64,000 nucleotides of DNA from contig CAWGYD010000001.1 of NCBI GenBank assembly GCA_963826785.1, positions 160,001 to 224,000 of the forward strand. Direction: 5' to 3'. Origin of the DNA: an uncultured delta proteobacterium. GTDB lineage: Bacteria; Desulfobacterota; Desulfobacteria; Desulfobacterales; Desulfosalsimonadaceae. Shown here piece by piece: positions 1 to 64,000 of this stretch (its first letter is position 1; each line of letters starts with the position of its first letter). A program made the translations under genes and the position numbers. The notes under the pieces were generated by a model. It made no database searches. It had not been told where the DNA came from and saw only the letters and a program-made list of their open reading frames with translations.

Positions 1-2
1 AC

Positions 3-146
3 ACCCTGTCCCGGATGACCAATTTCGAATTGTCTGAAACAACCTCCTATATGGACAATTACATCGCCGCACTTTTCCTTCCGCACACCGACCTGGAATT
101 GTTCCCGAAATTAAAAACCCGCCTGGAGGCGCGGAAAAAAATGTAA
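3..146 (+). CDS. acsV: 3' end of ASKHA-family ATPase, corrinoid Fe-S protein reductive activator (AcsV/RACo-like); partial
   Basis: Hand translation: ...TLSRMTNFELSETTSYMDNYIAALFLPHTDLELFPKLKTRLEARKKM*. The 'Y.AALFLPHTD..LFP' ending is typical of the RACo/DUF4445 C-terminus, and it lies directly upstream of acsD. Confidence 0.8.
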   Translation, partial: TLSRMTNFELSETTSYMDNYIAALFLPHTDLELFPKLKTRLEARKKM

Positions 147-149
147 TCC

Positions 150-199
150 CGATGGGGGGATGGCCGGGACGGATATTCCGCCCGCCCATCCCCCCATCG
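150..199 (+). terminator. GC-rich stem-loop after acsV (terminator or mRNA stabiliser)
   Basis: CGATGGGGGGATGG...CCATCCCCCCATCG inverted repeat starts 3 nt after the stop codon. The U-tract is not immediately adjacent. Confidence 0.5.
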
Positions 200-250
200 T
201 GACGCTCCCCGCTTTTTTGACCCTGAGCAACAAAAAAAAATCACATATTA

Positions 251-279
251 TTGACAAACATTATTTTTTCATATTAAAT
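251..279 (+). promoter_or_regulatory. Possible sigma70 promoter of the acs operon
   Basis: Perfect TTGACA at 251-256 followed by an AT-rich but imperfect -10 region (TATTAAAT). Confidence 0.4.
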
Positions 280-511
280 AACTATCTTTTGTGGCAGCGT
301 ATCTAATTTGTTCAAATATTAATAAATATTAATCAGTTCAATAGAAGCGGACCGTCCGTTTTCTGCGGGATGCGGGCCCCGTCCGCCATATATACCCGGC
401 CTCCGGGACAAAGGAGCCGGACGAAGAAATGAGAAGGGCCGGATGGACCAGGAAGATCCATTCACAAGGTTTTAAGTACATTTAACCCTTTGTTAATAGG
501 AGGAGGCAACT

Positions 512-2071
512 TTGGGCTTCGAAATCGTTAAAGAAAATTATGCAGGCAGCATAAAACCGATTGTGCTGGGCAAGGGCAAGAAGGCGGTGACAGTCGGCGG
601 GGAAAAATGCTATCCGTTCTATCTGTTTGAAGGCGACATGCCCAATAAACCCAAAATCGCCATGGAAATCTGGGACATGGAGCCGACGGACTGGCCGGAG
701 ACCGCAAAAGCGCATTTTGCAGATGTGCTCTCCGACCCGGCGGCCTGGGCCAAGAAATGCGTGGAAGAGTTCGGTGCCGACATGATCGTTCTGCAGCTCA
801 AGAGCACCGATCCCAACGACAAGAACGCGAGCCCCGAGGACGCGGCCAAAACCGTGGGGAAGGTATTGAAATCCATCAGCGTGCCGCTGATCGTCTGGGG
901 AACGGCCAACAGCGTAAAGGACGAAGCGGTCTTAAAGAAGATTTCCGAGTCTTTTGACGGCGAAAATCTGGTCCTGGGACCGGTGGAAGAAAAGAACCAC
1001 AAGGGGATCGGCGCCAGCGCCATGGGATACGGCCACACCCTGATCTCTTCTTCCCCCATCGACGTCAACCTGGCCAAGCAGGTCAACATTCTGCTGGAAA
1101 ACCTGGGCATGCCCATGGACCGGATGATCATCGATCCCACCACCGGCGGTCTGGGGTATGGGATGGAGTACTCCTACTCGGTTATGGAACGGCTGAAGAT
1201 GGCGGCCATGGCCCAGGGGGATGACAAGCTCCAACTGCCCATCATCAACAACCTGGCCAATGAAGTGTGGCGTTCCAAGGAAGCCAAGGAAACCGTGGAA
1301 GACGCTCCGGAATTGGGTGATCCGGAAAAACGCGCCGCCATGATGGAAGCCGTGGGTGCGATCAGCTACCTGATGGCGGGATCCGATATCCTGATCATGC
1401 GGCATCCCGAGGCGATCCGCCTGGTCCGGTCCTTCATCGATCTGATTTCCGACGGCGGCAGCGCCCAGGATGTCAAACCGATGGTCAAAAAGCTGGCGGA
1501 CGTCAATATCGATTTTGCCAAGATGGCACCGGCTCCCGATCTGAAGATCGAAGAAGAAAAAGCAAAGCCGGCTCCGGTGAAGAAGGAAGCGCCCAAGAAG
1601 GAAGCGCCCGCCGCAGCCAAACCGGCGGCAGCCGCCGCCCCCGCAGCCGCACCCGCGGCCGAAAAGAAGGAAGCGCCCAAAGCCGAAGCCAAACCGGCTG
1701 TAGATGATGCCGCCGCCAGGGCCAAAGCCGAAGAAGAGGCCAAAGCCGCTGCCGCCGCCGATGCCAAGGCTAAAGTGGAAGCCGACGCCAAGGCCAAGGC
1801 CGCCGCCGAGGCAAAGGCAAAAGCGGATGCCGAAGCCAAAGTCAAGGCGGAAGAAGAGGCCAAAAAGAAGGCCGAAGCCGACGCCAAGGCCAAGATTGAG
1901 GCCGAGGAGCAGGCGCTGAGAGATCAGCGGGCCAAAGAGCGTGAAGAACTGAAGGCCAGACGCGGCGAAAAGAAAGAAGCCGCCGTTTCCATGACCGCAG
2001 CCGCGGATCAGAAATCCGAGTTGGACAAGATCATCGACCGGCTGGATCTAATTCACAAGAGAGTCGCATAA
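512..2071 (+). CDS. acsD: Corrinoid Fe-S protein small subunit (ACDS delta) with long Ala/Lys/Glu-rich C-terminal extension
   Basis: TTG start after AGGAGGAGG. Motifs VTVGGE..YPFYLFEG, IDVNLAKQVN, IDPTTGGLGYGMEYSYSVMER, ILIMRHP. Confidence 0.93.
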   Translation: MGFEIVKENYAGSIKPIVLGKGKKAVTVGGEKCYPFYLFEGDMPNKPKIAMEIWDMEPTDWPETAKAHFADVLSDPAAWAKKCVEEFGADMIVLQLKSTDPNDKNASPEDAAKTVGKVLKSISVPLIVWGTANSVKDEAVLKKISESFDGENLVLGPVEEKNHKGIGASAMGYGHTLISSSPIDVNLAKQVNILLENLGMPMDRMIIDPTTGGLGYGMEYSYSVMERLKMAAMAQGDDKLQLPIINNLANEVWRSKEAKETVEDAPELGDPEKRAAMMEAVGAISYLMAGSDILIMRHPEAIRLVRSFIDLISDGGSAQDVKPMVKKLADVNIDFAKMAPAPDLKIEEEKAKPAPVKKEAPKKEAPAAAKPAAAAAPAAAPAAEKKEAPKAEAKPAVDDAAARAKAEEEAKAAAAADAKAKVEADAKAKAAAEAKAKADAEAKVKAEEEAKKKAEADAKAKIEAEEQALRDQRAKEREELKARRGEKKEAAVSMTAAADQKSELDKIIDRLDLIHKRVA

Positions 2072-2150
2072 CAGACAATAATCATAAATTAGGGGAAGGG
2101 CGGTGCAAACAGCCTTTTCCCGATTCACAAAATATGAGGAGGAACCTCGA

Positions 2151-4175
2151 ATGGCAGAAGAAAAAGAAAAACCGACCAAGGCCGCCAAAGTGGCGGATCC
2201 GGTTGCCGCAACCATAGATGTCGCCTCACAGCAGCTGATCCGGCGTGCCCAGCAGCTGGGCATCGACACGGTATTCGACCGTGCCGAATCCATGAAGCCC
2301 TGCAACATCGGCACCCAGGGAACCTGCTGCAAGAACTGCGCAATGGGCCCCTGCCGGCTGCCCCTGCCCAAGAGCGGCATCGAAGGCGGAGACGACCGCA
2401 AGGGACTTTGCGGCGCAACCGCCAATACCATTGCGGCCAGAAACTTCATCCGCATGATCGCCGGCGGCGCCGCCGCCCACTCCGACCACGGCCGATGCGT
2501 GGCCGAAGTTTTCATGTCGGTTGCACGGAAGGAAACCCAGGACTACAAGATCAAAGATCCGGTCAAACTGGTTGCAGTGGCTGAAGCCATGGGGGTTGCC
2601 ACAAAAGTCGACGTGGATGGCGAATCCAAAGACCGGGATATGGATGAAATCGCTCTGGAGCTTGCAGAAGTGGCCCTGGCCGAATGGGGCAAGCCCGATG
2701 GCGAACTGGTCGGCCTGAAACGAGCGCCTGCGCCGCTGTATGAAAAATGGAAGAAGGCCGGCGTGCTTCCGAGAAACATCGACCGTGAAATCGTTGAAAT
2801 CATGCACCGGACCCACATGGGCGTGGATCAGGATTACAAGAACCTGATGAAGCAGGGGACCCGGGCGGCGCTGGCCGACGGCTGGGGCGGTTCCATGATC
2901 GCCACCGACCTTCAGGACATCGTGTTCGGCACGCCCTATCCGCTGCAGTCGGAAGCCAACCTGGGCATCATGAAGGAAGACCATGTCAACATCATCGTGC
3001 ACGGCCATGAACCGGTCCTGTCCGAGATGATCGTGGCGGCATGCCAGTCCAAGGAAATGCTCGATTATGCAAAGGAAAAAGGCGCCAAGGGGATCCAGCT
3101 GGGCGGCATCTGCTGCACGGCCAATGAAATTCTGCAGCGTCACGGCATTCCGCCGGCAGGAACCTTCCTGCAGCAGGAACTGGCCATCATCACCGGCGCC
3201 TGCGACGCCATGGTGGTCGACATCCAGTGCGTGTTCCAGAACCTGGCCAACGTGGCCAAGTGTTTCCATACCAAGCTGATCACCACCCATCCCATTGCCC
3301 GGATGGAGCAGGACAATGTGCTGCACATCGAATTTGATGAGCACCACGCCATGGATGATGCCAAGCGCATCGTCAAGATGGCCATCGACAATTTCAAGAA
3401 CCGCGGATCGGAGATCATGATCCCGAAGCAGAAGGCGACCCAGATCGCCGGTTTCGGCGTGGAATCCATCCAGTACCACCTGGGCGGAACCTTCCGCGGC
3501 AACTACTACACCTTGAATGACAACATCATCAACGGCCGCATCCGCGGCATCGCCGGCGTGGTGGGCTGCAACAACGCCCGTACCCGCCACAACGAAGGTC
3601 ATATCGCCATCGTCAAGGAGCTGATCAAGAATGACGTCATCGTCCTGACCACGGGATGCAACGGCATCGCCTGCGCCATGGAAGGGCTGCTGACCCCCGA
3701 GTCCGCCGCCGTCTATTGCGGTCCGGGACTGGCCGAAGTCTGTGAAACCGTCGGTATCCCGCCGGTCCTGCACATGGGCTCCTGCGTGGACAACAGCCGC
3801 ATCCTGCTGGCGGCCACCGAGGTGGTCAAGGCCGGCGGACTGGGCAATGACATCAGCGATCTGCCCGCAGCCGGAAGCGCCCCCGAGTGGATGAGTGAAA
3901 AGGCCATCTCCATCGGCCAGTACTTTGTGGCCTCCGGTGTCTACACCGTGTTCGGCACCACGTTCCCCACCACCGGCGCACCGGTATTCCAGGACCATCT
4001 GTTCAAGGATATGGAAAAGATCTACGGCGGCAAATGGGACTTCGAAGCCGATCCCATCCTGCATGCCCGCAAGATGATCGCCCATATCGACGCCAAGAGA
4101 AAAGCCCTGGGCATCGACAAGGCCAGAGAGCGCGTCCTGATGGATATGGCCGATCGCCAGGCACTGGATGCTTAA
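2151..4175 (+). CDS. cooS: Anaerobic Ni,Fe carbon monoxide dehydrogenase catalytic subunit
   Basis: CC..C.MGPC and LCGA (B/D clusters); HGHEP, GICCT, DIQC, VGCNN, TGC, GSCVDN (C-cluster ligands); PEWMSEKA. Start moved to the ATG at 2151 after GAGGAGG. Confidence 0.95.
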   Translation: MAEEKEKPTKAAKVADPVAATIDVASQQLIRRAQQLGIDTVFDRAESMKPCNIGTQGTCCKNCAMGPCRLPLPKSGIEGGDDRKGLCGATANTIAARNFIRMIAGGAAAHSDHGRCVAEVFMSVARKETQDYKIKDPVKLVAVAEAMGVATKVDVDGESKDRDMDEIALELAEVALAEWGKPDGELVGLKRAPAPLYEKWKKAGVLPRNIDREIVEIMHRTHMGVDQDYKNLMKQGTRAALADGWGGSMIATDLQDIVFGTPYPLQSEANLGIMKEDHVNIIVHGHEPVLSEMIVAACQSKEMLDYAKEKGAKGIQLGGICCTANEILQRHGIPPAGTFLQQELAIITGACDAMVVDIQCVFQNLANVAKCFHTKLITTHPIARMEQDNVLHIEFDEHHAMDDAKRIVKMAIDNFKNRGSEIMIPKQKATQIAGFGVESIQYHLGGTFRGNYYTLNDNIINGRIRGIAGVVGCNNARTRHNEGHIAIVKELIKNDVIVLTTGCNGIACAMEGLLTPESAAVYCGPGLAEVCETVGIPPVLHMGSCVDNSRILLAATEVVKAGGLGNDISDLPAAGSAPEWMSEKAISIGQYFVASGVYTVFGTTFPTTGAPVFQDHLFKDMEKIYGGKWDFEADPILHARKMIAHIDAKRKALGIDKARERVLMDMADRQALDA

Positions 4176-4236
4176 TGCTGCGGATGATCATTGATAAATA
4201 TATTACCGTTATAAATCCTCAACGAAGGAGGAACGC

Positions 4237-6471
4237 ATGTCCAAATTAGTTGCATTTGCCGCGATACAGGGCGGCTACAAAGTCGTCTCAACGGTCGAAG
4301 GCGAGTATCAGAATGCATTGAACAGCTTCAATGCGGATACCAAGGTTGAATTTCCCAACACGGGGTATTACCTGCCGGTGATCTATTCCCTTCTCGGGCT
4401 GAAAGTGGAAACGCTGGAAGATCTCAAAGCGCCCCTGCAGTTCGCCCGGAAGCTGCTTCCCCCCCATATCAAAAGCAAACACCACCTGCCGTACCTGGGA
4501 CCCCTCCTGGACGCCGGCATGGCGGCCATTATCGCCTTTGAGATCCAGGAAGCGCTCCGCATCGTGCGGGAGCCGGATTTCTACTTTGCCGAAGAAGACC
4601 CGGATCTGGAAAACGGCAAGAAATGGGTGGGCCCGGCCAACGACATCATCCTGCGGAAACGCGGCGTGGAATTCGTGGACGGATCGGCCCCCGGTTTTGC
4701 CGCCATCGTCGGCGCCGCGCCGAGCCCGGAAATCGCAAAGATGATCGTGGAAGATTACCAGAAACGGAACCTCTATATCTTCTGCGCGGCCCGTCACCAG
4801 GGGACATCGGTCATCGATCAGCTGATCGAAGCCGGCGTCCAGATCGGCTGGAACACCCGTATCGTGCCCTTCGGTCCGGACATCTCCTCGGCCGTGTTCG
4901 CCCTGGGATTCGCCAACCGCGCCGCCATGGCGTTCGGCGGCGTTCAGCCCGGCGATTACAAGAAAATTCTCAAATACAACAAAGACCGGATCTTCGCCTT
5001 CGTCAACGCACTGGGCGACATCGGCACCGAATGGGGTGTGGCGGCGGCCGGCTGCGTCAACTGGGGTTTCCCGACGCTGGCCGACACCGACATTCCGGAA
5101 ATTCTGCCCACCGGTATCTGCACCTATGAGCACGTGGTGGCCAATGTCCCCCATGATGAAATCGTGCAGAAATCGGTTGAAGTCCGGGGCCTCAAGGTCA
5201 CGGTTTCCCAGATCGAAATCCCCTGCGCGTTCGGTCCGGCCTACGAGGGAGAGCGCGTCCGCGGAAAAGACCTGTTCGCCCAGATGGGCGGCGGCAAGAC
5301 CCAGTGCACCGAGCTGGTGAAAATGGCGGACATGAAGGAGATCGAGGACGGCAAGGTCGAAGTGGTGGGAAAAGATATCCCCGACCTGAAGGAAAACGAG
5401 ACCCTGCCGCTGGGCATTTACGTCCAGATCGCCGGCCGCGAATTCCAGGCCGATTTCGAGCCGATCCTGGAACGCCAGATCCACCATCTGGTCAACTACA
5501 TCCAGGGCGTCATGCACATCGGACAGCGGGACATCTCCTGGGTCCGGGTGAGCAAGGCGGCTGTTGAAAAAGGGTTTACCTTGAAAGATATCGGTGTGGT
5601 GCTTCATGCCAAGATGCACCAGGATTTCGGCAAGGTCCTGGACAAGGTCCAGGTGACCCTGTTTACGGACAAGAAGGCGGTGGATGACCTGACCAAGCGG
5701 GCACGGGCCGAGTACAAAGCACGCGACGAGCGGGTGGAGAACATGCGGGACGAAGATGTGGAAACCTACTACTCCTGCACCCTGTGCCAGAGTTTCGCCC
5801 CCAACCATGTCTGCTCGGTTACCCCCGAGCGGACCGGCCTTTGCGGCGCCTACAACTGGATGGACTGCAAGGCGAGCTTTGAGATCAATCCCACCGGCCC
5901 CAACCAGCCCATTCAGAAGGGCGAATGCTTGAATACCCGGCTGGGCCAGTGGAAGGGCGTCAATGAATTCGTGCAGAAAGCCTCCCGCGGCGCGGTGACC
6001 CACTACAACTTCTACTCCATCGTGCATGATCCCATGACCACCTGCGGCTGCTGCGAGTGCATCGCGGCCATGCTGCCGAGTGTAAACGGCGTCATGAGCG
6101 TCAACCGGGATTACACCGGCGAGACACCGTCCGGGATGAAGTTCACCACGCTTGCCGGCGTCATGGGCGGCGGGGCCACCTCCCCGGGTTTTGTGGGCCA
6201 TTCCAAGTTCAACATCACCCAGCGCAAGTTCCTGCGCGGCGACGGTCCCAAGGATAAGGAAGAAGGCGGACTGCTGCGCATCGTCTGGATGCCCAAGATG
6301 CTCAAAGAAGAGCTGAAGGAGCGGATCGACAAGCGGGGCGCAGAACTCGGATATCCCGATTTCTACAGCATGATCGCCGATGAGACCGTGGGTACCACGG
6401 AAGAGGAGATCATGCCGTTCCTGCAGGAAAAAGGACATCCGGCCCTTGCCATGGATCCGATTGTCGGGTGA
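4237..6471 (+). CDS. acsB: Acetyl-CoA synthase subunit (bacterial-type, with N-terminal domain)
   Basis: A-cluster motifs YSCTLCQSFAPNHVC..TPER.GLCGA and PMTTCGC; FPNTGYYLP N-terminal motif. Confidence 0.95.
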   Translation: MSKLVAFAAIQGGYKVVSTVEGEYQNALNSFNADTKVEFPNTGYYLPVIYSLLGLKVETLEDLKAPLQFARKLLPPHIKSKHHLPYLGPLLDAGMAAIIAFEIQEALRIVREPDFYFAEEDPDLENGKKWVGPANDIILRKRGVEFVDGSAPGFAAIVGAAPSPEIAKMIVEDYQKRNLYIFCAARHQGTSVIDQLIEAGVQIGWNTRIVPFGPDISSAVFALGFANRAAMAFGGVQPGDYKKILKYNKDRIFAFVNALGDIGTEWGVAAAGCVNWGFPTLADTDIPEILPTGICTYEHVVANVPHDEIVQKSVEVRGLKVTVSQIEIPCAFGPAYEGERVRGKDLFAQMGGGKTQCTELVKMADMKEIEDGKVEVVGKDIPDLKENETLPLGIYVQIAGREFQADFEPILERQIHHLVNYIQGVMHIGQRDISWVRVSKAAVEKGFTLKDIGVVLHAKMHQDFGKVLDKVQVTLFTDKKAVDDLTKRARAEYKARDERVENMRDEDVETYYSCTLCQSFAPNHVCSVTPERTGLCGAYNWMDCKASFEINPTGPNQPIQKGECLNTRLGQWKGVNEFVQKASRGAVTHYNFYSIVHDPMTTCGCCECIAAMLPSVNGVMSVNRDYTGETPSGMKFTTLAGVMGGGATSPGFVGHSKFNITQRKFLRGDGPKDKEEGGLLRIVWMPKMLKEELKERIDKRGAELGYPDFYSMIADETVGTTEEEIMPFLQEKGHPALAMDPIVG

Positions 6472-6574
6472 TCGAATCGGTATTGATTTGCGGGACGGCT
6501 CAGGCCGTCCCGCTCATCCATATGATTTTACATTTTTGGTATGGATTTTTTGACGAATTGATAAGGAGACGAAA

Positions 6575-7916
6575 ATGGCATTAACCGGTATTCAGATATT
6601 CAAGCTCCTTCCCCAGACCAACTGCAAAGAATGCGGGGTTCCCACGTGCCTTGCTTTTGCCATGAACCTGGCATCCGGCAAGGCGGAACTCGACAGTTGT
6701 CCCTATGTTTCGGATGAAGCGAGGGAAAAGCTGGCGGAAGCTTCTGCACCGCCCATCCTCCCGGTGGAGATCGGAAAAGGCGTGCGCAAGCGGACCGTCG
6801 GCGGGGAGACGGTACTATACAGACACGAAAAGACGTTCTACAATCCCTGCGCCATCGGGGTGAAGGTCGCATCCGACATTAGCGATGCGGACCTGAAGGC
6901 CAAGCTGACCACCTGGAACGCCTTCCAGTATGAGCGGGTGGGATTCAACCTGCGCCCGGAACTCATCGCGCTGGCCGACGTCAACGGCGATGCCGCGGCC
7001 TTTGCCAAGGCCGCCAAAACCATCGCGGAAACATCCGAGTTCAACCTGGTGCTCATGTCGGACAAAGCTGGACGTCATGAAGGCGGGGGTGGAAGCGAGC
7101 AAGTTCAAGAAGCCCCTGATGTATGCGGCCACCGAAGCCACCGCGGATGAATATGCCGCCATCGCCAAGGAAAACGACCTGCCGCTGGCGGTCAAGGCCG
7201 ATTCCGTTGACGGCATCACCAAGCTGACCGATAAGCTGACCGGCATGGGATTGAAACGGCTGGTGATCGATCCGGGTTCCCGGGAGATCAAGCAGGCTTT
7301 CCAGGATCAGGTAAACATCCGGCGTTCTGCCCTGAAGAAAGGCAACCGTTCCGTTGGCTTTCCCTCCATCACCTTCCCGTGTGAAATGGCCTCCAACCTG
7401 GACATGGAAACCCTGATCGCGTCCATGTTTATCGCCAAGTACGGCGCCATCACCATCCTGTCTGATTTTACCACGGAATCGCTGTTCCCGCTGCTGCTGG
7501 AAAGATTGAACATCTATACCGATCCGCAGCGGCCCATGACCGTAACCGAAGGCATTTACGAAGTCGGCACCCCGGATGAAAATTCACCGGTGCTGGTCAC
7601 CACCAACTTCGCCCTGACCTACTTCATCGTATCCGGTGAAATCGAAGGAAGCAAGGTCCCGGCCTGGCTGCTGGTAAAAGATACGGAAGGCTTGTCGGTT
7701 CTTACCGCGTGGGCCGCCGGAAAGTTCGCCGGCGACGATGTGGGCGCATTCGTCAAAAAATGCGGCATTGCCGACAAGGTGAAAAAGAAAGAATTGATCA
7801 TCCCCGGTTATGCTGCGGCCATCGTGGGTGAAATCGAAGAGGAACTGCCGGACTGGAACATTGTCGTAGGGCCGAGAGAGGCACCGCATATTCCGGCCTT
7901 TTTGAAATCCAGATAA
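6575..7916 (+). pseudogene. acsC: Corrinoid Fe-S protein large subunit (ACDS gamma), split by one +1 frameshift near 7063-7071 (possibly a sequencing error)
   Basis: ORF 6575.. encodes the N-terminal CxxCxxxxC..CP cluster and GGETVLYRHEK. ORF ..7916 encodes IYTDPQRP, TTNFALTYF and GLSVLTAWAAGKF. Removing one base from GACAAAGCTGGAC joins them into a ~446-aa protein. Confidence 0.85.
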
Positions 7917-8002
7917 ACCAACTAACTGCTGGATGAGGCGGGTTTTTGCGATTGGTTCAATCTCATGATCGGCGTCAATCCAGGTGATGGAGGAAAAAGC
8001 CC

Positions 8003-8893
8003 ATGTTGTGTATTGGTGAGAGTTTAAACGTCATGTCCAAGAAGATCGGGACCGCTTTCAAAGAGCGCGACCCGAAGCCGATCCAGGAAGAGGCGTTGTT
8101 TCAGAAGGAAAAGGGGATGGACTACATCGACATCAATCTCGGCCCGGCCAAAAAGGACGGGGTGGAACTGATGCCGTGGGTCATCCAGACGGTTCAGGAA
8201 GTGGTCGGTGACATTCCCCTGGCCCTGGATACATCCAATATCGATGCCATTGAAGCCGGGTTGAAGGTGTACAAACCCACCTCGAAACCGGTGCTGATCA
8301 ATTCCATTATGTGCCGCCCGGAGCGCTACGAAAAGATGATTCCGATTGCCGCCAAGTACAATGCGGATTTCATCGCGCTGATGTGGGGGCCGGAAGGATT
8401 GCCCAGAGACGAGAACGAACGCGCCGCCCTGTGCGTGGAACTGCTGTATGCGGCCAATGAAGCCGGCATCGAAAACGAGCGGATCTGGGTAGACGGCATC
8501 GTCACTCCGGTCAACATTCAGCAGCCCCAGGCCATCAGCCTGATGGAGTTCCAGAAGATGCTGCCGGACATCGCCCCGGGCGCAAAAAGCACCTGCGGTC
8601 TGTCCAACATCTCCAATGGCCCTCCGACCCACCTGCGGCCCATTCTGAACCAGACCTACATGATCATGCTGGAGCGCTACGGCATGTTTTCCGTGATCTC
8701 CGACCCGCTGGACGAGAAGCTGACGGAAATCGCCAAAGGCAAGCGTAACGACATCGTGGAGATGGTTCACAAGTCAATGGATGGCGAAGCGCCGGCCGCG
8801 GCCGACCTGCCCAAGGAAATGGCCGACTACGTCAAGACCGTGGATGTCATCCTGGGCCGGTCCCTGTATTCAGACTCCTGGCTGGAACTGTAG
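8003..8893 (+). CDS. acsE: Methyltetrahydrofolate:corrinoid Fe-S protein methyltransferase (pterin-binding TIM barrel)
   Basis: IGE.LN, YIDIN.GP, LALDTSN, LINS and CGLSNISNG motifs; last gene of the acs cluster. Confidence 0.9.
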   Translation: MLCIGESLNVMSKKIGTAFKERDPKPIQEEALFQKEKGMDYIDINLGPAKKDGVELMPWVIQTVQEVVGDIPLALDTSNIDAIEAGLKVYKPTSKPVLINSIMCRPERYEKMIPIAAKYNADFIALMWGPEGLPRDENERAALCVELLYAANEAGIENERIWVDGIVTPVNIQQPQAISLMEFQKMLPDIAPGAKSTCGLSNISNGPPTHLRPILNQTYMIMLERYGMFSVISDPLDEKLTEIAKGKRNDIVEMVHKSMDGEAPAAADLPKEMADYVKTVDVILGRSLYSDSWLEL

Positions 8894-8923
8894 TCAAACA
8901 GAAGGTCGCTGTGTACCTTCTTC

Positions 8924-8969
8924 ACATCAAGCGCCCCGTCGCGATCAGCGTCGGGGCGCTTGATGTTTT
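8924..8969 (+). terminator. Rho-independent terminator of the acs operon
   Basis: ACATCAAGCGCCCCG...CGGGGCGCTTGATGT followed by TTT. Confidence 0.75.
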
Positions 8970-9312
8970 ATCCCTTTTCTTACATAAAGCGCTCCCATTT
9001 TTCATCTCAACTGCCCCCGCCGCTTTTTGTCAAACATAATCCCAAAATTGTAAATGTGGGCACGGTGCCCATCCCATTGGAAACGATCGCTTTTTCAGGG
9101 GTGTCAGTATAAATGTAACTTTTCTGCAGCCATGTGTATCCTTTCGCCTGAATATCTTCTTTTTTTACATTTCAGATTTTTCCGTGTGAACACCTGCCGG
9201 TTCTATATCCTGTCGTTTAGATCTGCAGTATTTCAGTGATGACCGCCCCCCCGTCATGCTCACCTTCCGCCGGGTGCGGTTTAAACCCCGCATTAGTTAA
9301 TGTTGAATCGAT

Positions 9313-9328
9313 CGGCATGTTTATTGCT
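9313..9328 (+). promoter_or_regulatory. Putative sigma54 (-24/-12) promoter
   Basis: CGGCATGTTTATTGCT has GG-N10-GC spacing and matches TGGCAC-N5-TTGCW, about 70 nt before the protease ATG. Confidence 0.6.
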
Positions 9329-9396
9329 ATGTTTTTTGAATAGATATAAATTTTTTCATCTCATCAACTGATACTTAAACTCCAGGAGGCCGATTC

Positions 9397-12159
9397 ATGT
9401 CTGATAAGAGCAGGCGCATGCGTTTATGGGCGGGGTGTCTGGCGGCAATTTTATTCATTGCGTTTGGATATGTGGATGCCGGTCATGGTAAGACCGGTGA
9501 CGATCCCTATGTGACCGGTCTGCCGGAACTCACTCCCCAGGAACTGGAGTGGCAGAATCAGCATATGGTGCGGGTGAAGAAAGTCCGGCTCAACCCGATT
9601 GGCCTGGAGCGGGTGAATAAGGCGCGCAGGGGGAAGGGGATGGCGCCGCTCTCTTCGATAACCGCCGGTATGGTGGAGAAGGGAAAGGAAATCGATGGCG
9701 TGATCGGCGCCCCTGCAGCAGGAGAAAACATTTCGGCGGCTGACCCGGCGCTGCAGGTGATGCCCGCCTATATCGACAACAGCGCCCTGAAGTATTTTCC
9801 ACCCATCCGCTCCCAGGGATCACTGAATTCCTGCGGGTGTTTTTCCGGCACCTATTATGCCATGACCTATATGAATGCCATGGCCAATGATCTGGATGCC
9901 AAGGGGGGCGGGGAGGGTCTTCGCTTGAGCCCCAGGTGGACCTACAACATGGTCAATGGCGGGGAGAATGCGGGAAGCTGGTATTACTGGGCGTATGAGA
10001 TCGGCCAGAAGCACGGCTGCGCCACCTGGGCGCAATTCCCCTATGTCGGATCCACCGCGAGCGCCTCGTATTACCGGGACTGGAGCGTGAATCCTGAGGT
10101 ATGGCGAGATTCCATCAATCGCCGGTTCGACCAGTACGGATATGTCTCCAACACTAATCTCGATTCCGGGATCGAACAGGTCAAGCAGCTTCTGGTGAAC
10201 GGCTATATTCTCAATTTCCCGACCTACATCAATTCCTGGAACTGGAAGGCCATTTCAAATGACCCCGCCACAGATGCCGACGATTCCTTTGCGGGGAAAA
10301 ACTGCGCCTATTGGGTCAACGGCTATCAAGGGTATCACGGCATGACCGTGGTCGGCTACAATGACGACATCTGGGTGGATATAAATTCCAATGGATTTGT
10401 GGACCCCGGTGAGAAAGGCGCCTTCCGCATTGCCAACTCCTGGGGGACCGGCTGGGGCGAGGGCGGCTTCTGCTGGATGTCCTATGATGCCCTTAAGAAT
10501 CCATCGGCAGTTTCCGGAGGGCCCGGCGCCAATAGAACCTATGGATGGGAGCCGGCCCGGGCCCACTGGGTAACCGCCAGGACCGGATACCGGCCCGCCA
10601 TGGTGGCCGAGTTTACCGTAAATCATCTCAAGCGCAATCAGCTGCGCATTCACCTGGGGGTATCCGATACCTCCCGGATGTCGCCGACCACCACATGGTA
10701 CCCCGAAATGATCAATTTTCAGGGTGGGCCCTATGCCTTTGACGGGTCAACCACTGCGATGGACGGCACCTTCGTCTTTGACCTCACGGATATCGCCCCT
10801 TCAAACGGCGGCGAGAACAGGTATTATTTAGGCGTCTATGACAGCGCATCCGGCGACCCGGCCACCTTGACCGCATATCGACTCATCGATGCGGCAAACG
10901 GCGGGATCGAGACGCTGTCCTACGATGTTCCCCAGGCTGCGGACGCAAGCCAGGCCTATGCGTACACGGATTATTATTTCAATGACGGCAACGAATTGCC
11001 GGTGGCGGCCGCTTCGGCGGATACCACCTCCGGCCCGGCGCCTCTTACGGTGAATTTTGAGGGCGGTTTCTCCTATGATCCGGACGGCACCCTTTCTCTG
11101 TATGCCTGGGATTTCGGGGATGGCGGTTCTGCAAATGGAGAGAGCGCCATCCACACCTATAATTCAGCCGGAACGTATACGGCAGTGCTTACCGTGACGG
11201 ACAACCAGGGGGCAAAAAGCACCGATTCCCTGACCATCGCAGTAATGCCGGCACCCCCTGAAAACATGTATGTGGCCGCCATCGACATGGATCTGTCCAT
11301 CCGCGGGAAAAACAGCGCGGGCATGGCCCGGGTGACCCTGCAGGATGAAAATCACAATGCGGTGGCCAATGCAGCGGTCACCGGGAAGTGGAGCGGAACG
11401 GCCACCAACCCGGCATCGGGAATCACCGGTGCGGACGGAAGCGTCTGGTTGTCTTCAGACAACATCAAAGGTACGGGGGTGTTTACCTTCACCGTCACCC
11501 AGGTGTCTGCTTCCGGATATGTTTATGAATCCTCCTTAAATGTTGAAACCTCCGATTCCATTTCCACGGGCGGATCGGTCAACCAGAAGCCGGTGGCGAA
11601 CGCGGGTGCGGATCAGACCGTTACCATGGGGGAGGCGGTCAGTTTCTCCGGCGCGGCCTCCTCTGACCCGGACGGCAGCATCAATTCATACAACTGGAAT
11701 TTTGGGGATGGGGCCACCGCTGGCGGCGTGACGGCAAGCCATGTCTATGGCTCGGCAGGCACATACACGGCAACCCTGACGGTGGTGGATAATGCCGGGG
11801 CCACGGATTCCGACGCCATCATCATAACCGTCTTGAGCGGTACGGTGACGGACATGTATATTTCCGATATTTCGCTCTATCCGGCATACAAAGGGAAGAA
11901 CTGCAATATCACCGTGCAGGTGGTCGTCATGGATGCAAATGGCCACCCGGTGGCCAATGCTTCCGTTTCCGGTCGATGGGGCGGATTGTTCAACGGACAG
12001 GTCTCAGCGGTTACTGCAGCAGACGGAATGGCGACATTTCTATCCGCCAATACAAAAGTTTCCGGCGAGGTGATTTTTACCGTAACCGATGTTGCGGCGG
12101 CCGGATACGCTTACAATCCGAATATGGATAATGAAACCACCGATTCCCTGAACCTGTAA
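9397..12159 (+). CDS. Secreted papain-family (C1) cysteine peptidase with two PKD and two Ig-like C-terminal domains
   Basis: N-terminal signal peptide; QGSLNSC (oxyanion Gln and catalytic Cys), GYHGMTVVGY (His), IANSWGTGWG (Asn); two WDFGDG/WNFGDG PKD motifs. Confidence 0.85.
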   Translation: MSDKSRRMRLWAGCLAAILFIAFGYVDAGHGKTGDDPYVTGLPELTPQELEWQNQHMVRVKKVRLNPIGLERVNKARRGKGMAPLSSITAGMVEKGKEIDGVIGAPAAGENISAADPALQVMPAYIDNSALKYFPPIRSQGSLNSCGCFSGTYYAMTYMNAMANDLDAKGGGEGLRLSPRWTYNMVNGGENAGSWYYWAYEIGQKHGCATWAQFPYVGSTASASYYRDWSVNPEVWRDSINRRFDQYGYVSNTNLDSGIEQVKQLLVNGYILNFPTYINSWNWKAISNDPATDADDSFAGKNCAYWVNGYQGYHGMTVVGYNDDIWVDINSNGFVDPGEKGAFRIANSWGTGWGEGGFCWMSYDALKNPSAVSGGPGANRTYGWEPARAHWVTARTGYRPAMVAEFTVNHLKRNQLRIHLGVSDTSRMSPTTTWYPEMINFQGGPYAFDGSTTAMDGTFVFDLTDIAPSNGGENRYYLGVYDSASGDPATLTAYRLIDAANGGIETLSYDVPQAADASQAYAYTDYYFNDGNELPVAAASADTTSGPAPLTVNFEGGFSYDPDGTLSLYAWDFGDGGSANGESAIHTYNSAGTYTAVLTVTDNQGAKSTDSLTIAVMPAPPENMYVAAIDMDLSIRGKNSAGMARVTLQDENHNAVANAAVTGKWSGTATNPASGITGADGSVWLSSDNIKGTGVFTFTVTQVSASGYVYESSLNVETSDSISTGGSVNQKPVANAGADQTVTMGEAVSFSGAASSDPDGSINSYNWNFGDGATAGGVTASHVYGSAGTYTATLTVVDNAGATDSDAIIITVLSGTVTDMYISDISLYPAYKGKNCNITVQVVVMDANGHPVANASVSGRWGGLFNGQVSAVTAADGMATFLSANTKVSGEVIFTVTDVAAAGYAYNPNMDNETTDSLNL

Positions 12160-12174
12160 GGATCAGTCATTCAG

Positions 12175-12222
12175 AAAAAGGCGGCATGCAGCAGATGTTC
12201 ATAGTTGTATGCCGCCTTTTTT
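12175..12222. terminator. Bidirectional terminator between convergent genes
   Basis: AAAAAGGCGGCAT...ATGCCGCCTTTTTT, with A/T tracts on both sides. Confidence 0.75.
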
Positions 12223-12356
12223 GGGCGCATGGGAAGAAACGGGTCAATCCTCTTTAAAGGTTTTTTTCAGGGTGCGGGTAAAGTCAACATTTCCGTTGAT
12301 GTTCTTGACATGCGATATTCCCAATACTTTGCTTTAACGGACAACACAAAGAGAAT

Positions 12357-13469
12357 TTAGGGGCCGGACGGATATCGCCTCATGAATTTTCGATCAAGAT
12401 AATCCTTGATGAGAAAAGCCGTGCGCCCTTCGAAGCTGATCCCCCCCTTGTGGAAAATTCCCGTCTTGTCGCCCATGTTGAAAATCAGAAGGTAGCCCCC
12501 GCCTGGATTGAAAGCCCGCAGGGGATTTTTCCCCAGCGCCGCTATCAAGTTGTGAAAAAGCACGGAATTTTCCCTGACAGCATAAACGCCGACCTTGTCC
12601 AGCGGCAAATCTTCGAAATAAATGCAGTCTCCCCCGCCGAAAAGGTTGGGAAAAGCGGAACTCTGAAGAAACCGGTTGACCCTCAGCCCGCCTTCGGGGC
12701 CGGAAGGGATGCCCGATTGGGTGAAAACAGGGGTGGGTTTTACCCCGACTGCGACAAAGATGATATCATATTCATGTATTTCACCGCTTCTATCGATGAC
12801 CGCCCCGGATTGGATCTTATCTATTTCACATCCTTCAATTAATGCTATGCCCCGTCGCTTCAGAGCGGATCGCGCCCGGCTGCGCACCCCCAGGGGAAAA
12901 CCGTCCAGGAGGGCTTGTTTTGACAGGATCGCAATACGTAAGGGGCGCACGTCCTCTATGTGACAGAGCCGGTCCAGGTTGCCCGCGATTTCCACTGCCG
13001 ACGGACCACCCCCGATAATGCCGACGGTAATCGGTTTTCGGGCGCCGAGTTCCAATATTCGCTCCCTGGCTTTAACGAGCCCCTCGATGGGCTTTACCGG
13101 GAAGACGTCGTCCATGGAGCCCTGGATCAGATCCCTTGGCACCTGGCTGCCCAGGTTGCAGGACAGCACATCATAGGTGATCTCGTCACCGGATTCCAGC
13201 CGGACAAGCCGATTCTGCGCATCAATGGCCGACACCCGTCCGCATATGAATGTGCCGCCGCGGTTTTCCACCATCTGCTTGACATTAAACCGGATCTCAT
13301 CGGGTCGATAGAATCCCCCCAACATGCCCGGCCCCATTCCGGAGTAGTAATGATATGCAGATGGTCCGATCACCGCAGCCCGATAGCCGAGATCGGAAAA
13401 TGCATCCAGGTGGACCAGGGTTTCCATGTGGGCATGCCCGGCACCGGCCAGCAGCAGGTTGGTTCTCAT
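12357..13469 (-). CDS. FAD-dependent pyridine nucleotide-disulfide oxidoreductase (NDH-2-like; resembles the domain fused N-terminally to SelD)
   Basis: LLAGAGHAH, YYSGMGPG, IIGGGPSAVE, FGGGDC, KVGVYAVR. Start placed at ATG 13469 after GAGG; alternative start 13484. Confidence 0.75.
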   Translation of the reverse strand: MRTNLLLAGAGHAHMETLVHLDAFSDLGYRAAVIGPSAYHYYSGMGPGMLGGFYRPDEIRFNVKQMVENRGGTFICGRVSAIDAQNRLVRLESGDEITYDVLSCNLGSQVPRDLIQGSMDDVFPVKPIEGLVKARERILELGARKPITVGIIGGGPSAVEIAGNLDRLCHIEDVRPLRIAILSKQALLDGFPLGVRSRARSALKRRGIALIEGCEIDKIQSGAVIDRSGEIHEYDIIFVAVGVKPTPVFTQSGIPSGPEGGLRVNRFLQSSAFPNLFGGGDCIYFEDLPLDKVGVYAVRENSVLFHNLIAALGKNPLRAFNPGGGYLLIFNMGDKTGIFHKGGISFEGRTAFLIKDYLDRKFMRRYPSGP

Positions 13470-13801
13470 TCTCGCCTCTTTCATATTATCAATTGAAATT
13501 TAGAACAGCATACCGGGCAACAGAATATAGTGAAATGCCCAAAAATACCAGAATCATCATACCCCGTGCCTTTTCATAAGGCTAAAGCGCTAAAAAAAAG
13601 AATGAATTTGCATTCGCTTTCGTGCGGTGAAGGCTTATAGGTTTTATCCGACGAACATCCGCATTTCGCAGAATGCGGCCGCATCTCATCGGCGAAAAAG
13701 AAACCCAGGGCGTTAAAGTTCAGATGCGTAAAAAGAAAGTACTGCAAAGTAAAAATTGAGCAAGATCCAGTGGCAAAACCCGTCAATAGCGTAATCTGAA
13801 G

Positions 13802-14353
13802 ATGAATCGAAAAAATTTGATTCCCGTCTTTTCTCTCTTTCTGGCGGCCCTTTGCATGCCGGTGCATGCGGATGGCCCCGAATATCGCGATAAGGCCGAA
13901 AAACTGCTCAATTTCGCCCTTTTCATCGAATGGCCGAAGAGCGCCTTTGAAACGCACTCCAGTCCTTTTCGCGTCGGAATACTGGGGAAGAATCCATTTG
14001 GGCGACAGCTTGAGCGTACATTTGATGAGCGTCTCATCGGCGGTCATCCGGTCGAAATTGTCCACATGGAGGATGCGCCGGCCAAACCGGGGACGTTTCA
14101 TTTGGTTTTCATCAGCCGGTCCGAAAGTCGTTATCTGAACCGGGTAATTGCCCAGTTGCGTCAGACGAATGCGTTGATTGTATACGACGGTGAGTGCAAT
14201 GATTTTTGCCGTCAAGGCGGTATGGTTTGCTTTTTTGATCACGATGATGAGGTGCGCTTTCATTTGAATGCGGATGCCATCAAAAAAGCCGGATTGGAAA
14301 TCGACTCAAAACTGATGCGGATGGCCGCATCTGTCAATTGCGGGGATGAATGA
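13802..14353 (+). CDS. YfiR/DUF4154-family periplasmic protein
   Basis: Signal peptide; EY..KA..L.NFA.FIEWP, GILG.NPFG and F..N.DA.K.AGL.IDSKL motifs. Confidence 0.8.
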   Translation: MNRKNLIPVFSLFLAALCMPVHADGPEYRDKAEKLLNFALFIEWPKSAFETHSSPFRVGILGKNPFGRQLERTFDERLIGGHPVEIVHMEDAPAKPGTFHLVFISRSESRYLNRVIAQLRQTNALIVYDGECNDFCRQGGMVCFFDHDDEVRFHLNADAIKKAGLEIDSKLMRMAASVNCGDE

Positions 14354-15845
14354 GGGCTCGACTATGGTGAAAAGTCCTCAAAACTGGTCCATCCGGCACA
14401 AGCTTCTGGCCATTATTCTCACCTTCTTATCCGCCTACCTCTGTTTTTTAGTGGGGGGAATCGTGATATATGAAATCGCCACTTACTTTTCCCGGATGAA
14501 GGCGGAAGTAAATGATCTGGGCTGGTTCATTGCTGTCAACAGCGCCCCGTCTCTGGCTTTTAATGATCCGCAGACGGCCCGGGAGATTTTAAATACGCTG
14601 GCCTCGCAACCGGAAATCGAGGCGGCGGCATTATATAGACCCAACGGCGCGTTGTTTGCCGCCTATGTCCGGAAAAACGAAAAAGACATCGTGCTGCCGT
14701 CCTCCCCCGGTCCGGAAGGGATACGGCGCGATGGAATGTCCATGGATATGGTAAAAAAGATCCGGCAGAAGGGGCAGGACTTGGGAACCCTTTACATCCA
14801 TTCGGATATTGCCCTGCTGCATTCGCGGCTGAAGGGGTATATGGGCTTTTTGGGGGTAATGGTGCTGGCAACGGTCGGGGGGGCCTTTTTGCTCCAGTGG
14901 CTTTTGCGCAAAATGATATCCGAGCCGCTGCTGAGTCTTGCGCGCTCTGCAAAGCGCATTGCAGCAGGCGATCTTGATCATCGGGTCGAGGAAGGCTCCG
15001 GCGATGAATTCGGCCAACTGGCGCACGCATTCAATCAGATGACGTCGGACCTGCAGTACTATTACGCCGTTCTGGAAGATTCCCGCAACAAACTCAAAAT
15101 TCGCGTAGCAGAGCGAACGGCCGAAGTCGAAGAGCGATCCCGCCAGCTCCAGCAGCTTGCATTGAGGCTTTCCGAAGCGGAAGACCGGGAACGCCGGCAG
15201 ATCGCCCTGATTCTTCATGACGATCTTCAACAATATCTTGCCGCCGTGCGCTTCCATCTTCAACGTTTGATCCCGCCGGAAATGGATTTAAACGGGATCG
15301 AGGCGCATGCGCGCAAGCTTATCGGGCTTATCGACGAGAGCATCCAGAAATGCCGATCCCTGTCTCACGACCTGAGCCCTCCCGTTCTGCACCAGAACGG
15401 ATTGTTTGCTGCGCTGGAATGGTTGGCGCGTGACATGCAGGAGAAGCACGGCCAGAAAGTGTACCTCCAACTCCAGCAGGAAGCTGAACCAGAAGATCCG
15501 GCACTGGCGGTCATGCTGTATCATTCCATCAAGGAACTGGTATTTAATTCCGCAAAACATTCCGGCGTGGATTCGGTTCGGGTGGAGGCGGAGAAAAGAA
15601 ACGGATTTTACCGTATCCGCGTGAGTGATCGGGGAAAAGGGTATGATTCGAACCACCGATCTTTAAAAGATCAGGGCGCCGGTTTCGGTCTGTTCACGAT
15701 TGAGGAAAGGATAACGTACATGGGCGGCCGCTTTGATATTGACTGCGCGCAAGGAAAGGGATTTTGCGTAATGCTGGAGATTCCGGAACAAGGGAAAAGC
15801 GTGGTGGAAAAAATTGAAAATCAGCCTCCCGGCGCACCTTCATGA
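14346..15845 (+). CDS. Membrane sensor histidine kinase (periplasmic sensor, HAMP, HisKA_3-type, HATPase)
   Basis: Two TM segments, HAMP (DEFGQLAHAFNQM), H-box ERRQIALILHDDLQQ, N-box ELVFNSAKHS, G-boxes DRGKG and GFGL. Confidence 0.85.
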   Translation: MNEGSTMVKSPQNWSIRHKLLAIILTFLSAYLCFLVGGIVIYEIATYFSRMKAEVNDLGWFIAVNSAPSLAFNDPQTAREILNTLASQPEIEAAALYRPNGALFAAYVRKNEKDIVLPSSPGPEGIRRDGMSMDMVKKIRQKGQDLGTLYIHSDIALLHSRLKGYMGFLGVMVLATVGGAFLLQWLLRKMISEPLLSLARSAKRIAAGDLDHRVEEGSGDEFGQLAHAFNQMTSDLQYYYAVLEDSRNKLKIRVAERTAEVEERSRQLQQLALRLSEAEDRERRQIALILHDDLQQYLAAVRFHLQRLIPPEMDLNGIEAHARKLIGLIDESIQKCRSLSHDLSPPVLHQNGLFAALEWLARDMQEKHGQKVYLQLQQEAEPEDPALAVMLYHSIKELVFNSAKHSGVDSVRVEAEKRNGFYRIRVSDRGKGYDSNHRSLKDQGAGFGLFTIEERITYMGGRFDIDCAQGKGFCVMLEIPEQGKSVVEKIENQPPGAPS

Positions 15846-15888
15846 GCTTTTTTCGGCATTTCGAAAAGCTCGATTGCCCCAAGCCAAT

Positions 15889-16050
15889 TCATGATGTTTC
15901 CGATGAGCCTGCCTGATCTTCATTTTGGTTTTCTGGGGCTTCCGATTCATCTTCTTTCAGTTCGGATTTGCGCTGCCGCTTCAATTCCTGTTTTTCCTTT
16001 TTAGCTAATTCTTTTTGGCGTTTTTTAAATTGATAGTTTGGTTTTGCCAA
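15889..16050 (-). CDS. Small charged protein (53 aa), not in ORF track
   Basis: AAGGAG SD, then TTG. Protein MAKPNYQFKKRQKELAKKEKQELKRQRKSELKEDESEAPENQNEDQAGSSETS; lies downstream of csp on the same strand. Confidence 0.65.
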   Translation of the reverse strand: MAKPNYQFKKRQKELAKKEKQELKRQRKSELKEDESEAPENQNEDQAGSSETS

Positions 16051-16133
16051 ATGGGATCTCCTTTAAATTATATATAGATCATTTTTTTATGAGCTGGCAG
16101 GCGGCGGTGTCGAATGACCTCTGGTGCTCAAAT

Positions 16134-16171
16134 AAAAAGGGCACTCCTTCTTTTGGAAGGAATGCCCTTTT
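16134..16171 (-). terminator. Terminator after cold-shock gene
   Basis: Minus strand: AAAAGGGCATTCCTTCC...GAAGGAGTGCCCTTTTT. Confidence 0.7.
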
Positions 16172-16184
16172 GTACATCAGAAAA

Positions 16185-16385
16185 TTAGTTGGCGGTCACA
16201 TTTTTCGCCGAGGGGCCTTTTTGACCTTGCTCGATGTCAAAAGTTACGCTGTCGCCTTCTTTAAGGCTTTTAAAACCGCTTGCGTTTATTGCTGAATGAT
16301 GAACAAACACATCCGGCCCATTTTCCTGTTCGATAAACCCGAACCCTTTTTGGTCGTTAAACCATTTCACAGTTCCATTTGCCAT
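16185..16385 (-). CDS. Cold-shock protein (CspA family)
   Basis: GTVKWFN..KGFGFI (RNP1) and DVFVH.SAI (RNP2); 66 aa. Confidence 0.95.
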
Positions 16386-16767
16386 GATAACATCCTCCTT
16401 TCATAAAATTCTCAAAATCTTCTACTGGAGGATGTTGCATGTTCCTTCAGAAAAAAATCGCCCTGACAGTCAAAGGCAGAGCCATGTTGATTGAAAGAAT
16501 ATTAACACTCTTTATATCAAAAGCAAGTGAATTGTTCGAAAAAAAGTTAAAAGCAACAAAGCCGATCCATTAAAAAAGAGGCGGATTGGGTTTTCTGACT
16601 TTTGGGTTTTATGCTATTTATTTGATATGATGTATAAAATCGATGATCAATAACCATTTCGGCGCAGTCTTAACAATGAGATTTGAGACCAAAAAATAAT
16701 TTTTTAATTATCATGTGCTGATATATAAATTATACGCGCGGCCTTTTTTCCGACCGATAGCCGCTTC

Positions 16768-16806
16768 AAATAAAAAAGGCGGCCATTTAAGCCGCCTTTT
16801 TTATTT
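16768..16806. terminator. Terminator after tRNA-Arg/mltD transcript
   Basis: AAATAAAAAAGGCGGC-loop-GCCGCCTTTTTTATTT symmetric hairpin 4 nt after the tRNA CCA. Confidence 0.8.
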
Positions 16807-16810
16807 GCTG

Positions 16811-16886
16811 TGGTGCCCCCGGCAGGAATCGGACCTGCGGCACATGGATTAGGAATCCATTGCTCTATCCACTGAGCTACGGGGGC
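16811..16886 (-). tRNA. tRNA-Arg(CCT)
   Basis: GCCCCCGTAGCTCAGTGGATAGAGC..ATGGA-TT-CCT-AA-TCCAT..GCAGG-TCCGATT-CCTGC-CGGGGGCACCA cloverleaf with encoded CCA. Confidence 0.93.
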
Positions 16887-16900
16887 GTATGACGTTTTAT

Positions 16901-18727
16901 TTACTGCAACCGGAGTTCCTGTCCCGGATAAATGGTGCTTTTAAGGTTCATGTTATTGAGCCGAAGCAGTTGGTTGACGCTCATGTTGTACCGTTTGGCG
17001 ATATCCGAGGGGGTGTCCCCCTGGCGGACGGAATATACGGATGCAGTGACCTGGCCGTGACCCGGCCCCGCCGGAATCACCAGCTTCTGGCCGATATACA
17101 GGTTGACGGTTTTCAGGGTATTGAGTTCCTGTATTTTCTTGGTGGTGGTATCATAGCGCTTGGCCAGAATCCACAACGAATCGCCCTGGCGGACGGTGTA
17201 AGACACCACCGGGGCATTTTCCTCTTCCCCGGAAACGCAGGACTGTGGAATTTTGAGGATTTTTCCGGAAACAATATAATTTTTCTTGTAGATGTTATTG
17301 TAGCGGGCGATCTGATTGACACTGGTTCCGTACCGGCAGGCTATGGTGGAGAGGGTTTCACCGGGGCGCACCCGATGATACACGACCCCAGGCCGTTTGG
17401 GGGCGGGGGTATATTCGGAAATTTTGTCCAGGCTGGCGAACAGCAGCTCCTTTCGGTCAGCCGGAACTTTGAGCTCATATTCTTCAGGCGGCAGCAGCTT
17501 GTAGCGGAGTTCCGGGTTGATATCGGTCAACCGCTCCTCCGGCAGATGGATGATTTCGGCGATATCCTTCAGGTAGGCCTGCTTGGATACGGTCAGCGTA
17601 TCGAATTCCATGGGTGGATCCAACTGGAGATCCTTCATTCCGTATTCATCCATGTTGTTCAGGATGTGAACGGCGGCCATGAATTTGGGAACGTACCGGG
17701 CCGTTTCCCCGGGAAGCCGCTGGTAGAGATCCCAGAAATCGTCCAGGTAATTGACATTCTGATTTCGGATGGTCCGCAATACGCGGCCTTCTCCACAGTT
17801 GTAAGCGGCCAGGACGGTCTGCCAGTCGCCGAATATTTCATGAAGCTCCTTGAGGTATTCGATGGCGGCATGGGTCGACTTGTAGGGATCCAGGCGTTCA
17901 TCGATATACAGGTTGCGTTTCAGACCGAATTTATAGCCGGTGGAAGGGATGAACTGCCAGAGCCCCAGCGCCCGGGCACTGGATAGCGCCCTGACCTTGA
18001 AGCCGCTTTCAATCAGGGGAAGCCAGGAGAGTTCAGAGGGGATGCCGGCTTCAGTGAGTTCCTTGACGATATGATCCCGGTACCTGCCGGACCGCTTATA
18101 TGAACTGATGAAAAAATCGCGTCCCTGTCCCTTGGTAAAATAATCGATTTCCTTTTGCACATGTTCATTGATCACGATGGGAATGGCGTTATGATTTCCT
18201 TTGACGGTCGCATGCCGGGAGGCATAAATCTCCAGTATCCGCTTGGAGATCATGAACCGGAGGTCATCCTTCTGCTGGTTCAGCTTGGGCAGGTCATACG
18301 GATCCACTTCCGTGATCAGCGAATATGCCTGATCGAGGGCATGAAGCGCATTGTCAAGCTCACCCTGCTGCCAGAAGTCCTGGCCGGCCTGATAAAAATC
18401 AAGTGCTTCGTCCAGCTTGGACTGGATATTCTGGCTGAGAATTTCCTCATCGGGGGCAAGCGTTTCCGTGCCTTCCTCCATGTCGCCTTCCATCGGAATC
18501 ATCGGGACATACTCGATTTCGGATTCTTCGGATGACAGGATATCCTCTGAATCAAGGGCTCCATAAGTCTTGCACTGGATCGAATTGTCGGCCAGCGGGA
18601 CTTTGCCGGCGCCTGCCGGCTGATTCTTGGAAAATGCGGAACATCCGATCATAACCGCAGGGATGATACCGAAGACGATGAGCAGGCGGAGAATCGATTT
18701 CAATGGGAACTTGCGTTTTTGCGTCAT
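16901..18727 (-). CDS. mltD: Membrane-bound lytic murein transglycosylase D-like lipoprotein (SLT domain plus LysM repeats)
   Basis: Lipobox MIGC; SLT motifs IESGF...A.GLWQFIPSTG, LAAYNCGEG, ETARYVPK; three LysM motifs (V..G(D/E)(T/S)). Confidence 0.85.
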   Translation of the reverse strand: MTQKRKFPLKSILRLLIVFGIIPAVMIGCSAFSKNQPAGAGKVPLADNSIQCKTYGALDSEDILSSEESEIEYVPMIPMEGDMEEGTETLAPDEEILSQNIQSKLDEALDFYQAGQDFWQQGELDNALHALDQAYSLITEVDPYDLPKLNQQKDDLRFMISKRILEIYASRHATVKGNHNAIPIVINEHVQKEIDYFTKGQGRDFFISSYKRSGRYRDHIVKELTEAGIPSELSWLPLIESGFKVRALSSARALGLWQFIPSTGYKFGLKRNLYIDERLDPYKSTHAAIEYLKELHEIFGDWQTVLAAYNCGEGRVLRTIRNQNVNYLDDFWDLYQRLPGETARYVPKFMAAVHILNNMDEYGMKDLQLDPPMEFDTLTVSKQAYLKDIAEIIHLPEERLTDINPELRYKLLPPEEYELKVPADRKELLFASLDKISEYTPAPKRPGVVYHRVRPGETLSTIACRYGTSVNQIARYNNIYKKNYIVSGKILKIPQSCVSGEEENAPVVSYTVRQGDSLWILAKRYDTTTKKIQELNTLKTVNLYIGQKLVIPAGPGHGQVTASVYSVRQGDTPSDIAKRYNMSVNQLLRLNNMNLKSTIYPGQELRLQ

Positions 18728-19188
18728 GACTGGGTTGCACCTATAATTTATGGATATTATGATTTGGCGTGTTGGTACTCACCGCGGCGGCTGCATTAAT
18801 AATTTGAATCCCTTTTAAAAGATGATGATCGGGCGCCCGAAAAGGTGTCATGCCGCCGATCTTCACCAAAATACATCAAACCGTGTCTCAATGAGCGCGT
18901 ATTTTTTGCTTGCGTATTTTCAAAATATGTGGCATACGGGACAGAATTTTTTCCGATGCAATACAAAAGTGCCGTATATTATTGAAGATATATAATTAAA
19001 ACGGCGCAATAGCGCTCTTTTGATAAATTTGTAAAATAAGTACAGGATAAGATGGTCACTGTCAAGAATTTATGCCCGGGTGGAACGCATGATGGCTGAA
19101 AGCGTCGGACTTTTCGAGGAGTTGGCGGGACAAAGTCATGGCAGTTGGGTTGAAGTGGAAAAAAAGACAAAAAATCTGAAAATAAAAA

Positions 19189-19218
19189 TTGACAATTAAA
19201 ATTTTAAATTGGTATAAA
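19189..19218 (+). promoter_or_regulatory. Sigma70 promoter of the tRNA-tuf operon
   Basis: TTGACA-N18-TATAAA with an upstream A-rich UP-like tract. Confidence 0.7.
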
Positions 19219-19320
19219 TAGTGGTTTAAAATTTCTTTAATTTTTTAGCCGGAAATTTTAAACCATAATACAGCTGAATTGCCAGTCAGCTGAGGGCATC
19301 ACCCGGCTTCTAAAAGATTT

Positions 19321-19396
19321 GCCAGCGTAGCTCAGTTGGTAGAGCTACTGATTTGTAATCAGTGGGTCGGGGGTTCGAGTCCCTTCGCTGGCTCCA
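19321..19396 (+). tRNA. tRNA-Thr(TGT)
   Basis: Cloverleaf, anticodon loop TT-TGT-AA, GTTCGAG T-loop, CCA end. Confidence 0.95.
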
Positions 19397-19403
19397 GTTT
19401 CGA

Positions 19404-19488
19404 GGTGGGGTTCCCGAGTGGCCAAAGGGAACAGACTGTAAATCTGTCGGCTCAGCCTTCGGAGGTTCAAATCCTCCCCCCACCACCA
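19404..19488 (+). tRNA. tRNA-Tyr(GTA)
   Basis: Cloverleaf with long variable arm, anticodon loop CT-GTA-AA, CCA end. Confidence 0.95.
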
Positions 19489-19629
19489 GCCCTTAAAAAG
19501 GTTTTATGTAGGAGATTTCGATCATTCGGAATCATGGACTACATGGCTGATTCAATCAGAGAAAACGCAAGGAGACGGTCTGTTGCCTTCTCCTTGTTCA
19601 GCGCATATGTAATGATGGTGTCCGGGTGC

Positions 19630-19704
19630 GCGGGAGTAGCTCAACGGTAGAGCTTCAGCCTTCCAAGCTGGATGTTGCGAGTTCGAATCTCGTCTCCCGC
19701 TCCA
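19630..19704 (+). tRNA. tRNA-Gly(TCC)
   Basis: GCGGGAG acceptor stem, anticodon loop CT-TCC-AA, GTTCGAA, TCCA end. Confidence 0.95.
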
Positions 19705-19726
19705 GTATGGCCGGACAACAGAAAAT

Positions 19727-19803
19727 GCCCACGTAGCTCAGTAGGTAGAGCGCTTCCTTGGTAAGGAAGAGGTTCACCGGTTCGATTCCGGTCGTGGGCT
19801 CCA
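19727..19803 (+). tRNA. tRNA-Thr(GGT)
   Basis: GCCCACG acceptor stem, anticodon loop TT-GGT-AA, CCA end; canonical Thr-Tyr-Gly-Thr-tuf order. Confidence 0.95.
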
Positions 19804-19891
19804 TTGTTTTATTTCTCTGATGGATGGACAAGGGATTCAGGCGATACAATAATAAAAAGACGGGCCATGAAAACACCGGGAGGAGCAGAAA

Positions 19892-21085
<1,194 letters not shown>

Positions 21086-21110
21086 CTGGGATTTGTCCAA
21101 GGGGTGATAT

Positions 21111-21260
21111 GTGAAAGTCAAGGTGACCCTCGCGTGCACAGAGTGCAAGAGAAGAAATTATTCAACGACCAAGAACAAGCGGACCAAACCGGAAAAAATG
21201 GAATTCAAAAAATATTGCAGATTTTGCAAGGTGCATACGCTGCATAGAGAAACCAAATAG
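21111..21260 (+). CDS. rpmG: 50S ribosomal protein L33 (Zn-binding type)
   Basis: Hand translation from [52 protein letters not shown]. Confidence 0.93.
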
Positions 21261-21320
21261 CCCGGTGTTTCTGATTTCCGTCAAATAACCCGGAAAAAGG
21301 GTTATTCAGCTTTCAGGTAC

Positions 21321-21396
21321 AGGCCAGTAGCTCTAACGGCAGAGCGTCGGACTCCAAATCCGGTGGTTGGGGGTTCAAATCCCTCCTGGCCTGCCA
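21321..21396 (+). tRNA. tRNA-Trp(CCA)
   Basis: AGGCCAG acceptor stem, anticodon loop CT-CCA-AA, GCCA end; canonical position before secE. Confidence 0.93.
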
Positions 21397-21410
21397 AAAA
21401 TAAATGGATG

Positions 21411-21478
21411 GAAAGCTCAAAGATTGAAATTCAAGACCGTGATAAATTGATTTTTCATCTTTGAGCTTTCAATTTTTT
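21411..21478 (+). terminator. Long stem-loop between tRNA-Trp and secE (terminator/attenuator candidate)
   Basis: GAAAGCTCAAAGAT...ATCTTTGAGCTTTC 14-bp perfect outer stem followed by AATTTTTT. Confidence 0.55.
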
Positions 21479-21488
21479 GGGAGTCTAA

Positions 21489-21893
21489 ATGGCACGGATC
21501 CAAAAGAAGAAAGCCTCAGATATCAAAAGAAAGAAAACCGGCGAGGAGGGCGCCTCTCAGCCGGTGTCCGGCCGGGATGAATCCGCCCGGGCCGATTCGG
21601 CTCCGGAAACGGTTGCTTCGGCAGACGCGGAGCGGAAACGGAAGAAGCTCTATGCCCCCCCGAAGCGATTCGGGCAGGAACAGACCGCTATGGCGCGTCT
21701 GGTGGATCGCTATTTCGGCTCTTGGATCCAGTTTCTCCGGGAAGTCAAGATCGAGCTGAGCAAGGTGGCATGGCCGTCGCGGAAGCAAACCATCGCCTCG
21801 ACTGCCATCGTGATCGTATTCGTGTTCCTGATCGCGCTGTTTCTGGGGGTCGTGGACGTCACTTTATCGAGCCTGATCCGCTTGGTCATATAG
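21489..21893 (+). CDS. secE: Preprotein translocase subunit SecE with charged N-terminal extension
   Basis: [18 protein letters not shown] plus one TM helix; located between tRNA-Trp and nusG. Confidence 0.9.
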
Positions 21894-21909
21894 AACCGGG
21901 GAAGTCGTC

Positions 21910-22440
21910 ATGGCGCTCAAATGGTATATTTTACACGTTTATTCGGGTTTTGAAGCCCGGGTGAAAACCAATCTGGAAGAACGGATCGCCACCTCGGGCC
22001 TTTCCGATAAATTCGGGGAGGTGGTGGTTCCCACTGAGCAGGTGGTGGAACTGGTCAAGGGAAAACGCAAGACTTCCAGCCGCAAGTTCTACCCGGGTTA
22101 TATCCTGATCCGGATGGATCTGAATGAAGATACATGGCACCTGGTCAATTCGACGGCTAAAGTCACCGGTTTTCTGGGGGGAAGAGACAAGCCCGTGGCC
22201 ATCGGCGACGAGGAAGCCGACCAGATATTGAACCGGATGGAAGCGGGCAAATTGAAGCCCCAGCCGAAATTTTATTTCGAGGTGGGAGATGAAATCCGCG
22301 TCGTTGACGGACCCTTTACCAATTTCAACGGTACGGTGGAGGATGTGAATCCGGAGAAGGGGAAGCTCAAGGTCCTCGTGAGCATTTTCGGGCGGTCAAC
22401 TCCGGTGGAACTGGATTTCGTACAGGTGTCCAAAAGTTAA
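21910..22440 (+). CDS. nusG: Transcription termination/antitermination factor NusG
   Basis: [19 protein letters not shown] motif [18 protein letters not shown]. Confidence 0.97.
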
Positions 22441-22524
22441 GGCGCCTCAGCAGGTCCCCGGTTGCTGCGAATAAAAGCGCGCATGCGGCTTTTTACGATA
22501 TTTTAAAATTCAGGAGTGTATGGC

Positions 22525-22947
22525 ATGGCAAAGAAAGTGATCGCACAGGTGAAGCTGCAGGTAAAGGCCGGAAAGGCCAATCCTTCGCCGCCCATCGGCC
22601 CGGCCCTGGGTCAGCATGGCGTGAATATCATGGATTTCTGTAAGGCATTCAACGCCCGAACCGCAAACGAAGAAGGCATGATCATTCCGGTCGTGTTGAC
22701 CGTATACCAGGACAAGACCTTCACGTTTATCACCAAGACCCCGCCCGCGTCGGTCCTGTTGAAAAAAGCCGCCGGGATCGCCAAGGGATCCGGTGAACCC
22801 AAATCGACCAAGGTGGGCAAAGTTACACGGGCCCAGGTGGAAGAGATTGCGAAATTGAAAATGGCGGATTTGAATGCCGCCGATCCGGAAGGTGCTTTCA
22901 GGATCATTGCGGGAACGGCCAGAAGCATGGGGCTTGAAGTCGTTTAA
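22525..22947 (+). CDS. rplK: 50S ribosomal protein L11
   Basis: [34 protein letters not shown] at 22525 after AGGAG. Confidence 0.97.
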
Positions 22948-22970
22948 GAAGAAAGGGAGTAATTCAACCA

Positions 22971-23675
22971 ATGCCGAAACATGGAAAAAAATACAGAGAA
23001 GTTCGCTCCAAATCCGATCCGCAAAAGCGGTACACATTTGAAGAAGCGGTGGAAGGGGCAATCGGTTCTTCCTTTGCGAAATTCGATGAAACTGTTGATT
23101 TTGCGGTAAAACTGGGCGTTGACCCCCGCCATGCGGACCAGATGGTTCGCGGATCCATCGTTCTGCCCAATGGCATCGGCAAGGACGTGAAGGTGCTGGT
23201 ATTCGCAAAAGGCGAAAAAGTCAAGGAAGCCGAAGATGCCGGAGCCGATTTTGTGGGCAATGAGGATCTGATCGAAAAGATCAAAGGGGGATGGTTCGGG
23301 TTTGACAAAGCCGTGGCCACGCCGGATGTGATGGGTACGGTGGGGAAGATCGGGAAAATCCTCGGGCCCCGGGGACTGATGCCCAATGCCAAGACCGGCA
23401 CGGTCACCTTTGATGTGACAAAAGCCATCGGTGAACTCAAGGCCGGCCGTATCGATTTCCGGGTGGAAAAAGCCGGAATTATTCATGTCCCCATGGGAAA
23501 GGTTTCCTTCGGTCCCCAGAAGGTCCTGGAAAATATGGCCGCCTTCATGGAACTGGTGGTCAAGATCAAACCGTCTTCCAGCAAGGGAACTTACATCAAG
23601 AGCATCGCCGTGTCTTCCACCATGGGGCCCGGCTTTAAAATTGATCCCGTATACGTCAAGGATCTGTTCAAATAG
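22971..23675 (+). CDS. rplA: 50S ribosomal protein L1
   Basis: [29 protein letters not shown]. Confidence 0.97.
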
Positions 23676-23692
23676 CAGGTTCAAATCATTTT

Positions 23693-23762
23693 CTGTCAAA
23701 GACCGTAGGTCCGCCCCGGCTCGAGGGGCGGTATAATCGGAGTATCCGGCCTACCGAGGCAG
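23693..23762 (+). ncRNA. L10 leader (autogenous ribosomal protein leader RNA)
   Basis: CTGTC-AAAGACCGTAGG...TAAT...CCTACCGAGGCAG matches the AGAC.GTAGG / CCTAC.GAGG signature upstream of rplJ. Confidence 0.8.
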
Positions 23763-23822
23763 TCTTTCTGATACTGTGTCCTCCCTCCGGTTTTTTACAG
23801 ATTCAGAAAGGAGGTGTAAAAT

Positions 23823-24347
23823 TTGTTAAAAATAGCTGAAAAACAACAGCTTGTTGACGAACTTCACGAGAAATTCCTCAAATCCAAAATCGTCATTGTA
23901 ACGGATTACAAGGGACTCAACGTCACCAAGATCAATGAACTGCGAAAGAAGCTCCGAGAAGCCGATCTCGAGTTCAAAGTGGTGAAAAATACCCTGTTGA
24001 TCCGCGCTGCCGATGAAACCGATGTGGCCGTGGTAAAGGATCATTTTCAGGGGCCGAGCGCAATCGTGATGAGCTATGGCGACCCGGTGAATCCGGCCAA
24101 GATCCTGTTTGATTTTGCAAAAGACAACGACAAACTGCAGATCAAAGCCGGTGCCATGGGCGGAAAACTGCTGGATATGGCGGCCATCAAGAGCCTTTCC
24201 ACGCTGCCGTCCCGCGAAGTATTGCTGAGTCAGGTTTTGCGGACAATGAATGCAGTTCCGACATCGCTGGTTCGTGCATTGAGCAATGTGCCGGAGCGTT
24301 TTCTGTATGCGCTTCAGGCCATCCGGGACCAGAAGGAAGCGGCTTAG
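23823..24347 (+). CDS. rplJ: 50S ribosomal protein L10
   Basis: TTG start after AAGGAGGT; DYKGLNV, KVVKNTL, LPSRE. Confidence 0.95.
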   Translation: MLKIAEKQQLVDELHEKFLKSKIVIVTDYKGLNVTKINELRKKLREADLEFKVVKNTLLIRAADETDVAVVKDHFQGPSAIVMSYGDPVNPAKILFDFAKDNDKLQIKAGAMGGKLLDMAAIKSLSTLPSREVLLSQVLRTMNAVPTSLVRALSNVPERFLYALQAIRDQKEAA

Positions 24348-24430
24348 GCAAGGCAGTTTTCATAAAAATCCATTTACGCAAATTTGAAATTTAAATTTTT
24401 TAGATTAGACATAAAAGAGAGGTTTTAGCC

Positions 24431-24814
24431 ATGGCTGATATCACTAAAAATGATGTAATCGATTTTATCGCCAACATGTCCGTTCTTGAACTTTCCGAAC
24501 TGGTCAAGGAGCTTGAAGAAAAATTCGGTGTTTCCGCTGCAGCGCCGGTAGCGTTTGCGGGCGCCCCCATGGCCGGCGAAGCGGCTGCTCCGGCCGAAGA
24601 GAAAACGGAATTTGACGTCGTTCTCATCGGTTTTGGAGACAAAAAGATCCAGGTGATCAAGGAGATCCGCGCCATTACCGGATTGGGTTTGAAGGAAGCC
24701 AAAGCGCTGGTGGAGGAAGCCCCCAAGCCGGTCAAGGAAGGCATCGTTAAAGAAGATGCTGAAAAGATCAAAGAGCAGCTCGAAAGCGCAGGAGCCACTG
24801 TGGAAATCAAGTAA
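24431..24814 (+). CDS. rplL: 50S ribosomal protein L7/L12
   Basis: [27 protein letters not shown]. Confidence 0.97.
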
Positions 24815-24879
24815 TTGTTTCATGCAAACATTTGACATTGCATGAAATGACCTTACAATTGGGGATTTGTAAAATACGG

Positions 24880-24908
24880 CGCCCGGATTATTCCGGGCGA
24901 CTGTTTTT
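24880..24908 (+). terminator. Attenuator-like hairpin between rplL and rpoB
   Basis: CGCCCGGA-TTAT-TCCGGGCG followed by ACTGTTTTT. Confidence 0.5.
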
Positions 24909-24939
24909 AATTGTTTTTTAACCCCTATCTGGAGACGCC

Positions 24940-27900
24940 ATGACAGTTAATCCCCCGAAATATAAACGGATCAGGAAAAATTTCGGTCGCATCAAATCGA
25001 TTGTCGATATACCGGATCTTATCGGGATGCAGCGGGAATCGTATGAACGGTTTCTGCAGATGGAAGTTCCGCCTGAAAAAAGAGAAGATATCGGGCTCCA
25101 GTCCGTGTTTAATTCGGTTTATCCTATCAAGGATTTTACGGGAACCGCATCCCTGGAATTTGTATCCTATCATTTCGGTGAAGTGAAACATTCGGTCGGT
25201 GAATGCATCAACCGGGGCATGACACACGAGATTTCGCTGCGCATCCGCGTCCGCCTGGTGGTCTATGACACGGACAAGGAAACCGGAGTGTCCAATATCC
25301 GGGACATCAAAGAGCAGGAAATCTATTTCGGCACCATCCCCCTGATGACGGAAAAAGGGACCTTTATCATCAACGGCACGGAACGCGCCGTGGTCAGCCA
25401 GCTGCACCGCTCCTCCGGCGTCTTCTTCGACCATGACAAGGGAAAGACCCATTCTTCCGGCAAGATCATCTACACGGCCCGGATCATCCCGGTGCGCGGG
25501 TCCTGGATCGATATGGAAATCGATCCCAAGGATATCGTCTACATCCGGATCGACAGACGGCGCAAGTTCCCGGTCACCCTGCTGTTCAAGGCGTTCGGCT
25601 ACACCGATGACGATATTCTGTCTTATTTTTATTATAAAGAAGCGATTTACATTAAAAAAAGTCAGTTTTTCCGGGATCTGAACCCCGAATTTCTCAAGGG
25701 GCAGCGGCCGGGCAAGGACATTGTCCATCCCGAAACCGGTGAAGTGCTGATCAAAAAAGGCCGCGTTTTCTCCAAAAAAGCGATGCGGGACCTTCAACAG
25801 GCCGGCATCGATCAGATTTCGCTGGCCAAAGATGAAATCATCGGGCGGGTCGTCGCCAACGATGTGCTCCACCCCGAGTCCGGCGAAGTGCTGGCCAAGA
25901 GCAACGAAACCCTTGACAAGGACGTGCTCAAGACCATTATGGACGCCGGGATATCCCGATTCGAGCTGCTGGTCATGGAGGGCCCCTATGCCAGCAACGC
26001 CATCCAGAAAACCCTGCTCATGGACAAGGTGGCCACCAAGGAAGACGCCCTGATCGACATCTATCGGCGGCTTCGGCCCGGAAACCCCGCCACGCCGGAA
26101 GTGGCCCAGGATTTCGTGGATCACCTGTTTTTCAAAAACGCCTATTATGATCTGTCGGGCGTGGGCCGGCTAAAAATCAATCACCGCCTCGGCATCGCCA
26201 CGCCAATCGATGTGCGGATTTTGCGGAAGGAAGACATCCTGCTCACCGCCAAAACGCTGGTGGAACTGCGGGACAACCAGGGTCCGGTGGATGATATCGA
26301 TCACCTGGGCAACCGCCGGGTCCGGGCCGTGGGTGAACTGCTGGAAAATCAGTACCGCATCGGCCTGGTGCGCATGGAGCGGGCCATTAAAGAGCGGATG
26401 AGTATGCAGGAAGTCGATGCCCTCATGCCCAACGACCTGGTCAATCCCAAGCCGGTGTCTGCGGTGGTGAAGGAATTTTTCGGCACCAGCCAGCTTTCCC
26501 AGTTTCTGGACCAGACCAACCCTTTGTCTGAAACCACCCATAAACGGCGCTTGAGCGCCCTGGGGCCCGGGGGTCTGACCCGGGACCGGGCCGGCTTTGA
26601 GGTCCGCGACGTGCATCCCTCCCATTACGGACGGATATGTCCCATCGAGACGCCTGAAGGGCCCAATATCGGTTTGATCGTATCCTTGTGCACTTATGCC
26701 CGCGTGAACAAATTCGGGTTCATCGAAACCCCCTACCGGGTGGTGACCGATTCCACGGTCTCCACAGACATCCGGATGCTCAGCGCGTTTGAGGAAAAGG
26801 AGCACCCCATCGCCCAGGCCAACGCGCCGGTAAATGAAAAAAACACGTATGTCAATCCGGTGGTCATTTCCCGGGTGGACGGCGAGTTCATGCGCATCCC
26901 CAGAGAAGAGATCGAATTGATGGACATCTCTCCCAACCAGCTGGTGAGCGTCTCGGCTTCCCTGATCCCTTTTCTGGAAAATGACGACGCCAACCGCGCC
27001 CTGATGGGATCGAACATGATGCGCCAGGCGGTTCCGCTGCTGGACAGCAAAGCGCCCCTGGTGGGCACCGGCATCGAAGGGGTGGTGGCCCGGGATTCCG
27101 GGGTGACCATCGTGGCCAAGCGCCCGGGACAGGTAATGGACGTGGACGCTTCCCGAATCGTGCTGAAGCACGAGCCCACCGGGGCTGCGTCGGAAAAGGA
27201 TGTCACCATATACAATCTGTCCAAATTTATCCGGTCCAACCAGAATACCTGCTTCAATCATCGGCCCATCGTCCGGAAGGGCGACTGGGTGGAAGCCGGC
27301 GATATTATCGCCGATGGTCCGGCCACGGAAAAGGGGGAGCTGGCGCTGGGCAAAAATGTCACCGTGGCCTTCATGCCCTGGGGCGGGTACAACTTCGAAG
27401 ATTCCATTCTCGTCTCCGACCGGCTGGTCAGAGACGGTGTATTTACTTCCATCCATATCGAGGAATTTGAGGTCCTGGCCCGGGATACCAAGCTGGGCAA
27501 GGAAGAAATCACCCGGGATATTCCCAATGTGGGCGAAGAGGCCTTAAAGGACCTGGATGAATGCGGCATCATCCGCCTGGGCGCCGAAGTGGGTCCCGGC
27601 GATATTCTGGTGGGCAAGGTCACCCCCAAGGGGGAAACACAGCTGTCCCCGGAAGAGAAGCTGCTGCGGGCGATTTTCGGTGAAAAGGCCGGTGAGGTGA
27701 AGGATACCTCATTGCGGGTTCCGCCCGGCGTCAATGGAATCGTCATCGATGCCAAGGTGTTTTCCCGCCGGGGCGTGCAGAAGGACGATCGCACCCAGTC
27801 CATCGAGGACGAGGAAATTTCCCAGTTGGAAAAAGACCGGGATGATGAAATCAAGATCATCGAGGAAATGGCCCGAAATGAAATCGGTTCCCTGATCGCG

Positions 27901-29031
27901 GGCAAGCAGACGGCAGAAGATCTCTCAGACGGCAAAAAGGTGCTGATTCCCAAGGATACCCGGCTGGATCATAAGAAAATCGCCAAGATCCCGCTGGTCA
28001 AGCTTGAAGCCCTCGCCTTGAAAGACGCTAAAATTTCGGACAAGCTGCAGGAACTGCTGGGCCGGTTCCGTGAACAGGCGGACCTGGCGCGGCGGGCATT
28101 TGATGAGCAGATCCGGGCGTATGAGCGGGGCGATGACCTGCCCCCCGGCGTTATCAAGATGATCAAAATTTATGTGGCCATGAAGCGGACACTGTCCGTG
28201 GGCGATAAAATGGCCGGCCGGCACGGTAACAAGGGCGTGGTCTCGCGGGTTTTGCCGGAAGAGGATCTGCCCTATTTCGAAGACGGCCGGTGTGTCGATA
28301 TGGTGCTCAACCCCCTGGGGGTTCCCTCCCGGATGAATGTCGGCCAGATTCTGGAAATTCATCTGGGCCGGGCCGCGAAAGGACTGGGCGACCAGATTAA
28401 TACGCTGCTGGAATTGCACAAGAAAAAGGAACTCAAGGCCAAGCTGAAAGCGATATTTTCGGGATCCCCGGAAGAGCCGATGTTCGATAAAATGTCCGAA
28501 GACGAGGCGGCGGAATTCGCAAAAGAATACATGGACGGTGTTCATATGATGACGCCGGTTTTTGACGGCGCCAAGGAAGACGAAATCAAGAACCTTCTGA
28601 CAGAAGCGAATTTCAGCCGAACGGGGCAGGCCATCCTGTTTGACGGCCGCACCGGCGAACCGTTTGACGGAAGGATCACCGTGGGGACCATGTACATGCT
28701 CAAGCTTCACCACCTGGTGGATGACAAACTCCACGCCCGGTCCATTGGCCCCTATTCGCTGGTAACCCAGCAGCCGCTGGGCGGCAAGGCCCAGTTTGGC
28801 GGCCAGCGCCTGGGAGAAATGGAGGTCTGGGCCATGGAAGCTTACGGTGCGGCCTATGCCCTTCAGGAATTTCTGACCGTCAAGTCCGACGATATGGCCG
28901 GGAGAACCCGGATGTATGAGAAAATCGTCAAGGGACAAAATGTATTCGAACCAGGCCTGCCGGAATCATTCCGGGTGCTCACAAAAGAATTGCAGAGCCT
29001 GGGTATCGATATCAACCTGATCGAAGAGTAG
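24940..29031 (+). CDS. rpoB: DNA-directed RNA polymerase beta subunit
   Basis: [50 protein letters not shown]. Confidence 0.98.
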
Positions 29032-29165
29032 ACTGTTTTGAATTCAATGATACCCTGCGGCAAGTATCATAACGCCGGCTGACAGAGCGTGAGTTGAAAA
29101 ACCGGCGACGCGGGCAGCACCGGTAGCGATTGAATGCGAAATGAAAAAAATAAAAGGAGAAATCT

Positions 29166-32100
29166 TTGGAAACATTATATGATTTCTTTATAAAACCGAA
29201 AAACCCACGGTGTTATAAGGGCGTCCAAATTGCGCTGTCGTCTCCGGAAATGATTCGGAGCTGGTCACATGGTGAGATCAAGAAACCTGAGACCATTAAT
29301 TACCGCACCTTTAAACCCGAACGGGACGGCCTGTTCTGCGCCAAGATTTTCGGGCCCACCAAGGATTACGAGTGCAACTGCGGCAAGTACAAACGGATGA
29401 AGCATCGGGGCGTCATCTGCGAAAAATGCGGTGTGGAGGTGATCCAGTCCAAAGTCCGGCGGGAGCGCATGGCCCATATCGATCTGGCCTGCCCGGTATC
29501 TCATATCTGGTTTTTGAAAAGCCTGCCCAGCAAGATCGGAAACCTTTTGGACTTGACCCTGAAGTCCCTTGAAAAGGTGATTTATTTCGACAATTACATC
29601 GTCATCGATCCCAAGGAGACGGGGCTTTCGCCCATGCAGCTGCTGTCCGAGGAAAAATATCGGGAGGCGCGGGAACTCTATGGCGCGAAATTCGAGGCCG
29701 GCATCGGAGCGGAAGCCATCCGCACCCTGATGGAGCGGATCGATATCGAAAAACTCTACAATGAACTGCGGACGGGCATCCAGGAAACCGGATCCGACGC
29801 CAAGCGCAAGAAACTGGCCAAGCGGCTCAAGGTGGTGGATGCATTCCGGCAGTCGGGGTTGAATCCCGTATGGATGGTCCTCGAAGCCATACCGGTGCTC
29901 CCGCCCGAACTGCGGCCGCTGGTGCCGCTGGAAGGCGGCCGGTTCGCGACTTCCGACTTAAACGATCTGTACCGGCGCGTGATCAACCGGAACAACCGGT
30001 TAAAGCGCCTGATGGACCTGAAAGCCCCCGATATCATCGTGCGCAATGAAAAACGGATGCTCCAGGAAGCCGTGGATGTCCTCATCGACAACGGCCGCCA
30101 GGGGCGGGTGGTGACCGGGACCAACAAGCGCCCCCTGAAATCGCTCAGCGAAACCCTGAAAGGCAAGCAGGGACGGTTTCGGCAGAACCTGCTGGGAAAG
30201 CGCGTCGACTACTCCGGACGAAGCGTTATCACCATCGGCCCCAACCTGCGGCTGCATCAATGCGGATTGCCCAAGCAGATGGCCCTTGAGCTGTTCAAAC
30301 CGTTTATTTATCACCGTCTGGAAAAAAAGGGGATCGTCACCAACGTCAAGAGCGCCAAGAAATGGGCCGAGCGCAAGAGTCCCGAGGTCTGGGATACGTT
30401 AGACGAGGTGGTCAAGGAATACCCCATCATGCTCAACCGCGCCCCCACCCTGCACCGGCTGGGTATCCAGGCATTCGAACCGGTGCTGATCGAGGGCAAG
30501 GCCATCCAGCTGCATCCCCTGGTCTGTACGGCATTCAACGCGGACTTCGACGGCGACCAGATGGCGGTGCACATTCCACTGTCTCTGGAAGCCCAGATCG
30601 AGGCCCGGGTGCTCATGCTGGCCTCAAACAACATTCTGTCCCCGGCCAACGGCAGCCCCATTATCGTCCCCACCCAGGACATCGTTCTCGGGCTCTACTA
30701 CATGACCCTGGGGCTGCAGAATGCCCGGGGGGACGGAATGGAATTTTCCGGCCCTGGCGAAGTGCGCTGCGCTTTTGATTCCGGTGCGGTGGATCTCCAT
30801 GCGAAAATCAAAGTCCGCATGGACGGCACCCGGTACGATACCACGGTGGGTCGCATTCTGCTGTGGGAGCTGATTCCCAAAGGCGAAAGCTATATCCTGC
30901 GCCACATCATGGTGCCCGATGAAGAAAAGGCGCATGCGGTGCTCGAAGAGATCGCCGGCGGCGCCTCATTTCGAGACATGGTGCACAAATACTCGGAGGC
31001 GTTTGATAAAACATATACCGGAAACATCGGGCTGCTTGAAAAGGGGGAATTCAAGGAAATATTTCAGCTCAAGGACGCCGAAGCCGGCAAGGTGTTTTCG
31101 CTCAAGCAGGATGAGATCAGCCATATTGTCCGTTCGGGCGGAAAATATCATCTTTTCAAGGTCATCGAGATCCGCAGGGAAATCCCCTTTGTGATGATCA
31201 ACAAGGTGCTCAACAAGAAAGGCCTGAGGGAACTGGTGGACTTCACCTACCGGCACAAGGGCCCCAAGGCCACGGTGGTGCTCTCCGACCAGCTCAAGGA
31301 TATCGGATACCGCCAGTCTACCGCCGGCGGGCTTTCCATCTCCATCGACGCCATGATCATCCCGGAAAGTAAAACGAGCATCTTGACCAAGGCCGAAAAG
31401 GAAGTGTCCGATATCACCAAGCAGTACACGGAAGGTCTCATCACCCAGGGGGAAAAATACAACAAGGTTGTCGACATCTGGGCCAAAGCCACCGATGACA
31501 TCGCCGATGCCATGATGGACGCCATGGAAAAACCCTATGAGGGCGTCCTGGAGAAACTGGCCCCCAGCGAAGACAACCGACTGGTCAAATCGAACGGGGG
31601 CGGGGATATGATCAACCCCATCTTCATGATGGCCGATTCCGGCGCCCGTGGAAGCAAGGACCAGATGCGTCAGCTGGCCGGTATGCGGGGGCTCATGGCC
31701 AAGCCTTCCGGAGAAATCATCGAAACGCCCATCACCGCCAATTTCCGTGAAGGTCTGTCGGTGCTCCAGTACTTCATCTCCACCCACGGGGCCCGCAAGG
31801 GTCTGGCGGATACCGCGCTGAAGACGGCCAACTCCGGGTACCTGACCCGGCGGCTGGCTGACGTGGCACAGGACTGCACGGTCATCGAAGATGACTGCGG
31901 CGTGCGCATGGGACTGGAGATCGAGGCCCTTCTGGAAGGCGGGGAAGTGATTCAGCCGCTGTCCGAGCGCGTACTCGGCCGGGTGGCCCTGGAAAATGTA
32001 TTGGATCCGTTTACGGACGACGTCCTCATCCACGCCGGTGATGAAATTGATGAAGCCGGCGTGAAGAAGATCGATGAGGCGGGCGTCACCTCCGTGCGGA

Positions 32101-33581
32101 TCCGCTCGGTTCTGACCTGCAAGACAGAAAACGGCGTCTGCATCAGCTGCTACGGCCGGGATCTGTCCCATGGCGGACCCGTGGAGATGGGGCAGCCCGT
32201 GGGCATCATGGCCGCTCAGTCCATCGGCGAACCCGGCACCCAGCTGACCATGCGGACCTTCCATATCGGCGGGACCGCCAGCCGCCGCGTGGAACAGGCC
32301 GACATCCGGGCACGCATGGAAGGGACCATCAAGTACAACGTGCTCAACGTGGCCATCAACTCGGATAACCATATCATCGTCATGAACCGGCGGGGCGGTG
32401 AATTTTCCATCGTAAGTGATTCCGGCCGCGAACTTGAGCGCTTCCCGATTATCTATGGTGCCGAGATCATGGTGAACGACGGCCAGAAGGTCAAGCAGGG
32501 CGATCTGCTGGCGACCTGGGACCCTTTCACCACCCCCATCATCACGGCGGTTTCCGGAAAGATCAAATTCGGCGACCTGGTCATTGGGAAGACATTGAAG
32601 GAAAAGGTCGATCCGGTCACCGGCAAATCGAGTCTGACGGTCGTCGACGCTACCAAAGCCGGGGATGTGCGTCCGCGTCTTTCCATCAAGGACAAGGAAG
32701 GCAAGACCGCGGTCATTCCAGGTTCGGGGTCTGCCCGGTACACACTGCCCGTGGACACTATCCTGATGGTGGAGGAAAACGACTATGTGAAGGCCGGCGA
32801 TATCATCGGAAAACTGCCCCGGGAAACCACCAAGACAAAGGATATCACCGGCGGTCTGCCCCGGGTCGCGGAGCTGTTCGAAGTCCGCAAACCCAAGGAA
32901 ACGGCTGTTTTATCTGAAATTGACGGGTACGTCTCCATCGGCAAGACCCCGAAAAAAGGCAAGCAGAAAGTAACGGTCAGCCCGGTGGACGCGGGCGAGA
33001 AGAAGGAATACCTGATCCCCCGCGGCCGGCACATCAACGTGCTGGAAGGCGACTACGTCAAGGCCGGGGAGCAGCTGACCGGCGGCAGCCCCAATCCCCA
33101 GGATATCTTGAACATCAAGGGGGATGTGGCGCTGGCCCGATATCTGCTAAACGGCGTGCAGGAAGTTTACCGGCTCCAGGGCGTACGGATCAACGACAAG
33201 CACATCGAGATCATTATCCGCCAGATGATGCGCCGGGTGAAGATCAAGACCATCGGTGATACGGAATTCATCCCCGAGGAGCAGGTGGACAAGGTGCGCT
33301 TTGAAACCGCCAACCGGGAGATCCTGGCCAAGGGCGGGATACCGGCCACAGGCGAACCGCTGATTCTGGGCATCACCAAGGCCTCTTTGTCAACGGAAAG
33401 CTTCATCTCCGCCGCATCCTTCCAAGAGACCACCAAGGTCCTCACGGATGCCAGCATTTCCGGTGCCTATGACTCGCTTAAAGGTCTCAAGGAAAATGTC
33501 ATCATGGGCCGCCTGATCCCCGCGGGAACGGGCATGGATGAATACAGCAAACCGGATATCGAAGTGGAATCCGGGCATTAA
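29166..33581 (+). CDS. rpoC: DNA-directed RNA polymerase beta-prime subunit, carrying an internal parvulin-like domain insertion
   Basis: TTG start; N-terminal Zn ribbon, NADFDGDQM active site, bridge helix, trigger loop with SI3-type insertion; extra ~99 aa at residues ~574-672. Confidence 0.98.
30885..31181 (+). other. In-frame PpiC/parvulin-type peptidyl-prolyl isomerase domain inserted in RpoC
   Basis: [99 protein letters not shown] follows the rotamase pattern HILV...A..L..I..GA.F..LA..YS...G.LG...F.L..GEIS..V.S..GYH..KV. Confidence 0.85.
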
Positions 33582-33670
33582 CGGATTTGGCGGATGATGC
33601 TGTTAAAAAGATGGGCAAATTCGTTGGTATTTGTTGAAAAGAAACGTTATGGTAATTGGGATAAAAGTTC

Positions 33671-33699
33671 TTGACAAGGGAATGATTCGAAGTTAATAT
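33671..33699 (+). promoter_or_regulatory. Sigma70 promoter of the str operon
   Basis: TTGACA-N17-TAATAT, 55 nt upstream of rpsL. Confidence 0.75.
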
Positions 33700-33754
33700 T
33701 CGTTATTTTAGCTATCCGAAAAAAATAATGAAGATTTTTAAGGGTTTATGAAAG

Positions 33755-34126
33755 ATGCCGACTATCAATCAGCTGGTTCGTAAAGGACGGAAGAAAATCG
33801 TAAAAAAGAAGGCGGCGCCGGCGCTTCAGGGATCTCCTCAGAAGCGAGGGGTCTGCGTTCGGGTGTATACGGCAACTCCCAAAAAACCGAATTCCGCCTT
33901 GCGGAAAGTGGCCAGAGTCCGTCTGACCACCGGCACGGAAGTGTCCGCCTACATCCCCGGGATCGGGCACAACCTGCAGGAGCACTCGGTGGTGCTGGTT
34001 CGCGGCGGCCGTGTCAAGGACCTTCCCGGTGTGCGGTATCATGTGGTTCGTGGAACGCTGGACACCCTCGGTGTGGCGGACAGAAGACAGGGCCGTTCCA
34101 AGTACGGATCCAAGCGGCCGAAATAA
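33755..34126 (+). CDS. rpsL: 30S ribosomal protein S12
   Basis: [29 protein letters not shown]. Confidence 0.98.
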
Positions 34127-34169
34127 TCCTTAATTTACGGTAAAACCCAATCAGGAAATGGTGTAGTCA

Positions 34170-34640
34170 ATGCCAAGACGCAGAGAAGTTCCCGAACGAA
34201 AGGTCATACCGGATCTGAAGTATAACAGCGATCTGGTATCTCGTTTTGTCAACAACATCATGAAAGACGGGAAGAAGAGCACGGCCCAGTCGATCATTTA
34301 TGACGCCTTCGATTTCATCGAAAAAAAGACCGGTGAACCGCCGCTGAAAGTTTTCGAAAAGGCCATGAACAACGTCAAGCCGCAGGTGGAAGTCAAATCT
34401 CGCCGGGTAGGCGGTTCGACATATCAGGTCCCCACGGAAATCCGGCCGTCCCGCCGGGTGGCCCTGGCCATTCGTTGGCTGATCTCTTACTCCTCAAAGC
34501 GCTCGGAAAAATCCATGGCGCGTAAACTGGCCGCCGAATTGATGGAGGCCGCGGAGCTCCGGGGTGCAGCCGTGAAGAAAAAAGAGGATACGCACAAAAT
34601 GGCCGAGGCCAACAAGGCGTTTGCCCATTACCGCTGGTAG
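34170..34640 (+). CDS. rpsG: 30S ribosomal protein S7
   Basis: [28 protein letters not shown]. Confidence 0.98.
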
Positions 34641-34692
34641 AGGGGTTATTTCCCGAATCAGTCGGATATCCGAGTCTTACAATAAAATGAAA

Positions 34693-34730
34693 TTTGCCCA
34701 TCCGGTATACCGGTATATCGGATGGGCAAA
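34693..34730. repeat. 38-bp near-perfect palindrome at the position normally occupied by fusA
   Basis: TTTGCCCATCCG-GTATACCGGTATAT-CGGATGGGCAAA, self-complementary except for one G-T pair. Confidence 0.85.
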
Positions 34731-34820
34731 ATAACTTAAATACTCAAAGTCATCAACCATACGGTCCGTTAGACACAATGCGCAATATGAAATTTGCCAA
34801 TCGACCGGGAGGAGCAGAAA

Positions 34821-36014
<1,194 letters not shown>

Positions 36015-36033
36015 CTGAAAGAGAATATCTCAA

Positions 36034-36345
36034 ATGATAACAAACACAAAAATTCGAATCCGGCTCAGGGCCTACGATCACAAACTGCTGGACCAGTCCG
36101 CAAGGGACATCGTTGATACCGCCCGGAAAACCGGTGCCAAGGTCGTCGGGCCGATTCCGCTTCCCACCCGGATCAACAAGTTCACCGTGCTGCGTTCCCC
36201 GCATGTCGACAAGAAATCGCGGGAGCAGTTTGAAATTCGGACACACAAACGGGTCTTGGACATTCAGGACCCGACCCAGCAGACGGTGGACGCGCTGATG
36301 AAGCTCGATCTTTCCCCGGGTGTTGATGTGGATATTAAATTGTAG
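36034..36345 (+). CDS. rpsJ: 30S ribosomal protein S10
   Basis: [29 protein letters not shown]. Confidence 0.98.
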
Positions 36346-36365
36346 GCAAGGAATTGGGTGCGGAC

Positions 36366-37001
36366 ATGAGCAAAGGGATATTAGGCAGAAAATTGGGGAT
36401 GACCGGGTTGTTTGTCCACGACGGCCGTTACCTTCCGGTGACGGTGATCGAGGCGGGACCCTGCACGGTAACCCAGATCAAAACCAAGGCCAATGACGGA
36501 TACAATGCCCTTCAACTGGGTTTTGCGGAAAAAAAGGAATCCCGCGTGAACAAGCCCCAGAAAGGGCATTTCGCCAAATGCGGGGGGACATGCTTTTACC
36601 TGCTGCGGGAATTTCCGGTGGATAACCCGGAGGAGTTCCAACTGGGCCAGGAAATCGCGGCCGATATGTTCATGGTGGGCGAAAAGGTGGAAGTTTCCGG
36701 AAACAGCAAGGGACGCGGATTTTCCGGTACCATCAAGCGGCACGGGTTTCACCGGGGCCCCAAGACCCACGGCAGCCGGAACTACCGCGCGCCCGGGTCC
36801 ATCGGCCAGAGCGCCTGGCCGTCAAAGGTCATCAAAGGCAAGAAGATGCCGGGCCGGTACGGCAACACCCGTCATACCGTAAAGAACCTTGAAATCGTGG
36901 ATATCCGTCCCCAGGAAAATCTGATCCTGATCAAGGGCGCAGTGCCGGGACCGAACAGTGGCATGATCGAAATTCGAAAGATCGTCTCCAAAAAGCCCTA
37001 A
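36366..37001 (+). CDS. rplC: 50S ribosomal protein L3
   Basis: GRKLGMT, SKGRGFSG, APGSIG, KGAVPG; start placed at ATG 36366. Confidence 0.96.
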   Translation: MSKGILGRKLGMTGLFVHDGRYLPVTVIEAGPCTVTQIKTKANDGYNALQLGFAEKKESRVNKPQKGHFAKCGGTCFYLLREFPVDNPEEFQLGQEIAADMFMVGEKVEVSGNSKGRGFSGTIKRHGFHRGPKTHGSRNYRAPGSIGQSAWPSKVIKGKKMPGRYGNTRHTVKNLEIVDIRPQENLILIKGAVPGPNSGMIEIRKIVSKKP

Positions 37002-37044
37002 TCGAATGATTTTTCAGGACCCATATTAGAAAAAGAGGAATGAC

Positions 37045-37668
37045 ATGGCTGTCGTTGATGTAAAAAATACCAATGGAGAAAAGGTCTCGGAAGTTGAGCT
37101 GCCTGAAAGCATTTTCAACATTCCGATCAAGAACGCCGTTCTCCATCAAGTGGTCCGGATGCAGCTGGTCTCCCGCCGAAGGGGCACTGCCGCGGTGAAG
37201 CACCGCTCGGATGTCAAGGGGAGCTCCAAAAAGCTGTTCAAGCAAAAAGGGACCGGCCGGGCCCGGCGGGGTGATATCAAAAGTCCGCTGCTGAGGGGCG
37301 GCGGCTCAATCTTCGGGCCGGATCCGAGATCCTATGCATTCAAGGTCCCCAAGAAGGTCCGGCGCCTGGCGCTGAAAATGGCGCTGAGCAGCAAGTTGAA
37401 TGACAATATGCTCATGGTGCTCGACGCCTTCGATCTGGATCAGATCAAGACCAAAACGGTCGCCGCCGCGCTGGATCGGCTTAAGGTGGAAAAGCCGCTG
37501 ATCATTACGGCGGACAAAAACGACAACCTGGAAATCTCCTCCAGAAATTTACCCGGCGTGAAGGTGCTTCGGGCCGATGGATTGAATGTCTACGACATTT
37601 TGAATCATAAGAATCTGATTCTTCTTGCGCCTTCGATCAAGCACATTGAAGGGAGGCTGACGGTATGA
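37045..37668 (+). CDS. rplD: 50S ribosomal protein L4
   Basis: [20 protein letters not shown]. Confidence 0.96.
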
Positions 37669-37952
37669 GAACATATCAAATCATAAAGGCACCGATCGAT
37701 ACGGAAAAAACCAATATCCAGAAGGAAACGAATAACCAGGTCACCTTCGAGGTCGATCCGTCGTCAAACCGGGTGGAAATCAGAAAAGCGGTGGAAGGCA
37801 TATTCAACGTCAAAGTCAAAGCGGTCCGGACATCTTCGGTCAAGGGGAAGTTCAAGCGCCGCGGCCGCATCGTCGGCAAGCAGAAAGACTGGAAAAAGGC
37901 CATCGTGACGTTGATGCCCGGAGAGCGGATTAATTTCTTTGAAGGAGTGTAA
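37665..37952 (+). CDS. rplW: 50S ribosomal protein L23
   Basis: [17 protein letters not shown]; operon position. Confidence 0.95.
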
Positions 37953-37967
37953 GCGGGGAGCTTTATA

Positions 37968-38792
37968 ATGGCAATCAAGAAGGTAAAACCCACATCGCAA
38001 GGCCGCCGATTTCAGGAATTTTCGACGTTCGACGAAATCACCACCGACAAGCCGGAGCGCAGCCTGATCAGGAGCCTCAATAAATCGGGCGGCCGGAATG
38101 CCAACGGGCGGATTACCTCCCGTCATCGGGGCGGCGGACACAAGCGCTACTACCGTATCATCGATTTCAAGCGGGACAAGGATGGGATCCCCGCCAAGGT
38201 GGCGACCATCGAGTATGATCCCAACCGCAGCTCCCGCATCGCGTTGCTCCATTATGCCGACGGCGAAAAACGCTATATTCTGGCAGCCGCCAAAATGGGG
38301 GTGGGCGATATGGTCATGTCCGGCCCGGACGCGGAAATCAAACCGGGAAATGCCCTTCCCCTGGGTCAGATCCCGCTGGGGACGCAGATCCACAACATCG
38401 AGCTTCAGTATGGAAAAGGCGGGCAGCTGGTCAAAAGCGCCGGCACCTATGCCCAGTTGATGGCCAAGGAAGGGCGGTACGCCACCATTAAACTGCCTTC
38501 TGGCGAAGTTCGGCTGGTTCTCCAGACCTGCAAGGCCAGCATCGGGCAGGTCGGCAACAATGATCACAGCAACATCAGCATCGGCAAGGCCGGACGCACC
38601 CGGATGCTCGGTAAACGACCGCAGAGCCGGGGGGTGGTCATGAACCCGGTGGATCATCCCATGGGCGGCGGTGAAGGTCGCTCCTCCGGCGGACGCCATC
38701 CCTGTACTCCCTGGGGAATGCCGACCAAGGGCTATCGGACCCGGAAAAACAAGAGCAGTGACCGGCTGATCGTCAAACGACGGAAGAAGTAA
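37968..38792 (+). CDS. rplB: 50S ribosomal protein L2
   Basis: [32 protein letters not shown]. Confidence 0.98.
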
Positions 38793-38843
38793 TCAAAGCG
38801 TTTTCAATGTTTATAGCAAATATGGAATAGAGCAGGAGCGATT

Positions 38844-39125
38844 ATGCCACGATCGTTGAAAAAAGGACCGTTTATCGATCCCTCATTGTCGGAAAAGGTG
38901 ACCACAGCACAGGAATCACGAAGCAACAAGGTGATCAAGACATGGTCCCGTCGTTCCACGATCATACCGGAAATGGTGGGCCTGACCCTGGCGGTGCATA
39001 ACGGTAAAAAGTTCGTGCCGGTGTTTGTGACGGAAAACATGGTGGGACATAAGCTGGGCGAATTTTCCCCCACCCGGACGTTCTACGGTCACGCCGGTGA
39101 CAAGAAAACCAAATTGAAACGATAA
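38844..39125 (+). CDS. rpsS: 30S ribosomal protein S19
   Basis: [24 protein letters not shown]. Confidence 0.98.
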
Positions 39126-39150
39126 CATGCAAGGGTGAGGGATTTCTGCC

Positions 39151-39483
39151 ATGGAGGTTAAGGCCACGGGAAAATATATGCGCATTTCTCCCCAGAAGGT
39201 CCGCCAGATAGTGGACGCCGTAAAAGGAAAACCGGTGGAAACCGGATTGAATGCGCTGAAATTCATGCCGCAAAAGTCAGCTGCAATCGTGGAGAAAATA
39301 TTGCGCTCGGCGATTGCCAACGCGGATCACAATTCGGATCTGGATGTGGATTCTCTGGTGATCAAAAACATTATTGTCAATGAAGGCCCCACGTTAAAAC
39401 GTTTTCGCCCACGGGCGAGGGGGCGCGGCTCTCGGATTCTCAAGAGGATGAGCCATATCACGGTTGTGGTTGACGAAGGGTAG
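39151..39483 (+). CDS. rplV: 50S ribosomal protein L22
   Basis: [22 protein letters not shown]. Confidence 0.97.
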
Positions 39484-39503
39484 CGAAAAAGGAGGATAAG
39501 AGC

Positions 39504-40148
39504 TTGGGTCAGAAGGTCAATCCGAAAGGAATGCGGCTTGGTATTACGCGAACCTGGAATTCCAGATGGTATGCGGGGAAAAACTACTCCAAATATGTCC
39601 TGGAAGATCATCAGATTCGGACGTTTCTGAAAAAGCGGCTGTTTCACGCCGGGGTTTCCAAAATCGACATCGAACGGTCGTCCAGGCGGATCAAGCTGCG
39701 AATATTTGCCGCTCGGCCCGGAATCATCATCGGGAAAAAGGGCTCCGAGATCGAGTTGTTGAAAAAGGATCTCGAAAAGATGGTGACATCCGAGGTGATG
39801 GTGGATATTCAGGAGGTCCGGAAGCCGGAGATCGATGCCCAGCTGGTCGCCGAGAACGTCGCCAATCAGCTGGTAAGACGGATCGCGTTCCGCCGCGCCA
39901 TGAAACGCGCCGTGGTATCGGCCATGCGGTTTGGGGCCGAAGGGGTCAAGATCATCTGCTCCGGCCGGCTGGGCGGCGCGGAAATGGCCCGCACCGAATG
40001 GTACAAGGAAGGACGCGTGCCGCTGCATACCCTTCGGGCCGATATTGATTACGGGGTGACCAGCGCCCATACCACCTACGGGGCCATCGGGATCAAGGTT
40101 TATGTCTTCAAGGGCGAGATCCTTCAGGAAGAGCAACTGCCGGCATAA
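39504..40148 (+). CDS. rpsC: 30S ribosomal protein S3
   Basis: TTG start; [33 protein letters not shown]. Confidence 0.97.
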
Positions 40149-40267
40149 TTCCATTTAAGCATTCAAGATGATACCCGGGCGGCAAGGCGGCGGCGGAGGC
40201 GTACACATAAGTACGTTGAGGTGCCGCGACGCAGCCAACTCGGGTAGCGCCTGAATGCGAAAAGGAA
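40149..40267. repeat. ~120-nt long imperfect hairpin element between rpsC and rplP (MITE/REP-like or structured RNA)
   Basis: Nested pairings TTCC/GGAA, GCATTCA(A)G/CTGAATGC, TACCCG/CGGGTA, GCGGC/GCCGC, GCGTAC/GTACGT. Confidence 0.6.
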
Positions 40268-40301
40268 CTTGAGGCAATCAATATTTGGGAGATAGTCAAA
40301 G

Positions 40302-40715
40302 ATGCTGAGTCCGAAAAAAGTCAAATTCAGAAAACAGCAGACCGGACGGATGAAGGGGATGGCCTACCGCGGTTCAACCTTGAATTACGGTGATTTCGGC
40401 CTGCAGGCCGTGGAGTGCGGATACCTTACTTCCAGGCAGATCGAAGCCGCCCGTATCGCCATGACCCGCCACGCCAAGCGCGGCGGCAAGATGTGGATCC
40501 GCATTTTTCCGGACAAACCGGTGACCAAGAAACCCGCTGAAGTCCGGATGGGTAAAGGAAAAGGGGCGCCCGAAGGCTGGGTAGCGGTGATCCGGCCGGG
40601 AAGAATCCTCTATGAAATGGAGGGGGTTACCAAGGAAGTGGCCCATGAAGCGCTCCGTCTTGCTTCTTATAAGCTGCCCATTAAAACCAAAATTGTGGAA
40701 AGGGGCGAAATGTAA
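40302..40715 (+). CDS. rplP: 50S ribosomal protein L16
   Basis: [26 protein letters not shown]. Confidence 0.97.
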
Positions 40716-40903
40716 TGGAAGCAAAGGAAATCAGAGATCTCAGCGATGCTGAACTCAATGCGAAAATTACGGATACGGTCCAATCCCTCTTTAATCTGCG
40801 CTTTCAGCACAAAACCGGCCAGCTGGATAACCCCACACGGCTCAAGCAGGTCAAGCGGGATATCGCCCGGATGAAAACGATACAGCGGGAAAGATCCTTA
40901 TGA
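40715..40903 (+). CDS. rpmC: 50S ribosomal protein L29
   Basis: LFNLRFQ..TGQL.N, RDIARMKT. Confidence 0.95.
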   Translation: MEAKEIRDLSDAELNAKITDTVQSLFNLRFQHKTGQLDNPTRLKQVKRDIARMKTIQRERSL

Positions 40904-41160
40904 AAAGTGAAAGAGGCATGAAAAGACAGTTGGAGGGTACGGTTTTGAGCAACAAGATGGACAAAACCGTGACGGTCAGGGTGGAACGGACGGTCATTCA
41001 CCCGATCTACAAGAAATTCATCCGGCGTCGCGTCAAGTTTTCCGCCCATGACGAGCAGAACACCTGCTCCATTGGCGACCGCGTCCTGATTACCGAATCG
41101 AAACCGATCAGCAAGTCCAAGCGGTGGCGGGTAAGCCGAATCATTGAAAAAGCTGTGTGA
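40900..41160 (+). CDS. rpsQ: 30S ribosomal protein S17
   Basis: S.KMDKT.TV, HP.YKK, AHDE, PISKSKRW. Confidence 0.96.
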   Translation: MKSERGMKRQLEGTVLSNKMDKTVTVRVERTVIHPIYKKFIRRRVKFSAHDEQNTCSIGDRVLITESKPISKSKRWRVSRIIEKAV

Positions 41161-41177
41161 TGTAAAGGATAAATGAA

Positions 41178-41546
41178 ATGATACAGGCGGAAACGAGATT
41201 GTCTGTTGCAGATAATTCAGGTGCCAAGGAAGTATACTGCATCAAGGTACTGGGTGGAAGCCGGCGTCGTTATGCCCGCGTCGGTGATATCATCGTGGTG
41301 TCGATCAAGGAAGCCATCCCCAATTCCAAGGTGAAAAAAGGGGACGTCCATAAGGCGGTGGTGGTGCGGACCAAGAAGGAAATACAACGGCCGGACGGTT
41401 CCCTGATCCGGTTTGACGACAATTCCGCCGTCCTGATCAACGCCCAGCGGGAGCCCATCGGGACCCGGATCTTCGGACCCGTCGCTCGGGAACTGCGCGC
41501 CCAGCGGTTTATGAAAATCATCTCACTGGCCCCCGAGGTTTTATAG
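41178..41546 (+). CDS. rplN: 50S ribosomal protein L14
   Basis: [26 protein letters not shown]. Confidence 0.98.
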
Positions 41547-41574
41547 GATCACTCAGATCCTTAGGAGACATTAT

Positions 41575-41898
41575 ATGAACGAGCGCCACATAAAGAAAAA
41601 CGATAAGGTCAAAGTGATTGCCGGCAAAGACAAAGGCAAGGTCGGCAAAGTGCTGGATGTATATCAGGACAAAGACCGTCTTCTGGTTGAAAACGTCAAC
41701 ATGGTCAAGCGGCATACACGCCCCGACTCCAAGAACCGCCAGGGCGGGATCGTCGAAGGGGAAGCAGCGATTCACTGGTCCAATGTGATGCTGATGTGCA
41801 ACAAGTGCCTGGCCGCGGTGCGGATCAAGATGCAATACCTGGAAGACGGAAAAAAAGTTCGGGTGTGCAGAAAATGTAATGAAGTCATTGATGCATAA
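41575..41898 (+). CDS. rplX: 50S ribosomal protein L24
   Basis: [23 protein letters not shown]; carries CxxC...CxxC. Confidence 0.96.
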
Positions 41899-41921
41899 TG
41901 GCGCATGCCGGAGGAATATTC

Positions 41922-42458
41922 ATGTCATTAAAAGCGTTTTATGATACCGAGGTGGTTCCCAAGCTGATCGAGGCCTTCAACTACGGAAATCCGTTTGAAG
42001 TGCCCAAGCTGGAAAAGATCGTGCTGAACATGGGCCTGGGGGAAGCCATCCACAATATCAAGCTTCTCGATTCCGCGAAAGAGGAGCTCATGACCATCTC
42101 CGGCCAGGCGCCGGTGGTGACCCGGGCGAAAAAGTCCGTAGCGGCCTTCAAGGTCCGGGAAGGGATGCCCATCGGCTGCATGGTAACCCTGCGCCGCCAG
42201 CGGATGTTCGATTTTTTCGATAAACTGGTGAACATCGCCCTGCCCCGGGTGCGTGACTTCCGGGGAATATCCGGCAAGGCATTTGACGGATTCGGCAACT
42301 ATACCCTGGGCATCCGGGAGCAGATCATCTTCCCGGAGATCGACTATGACAAGATCGATGCCATCAAGGGACTGAACGTTACCATCGTGACCAGTGCCAA
42401 AACAGACGAAGAAGGCAAGCAGCTCCTGAAATTGATGGGAATGCCCTTCAGAAATTAG
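41922..42458 (+). CDS. rplE: 50S ribosomal protein L5
   Basis: [33 protein letters not shown] at 41922 after GGAGG. Confidence 0.97.
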
Positions 42459-42482
42459 CTTTGAGTCGATAAGGAGGCAAAT

Positions 42483-42668
42483 TTGGCTAAGAAATCGCTG
42501 ATGATCAAGGCGAGCCGGAAACCGAAGTTTTCCGTCCGGCATTACAACCGGTGCCCGATCTGCGGACGGCCACGGGCCTATATTCGGAAATTCGGCATCT
42601 GCCGGATCTGCTTCCGGGACATGGCATCCGAAGGGCTTCTTCCGGGCGTAACCAAATCCAGCTGGTAG
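42483..42668 (+). CDS. rpsN: 30S ribosomal protein S14, Zn-binding type Z
   Basis: RC.ICGRPR...CRICFR...PGVTKSSW; 61 aa. Confidence 0.96.
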
Positions 42669-42742
42669 GCAGTGATTACCGCTGTTGATCGCGAAATCAT
42701 CGAAACTGAAACAATCATTGAAAGTAAACGGAGTATACGACC

Positions 42743-43141
42743 ATGTCGATAAGTGATCCTTTATCGGATATGCTGACCCGGGTCCGCAATGCCGGCAAAG
42801 CCAAGCATGCGAGTGTGGACATTCCGGGCTCAAAACTGAAGGTCGCTCTGGCAGGGGTGATGAAGGACGCCGGATATATCCGGAATTACAAGTTTATCAA
42901 AGATAACAAGCAGGGAATCCTTCGCATCTATCTCAAGTACGATCAGAAGGACCAGCATGTCATTTATGGTATTGAGCGGGTCAGCCGCCCGAGCCGCCGC
43001 ATCTATGTGCAGGGCAAGGATGCCAAGCCGGTCCTGAACGGCATGGGCATCGCGGTGCTGTCCACCTCCAAGGGGGTGATGACAGACAAGACCGCCCGCA
43101 AGGAAAACGTCGGTGGTGAAATACTCTGTAAAATCTGGTAG
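42743..43141 (+). CDS. rpsH: 30S ribosomal protein S8
   Basis: DP.SDMLTR.RN, STSKGVMT, GGEILC.IW. Confidence 0.97.
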   Translation: MSISDPLSDMLTRVRNAGKAKHASVDIPGSKLKVALAGVMKDAGYIRNYKFIKDNKQGILRIYLKYDQKDQHVIYGIERVSRPSRRIYVQGKDAKPVLNGMGIAVLSTSKGVMTDKTARKENVGGEILCKIW

Positions 43142-43155
43142 TCAAGGAGAATAAC

Positions 43156-43689
43156 ATGTCTCGTGTGGGAAGAAAACCGATTGCGATACCCGATAAGACC
43201 AAAGTGTCCTTGAACGACCGGATACTGACGATACAGGGCGAAAAGGGGACGCTGACGCAGGCGATTCATCCGGACGTACAGGTCAACATGGAGGACAACG
43301 TGCTGACCGTCAGCATCGGCCGTCAGGACAAGAAAACCCGCGCGCTGTGGGGAATGACCCGGGCCATCGTCGCCAACATGGTCACAGGGGTTTCCAAGGG
43401 ATTCGAGCGGGTCCTGGAGATCAACGGAATCGGGTACCGGGCCGAATCCAAGGGAAACAGCATCGTGTTTCACCTGGGATATTCGCATCCCATCGATTAT
43501 CCGCTTCCCGACGGCGTTGAAGCCAAGATCGATCGAAACATCATCCGGCTTTCGGGCATCAACAAGGAACTCCTCGGGTTTACCGCCTCGACCATTCGGC
43601 GACTTCGTCCACCGGAACCCTACAAGGGTAAAGGGGTGAAATATGCCGAGGAAAAAATCACGCGCAAGGCCGGCAAGACCGCAAAATAA
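43156..43689 (+). CDS. rplF: 50S ribosomal protein L6
   Basis: MSRVG.KP, LGYSHP, RPPEPYKGKG. Confidence 0.97.
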   Translation: MSRVGRKPIAIPDKTKVSLNDRILTIQGEKGTLTQAIHPDVQVNMEDNVLTVSIGRQDKKTRALWGMTRAIVANMVTGVSKGFERVLEINGIGYRAESKGNSIVFHLGYSHPIDYPLPDGVEAKIDRNIIRLSGINKELLGFTASTIRRLRPPEPYKGKGVKYAEEKITRKAGKTAK

Positions 43690-43716
43690 CAATCGGTTAT
43701 AGATAGGTGGACAGAA

Positions 43717-44085
43717 ATGGGATCAGTCAATCAGCGCAAAATGCTGCGCGAAAAGCGTAAAAAACGCATCCGGAAACGGATCACCGGCACCACGGAACGG
43801 CCGAGACTGACCGTTTACCGGAGCGCCAGGCACATCTATACTCAGATCATCGACGACACGAAGGGGGTTACGCTGGCATCGGCCTCCACCGTGGAAAAAG
43901 AGGTCCGGGAACAGCAGACGTTTGCAAACAAAACTGCGGCGGCCGTATTCATCGGGAAACTGATCGCACAGCGGGCCACTTCCCAGGGGATCAAATCCGT
44001 CGTATTTGACCGTAATGGATTCCTGTACCACGGCCGCGTCAAGGCAATTACCGACGGCGCCCGCGAAGCAGGTCTTGATTTTTAA
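43717..44085 (+). CDS. rplR: 50S ribosomal protein L18
   Basis: GT.ERPRL.V.RS, FDR.G..YHGRVKA, AREAGL.F. Confidence 0.97.
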
Positions 44086-44104
44086 GTAAAAGAGGAGGCA
44101 CCCC

Positions 44105-44599
44105 TTGTTCAAGAAGGAAACAGACGAAAACTTATTGATCGATAAAGTCGTTCACATCAGCAGGGTGGCCAAAGTCCATAAGGGCGGCCGGCGCTTCAGT
44201 TTCAGCGCGATCGTGGTGGTGGGCGACGGTCGAGGGAGTGTAGGGCACGGGCTGGGCAAGGCTCAGGAAGTCCCCGAAGCCATCAGAAAAGGGGTGGAGA
44301 GCGCCAAGAAGAACATGATCAGCGTTCCGCTGGTGGATGGCACGATTCCCTATGAGGTGATCGGCAAGTTCGGTGCCGGACAGGTCCTGCTGAAGCCCGC
44401 CTCCAAAGGGACGGGCGTCATCGCCGGCGGTGCGGTCCGGGCAGTGCTCGAAGCCGTGGGCGTTGAAAACATTCTCACCAAGTGCATGGGATCGAACAAT
44501 CCGCATAACGTGGTAAAAGCAACGATCAAGGGCTTGACGGACCTGCAGAGCCGGGAAAAAGTGGCGGCCAAACGCGGGATCAGTGTCGAGGATCTATAG
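44105..44599 (+). CDS. rpsE: 30S ribosomal protein S5
   Basis: TTG start; [21 protein letters not shown]. Confidence 0.97.
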
Positions 44600-44622
44600 G
44601 ATCTGTAAAGGACTGTATTGAC

Positions 44623-44802
44623 ATGGCTGGTGTATTGAAAATTACGCTTGTGAGAAGCATGAACGGAAAACCCGAAAAGCAGCGCAAGGTTCTGCGCGGC
44701 ATGGGCCTGACCAAAATGCATAGAACGGTTGAGCTGGAAGATACCCCCGCGATTCGCGGAATGATCCATAAGGTAACCCATCTCGTCCAGGTGGAGGAAT
44801 AG
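44623..44802 (+). CDS. rpmD: 50S ribosomal protein L30
   Basis: Hand translation: [59 protein letters not shown]. Confidence 0.94.
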
Positions 44803-44804
44803 AC

Positions 44805-45248
44805 ATGAGGTTAGACGAATTATCACCCGGAAAGGGTGCGAGAACATCGCGTCACCGCAAGGGACGGGGAGTCGGTTCCGGATGGGGCAAGACTGCCGGC
44901 CGTGGATCGAAAGGCCAGAACTCCCGTGCAGGCGGCGGCGTCCGTCCGGGGTTCGAGGGCGGCCAGATGCCGATCCACCGGCGGCTGCCCAAGGGGGGAT
45001 TTACCAATATCTTCAAGAAAAAAGTGGTGGTCATCAATGTCCGGGACTTGGCCCGGTTTGCATCCGGAAGCGATGTGGATCGCGCTGCTCTGGCGGAGGC
45101 GGGACTGATCAAGGGGCAATTCGATCAGGTCAAGCTTTTGGGGCAGGGCGATATTGGTTATCCCATCAACATTAAGATCAATGCGGCCAGTGAACAGGCC
45201 CGGCAGAAGGTCGAAGCGGCCGGCGGCAGCATAGAGGTGATATCCTAA
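44805..45248 (+). CDS. rplO: 50S ribosomal protein L15
   Basis: GRG.GSG.GKTAGRG.KGQ, FEGGQMP..RRLPK. Confidence 0.97.
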
Positions 45249-46567
45249 TGGCAGTATCAAGTGCCGGAGTACAGAATATATTCAAAATTCCCGAACTGAA
45301 GCGTCGAATTCTGGTCACCCTGGGGTTTCTGGCAGTGTACCGGATCGGTGTCCATATCCCCACACCGGGCGTGAACGGGGATGCGCTGGCGGCCTTTTTT
45401 GCGCGGCATCGGGATACCATTCTGGGCATTTTTGACATGTTTTCCGGTGGCGCTCTGGAGCGGCTGTCGGTGTTTGCTCTCGGGATCATGCCCTATATCA
45501 GCGCATCCATTATCCTACAGCTGCTCACTGTCGTATTTCCCTACCTGGAGCGGCTTTCAAAGGAAGGGGAGCAGGGGCGCAAGAAAATCACCCAGTATAC
45601 CCGATACGGCACGGTAGTGCTCAGTATCGTCCAGGGGTTCGGCATCGCCATCGGGCTGGAAAACATGGCGGCACCCGGCGCCATGCCCATCGTCATCACC
45701 CCTGGCTGGAGTTTCCGGTTCATGACCATGATCACTCTGACCGCCGGCACCGCATTTATCATGTGGCTCGGGGAGCAGATCAGTGAGCGCGGCATCGGAA
45801 ACGGAATATCCCTGATCATCTTCGCGGGGATCGTGGCCCGCATGCCCAGCGCATTGGGCAATACCTTCCGCATGCTGTCCACCGGTGAAATGGCCATTTT
45901 CGGGGTCATCATCCTGCTGGTGCTCATGGTGGCGGTCATTGCCTTTATCAATTTCATGGAGCAGGCCCAGCGCCGCATCCCGGTGCAGTACGCCAAACGG
46001 GTGGTGGGCCGGAAGATGTACGGCGGCCAGAGCACGCATCTTCCCTTGAAGCTCAATACGTCCGGCGTTATTCCGCCGATCTTCGCCTCCTCCCTGATCA
46101 TGTTTCCGGCGACCCTGGCGAGTTTTTTCAATGAAACGCCGTTCATGCAGACGGTGGCGCGGTCACTGGCCCCCGGATCTGTGGTGTACGAGCTGTTGTA
46201 CGTGGCGTTTATCTTCTTCTTCTGTTTCTTCTACACCGCCATCGTATTCAATCCGGCCAATGTGGCGGACAACATGAAAAAATACGGGGGATACATACCC
46301 GGTATCCGGCCGGGAAAGCGGACGGCCGATTATATTGACAAGGTGCTCACCCGGATCACCCTGGGGGGCGCAGCATACATTTCAGCGGTCTGCGTGCTGC
46401 CTTCGATTCTGATGACCCAGTTTCACGTGCCCTTTTATTTCGGCGGCACCGCACTGCTGATCGTGGTCGGCGTGGCCATGGACACGGTCAGCCAGGTTGA
46501 ATCGCATTTGATTACCCGGAATTATGAAGGATTCATGACCACCGGACGGGTGCGGGGAAGAAGGTAG
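45248..46567 (+). CDS. secY: Preprotein translocase subunit SecY
   Basis: [43 protein letters not shown]. Confidence 0.98.
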
Positions 46568-46629
46568 TGGGCCCATCGGCTGATCCGGCCGGTAAGGACC
46601 CAGCAAAACTTAGACAGGAGTCGTTCTAA

Positions 46630-46848
46630 ATGGCAAAAGAAGAACCGATAAAGGTTCAGGGCAAGGTGGTCGAGACCCTGCCCAATGCGATGTTCAAGGT
46701 GGAGTTGGAGAACAAGCATATGGTGCTTGCCCATATATCGGGCAAGATGCGGATGCATTTTATTAAAATCCTGCCCGGGGATACCGTTACGGTGGAACTT
46801 TCCCCTTATGACCTGACCCGGGGACGGATCACCTACCGGTCCAAGTAA
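46630..46848 (+). CDS. infA: Translation initiation factor IF-1
   Basis: [27 protein letters not shown]. Confidence 0.97.
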
Positions 46849-46917
46849 ACGCGGGCTGCTGACGGAAAAGTCAATTAATTGTCAATATATGGATGATACA
46901 GCGAATCGAGGTGGCAT

Positions 46918-47031
46918 ATGAGAGTGAGCTCATCGGTGAAGAAAAGATGCCGGAATTGTAAAATCATCAAACGCAAAGGGGTTGTGCGGGTCATTTGTGT
47001 GAACAAACGGCACAAACAGCGTCAGGGATAG
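46918..47031 (+). CDS. rpmJ: 50S ribosomal protein L36
   Basis: Hand translation: [37 protein letters not shown]. Confidence 0.94.
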
Positions 47032-47053
47032 GCATAATACAAGGAGGCTGGCT

Positions 47054-47434
47054 TTGGCAAGAATTGCGGGAGTAGATTTACCGAGAAACAAGCACGTTGT
47101 TATTGGATTGACCTACATTTACGGCATCGGTCTTTCCGCATCCAAGCGGATTTTGAGCAAACTGGGTATCGCCGAAAATCTGAAAACGGACGATCTGACC
47201 GAGTCCGACATCAACAATATTCGTAAGGTCATCGACAACGACTTAAAGGTCGAAGGTGAACTCCGGACCGATGTTTCGATGAACATCAAGCGGCTGATGG
47301 ATCTTGGGGCTTACCGCGGACTTCGTCACCGGAAGGGTCTGCCGGCTCGGGGACAGCGGACGAAAACCAATGCGCGCACGCGCAAGGGACCGAGACGGGC
47401 GGCCGTTAAAAAGAAGGGCGCGGCCAAGAAATAA
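47054..47434 (+). CDS. rpsM: 30S ribosomal protein S13
   Basis: TTG start; [34 protein letters not shown]. Confidence 0.97.
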
Positions 47435-47460
47435 TAGGTAAATCGAAAAAGGCGTAAATC

Positions 47461-47847
47461 ATGGCGAAACGAAAAGTTACAAAGAAGAAGGTCAAAAGGA
47501 TCATTCAGAATGGCGTGGTCCACATCCAGTCGACATTCAACAACACGATCATTTCCATTACGGATCCCGTGGGTAATGTCCTGTCCTGGTCCACCGCCGG
47601 CATGAACGGCTTTAAAGGCTCCCGGAAAAGTACCCCGTTTGCGGCGCAGCTCGCCTCCGAGGACGCGGCCAAAAAAGCAATGGAATACGGCCTGAGAAAC
47701 GTAGAAGTCTACGTCAAGGGGCCTGGCCCGGGCCGTGAGTCCGCCCTTAAGGCACTGCAGGCCACCGGGTTGACCGTCCTGATGATCAAAGACGTTACCC
47801 CGATCCCCCATAACGGCTGCAAGCCGAAGAAGCGTCGCCGGGTATAG
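47461..47847 (+). CDS. rpsK: 30S ribosomal protein S11
   Basis: [27 protein letters not shown]. Confidence 0.97.
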
Positions 47848-47914
47848 TCGACATACCTGAACACGTATGTTAACTGCAAGATTCGCGAAGTGAAAATATA
47901 AAAGGGAGGACGAT

Positions 47915-48544
47915 TTGTCACGGTATCGAGATTCTGTATGTCGGTTGTGCCGACGTGAAAATTTGAAATTATATCTGAAGGGGGACCGCTGCTATTCCGA
48001 TAAATGTGCGGTTGACCGGCGGGGATACCCTCCCGGACAGCATGGACAGCGCCGCGGCGGAAAAATTTCCGGCTACGGCCTGCAGCTTCGTGAAAAGCAG
48101 AAGGTCAAGCGCACGTATTGCCTGTCCGAGGCGCAGTTTCGGCTGACTTTCGAGCGGGCTGAGGCAAAGAAAGGGATTACCGGCACCAACCTGCTGGTCA
48201 ACCTGGAACAGCGCCTTGACAACGTGATCTATCGGCTCGGATTTGCCAATTCCCGGCCTCAGGCCCGGCAGCTGGTCAGCCATAATCATTTTACGGTCAA
48301 CGGCCGGAAGGTGAACATCCCTTCTTATCAGGTGCGGGCCGGCGAAGTGATCGAAGTGCGCGAAAAAAGCCGAAACATCCAGAGCATTGTGGACAGCATG
48401 GGCGCTGTGGTTCGACGCGCCATGCCCCAGTGGCTCGAACTGGATAAGGACAATTTCAAGGGGACCATCAAAGGGGTTCCGGTGCGCGAAGATATTACCA
48501 TGCCGATCCAGGAAAACCAGATCGTCGAGTTGTATTCCAGATAG
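47915..48544 (+). CDS. rpsD: 30S ribosomal protein S4 (Zn-ribbon type)
   Basis: TTG start; CRLCRRE, PPGQHG, LREKQK, RLDNV.YRLG, IVELYSR. Confidence 0.97.
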
Positions 48545-48666
48545 GATGAAGCGGTATGCGAGCCGCCCCTTAAAGAGGCCGGCTCGAATGCTTGAGTCAG
48601 TCTCCTTTTGCGGAATCGCCGCAAACACCTGATTGAATCGCGGATTCAAAGACTTGGAGATATGAG

Positions 48667-49695
48667 ATGTCATTAAATGAAATTACGTATATGAACTGGC
48701 GGGACATGATCAGGCCTGAAAAGGTCGATATTGCCACCCAGAGTTCAACTTACGGAAAATTTGTCTGGGAACCGCTCGAACGGGGATTTGGAATCACCAT
48801 TGGAAACTCATTGAGGCGGATCATCCTGTCGTCTCTGACCGGGGCCGCCATCGTGTCCGTCAAATTCGAAGGTGTCATGCATGAATTCAGCACCATCCCG
48901 GGCGTTTTGGAAGATGTATCCGAACTCATCCTTAATCTGAAGAGTGTCCGGGTCCGGATGGCGGATTCCGCCCCGCGGACACTGGAGATCGATGCTTCCG
49001 GTGAAACCGAGGTCACGGCAAAGGACATTATCAGCCCCGATGGCAAAGTCGAGATCATGAATCCGGACCATCATATCGCCACCCTTTCCGGAGATGGCGT
49101 CCTGAAGATGACCCTGACCGTTCGTGCGGGCAAGGGATATTCCCTGGCCGAAGCCAACAAGGATCCGGATGCGCCCATCGGCACCATCCCCATCGATTCG
49201 ATCTTTTCTCCCATTCAGCGGGTGAATTATCTCATTGGCAACGCCCGGGTGGGGCAGAGAACCGATTATGACAAACTGACCATGGAAGTCTGGACGGATG
49301 GTTCGGTTTTGCCCGAAAACGCCATCGCCTATGCGGCAAAGATTTTAAAAGAGCAGATGAACGTCTTCATCAACTTTGACGAAGATCTCGTGCCGAATGT
49401 TTCCGAGCGCTCCTCCGATGAATCCCGGCCGAAGTTCAATGAAAACCTGTACCTGGACGTGGACGAACTCGAACTTTCCGTGCGCAGCGCCAACTGCCTT
49501 AGAAACGCCAACATCACCAAGATTTACCAACTCGTTCAGAAGACCGAAGGTGAAATGTTGAAAACCAAGAACTTCGGCCGCAAGTCACTCAATGAAATCA
49601 AGGAACTTCTCTCTGACCTGGGTCTTTCGCTGGGTATGAACATAGAGGGGTTTGAGCCGCCTGAAGAGGATATAGAGCAAGAGGAAGAGGAATAA
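48667..49695 (+). CDS. rpoA: DNA-directed RNA polymerase alpha subunit
   Basis: [45 protein letters not shown]. Confidence 0.98.
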
Positions 49696-49697
49696 TC

Positions 49698-50129
49698 ATG
49701 AGACATCGAAACAGCGGGGTTAAATTAAACCGTTCCAGCAGTCACAGAATCGCCATGTTTCGCAATATGGCGACGTCCCTGTTTAAACACGGCCGGATTA
49801 CGACCACGGATGTCAAGGCCAAGGAATTGCGCCGATGGGCGGATCAGTTGGTCACGCTGGCCAAACGGGGCGACCTGCATGCCCGTCGCCAGGCCATGGC
49901 CATTATCCGGGAAAAGGATGTCGTGCATCAGCTTTTTGCAGAAGCGCCGGACCGGTTCGTCAGTGCGGGCGGCTATACCCGGATTACCAAGCTGGGCCTT
50001 CGCAAGGGCGACGCTGCCGCCATATCCATCATCGAGTTGACCGGACAGCCCTCTGAGCCGGCCAAGAAAAAAGCGGCAAAGAGCGAAAAGAAACCAAAGG
50101 CGAAAGCCGAAGAATCCGCAACAGAATAA
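49698..50129 (+). CDS. rplQ: 50S ribosomal protein L17
   Basis: MRHR...KLNR.SSHR.AM, GGYTRI.K...RKGDAA. Confidence 0.97.
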
Positions 50130-50173
50130 AGTGCAGTGAAAAAGCTATTTTTTAATTGAAATGGCTTTTACAT

Positions 50174-50225
50174 AAAAGGGCCCCAACCGTTTCCCCCCAT
50201 ACAAACGGTTGGGGTCCTTTTTTTT
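50174..50225. terminator. Terminator of the ribosomal superoperon (likely bidirectional with comEC)
   Basis: AAAAGGGCCCCAACCGTTT...AAACGGTTGGGGTCCTTTTTTTT. Confidence 0.85.
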
Positions 50226-50255
50226 ATTCAACCGACAGCCGGGCACGGCTGCCGG

Positions 50256-52919
50256 TCATAAAAATATCGGGTTTCCGATCACCGGAATGATGGCGGTTTC
50301 ATTCTCATCGACAATGATGCGCACGGCGCCTTGATTCTGGGTCTGAAAGAGTTCACATCCGTAATCGCAAAGGCGCTTGATCACGCCGGGATCCGGGAAG
50401 CCGAACCGGTTGTTTCTTCCCAGGGAGAGCACCGCGATCCGAGGGTCCACCGCACGTATAAATGCGCTGCTGCAGGAGGTTTTGCTCCCGTGATGCGGAA
50501 CAACGAGGATATCGGCAGACAGGCTGCCCCCGCATGCGGAAATGACCTGCGCCTCACCGGAGGCGTAGATATCTCCAGGAAACAGGATGTGCCGGCCACA
50601 ATAGCCGATCCGGATCACCAGGGAGTGGTTGTTGGTATCGAGCGCGCCGGGATCGGAAACATCTTTTGCGAAATCCGGCCGGGGATGCAGGATGTCGAAT
50701 GTGATGCCGCCGATGTCAAAAGATCCTGCCACCGCTTCAAACGCCGGGTGAGCGATCTTCTGGCTTTGAATAATGTCGAGCATGCGGCGGTACTCCCGGC
50801 TGTCCGATCCCTGATGTGTGGAAATCACCTGTCTGACGCCGAAATTTTCGCAAATGAAAATCAGGCCGTTTAAATGATCCGCATCCGGGTGGGTCAGAAA
50901 TACCGTATCCACCCGTGCAATTTTATTCTGCCACAAAAAGGGCGCCAGGATGCGCGCGCCCATATCGAACACCTCGTTTCCGGAAAGCCCGCCCCCGTCA
51001 ATCAGGGCGCATTTGCCGCCCGGCAGTTGAAGCACGGCCGCATTTCCCTGCCCCACATCCATGATCGTGACGCGCAGCGCAGAATCAAAAAATCGTCGGT
51101 TGACCCAGTACCCGATATCGATCATTAGAATGAGAAACAGGATGACAAGAGCCGCATTTACGGTCTGACGCCGCCTGGTGCGACTCATTTTCCCGCCATC
51201 CGGGGAAGGTCCGGCGTTACTATCCTGAAGATGTCCGCCCTTGCCGTCATGTGTAAATTCCTGGTAGCGCCAGATCAGCAGCCCCGCCATCCCGTAAATG
51301 ATTGCGATTTCCATCCATGAAGGCGTGATGGTTTTGAATGCGGCAAACCCGAGACCGGAGAAGAAGTCGATGATCCGCAGGGAGAAGGAGAGCAGGTGGT
51401 CGTCCATATGAAGCCCCCACCGGGCGGCCGGTTCCCACACGGGATAGAACAGCAGAATGGAAACCAGGCCGATGGGCACCACCAGATAGCCGATCAGGGG
51501 AATCAGGATCACATTGGCGAAAATGCCCACCAGGGAGATCTGGTTGAAATAGGTCATGACCAGAGGGGCGGTGCCTAATGTGGCAAAAAAAGAAATGCAC
51601 ATGAACATGTAAACGGCATGGCGCGCCGATTGAAGAAAACCGGCGGGCACGGCGCGCTGCGCTTCAATGGCGGGCAGGCAGATGAGAATGGAGATCACGG
51701 CCATGAAGGAGAGTTGAAAAGAAATGGAAAAGAGGGCGGGCGGGTCGATGATGAGGATGATCAGCGCGGCCAGGGCCAGTGTGTTGAACAAGTCATGCTC
51801 CCGCTGAACCAGGAAGGTGGCCAGGAAAGCGGAAATCATGAGAACGGCCCGCTGGGTGGAAGGGGACATGCCGGAAAGCATTCCGTAGAGCACCACCGGT
51901 AATATGGCTGCAAGTGCCGCTCCCTTGGAAACCCAGGCGCGGCGAAGCAGGAGCGGAAAAAAGGACAGGATCAACCTGGAAATGAAAAATGCCCCCGAGG
52001 CCACAATGCCGATGTGGAGCCCGGATATGGCCAGAAGATGGCTGACGCCCGCACGGTTGAACGCATTTCGAACCTCGGGTGCAATCTCCTCCCGGTTTCC
52101 GGTCAGCAGGGCGGCCAAAACCTGGCGGGACGGATCGGTTCCGGCCTGGTGGATCAGCCCGGCAATGCGGGTGCGGTAATTCTGAAGCCATGCCCGGAAT
52201 ATGGAGCTGCAGTGGCGATTGATCACCGACACTTTGCCCGAAGCGGCATAGGTATTTCCGCTAATCCCCTGAAAATTCATGTATTGGCGGTAATCGAACC
52301 CACCGGGATTGTTGAAATTGGAAAAGGAATGGACCTTACTGACAAATTCAATCCGGTCGGCAGTTTTCAGATGGCTCGGATTACCGTACACCAGGCAGCG
52401 GACGCTGCCTGAAACCGCTATCGACTCGGATTCTGCCGATGGCGGTGCCACGGCAAGATCATTGAGAATAAACTGTGCGCGAAACCCCTGGTCGGCCACC
52501 GGCGTACCGATGGTTCCGGTGATTTTCCATGCGTCACCATCCAGGTAATGGCGAACATGGCGTTCCGATTGCGGCGGCGCGGTCCAGGGGGACAAGGAAA
52601 GGTAGCCCAGGGCAAAAAAGAGGACGAGGGGGAACAGCGGCAGGGATCTGCGGGCCAGCGCTGCTGAAAGCACCAGGGCGGATGAGAAAACGACCAGGAT
52701 GATGGCTGCCGGAATATAACCGGGAAAATGCGGATTGGCGGCGATTCCGGCGGCAAAGGCGATCAGCAGCGGAATAAGGGGACGGAAAAAAAGGATCGGA
52801 TCCTTTCGATCCGCAGCTGCGGGCAGAAAGACGTTTTCTTCCGGCGGCCCTTCAGGATGCGGCAGGAACCCGCTGGATGGAGGCGCCGAGCTGGGAAAAT
52901 TTTTTCTCAAGGGCTTCAT
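50256..52919 (-). CDS. comEC: DNA internalisation competence protein ComEC/Rec2
   Basis: [19 protein letters not shown] competence domain, multiple TMs, C-terminal MBL domain (DVGQG, THPDADH, PHHGS). Start uncertain because it overlaps murA. Confidence 0.9.
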
Positions 52920-54111
52920 AACCGCGATCCAGGTGGTAAACCCGGCTGACCCGGGTGGTCCCGCTGGCCGCCAGCCCGGCCAGGATTAAAGACGCACTGG
53001 CCCTGAGATCCGTGGCCATAACCGGTGCGCCGGAGAGCTGATGCATGCCTCTGACCATGGCGTGATTGCCCGAAATGGTGATGTCCGCTCCCATCCGTTT
53101 CAATTCACCCACATGAATGAACCGGTTTTCGAAAATGGTTTCGGAAATCATTGAAAACCCGTCGGCCACCGACATCAGGACCATGAACTGGGCCTGCATG
53201 TCCGTGGGAAAGCCGGGGTAGGGCATGGTTTTAACGTCCACGCTGCGGATGGGCCCATTGGAACGGATGTGGATGGTGTTGTCCGTGGTGTCGATGATGG
53301 CCCCGGCCTTTTTGAGTTTGACGATCAGCTCCGACACGTGCTGGGGGTTGCAGTCGTTGATGCGGATGTCTCCCCGGGTGAGCAGGGCCGCCACCATGAA
53401 GGTTCCGGTTTCGATGCGGTCCGGGATGATGGAAGCGGTCACGGGGGAAAGCTTCTTCACCCCGTTGATGGTGATGATGGCCGTTCCCGCGCCGATGATG
53501 TCGGCACCCATCCGGTTGAGCACATCGGCCAAGGCCGTGATCTCGGGTTCACGGGCGGCATTTCGCAGGATGGTGGTCCCTTCGGCCAGAACCGCGGCCA
53601 TCATCAGGTTTTCCGTGCCGGTCACCGTGGGGGCGTCAAAATAGATTTCCCCGCCTTTCAGCTGATCCGCAGCGGCTTCCACATATCCGTGTTCCAGTTT
53701 GATATCGGCTCCCAGAATGGCCATTCCGCTTAAATGAAGATCGATGGGCCGTGCCCCGATGGCGCAGCCGCCGGGAAGGGATACCCGGGCTCTTTTCATC
53801 CGGGCCACCAGGGGGCCCAGCACCAGGATGGACGCCCGCATTTTCCGGACCAGGTCATAGGGGGCCTCATAGAGGTTCAGATTGGACGTATCGATCTTCA
53901 CCGTGTGGTCTTCCATGACCACCGAGGCGCCCATCGTTGCGAGCAGCTGGGTGATGCTTTCGACGTCTTTTAAGGCGGGGACGTTGGTGAAGGTGAATTC
54001 ACCGCCGGTTAAAATCGATGCGGCCAGAATGGGCAGCGCCGCATTCTTGGCGCCGCTGATGCTGACCTCACCGGTCAGGCGGGATCCCCCGTTGATAATG
54101 ATGTCGTCCAT
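52852..54111 (-). CDS. murA: UDP-N-acetylglucosamine 1-carboxyvinyltransferase
   Basis: [19 protein letters not shown] (catalytic Cys), [15 protein letters not shown]. Confidence 0.97.
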
Positions 54112-54125
54112 GTGTTTTCCTGTAT

Positions 54126-54169
54126 AAAAAAAGCGTTATCCCGGCATTGTAGTCCAGGGATAACGCTTT
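54126..54169 (-). terminator. Terminator of the qrc transcript
   Basis: Minus strand: AAAGCGTTATCCC...GGGATAACGC-TTTTTTT. Confidence 0.75.
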
Positions 54170-54174
54170 GGCAA
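54146..54174 (-). promoter_or_regulatory. Putative sigma70 promoter of murA embedded in the qrc terminator
   Basis: Minus strand: TTGCCA-N17-TACAAT, 35 nt upstream of the murA ATG. Confidence 0.55.
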
Positions 54175-54203
54175 ATTGTTTAACGGCCACTTCAGCCGTG
54201 CCC

Positions 54204-54371
54204 TTAGTGGTGGTCGTTTCCCACCTTATCGTGTCCGCCGGTGGTATCCATGATGGATTTGATGACACACCAGGTGAGTCCCAGTCCGATGATGCCCAGC
54301 GCGTACCACAGCGCCCCCATGAATACCATGTGGGCCATGTCCCAGTTCCATTCAAATACAAACGGAAACAT
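54204..54371 (-). CDS. Small single-TM membrane protein (55 aa) directly after qrcD, not in ORF track
   Basis: AAGGAGG SD, then ATG. Protein MFPFVFEWNWDMAHMVFMGALWYALGIIGLGLTWCVIKSIMDTTGGHDKVGNDHH. Confidence 0.75.
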   Translation of the reverse strand: MFPFVFEWNWDMAHMVFMGALWYALGIIGLGLTWCVIKSIMDTTGGHDKVGNDHH

Positions 54372-54395
54372 ATGATCCTCCTTGCACCGGCCGGG

Positions 54396-55643
54396 TTACT
54401 CGGTCGGATTCAATTCTTTTTCCTGAGGGAATACCGGCAGGTACCGGTATGCCAGTGAAATGACGATGAGGCCGTACGCCACCGGCAAAACAGTGGTGGC
54501 GACTTCCTGCCAGCTGGGGAAATAGGTGTACCAGGCATTGAACGAGAACAGCGGGACCGCCATGACCTGCAGCACCATGACCCAGCGGTTGAGGCTGACG
54601 CCCATCACGGCCAGAATTACCGCGGTCATCATCAGCTTATTGTTTTCACGGCCCTTTTTCGTAATCAGGATCAGGCCGGGGATGACGCCGCCCAGGATGA
54701 TCTCGGCAAAAAGGATCCAGTAGCCGTAGATGGAATCCGCGCTGGAATTGTAAAAATAACTGAAGGTGAATCCGCGGGAAGGGGCGATGGCATAGGCCCA
54801 GTATGCGGTGTCGATGATCTTGGCGACGATGTAGGTGGTGATCAGCCATCCGGATATCTTGGCCAGCAGCTGAAACACATCGGGGCTCACCAGCTTTTTC
54901 CCCGTGATTTTTTCCGTAATCTTGGTCACCAGGATGGTAAACGTGGGGCCGTAGGCCGCAGCCGACCAGGTGAATAAAAAGAAGGTCCAGGGCCACACCA
55001 GCAGGCCGGTGCGGTAGGAAAACGGCCTTCCGTAGAGAACGCCGGCCACACCGCCCAGAGAACCCTGATGGAAAAAGGAGAGAAACACGCCCGTGGCCGC
55101 AAACACGGCCATGAATTCATGCATGTTGTGGCTCAGGTGGTGCAGAAAGGGCTTGGCCGACAGTTTCGGGTTTTCCAGAATCAGGGGGATGAATTCGATG
55201 GTCAGCACCCCGAAATAGACCGACAGGCAGAAGGCCACCTCGGTAAGCATGGAATGCACATTGGCGTGCCAGAAGATGAACCAGCCGCGCAGCGGCTGTC
55301 CAATATCGATGGCCAGTATCAGCAGGGCGGAACTGTAGCAGATGAACCCGATGATGACGGCGAAATTGATGATGTTCTTCAGCTTGTCCTTATCGATGAT
55401 ATAAGTGAGAAAGCCGGTGAAGAAGGCGCCGCCCCCCAGGGCGATCACCGCCAGGTCCGCCCAGATCCACAGGGCAAAACCGTAGGCGTCGTTCATATTG
55501 GTCTGATTCAAGCCATACCACCAGATCCGGTACATGGCATAGACGCCCCAGATCAGCACGGCGGTCACGGCGGCCATCCAGACGGAAAATTTCAGTGTCG
55601 AGCAGCGTTTAACACCCGGTGGAATCATTGGTGTTTCAGTCAT
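54396..55643 (-). CDS. qrcD: Menaquinone reductase integral membrane subunit (NrfD/PsrC family)
   Basis: WIWADLAVIALGGGAFF, DIGQPLR.WF..WH.NVHSMLTEV, SFFHQGSLGG; about 10 TMs. Confidence 0.88.
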   Translation of the reverse strand: MTETPMIPPGVKRCSTLKFSVWMAAVTAVLIWGVYAMYRIWWYGLNQTNMNDAYGFALWIWADLAVIALGGGAFFTGFLTYIIDKDKLKNIINFAVIIGFICYSSALLILAIDIGQPLRGWFIFWHANVHSMLTEVAFCLSVYFGVLTIEFIPLILENPKLSAKPFLHHLSHNMHEFMAVFAATGVFLSFFHQGSLGGVAGVLYGRPFSYRTGLLVWPWTFFLFTWSAAAYGPTFTILVTKITEKITGKKLVSPDVFQLLAKISGWLITTYIVAKIIDTAYWAYAIAPSRGFTFSYFYNSSADSIYGYWILFAEIILGGVIPGLILITKKGRENNKLMMTAVILAVMGVSLNRWVMVLQVMAVPLFSFNAWYTYFPSWQEVATTVLPVAYGLIVISLAYRYLPVFPQEKELNPTE

Positions 55644-55677
55644 CTACTTGCTCCTTATGGTTTTGATGCGTTGGTTT

Positions 55678-56490
55678 TTAATGGTGTTGTTCTATTTTTT
55701 TCCGGGTCATGCCGGGATGCTCGTCTTCCAGGTAATTGTCCCCGGCCCGCCGGACCCAGGTGCGGTTGGTCAGATAATATACCTTGGGATTGGTATCGAG
55801 CTTTTCCAGCAGCCTGAACGCATTGGGATGGTCCTTGAGTTTGGCCACCGCATGATCGGGATTGTTCAGATCGCCAAACGTGATGGCATTGGTGGGGCAT
55901 GCCTGGGCGCAGGCGGTCTGGTATTCCGTTTCCCCCACATCCTCGCGCCCCTCGTTATATGCCTTGTCGCGGGCCTGTTGATATCGATGAAAGCAAAAGG
56001 TGCATTTTTCCACAATGCCGCGCATCCGGGCGGAAACATTTGGAGAAAGCGATTTTTCAAGGTCGGCCGGCCATACCGAATCCCACCAGTTGAATTTCCG
56101 GGCGTGATAGGGACAGGCGGCCATGCAGTACCGGCAGCCGAAGCAGCGGGTGTAGATCTGACTGACGATGCCGGTGCTGTAATCATAGTCGGTGGCGGTC
56201 GCCGGGCAGACGGATACGCACGGAGAATGACCGGCCTTGTGCTGGCCGTCGCACTGCATGCAGGGCATGGGCAGATAAGCGATCTGGGTGTCGGGAAAGG
56301 GCTTTCCGTTGGAGATTTTAAAAACCCGGATCCAGTTGATGCTGTCGAGTTTGTTGGTCTCGTTCTTTTTGAAGGGGATGTTGTTTTCCTGGTAACACCC
56401 CACCATGCACGCGCCGCAGCCGGTGCATTTGTCGAGATCGATCACCATCCCGTAACGCTTGGTTTTTGTGTGTGTGTATTGATTTTTCAT
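55678..56490 (-). CDS. qrcC: Menaquinone reductase Fe-S subunit (NrfC/DmsB family)
   Basis: IDLDKCTGCGACM..C..EN, PCM.C..PCVSVCP, RCFGCRYCM.ACPY, EKCTFC. Confidence 0.88.
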   Translation of the reverse strand: MKNQYTHTKTKRYGMVIDLDKCTGCGACMVGCYQENNIPFKKNETNKLDSINWIRVFKISNGKPFPDTQIAYLPMPCMQCDGQHKAGHSPCVSVCPATATDYDYSTGIVSQIYTRCFGCRYCMAACPYHARKFNWWDSVWPADLEKSLSPNVSARMRGIVEKCTFCFHRYQQARDKAYNEGREDVGETEYQTACAQACPTNAITFGDLNNPDHAVAKLKDHPNAFRLLEKLDTNPKVYYLTNRTWVRRAGDNYLEDEHPGMTRKKIEQHH

Positions 56491-56553
56491 GAAGGCCTCA
56501 TATTATTTGAAGTCGTCCCAAAACTTTAAATCCCTGCAGGGGTCAGGATGGGA

Positions 56554-58833
56554 TCATGCTTTGCCGAGTCTGGCGCGGATGCCCCAGGCCATGTCCAGAC
56601 CCGTGGACGGGTCATCAATGGGCCGGATCAGGGAATTGAAATTGATTCCCTTTCCGGCCAGATATTCGCTGTAGGCGGTGTGGCCGAGCCCCCTGGGGAG
56701 CGCCAGCAGGCCGGGCATGATCCCGTCGAAGAAATGCACGTACACCTCGGCTTTTCCACACACCGTTTCCAGGATCGCGGCATCCCCTTCTTTCAGCCCC
56801 AGTTTCCGGGCGGTCTCCGGGTTGATTTCCACAAACCCCGTATCCTTTTTCAGCACCGTATCGTCTAAAGTCTTGGTCATGAAGGGCGCACTGCCCACGG
56901 TTTCAGCCAGGCGCATGGAATCATAGGGGATCAGTACCACCGGGAACTGTTGCGCGCCGCCTTCCAGGGGCACCGGAGAATAATAGGGCAGGGCGTCTTC
57001 ATCTTTTCCGGACGGGTTGTTCCGGGTGGTGGGATAAAACTCGAATTTTCCGGAGGCCGTACCGAAGGACAGCGCCAGGGGTTCGGGTTTGTTGTCGGCA
57101 ACGACGACATACCCTTTCCGGTTGAGTTTTTTCCAGTCCTTCTTGAATGTTTCCTTGAGGAACTTCTCATAATTCCTCCAGGGAAAGGCATCGGCTACGA
57201 ACCCGCCCTGGGCTTTGGCCAGGGCGATAAAGGTGTCTGCCACATGCTGGGTGTCGTACAGGGGGCGAACGACCGGTTTGGAAAGCCCGATCAGTTGATA
57301 AGGCAGTCCGGCCGGCGTGGGCAGATCCTGAAAACGTTCCAGATACACATGGTTCGGCAGGATATAATCGGAATAGGCCGCGGTTTCATCCATGTAGGGC
57401 GAAAAGCTCACGATAAAGGGGATCTTGTCGAACGCCTGTTTCGTGGCGGCAGTGTCGGGAATGGCGTAGAGCGGATTTCCGCCCGCCACCAGCAGGGCCT
57501 GAACCGGGGATTCCCCCTTGGCCGCATTGATGATGCCCGGAAAACGATGCAGCAGAAACCGGGTGTTGGGGAACCGGTCCGTGCCGGCCTGATCGATGCG
57601 GGGCTGCTGCATGCCCTTGGCGGCGGTTTCGTCGATTTTGGCTTCGGGCCAGTCTGCATATTCGATTTCATCGACGACGGTAATCCCGCCTTTCTTGTTG
57701 ATATTTCCCACCAGGGCATTCAGGGAATGAATGGCCAGGCATTCGTCCATGCTGCCCGGTAGCGCCCCCTTTCCTCTGCCGAAAATGGCCAGCGGTTTTT
57801 CGGCACCGGCAAATTCACGGGCCAGGGAGATGATGGTCTTGGCCGGCACACCGGTAATCTCGGCAACTTTGTCCGGGGAGAAGGATTCGAGCACCATGGT
57901 TTTGAATCCCTTGTGCACGGCGCCCTGGGCATCGCCCCAGTCTTCGAAGCCAAAGGAAAAGTTGTCAACAAAATCGGCGTTGTATAATTTCTGACGGACG
58001 ATGACGTGAGCCATCCCCAAAGCCAGCGCGCCTTCAGTGCCGGCTTTGACGGGCACCCATCGGGACGCCCGGGTCCCGGTTTCAGAGAGGCGGGGTTCGA
58101 CCTGAACGATCGTCTTTTCTTTATGACCATCGGCCGACAGCCGGAACATGCGCAGCATCGCGCCGCCGCCTTCCAGGATGCCGTTTCCGAAGCTGATGAC
58201 ATAATCCGCATTTTCAAAATCAATACCGATGGTTCCCTGCTGTCCCTGGGTCAGGTAGGCGGCCTGTTCCAGCGTATCGAAGACGGATGCCGAACGGATG
58301 AAATTGGGTGATCCGTAAGCGGTCATGAACCGCCCGATCAGGTTGGGCACGGTCCCCCGGTCCGAATCGGTGATGCAGGCGACGGTCTGGGGTTTTCCGG
58401 CCTTCCGGAGTTCGGTGAGCCTGTCCGATACGGCGGCAACGGCCTCCTTCCAGGAAATTTCCTGCCACTGGCCTTCTCCGCGCTTTCCCACCCGCTTCAT
58501 GGGGGTTCTCACCCTCGCCGGTCCATAGAGGTACTGCAGCCCGGAAAGTCCCAAAGGGCAGAGGCCGCCCTGATTGATGGGGTGATCTTCCTGCCCGTCG
58601 ATTTTCACGGCCCGGTCGGCGACTTTGCGCACGCTGATGCCGCAGCCGCCGGGGCAGAGGGTGCAGGCGGACGTCACATAGCTACTGGGCCCCTTGTCCG
58701 GGTCCGGCACCCAGGACCAGTTCTGGGTCCAGATGGCCGCATCGTCCATCAGCTTCCAGGGAACCGGCGACAGGGTGCTGCCGACGGCGCCCCCGATAAC
58801 CAGTGATATAAAGCATCTTCGATCAATTTTCAT
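56554..58833 (-). CDS. qrcB: Menaquinone reductase molybdopterin-oxidoreductase-like periplasmic subunit
   Basis: Tat signal DRRCF, PVPWKLMDD.AIWTQNW, CTLCPGGC...C; position in qrcABCD. Confidence 0.85.
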   Translation of the reverse strand: MKIDRRCFISLVIGGAVGSTLSPVPWKLMDDAAIWTQNWSWVPDPDKGPSSYVTSACTLCPGGCGISVRKVADRAVKIDGQEDHPINQGGLCPLGLSGLQYLYGPARVRTPMKRVGKRGEGQWQEISWKEAVAAVSDRLTELRKAGKPQTVACITDSDRGTVPNLIGRFMTAYGSPNFIRSASVFDTLEQAAYLTQGQQGTIGIDFENADYVISFGNGILEGGGAMLRMFRLSADGHKEKTIVQVEPRLSETGTRASRWVPVKAGTEGALALGMAHVIVRQKLYNADFVDNFSFGFEDWGDAQGAVHKGFKTMVLESFSPDKVAEITGVPAKTIISLAREFAGAEKPLAIFGRGKGALPGSMDECLAIHSLNALVGNINKKGGITVVDEIEYADWPEAKIDETAAKGMQQPRIDQAGTDRFPNTRFLLHRFPGIINAAKGESPVQALLVAGGNPLYAIPDTAATKQAFDKIPFIVSFSPYMDETAAYSDYILPNHVYLERFQDLPTPAGLPYQLIGLSKPVVRPLYDTQHVADTFIALAKAQGGFVADAFPWRNYEKFLKETFKKDWKKLNRKGYVVVADNKPEPLALSFGTASGKFEFYPTTRNNPSGKDEDALPYYSPVPLEGGAQQFPVVLIPYDSMRLAETVGSAPFMTKTLDDTVLKKDTGFVEINPETARKLGLKEGDAAILETVCGKAEVYVHFFDGIMPGLLALPRGLGHTAYSEYLAGKGINFNSLIRPIDDPSTGLDMAWGIRARLGKA

Positions 58834-58941
58834 GAATTCATCCTTATGATATGAATTTGATGAAATTTCAAAAAATTCAAATTAACACAACTGCGCCCAT
58901 GGGCTGGAGCACCGCCCTTTTTAAGCTTCGGGACCAGCCGG

Positions 58942-59625
58942 TTACTTATGGCACTGGAAGCAGTATCCCTTATAACCGATCTGTTCCGTATGGCACTTGG
59001 CGCAGTCGTTCATTTTCATGGTCCTGCCGTGCTCGGATTCTCCCCCCAGCCGGGCGATATTCTCCCCCCAGATGTCCCGGCTGTATCCGGTAATCCGGTT
59101 TTCCTGGTATGGACGGGTGCTTTCGGACGAACCGGTGTTGCCGTGGCAGGTTTCACATTTCATTTCAGCGCCCTTCACGTGGGCGGCATGGGAGAAAAAC
59201 ACGCAGGCCGGCTGATCGGCATAGCTGTACCAGGGGACTTCCTTGCCCTGCAGCACGTATTCGTTGACGAATTTTTCCTCCTCGGGATCGGCTCCCTGAA
59301 CATCCTGGTGACAGTCTGCACAGCTTGCCAGGGTGGGGATGCCGGAAAAGCTGCCGTCTTCCCGGAAAAAATGGCAGGAGTTGCAGCCGTCATAGACCAC
59401 CCCCATATGCAGCGCGTGGTTGAAGTTAATGGGCTGCGTCTTGGTGGAATAGAGCAGGTCGGGAAACAGAAACCAGCTCCCCAGGAGGCTGCCCACCAGC
59501 CCAACGGCGAAAAACAGGAGTAATGTCCATCCCGAAGACTGCCCTTCCGGTTTCGGGGGCGCCCCGGTGCCGCCGGGGTGATCCGGCATATGTTCAGCGG
59601 GTTCGGTATGATTCTGGTTGGTCAT
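58942..59625 (-). CDS. qrcA: Menaquinone reductase membrane-anchored multiheme cytochrome c
   Basis: One TM and five CxxCH motifs (CNSCH, CADCH, CETCH, CAKCH, CFQCH); QP.CVFFSHAAH, GYSRDIWG. Confidence 0.88.
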   Translation of the reverse strand: MTNQNHTEPAEHMPDHPGGTGAPPKPEGQSSGWTLLLFFAVGLVGSLLGSWFLFPDLLYSTKTQPINFNHALHMGVVYDGCNSCHFFREDGSFSGIPTLASCADCHQDVQGADPEEEKFVNEYVLQGKEVPWYSYADQPACVFFSHAAHVKGAEMKCETCHGNTGSSESTRPYQENRITGYSRDIWGENIARLGGESEHGRTMKMNDCAKCHTEQIGYKGYCFQCHK

Positions 59626-59883
59626 GGAAACTCCGTCAAATCTGTCTGATGGTTCAGGTTGATATATTCATCCGGCGTGTCAGCTGCGGATTGTGATGGC
59701 TCCCGATCCTTTTGGTGAATGATTTTGAAAACCATTTGCAACTCATTGATATGCTTTAGCTTAAAGCAAATGAGAATGCCCCGGTACCCGTTTCGGATAA
59801 GCGGTCAAACACCCATTCAAGAAGATGGAAATAAGAGGAATTCGATATCGATTTTTGTCTAATTTGTCAATGAAAATTGTAAA

Positions 59884-60714
59884 TTACTGGTAGCTGTGAA
59901 GGCCCGGCAGAAGGTTGACACCAAAATAGGTGAAAATTACGGCGGCAAAGCCGATGACGGACAGCAGGGCGATCTTTTTCCCCTTCCATCCCCGCATCAG
60001 CCGGGCATGAAGCAGGCTGGCGTATACCAGCCAGGTAATCAGAGACCAGGTTTCCTTGGGATCCCATCCCCAGTATCGCCCCCAGGCCTGGTTCGCCCAG
60101 ACGGCGCCGGTAATGATGCCGATGGATAGAAACAGGAATCCGAACATGACCATCTGATAGGTGAGATCGTCGAGCACATCGAAGTCCGGGATGCGTGACT
60201 TCAAGCCCTCGCCATTGCCGTTCGATGTCGATTTGATCAGATACAGCAGGCTGATGCAGAAGGCGATGGCAAAGGCGGAATACCCGACGAAACAGGACAT
60301 CACGTGGGCGATGAGCCAGTTGCTCTGCAGGGCCGGAATGAGCGGCTCGATGCCGGAATGTATCCTCGGCAGAGATGCATATGCCATGGCCAGAAACGGA
60401 ATCAGGGAACCGAACACCCCGATGACGCGGATCTTGTATTTAAATTCCACAAACAGGTAGACGATCGCGATGGTCATGGCAAAAAAGACCAGGGATTCAT
60501 ACAGATTGGAAAGGGGCGCATGCCCGTATCCCATCTGATACGACTCATACCACCTCAGCATGATGCCGGTCAGATTGCCGATGGCGGCACTCGCCAGAAC
60601 GAATGTGCCGGCTTTTGCGGCCGCCGGCTTCTTGAACACCCAGGCCGATATGTACAGCAGCACGGCAAAGCCGTAGATAAACGTGACTATGGAAAAAACT
60701 TGAGAATTTATCAT
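59884..60714 (-). CDS. Cytochrome c biogenesis system II heme-handling protein (CcsA/ResC type)
   Basis: PLSNLYESL, PALQSNWL.AHV, WWD domain GAVWANQAWGRYWGWDPKETW, GLHSY. Confidence 0.92.
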   Translation of the reverse strand: MINSQVFSIVTFIYGFAVLLYISAWVFKKPAAAKAGTFVLASAAIGNLTGIMLRWYESYQMGYGHAPLSNLYESLVFFAMTIAIVYLFVEFKYKIRVIGVFGSLIPFLAMAYASLPRIHSGIEPLIPALQSNWLIAHVMSCFVGYSAFAIAFCISLLYLIKSTSNGNGEGLKSRIPDFDVLDDLTYQMVMFGFLFLSIGIITGAVWANQAWGRYWGWDPKETWSLITWLVYASLLHARLMRGWKGKKIALLSVIGFAAVIFTYFGVNLLPGLHSYQ

Positions 60715-60723
60715 TTGAACCCT

Positions 60724-62097
60724 CTATTGAAGAAGTTTTAGACCGCGGATACGTCTTGCCAGGTGACGGGTGGCTGCGGGCATGCCGGGCCGGTTCTTGC
60801 CCGGGATGCCGGAAACCATGATCACGGTTTGGCCCTTTCCGGCTTTGAGCTCCACGCAGAATTTCTTGTGAAACATGAAAAACGTGACCCAGCAGCCGAT
60901 GATCATCAGGGCAAACCCGGCATACACCACCGGAACCCCGGGGTCTTTGGTGACCTGAAGACCGGTGTAATAATTGAACTGGGCATCGGAAATGGAAATG
61001 ATGAACTCCCCGCCGCGCATGGCATCGAACCGGGGATAATCCAGGGTCAGCAGGATCGGCTTGGGATTGCCTTGAACAGGGATCAGCCGGGCCATGAATA
61101 CGTTTTGCAGGCTGATTCCCCGAAACGAGAAGGAATTCTGGAATCCTTCCACCACGAGAGCCCCCTTGTTTTGCGGCAGGGGAATGGGCTCATTAAGCGT
61201 GCCCTTCTCCTTGTATTCCATGCCGGACGCCGCATCCGTGAAATTAACGGTAAAGGCATCGCCGGGCTCCTGCCCGTAGCTGGACTGGTAGAAACTGATC
61301 CCTTCATACCGCAGGGGATCGTTCACCTCGATATCCTTTTGCAGAACCGCCTTGTCATTTTTGAGGACGGTGAGCCGGGAGCGGTATTCCTTGGGCATTC
61401 CCGAATCATATTTGGTCATCTCGAACTCGTCGCATCGAACCGCAAAATCAAGGTCCTTGACGCCGCCCCCTTCCAGTGCGACGCTGTTGATGCTCTGGCC
61501 CTGGGGGATCTGGACGTATCCGTCGAAACCGAAAAAAGAGCCCAGCAATCCGCCGATGACCAGCAGCAGGATGGAAGAATGGACGGCATAAACCCCCAGG
61601 CGCGTCCAGCGGCTTTTTTCGGCAAAGATGGCCGCCCCGGTTTCCGTATCCTCCGTCTTGCAATGTGCATAATGCCGGCACATATAATCGCTGATGGTTT
61701 TTTTGACGTCACCCAGTGGCCGGGCGACCTGCCATTCCTGCAGGCCCTGGGCCTTGCGGAACCGGTTGAGGTCGTATTTGGCGGATTTGGGGAAGATGAT
61801 TTTCCAGGTGGAGGAGAGGCGGTCGATGGAGCAGACAATGATATTGGCGCTCAGTAGAAACAGCAGCAGCTTGAACCACCAGGAATGGTACATATTGAAA
61901 AGATCCAGCGCATTGAAAATGGTATACAGGACTTTTCCATATGCTTCTTCATACATGTGCAGGTGCTGGTTCTGGGGGATCAGGGTCCCGATGATGGACG
62001 TGGCCGCCAGCGACAGCAGGATCACCACGGAAAGCTTGATGGAGGCAAAAAGCCGCCACCATCTACCCGCGAGGGTGGATTTTGAATTTTTTTTCAT
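60724..62097 (-). CDS. resB: Cytochrome c biogenesis system II protein ResB/Ccs1
   Basis: SIIGTLIPQ, Y.SWWF, CSIDR, conserved His in YAVH, IEVNDPL.Y.G..FYQSSY, LQVTKDPG. Confidence 0.9.
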   Translation of the reverse strand: MKKNSKSTLAGRWWRLFASIKLSVVILLSLAATSIIGTLIPQNQHLHMYEEAYGKVLYTIFNALDLFNMYHSWWFKLLLFLLSANIIVCSIDRLSSTWKIIFPKSAKYDLNRFRKAQGLQEWQVARPLGDVKKTISDYMCRHYAHCKTEDTETGAAIFAEKSRWTRLGVYAVHSSILLLVIGGLLGSFFGFDGYVQIPQGQSINSVALEGGGVKDLDFAVRCDEFEMTKYDSGMPKEYRSRLTVLKNDKAVLQKDIEVNDPLRYEGISFYQSSYGQEPGDAFTVNFTDAASGMEYKEKGTLNEPIPLPQNKGALVVEGFQNSFSFRGISLQNVFMARLIPVQGNPKPILLTLDYPRFDAMRGGEFIISISDAQFNYYTGLQVTKDPGVPVVYAGFALMIIGCWVTFFMFHKKFCVELKAGKGQTVIMVSGIPGKNRPGMPAATRHLARRIRGLKLLQ

Positions 62098-62581
62098 ATA
62101 TTCAACCTGTTATCATTAAAATTAACTAAATAGGCCCATTCTATATCAGAATATCCGTCCCCTGGCAAACACAAAGGCGGGCAAGGCTTTGATAAACATG
62201 TAATTATCGAAAACAGCCGCGGTTTTCTGCAAAATGATTATCAGCAGGAGAAGACGCGTGCCGTCTAAAAGCCCCCGCCCCGCATGCTCTGCCCGGAACA
62301 GGCCATGCCAAACTGAATATGTATTTGTAATTCGCTATGATAAAACCGTATGGAACTGATGAAGATGGCCGATTACAGTCTTTACATTAATGTGGACTTA
62401 TAATAATGGTATCGCTGACGGGTGCCGCTGCGGACCCGCCTGCAAAAAGTTTTCTTTCCAGCTTGCATTACAACCGATGCCGGGCGTTGAAGGGGACTTT
62501 ACCGGGCGGGATTTGAATGCAAAATGCAATGATTCGTATATTTCAAAGATACACAAAATAAGTATAAAAAGGAGGAATACA

Positions 62582-63202
62582 ATGATCCGCAACCCTTTTT
62601 CCCCATGGGTGATGTTCTGTATGGCAATGGCCGCCATCGTTATCATGGCGGGATGTACGGCGACCACCCGGGAGATCTCCGTGGATGAAGTCCAGCCTTA
62701 TGATGAGACCTATGATGTCTCCGCCAAGAAGAAGATCGTGGATGAACTGGTGACCTCGCTGACCAACAAATCCCCGCTGGCGGCCCGCAACGACCGTCCG
62801 GTGGTGGTGATTTACAACGTGGCCAACAAGACCTCGGAGCATATCAGCACCGATGGGATCACCGACGATATCCGCCAGGAGGTGCTGCAGTCCGGAAAAG
62901 CGCGTTTCGTGGGCAAGACCCAGCGGGAGAGCATTGAAAAGGAAACCTCCTACCAGTACGGCGGCAATGTTTCACCGGAAACCCGGATTGCCCGGGCCCG
63001 GCAGGTGGGCGCCGAATACATGCTGACCGGCACCCTGCGCGACATCCGCAAAAAAGAGCCCAAGCAGGTCCGGCTGAAACGCAAAGTGCTGCAGTATTAC
63101 AGCCTGACCCTGGAGCTGACCAACCTGGAAACCGGTCTCATCGACTGGGCCGACAGCGTGGAGATCGTCCGGGAATCCTCCCAGCCGTTTATCGGGTGGT
63201 AG
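62582..63202 (+). CDS. LpoB-like outer-membrane lipoprotein (PBP activator family)
   Basis: ATG at 62582 after AGGAGG; lipobox MAGC; NKTSEHI.T..ITD.I, GAEY.L.G, L...ETG.I.W. Confidence 0.7.
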   Translation: MIRNPFSPWVMFCMAMAAIVIMAGCTATTREISVDEVQPYDETYDVSAKKKIVDELVTSLTNKSPLAARNDRPVVVIYNVANKTSEHISTDGITDDIRQEVLQSGKARFVGKTQRESIEKETSYQYGGNVSPETRIARARQVGAEYMLTGTLRDIRKKEPKQVRLKRKVLQYYSLTLELTNLETGLIDWADSVEIVRESSQPFIGW

Positions 63203-63218
63203 CCCTTCGTTACATCAA

Positions 63219-64000
63219 ATGACCAGTTCTATATCGGCAAAAATGCGGCAGGGTCTGGCATGGATGCTGCTGTTCAGCTTTTTTTTCGCTGCCGGATGCG
63301 CCACGTCCCTGCAGAACGCCCGCCGGGATTTTTACAGCGGGAACGTGGATCAGGCCGCCGAAGCGCTTCCCGATCCGGGATCGGTCTCCAGCCGGGACCA
63401 GCTCCTGTATTACATGGAAAAAGGACTGATCCTGTACCAGGCCGGACGCTACGAAGAAAGTGTCAAGATTCTGCTGCAGGCCGTGACGCTGATGCGGGAT
63501 CTGGACTACATCAGCGCCAGCGAGCAGGCGGGGTCGCTGGTCACTTCGGAGCGGATCACCCGGTACCGGGGGGAATACGCGGAGCGGCTGTGGGTCCACA
63601 CCTATTTGATGATGGACTATCTGCTCATGGGGGATCCCGAAAATGCGCTGGTGGAGGGAAAACAGGCCCTGGAGGTGTTCAACCGGTATCCGGAAGCCCT
63701 CAACCGCGCTTATTTCACCCGGGCCCTGATCGCCCACTGCTATGAAACCATGGGCGACTTCAATGACGCTTATATCGAATATGTGAAACTGGCGGAAATG
63801 CTGCCCGATCCTTCTCCGGTGGCTCAAAAGGTCTACACCCTGGGCCGGCGGCTGGGATTTACGGAAGAAATCGCACCTTATCAAAAATATGTGACGGCCC
63901 CCGATGCGGACGCTGTAGAAGAACCCGCGGGCGAACTGATCATCTTCGTGGGGCAGGGCCGGTCCCCGGAGAAGATCCCGCACAACATCCTGCTGCCGCC
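63219..64000 (+). CDS. TPR-like lipoprotein (COG3014-like), runs off the window end
   Basis: Hand translation: MTSSISAKMRQGLAWMLLFSFFFAAGC...DQLLYYMEKGLILYQAGRYEES...YRGEYAER...ALVE. Lipobox present; this family typically neighbours lpoB-like genes. Confidence 0.65.
   Translation, partial: MTSSISAKMRQGLAWMLLFSFFFAAGCATSLQNARRDFYSGNVDQAAEALPDPGSVSSRDQLLYYMEKGLILYQAGRYEESVKILLQAVTLMRDLDYISASEQAGSLVTSERITRYRGEYAERLWVHTYLMMDYLLMGDPENALVEGKQALEVFNRYPEALNRAYFTRALIAHCYETMGDFNDAYIEYVKLAEMLPDPSPVAQKVYTLGRRLGFTEEIAPYQKYVTAPDADAVEEPAGELIIFVGQGRSPEKIPHNILLP

Follow-up and report, generated by a model that had tools for sequence, protein, structure and literature searches.

A parvulin-fold domain inserted in the RNA polymerase β′ subunit of Desulfobacterales

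Lineage-specific inserts of RNA polymerase (RNAP) tune pausing, factor binding and regulation. In the available parts of a 2024 survey, the known large-subunit inserts fall into two β-rich fold groups, SBHM/BBM2, renamed HABAS/BEAN (PMC11515920). Representatives such as β′ i6/SI3, β′ i2, β i4 and β i9 are, according to the accessible portions of PMC2939025 and PMC11515920, discrete domains that occupy a surface loop of a large subunit, are confined to one lineage, are vertically inherited and vary in their dispensability. The domain reported here resembles them in all of this and differs in its fold, which is that of a parvulin instead of a β-sandwich hybrid or a BEAN. Parvulins, PPIases and rotamases go unmentioned in the available text and one supplement of PMC11515920, and none of the seven β′ locations given in those parts of the survey obviously corresponds to the site described below, before conserved region E. 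The literature searched holds no description of a parvulin insert in RNAP, although Lane & Darst 2010 possibly numbers this insert without a fold assignment. It is a lineage-specific RNAP insertion domain whose fold has no report among inserts of this kind, and an RNAP insert with the fold of a foldase, located within the catalytic subunit, would found a class of its own.

On the parvulin side, the best sequence and fold matches are the domains of PrsA, SurA and PpiD, which are also inserted domains with adjacent termini. Those, however, belong to extracytoplasmic foldases, whereas the host is here the cytoplasmic RNAP, with no chaperone NC domain around the insert. The parvulin domain of such chaperones is often catalytically inactive and serves substrate binding, as in SurA P1 and PpiD, and the catalytic position of known parvulins is exemplified by C113 in Pin1 and D74 in Par14. 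Ess1/Pin1, which acts on the Pol II CTD, likewise has the parvulin fold and a functional tie to a multisubunit RNA polymerase (PMC7994582, available part). Unlike the insert, which is a covalent part of the catalytic subunit and lacks the Cys/Asp residue, Pin1 and Ess1 are enzymes in their own right, which carry Cys113 and a phosphate-binding loop and act in trans on the CTD. Bacteria are not known to have a CTD. E. coli PpiC (Par10), in turn, is a cytoplasmic parvulin with NusG, Rho, SuhB and RpoA among its pull-down partners (PMC7353009, in the part available), but this 93-aa enzyme is free and matches the insert weakly.

The insert was found in an uncultured delta proteobacterium (assembly GCA_963826785.1, contig CAWGYD010000001.1, positions 160,001 to 224,000; this whole stretch of 64,000 nucleotides is the window), where rpoC stands in a tuf-secE-nusG-rplKAJL-rpoB-rpoC-rpsL-rpsG-tuf-rpsJ gene row. 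Its features, in positions of the window, are:

29166..33581, + strand: rpoC, RNA polymerase β′, host of the insert (1471 aa; TIGR02386, 1739 bits; Pfam Rpb1 domains 1-5)
30795..30884, + strand: N-terminal flank of the insert, β-hairpin and helix of the β′ core; its last residue is the equivalent of E. coli 586 (HMMER against E. coli β′ chains)
30885..31181, + strand: parvulin-fold insert, 99 aa, RpoC aa 574-672 (Pfam rotamases, AF2, Foldseek)
30903..30905, + strand: His580, first His of the dual-His motif (H in 86/87 homologues)
30999..31007, + strand: Ala612-Phe613-Asp614; Ala612 is the catalytic Cys/Asp position and Asp614 lies two residues on
31020..31064, + strand: Gly619-x-Ile621-Gly622 strand; hydrophobic proline pocket residues Phe629 and Phe633
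31149..31151, + strand: His662, second His of the dual-His motif (H in 86/87 homologues)
31182..31271, + strand: C-terminal flank of the insert, where conserved region E starts; residue 673 is equivalent to E. coli 587

Taken alone, the insert matches three Pfam rotamase models above their curated cut-offs: Rotamase (PF00639, E 3.1e-9, 38.1 bits, cut-off 21.7), Rotamase_3 (PF13616, 33.3 bits, cut-off 22.5) and Rotamase_2 (PF13145, 33.5 bits, cut-off 27). Its closest solved relative by sequence is the parvulin domain of PrsA (6xd8_A, E 1.7e-9), and among NCBIfam models the match to PrsA (E 1.6e-12) contrasts with a weak one to PpiC (3.1e-4). The AF2 model (pLDDT 91.7) has the four-stranded sheet wrapped by helices and the adjacent termini of the parvulin family, to which the dual-histidine motif is added, and Foldseek aligns it with 6xd8_A (TMt 0.85, rmsd 2.3) and 1zk6 (TMt 0.84, rmsd 2.2). 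At E <= 0.001 there are 76 PDB matches and, among those listed, all are parvulin-family PPIases (PrsA, PpiC-type, SurA, Pin1, Par14, PpiD) or PrsA/SurA-type chaperones. As for the SBHM/BBM2 (HABAS/BEAN) fold, Pfam returned only rotamase matches in the insert region; the SBHM-like ones (Biotin_lipoyl_2, RPOC_hybrid, Peptidase_M23) lie at RpoC aa 1100-1307, outside the insert.

The RpoC flanks align without gaps to E. coli β′ on both sides (HMMER) and residue 673 corresponds to E. coli 587, which defines a clean insertion between E. coli residues 586 and 587. In the AF2 secondary structure, the N-terminal flank forms strands at 4-9 and 12-17 and a helix at 18-26 (numbering of P0001). The insert starts with Glu and ends with Arg-Glu, followed by Ile, where an intein would have Cys/Ser at the N-junction and His-Asn plus Cys/Ser/Thr at the C-junction; no intein or Hint model of Pfam appears at E <= 1, and repeats were looked for at the junctions and none was seen. 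Its GC3 is 64.6%, vs 76.4% in the remainder of rpoC. Two public DNA read sets with small shares (0.18 and 0.13) yielded one 197-nt contig (31127-31323) that crosses the 3' junction with 0 differences, and none across the 5' junction; no RNA read set is listed.

This site coincides, to about five residues, with the surface loop of β′ where the cyanobacterial and plastid subunit is split into rpoC1 and rpoC2. The N-termini of β′2 in cyanobacterial RNAPs (8syi_Z, 8h3v_B, 8gzg_Z; residues 3-10) align to residues 5-6 of the C-flank query, within 5 residues of the junction, and the rpoC2_cyan model begins at RpoC residue 677. According to the available part of PMC10120043, the split falls in a surface loop that is flanked by two helices and tolerates a 6-residue linker. 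The difference is that the chain is cut there, whereas in the present case it gains a domain and remains continuous. A Gre/DksA trade-off like that of cyanobacteria is not supported, since the genome encodes GreA and three DksA/TraR-type zinc-finger proteins. A complex prediction of the insert against β′ 430-573, β′ 673-905 and omega returned no interface (score 0.00, mark 0.32) and speaks neither for nor against a contact.

The preliminary description of this DNA had read residues 574-672, which stand exactly as given there, as a complete in-frame PpiC-type parvulin domain of 99 aa at 30885-31181, inserted cleanly and without intein termini in a surface loop N-terminal to the rim helices; the profile, fold, junction and split-site data agree with every part of that reading, the last of them as far as the available part of PMC10120043 goes. 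Its statement that known RNAP inserts are of BBM/SBHM type accords with the available parts of the 2024 survey (PMC11515920). Its functional proposals, in which the domain would work on Gre, DksA or NusG, help RNAP assembly or touch nascent chains, are speculative. It had also proposed a rotamase profile search of aa 574-672, a survey of presence and absence in RpoC across the phylum and an estimate of the dN/dS of the insert; the first gave the three Pfam matches above, and the other two have the outcomes that follow.

At a threshold of E <= 1e-5, the insert was matched at the same place in rpoC in 254 of 301 sampled genomes of the same order (Desulfobacterales, per record titles), the cultured Desulfosarcina cetonica JCM 12296 included, whereas a sample of 194 genomes of the phylum's other orders gave no match in an rpoC-size frame. 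It was this phylum scan that set the limits, the class-level scan having returned only same-order genomes. Of the 150 matches listed, 139 fall in frames that are 1400 aa or longer, and none of the insert matches listed contains a stop codon. Furthermore, when ten order genomes with no match were re-tested with a 435-aa RpoC query, six of them still had a full-size, divergent insert. There are two separate reductions or losses: only ~9 residues are left at the site in G020 and P0105/107-109, and a ~27-aa remnant, which is not a parvulin, in G045. Several families keep a degenerate domain, and some have lost one or both His; in G067, where both are lost, the AF2 model is still a parvulin (pLDDT 82.6; 6xd8_A, TMt 0.74), and this persistence without either His implies that catalysis is not required.

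Some apparent irregularities have simpler origins. Split rpoC genes in G222 and G083 were rejected as such, the genes being cut by contig ends, and the single in-frame TAG in the flank of G329 rpoC is most simply a MAG error or a point nonsense mutation. Compensation by a free small parvulin in lineages without the insert is likewise not supported, as the repertoire of 259-645-aa frames in G020, G102 and G045 equals that of the carriers G134 and G049. A scan of five order genomes with the Pfam rotamase model gave no intact frame below 259 aa that could be a free small parvulin. G045 alone has an extra, interrupted parvulin frame of 92 aa.

In an RpoC tree of 103 sequences with the insert masked, the insert-bearing sequences form one clade (support 1.0) in which the 1371-aa form of RpoC is nested (supports 1.0, 0.975, 0.868, 0.844, 0.892 and 0.909). 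The insert was gained once. It has the features of a lineage-specific RNAP insertion, namely one clade, the same position, absence from sister clades and flanks collinear with insert-free RpoC. In three within-genus pairs its dN/dS is 0.07-0.09, vs 0.036-0.064 for the flanks, which denotes purifying selection, and its dN runs at 2 to 2.5 times the flank value; the one close pair gives 0.65 for the insert, based on few changes. With regard to the donor, parvulins of the same genome are 27-31% identical to the insert and the best stand-alone relatives reach at most ~40%. In a representative library of 1.84 billion proteins, the five best short matches examined were all RpoC fragments, and four long ones were either SurA-like proteins with several parvulin domains or a repeat protein that is unrelated, so that the library, phylum and own-genome searches resolve no donor beyond "PrsA/SurA-like". 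That the insert is a parvulin-fold domain captured once by an ancestor of the Desulfobacterales is nearly certain.

What, then, does the groove retain? In an alignment of 87 homologous inserts (97-101 aa), the residues of the Gly619-x-Ile621-Gly622 strand are conserved (G in 87/87 and 86/87, Ile/Leu/Val/Met in 81/87), as are those of the proline pocket (Phe in 80/87 for Phe629, Phe or Tyr in 84/87 for Phe633). The Cys or Asp expected of an active parvulin is replaced: HMMER aligns Ala612 with the Asp that PrsA has there, and the position holds A in 40, S in 36, G in 8, D in 2 and E in 1 of the homologues, whereas the canonical periplasmic parvulins of the same genome have Cys or Asp there. Two residues on, Asp614 is D in 81/87. 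At the S/T position of the hydrogen-bond network, the residue varies (A 29, S 28, T 8). Mean column conservation is 0.55 in the insert vs 0.77 in the flanks, and within the insert it is unevenly spread, with peaks at the canonical groove positions. Since the conserved His and Phe contribute to the stability of the fold as well, their conservation alone is no proof of a working groove. The retention of both His and the Ala after YS at the Cys/Asp position had been noticed at the outset, along with the suggestion of a binding module instead of an active isomerase, which the sequence pattern of kept His and lost Cys/Asp still appears to favour.

We tentatively prefer, with a confidence somewhat short of even, a tethered peptide-binding parvulin module with weak or absent isomerase activity, as suggested by the replacement of the catalytic Cys/Asp by Ala/Ser/Gly. 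In an ancestor of the Desulfobacterales, rpoC acquired the parvulin domain of a PrsA/SurA-like chaperone in the surface loop right before conserved region E (E. coli β′ 586/587), and it was kept thereafter, under purifying selection and at near-constant length, across nearly the whole order. The domain may act as an acidic module that binds peptides while tethered to the RNAP face with the pore-1 and funnel (secondary-channel) domains, and its canonical groove (two His, hydrophobic proline pocket, conserved Asp614) might hold a proline-bearing stretch, either of RNAP itself or of a protein associated with it. Given the lineages in which the domain is lost or degraded, its role would be modulatory and not essential; the order-wide presence, the two losses and the degenerate families argue against an indispensable catalytic role. 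Non-catalytic parvulin domains have precedents in SurA and PpiD. A precedent for contact between a parvulin and transcription is given by the proteins that E. coli PpiC pulls down (PMC7353009, available part). On the other side, Asp614 could replace the missing catalytic Asp, which would favour an enzyme, and at least two lineages dispense with the domain, while it is degenerate in several families and faster in dN.

The alternative of a true prolyl isomerase tethered to RNAP, with Asp614 standing in for Cys/Asp, is unlikely. Its substrates would be prolines of Gre, DksA, NusG, sigma or RNAP itself, or nascent peptides of coupled ribosomes, as a cis-acting counterpart of Ess1/Pin1. The rotamase match above cut-off, the near-invariant His and pocket residues and Asp614 are consistent with it, as are the transcription proteins among the partners of free PpiC (available part of PMC7353009), but A/S/G in 84/87 at the Cys/Asp position, the variable S/T position, the domains kept without one or both His and the two natural losses are against it. 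In Pin1, moreover, C113A lowers activity about 100-fold. Still less probable is the fuller version of this reading, in which a working cis-acting isomerase or holdase at the secondary-channel face, with Asp614 as a relocated catalytic residue, gates the binding or conformation of GreA, DksA-family or nascent or ribosomal proteins in coupled transcription-translation, like a built-in analogue of Pin1/Ess1 on Pol II. A passenger or purely structural buttress with no ligand of its own, in which a compact domain with side-by-side termini sits in the most permissive β′ loop and persists as its removal mildly harms folding or assembly, is possible if rather doubtful. It fits a site that is naturally split and tolerant of a linker in cyanobacteria (PMC10120043, available part), two independent losses with several degenerate families, the lower GC3 and an insert evolving about twice as fast as its flanks (conservation and dN), but not the retention of 97-101 aa order-wide at a dN/dS of ~0.08, nor the focus of conservation on canonical groove positions. 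Finally, a chimeric assembly, intein or mobile element in rpoC has a negligible probability and is refuted by the conservation of the insert across genomes: hundreds of independent assemblies, an isolate genome included, have it at an identical codon position, its frame is open with no internal stop in the matches listed, and neither Hint/intein matches nor junction repeats accompany it.

The carriers, which comprise nearly the whole order, are a large and ecologically important group of sulfate reducers with cultured strains. With one gain and few losses, the insert is a clean molecular marker for Desulfobacterales, and its parvulin nature explains the "peptidylprolyl isomerase" label that annotation pipelines sometimes put on rpoC fragments.

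The RpoC (beta-prime) subunit encoded in the window contains a parvulin domain, in the following setting:

Within the window: tuf-secE-nusG-rplK-rplA-rplJ-rplL-rpoB-rpoC-rpsL-rpsG-tuf-rpsJ, in the canonical arrangement
29166-33581, + strand: rpoC, 1471 aa (TIGR02386 equivalog, 1739 bits; Pfam Rpb1 domains 1-5)
30885-31181, + strand: insert, 99 residues between RpoC residues 573 and 673, without counterpart in E. coli beta-prime

A preliminary description had recognized this domain by eye, and re-reading 30885-31181 returned the identical insert sequence. Taken alone, the insert passes the curated threshold of each of the three Pfam families of PpiC-type rotamases (PF00639, 38.1 bits vs 21.7; PF13616, 33.3 vs 22.5; PF13145, 33.5 vs 27). 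Its best NCBIfam model is PrsA (1.6e-12), those of PpiC (3.1e-4), SurA (9.1e-4) and a PpiD-length model (4.5e-3) being much weaker, and among PDB sequences PrsA parvulin domains likewise rank first (6xd8_A, E 1.7e-9), ahead of further PrsA chains and of PpiC, Par14, SurA and Ess1. The fold proposed in that description was recovered by AlphaFold2 on RpoC residues 544-702 (alignment of 87 rows; mean pLDDT 91.7, pTM 0.78): a Foldseek search of this model against the PDB gave 76 matches at E <= 0.001, and among the matches listed all are parvulin-family PPIases or PrsA/SurA-type chaperones (6xd8_A, TMt 0.85, rmsd 2.3, 100 columns; 1zk6, TMt 0.84, rmsd 2.2). As had also been noted, nothing marks the domain as an intein: no intein/Hint family appears among the Pfam matches of RpoC, and the junction residues are unlike intein junctions. 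In the same region, antisense ORFs as long as 468 aa lie opposite rpoB/rpoC, e.g., 30966-32372 (-), which is usual opposite highly biased coding sequences, and they bear no sign of being genes. The window also contains tuf (EF-Tu) twice (19892-21085 and 34794-36014), the second copy directly after rpsG with no fusA (EF-G) in between.

Regarding the insertion site, HMMER pairs the upstream flank with E. coli beta-prime up to just before residue 587, and residue 673 with E. coli 587. The NCBIfam rpoC1 (cyanobacterial gamma) model spans RpoC residues 15-555 and the rpoC2 model begins at 674-677, while residues 3-10 onward of the cyanobacterial beta-prime-2 chains 8syi_Z, 8h3v_B and 8gzg_Z pair with residues 677-678. 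Because of these alignments, the site can be equated, to within ~5 residues, with the point at which cyanobacterial and plastid beta-prime is naturally split, whereas the RpoC of Desulfobacterales carries the insert there. In the alignment to E. coli beta-prime, the helices forming the secondary-channel rim follow ~60 residues downstream. In the AlphaFold2 model a helix flanks the insert on either side. The cyanobacterial split falls in an RNAP surface loop between two helices, where an artificial six-residue linker is tolerated (PMC10120043), and its junction precedes conserved region E (PMC10895346). A cyanobacteria-like trade-off with Gre/DksA is not supported, since the genome encodes GreA, omega and three proteins of the DksA/TraR type. 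On another of its contigs (L081, contig C9), greA (155 aa; 1705-2172, -) precedes rpoZ (omega, 76 aa; 1450-1680, -) by 25 nt on the same strand, which would fit a single operon for a Gre factor together with an RNAP subunit.

A word-indexed protein search with RpoC 545-705 (E <= 1e-3) found 120 proteins, 102 of which (the window's own counted) cover 77-100% of the query; most of these are RpoCs of ~1456-1531 aa and the remainder are partial, shorter gene calls. In the remaining 18 proteins, RpoCs no longer than 1386 aa, MAFFT aligns the flanks alone. With the 99-aa insert as query (E <= 1e-5), matches were obtained in 254 of the order's 301 sampled genomes (191/221 high-quality genomes; 131/156 genera), and in none of the 194 sampled genomes from other orders of the phylum was the insert found in an rpoC-size frame; the 43 matches there are ordinary stand-alone parvulins in frames of 287-653 aa. 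Of the 150 matches listed, 139 sit in open frames no shorter than 1400 aa and a single one in a 370-aa frame; the remaining ten have frames of 681-1208 aa, and the two of these that were inspected, G222 and G083, end at contig ends. Ten of the 47 no-match genomes of the order were retested with a 435-aa RpoC query: six have a full-size yet divergent insert (frames of 1460-1563 aa), one (G020) an RpoC without insert, one (G045) a ~27-residue remnant that is not a parvulin, and two gave no rpoC match whatsoever. The carriers, by their database names, comprise Desulfobacterales, Desulfobacteraceae, Desulfosalsimonadaceae, Desulfococcus, Desulfonema limicola and Desulfatibacillum, and include the isolate Desulfosarcina cetonica JCM 12296. 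The insert is thus real and old. Three insert-bearing entries (L037, L067 and P0025) carry the labels "uncultured Nitrospinaceae bacterium", "Gammaproteobacteria bacterium" and "Oceanipulchritudo sp."; faulty binning or labelling of MAG contigs would be a likelier explanation here than horizontal transfer.

In a FastTree (LG) phylogeny of 103 RpoCs, built without the insert columns, the insert-bearers form one clade (support 1.0), within which a 1371-aa form with ~9 residues at the site (P0105, P0107-P0109) is nested several nodes deep (supports 1.0, 0.975, 0.868, 0.844, 0.892 and 0.909; three intervening nodes are weak). This indicates one gain and a later deletion, and the G045 remnant, which differs from the 1371-aa form, represents a further reduction, independent of the first. 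Homologues (n=87) have inserts of 97-101 aa. In three within-genus pairs, dN/dS (Nei-Gojobori) is 0.07-0.09 for the insert vs 0.036-0.064 for 1000 flanking codons, values that are rough because dS is 0.9-2.0, near saturation; in a fourth pair the insert is saturated, and the closest pair, with very few changes, gives 0.65 vs 0.139. Insert dN is 2 to 2.5 times flank dN, and mean column conservation is 0.55 in the insert vs ~0.77 in the flanks. The insert is strongly acidic on average (mean net charge -8.6, range -16 to +2; -3 in the window genome), and its GC3 (64.6%) is lower than that of the remaining rpoC (76.4%).

As for the groove, both His residues had been reported as retained in the window, and each position is indeed His in 86 of 87 aligned homologues. 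The central-strand glycine pair (87/87 and 86/87) and the hydrophobic pocket (Ile/Leu/Val/Met, 81/87; Phe, 80/87; Phe or Tyr, 84/87) are similarly kept. The Ala noted at the catalytic Cys/Asp position is Ala612, opposite the Asp of PrsA (HMMER); across the homologues this position is Ala in 40, Ser in 36, Gly in 8, Asp in 2 and Glu in 1. The Ser/Thr position varies (Ala 29, Ser 28, Thr 8). At the catalytic position, Cys or Asp is kept by the canonical parvulins of the genome:

380 aa, with a signal-peptide-like start
630 aa, PpiD-like, with an N-terminal membrane helix

Some families diverge, lacking both His (G067), the second (G012) or the first (G027), and their inserts stay full size despite this loss. 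Four divergent inserts give weak rotamase signals (E 2e-3, 0.14, 6.7e-6 and 7e-3), and that of G067 was modelled as a parvulin (pLDDT 82.6; 6xd8_A, TMt 0.74) from an alignment including canonical inserts, on which the model leans. The RpoC of Desulfococcaceae bacterium HSG8 (L071:601-1164) has ~29 additional residues in the same 159-aa region, consisting of a lengthened hairpin ahead of the insert and a Ser/Arg-rich stretch within the parvulin, and its second His position is not clearly kept. The closest match to the insert in its own genome (E 5.2e-5, 28% identity) is a SurA-like parvulin gene directly downstream of mfd (transcription-repair coupling factor; L002, contig C7, 1363-2112, -), which lacks both His and, like the insert, has Ser-Glu-Ala-Phe at the Cys/Asp site; its N-terminus or signal peptide falls outside the frame.

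The parvulin fold, the conserved groove, the missing catalytic residue, the permissive surface site, and an order-wide retention under purifying selection with dispensability in few lineages tentatively suggest that the insert would act as a tethered module that binds peptides and has weak isomerase activity or none. SurA and PpiD contain non-catalytic parvulin domains, which the insert would resemble in this role. A structural passenger without ligand would be compatible with that dispensability, to be set against the conserved groove, and we regard it as less likely than the binding module. A true isomerase, with Asp614 (two residues past the Cys/Asp position and conserved in 81/87) replacing the missing residue, is unlikely. 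Given the spread across genera and the isolate among the carriers, an artefact is hardly conceivable. For contacts of a parvulin with transcription proteins, E. coli PpiC, with NusG, Rho, SuhB and RpoA among its pull-down partners (PMC7353009), offers a loose precedent.

In a 2024 survey of insertion domains of RNAP (PMC11515920), beta-prime inserts fall into the HABAS, BEAN and sLC groups, and the terms parvulin, PPIase, rotamase, prolyl and PpiC are absent from its full text and one supplement. Full-text literature searches, judged by abstract starts, returned no description of the insert, and the standard insert catalogue (Lane & Darst 2010) may number the position. The domain is already visible to databases, since Rotamase Pfam matches are precomputed on many insert-bearing RpoC entries. 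We rate it as a lineage-specific RNAP insert of a known sort that, unlike the HABAS, BEAN and sLC inserts, has a parvulin fold, a class new among such inserts.

Some rpoC genes are disrupted or partial. In G329 (L018, contig C288, 3385-3387), an in-frame TAG replaces a Glu of other RpoCs in the conserved flank just upstream of the insert and divides the gene into ORFs of 567 and 914 aa, with no obvious ribosome-binding site ahead of the following ATG; the TAG probably reflects an error in the MAG or a nonsense point mutation. Four protein clusters (P0038, P0039, P0040 and P0055; 846-890 aa) start within the insert and run on as the C-terminal part of RpoC, three of them being named "peptidylprolyl isomerase [Desulfobacterales bacterium]" by NCBI. 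Their contigs are 23-36 kb, so truncation at a contig end is not the reason, and a frameshift, a stop or a real split are the candidate causes.
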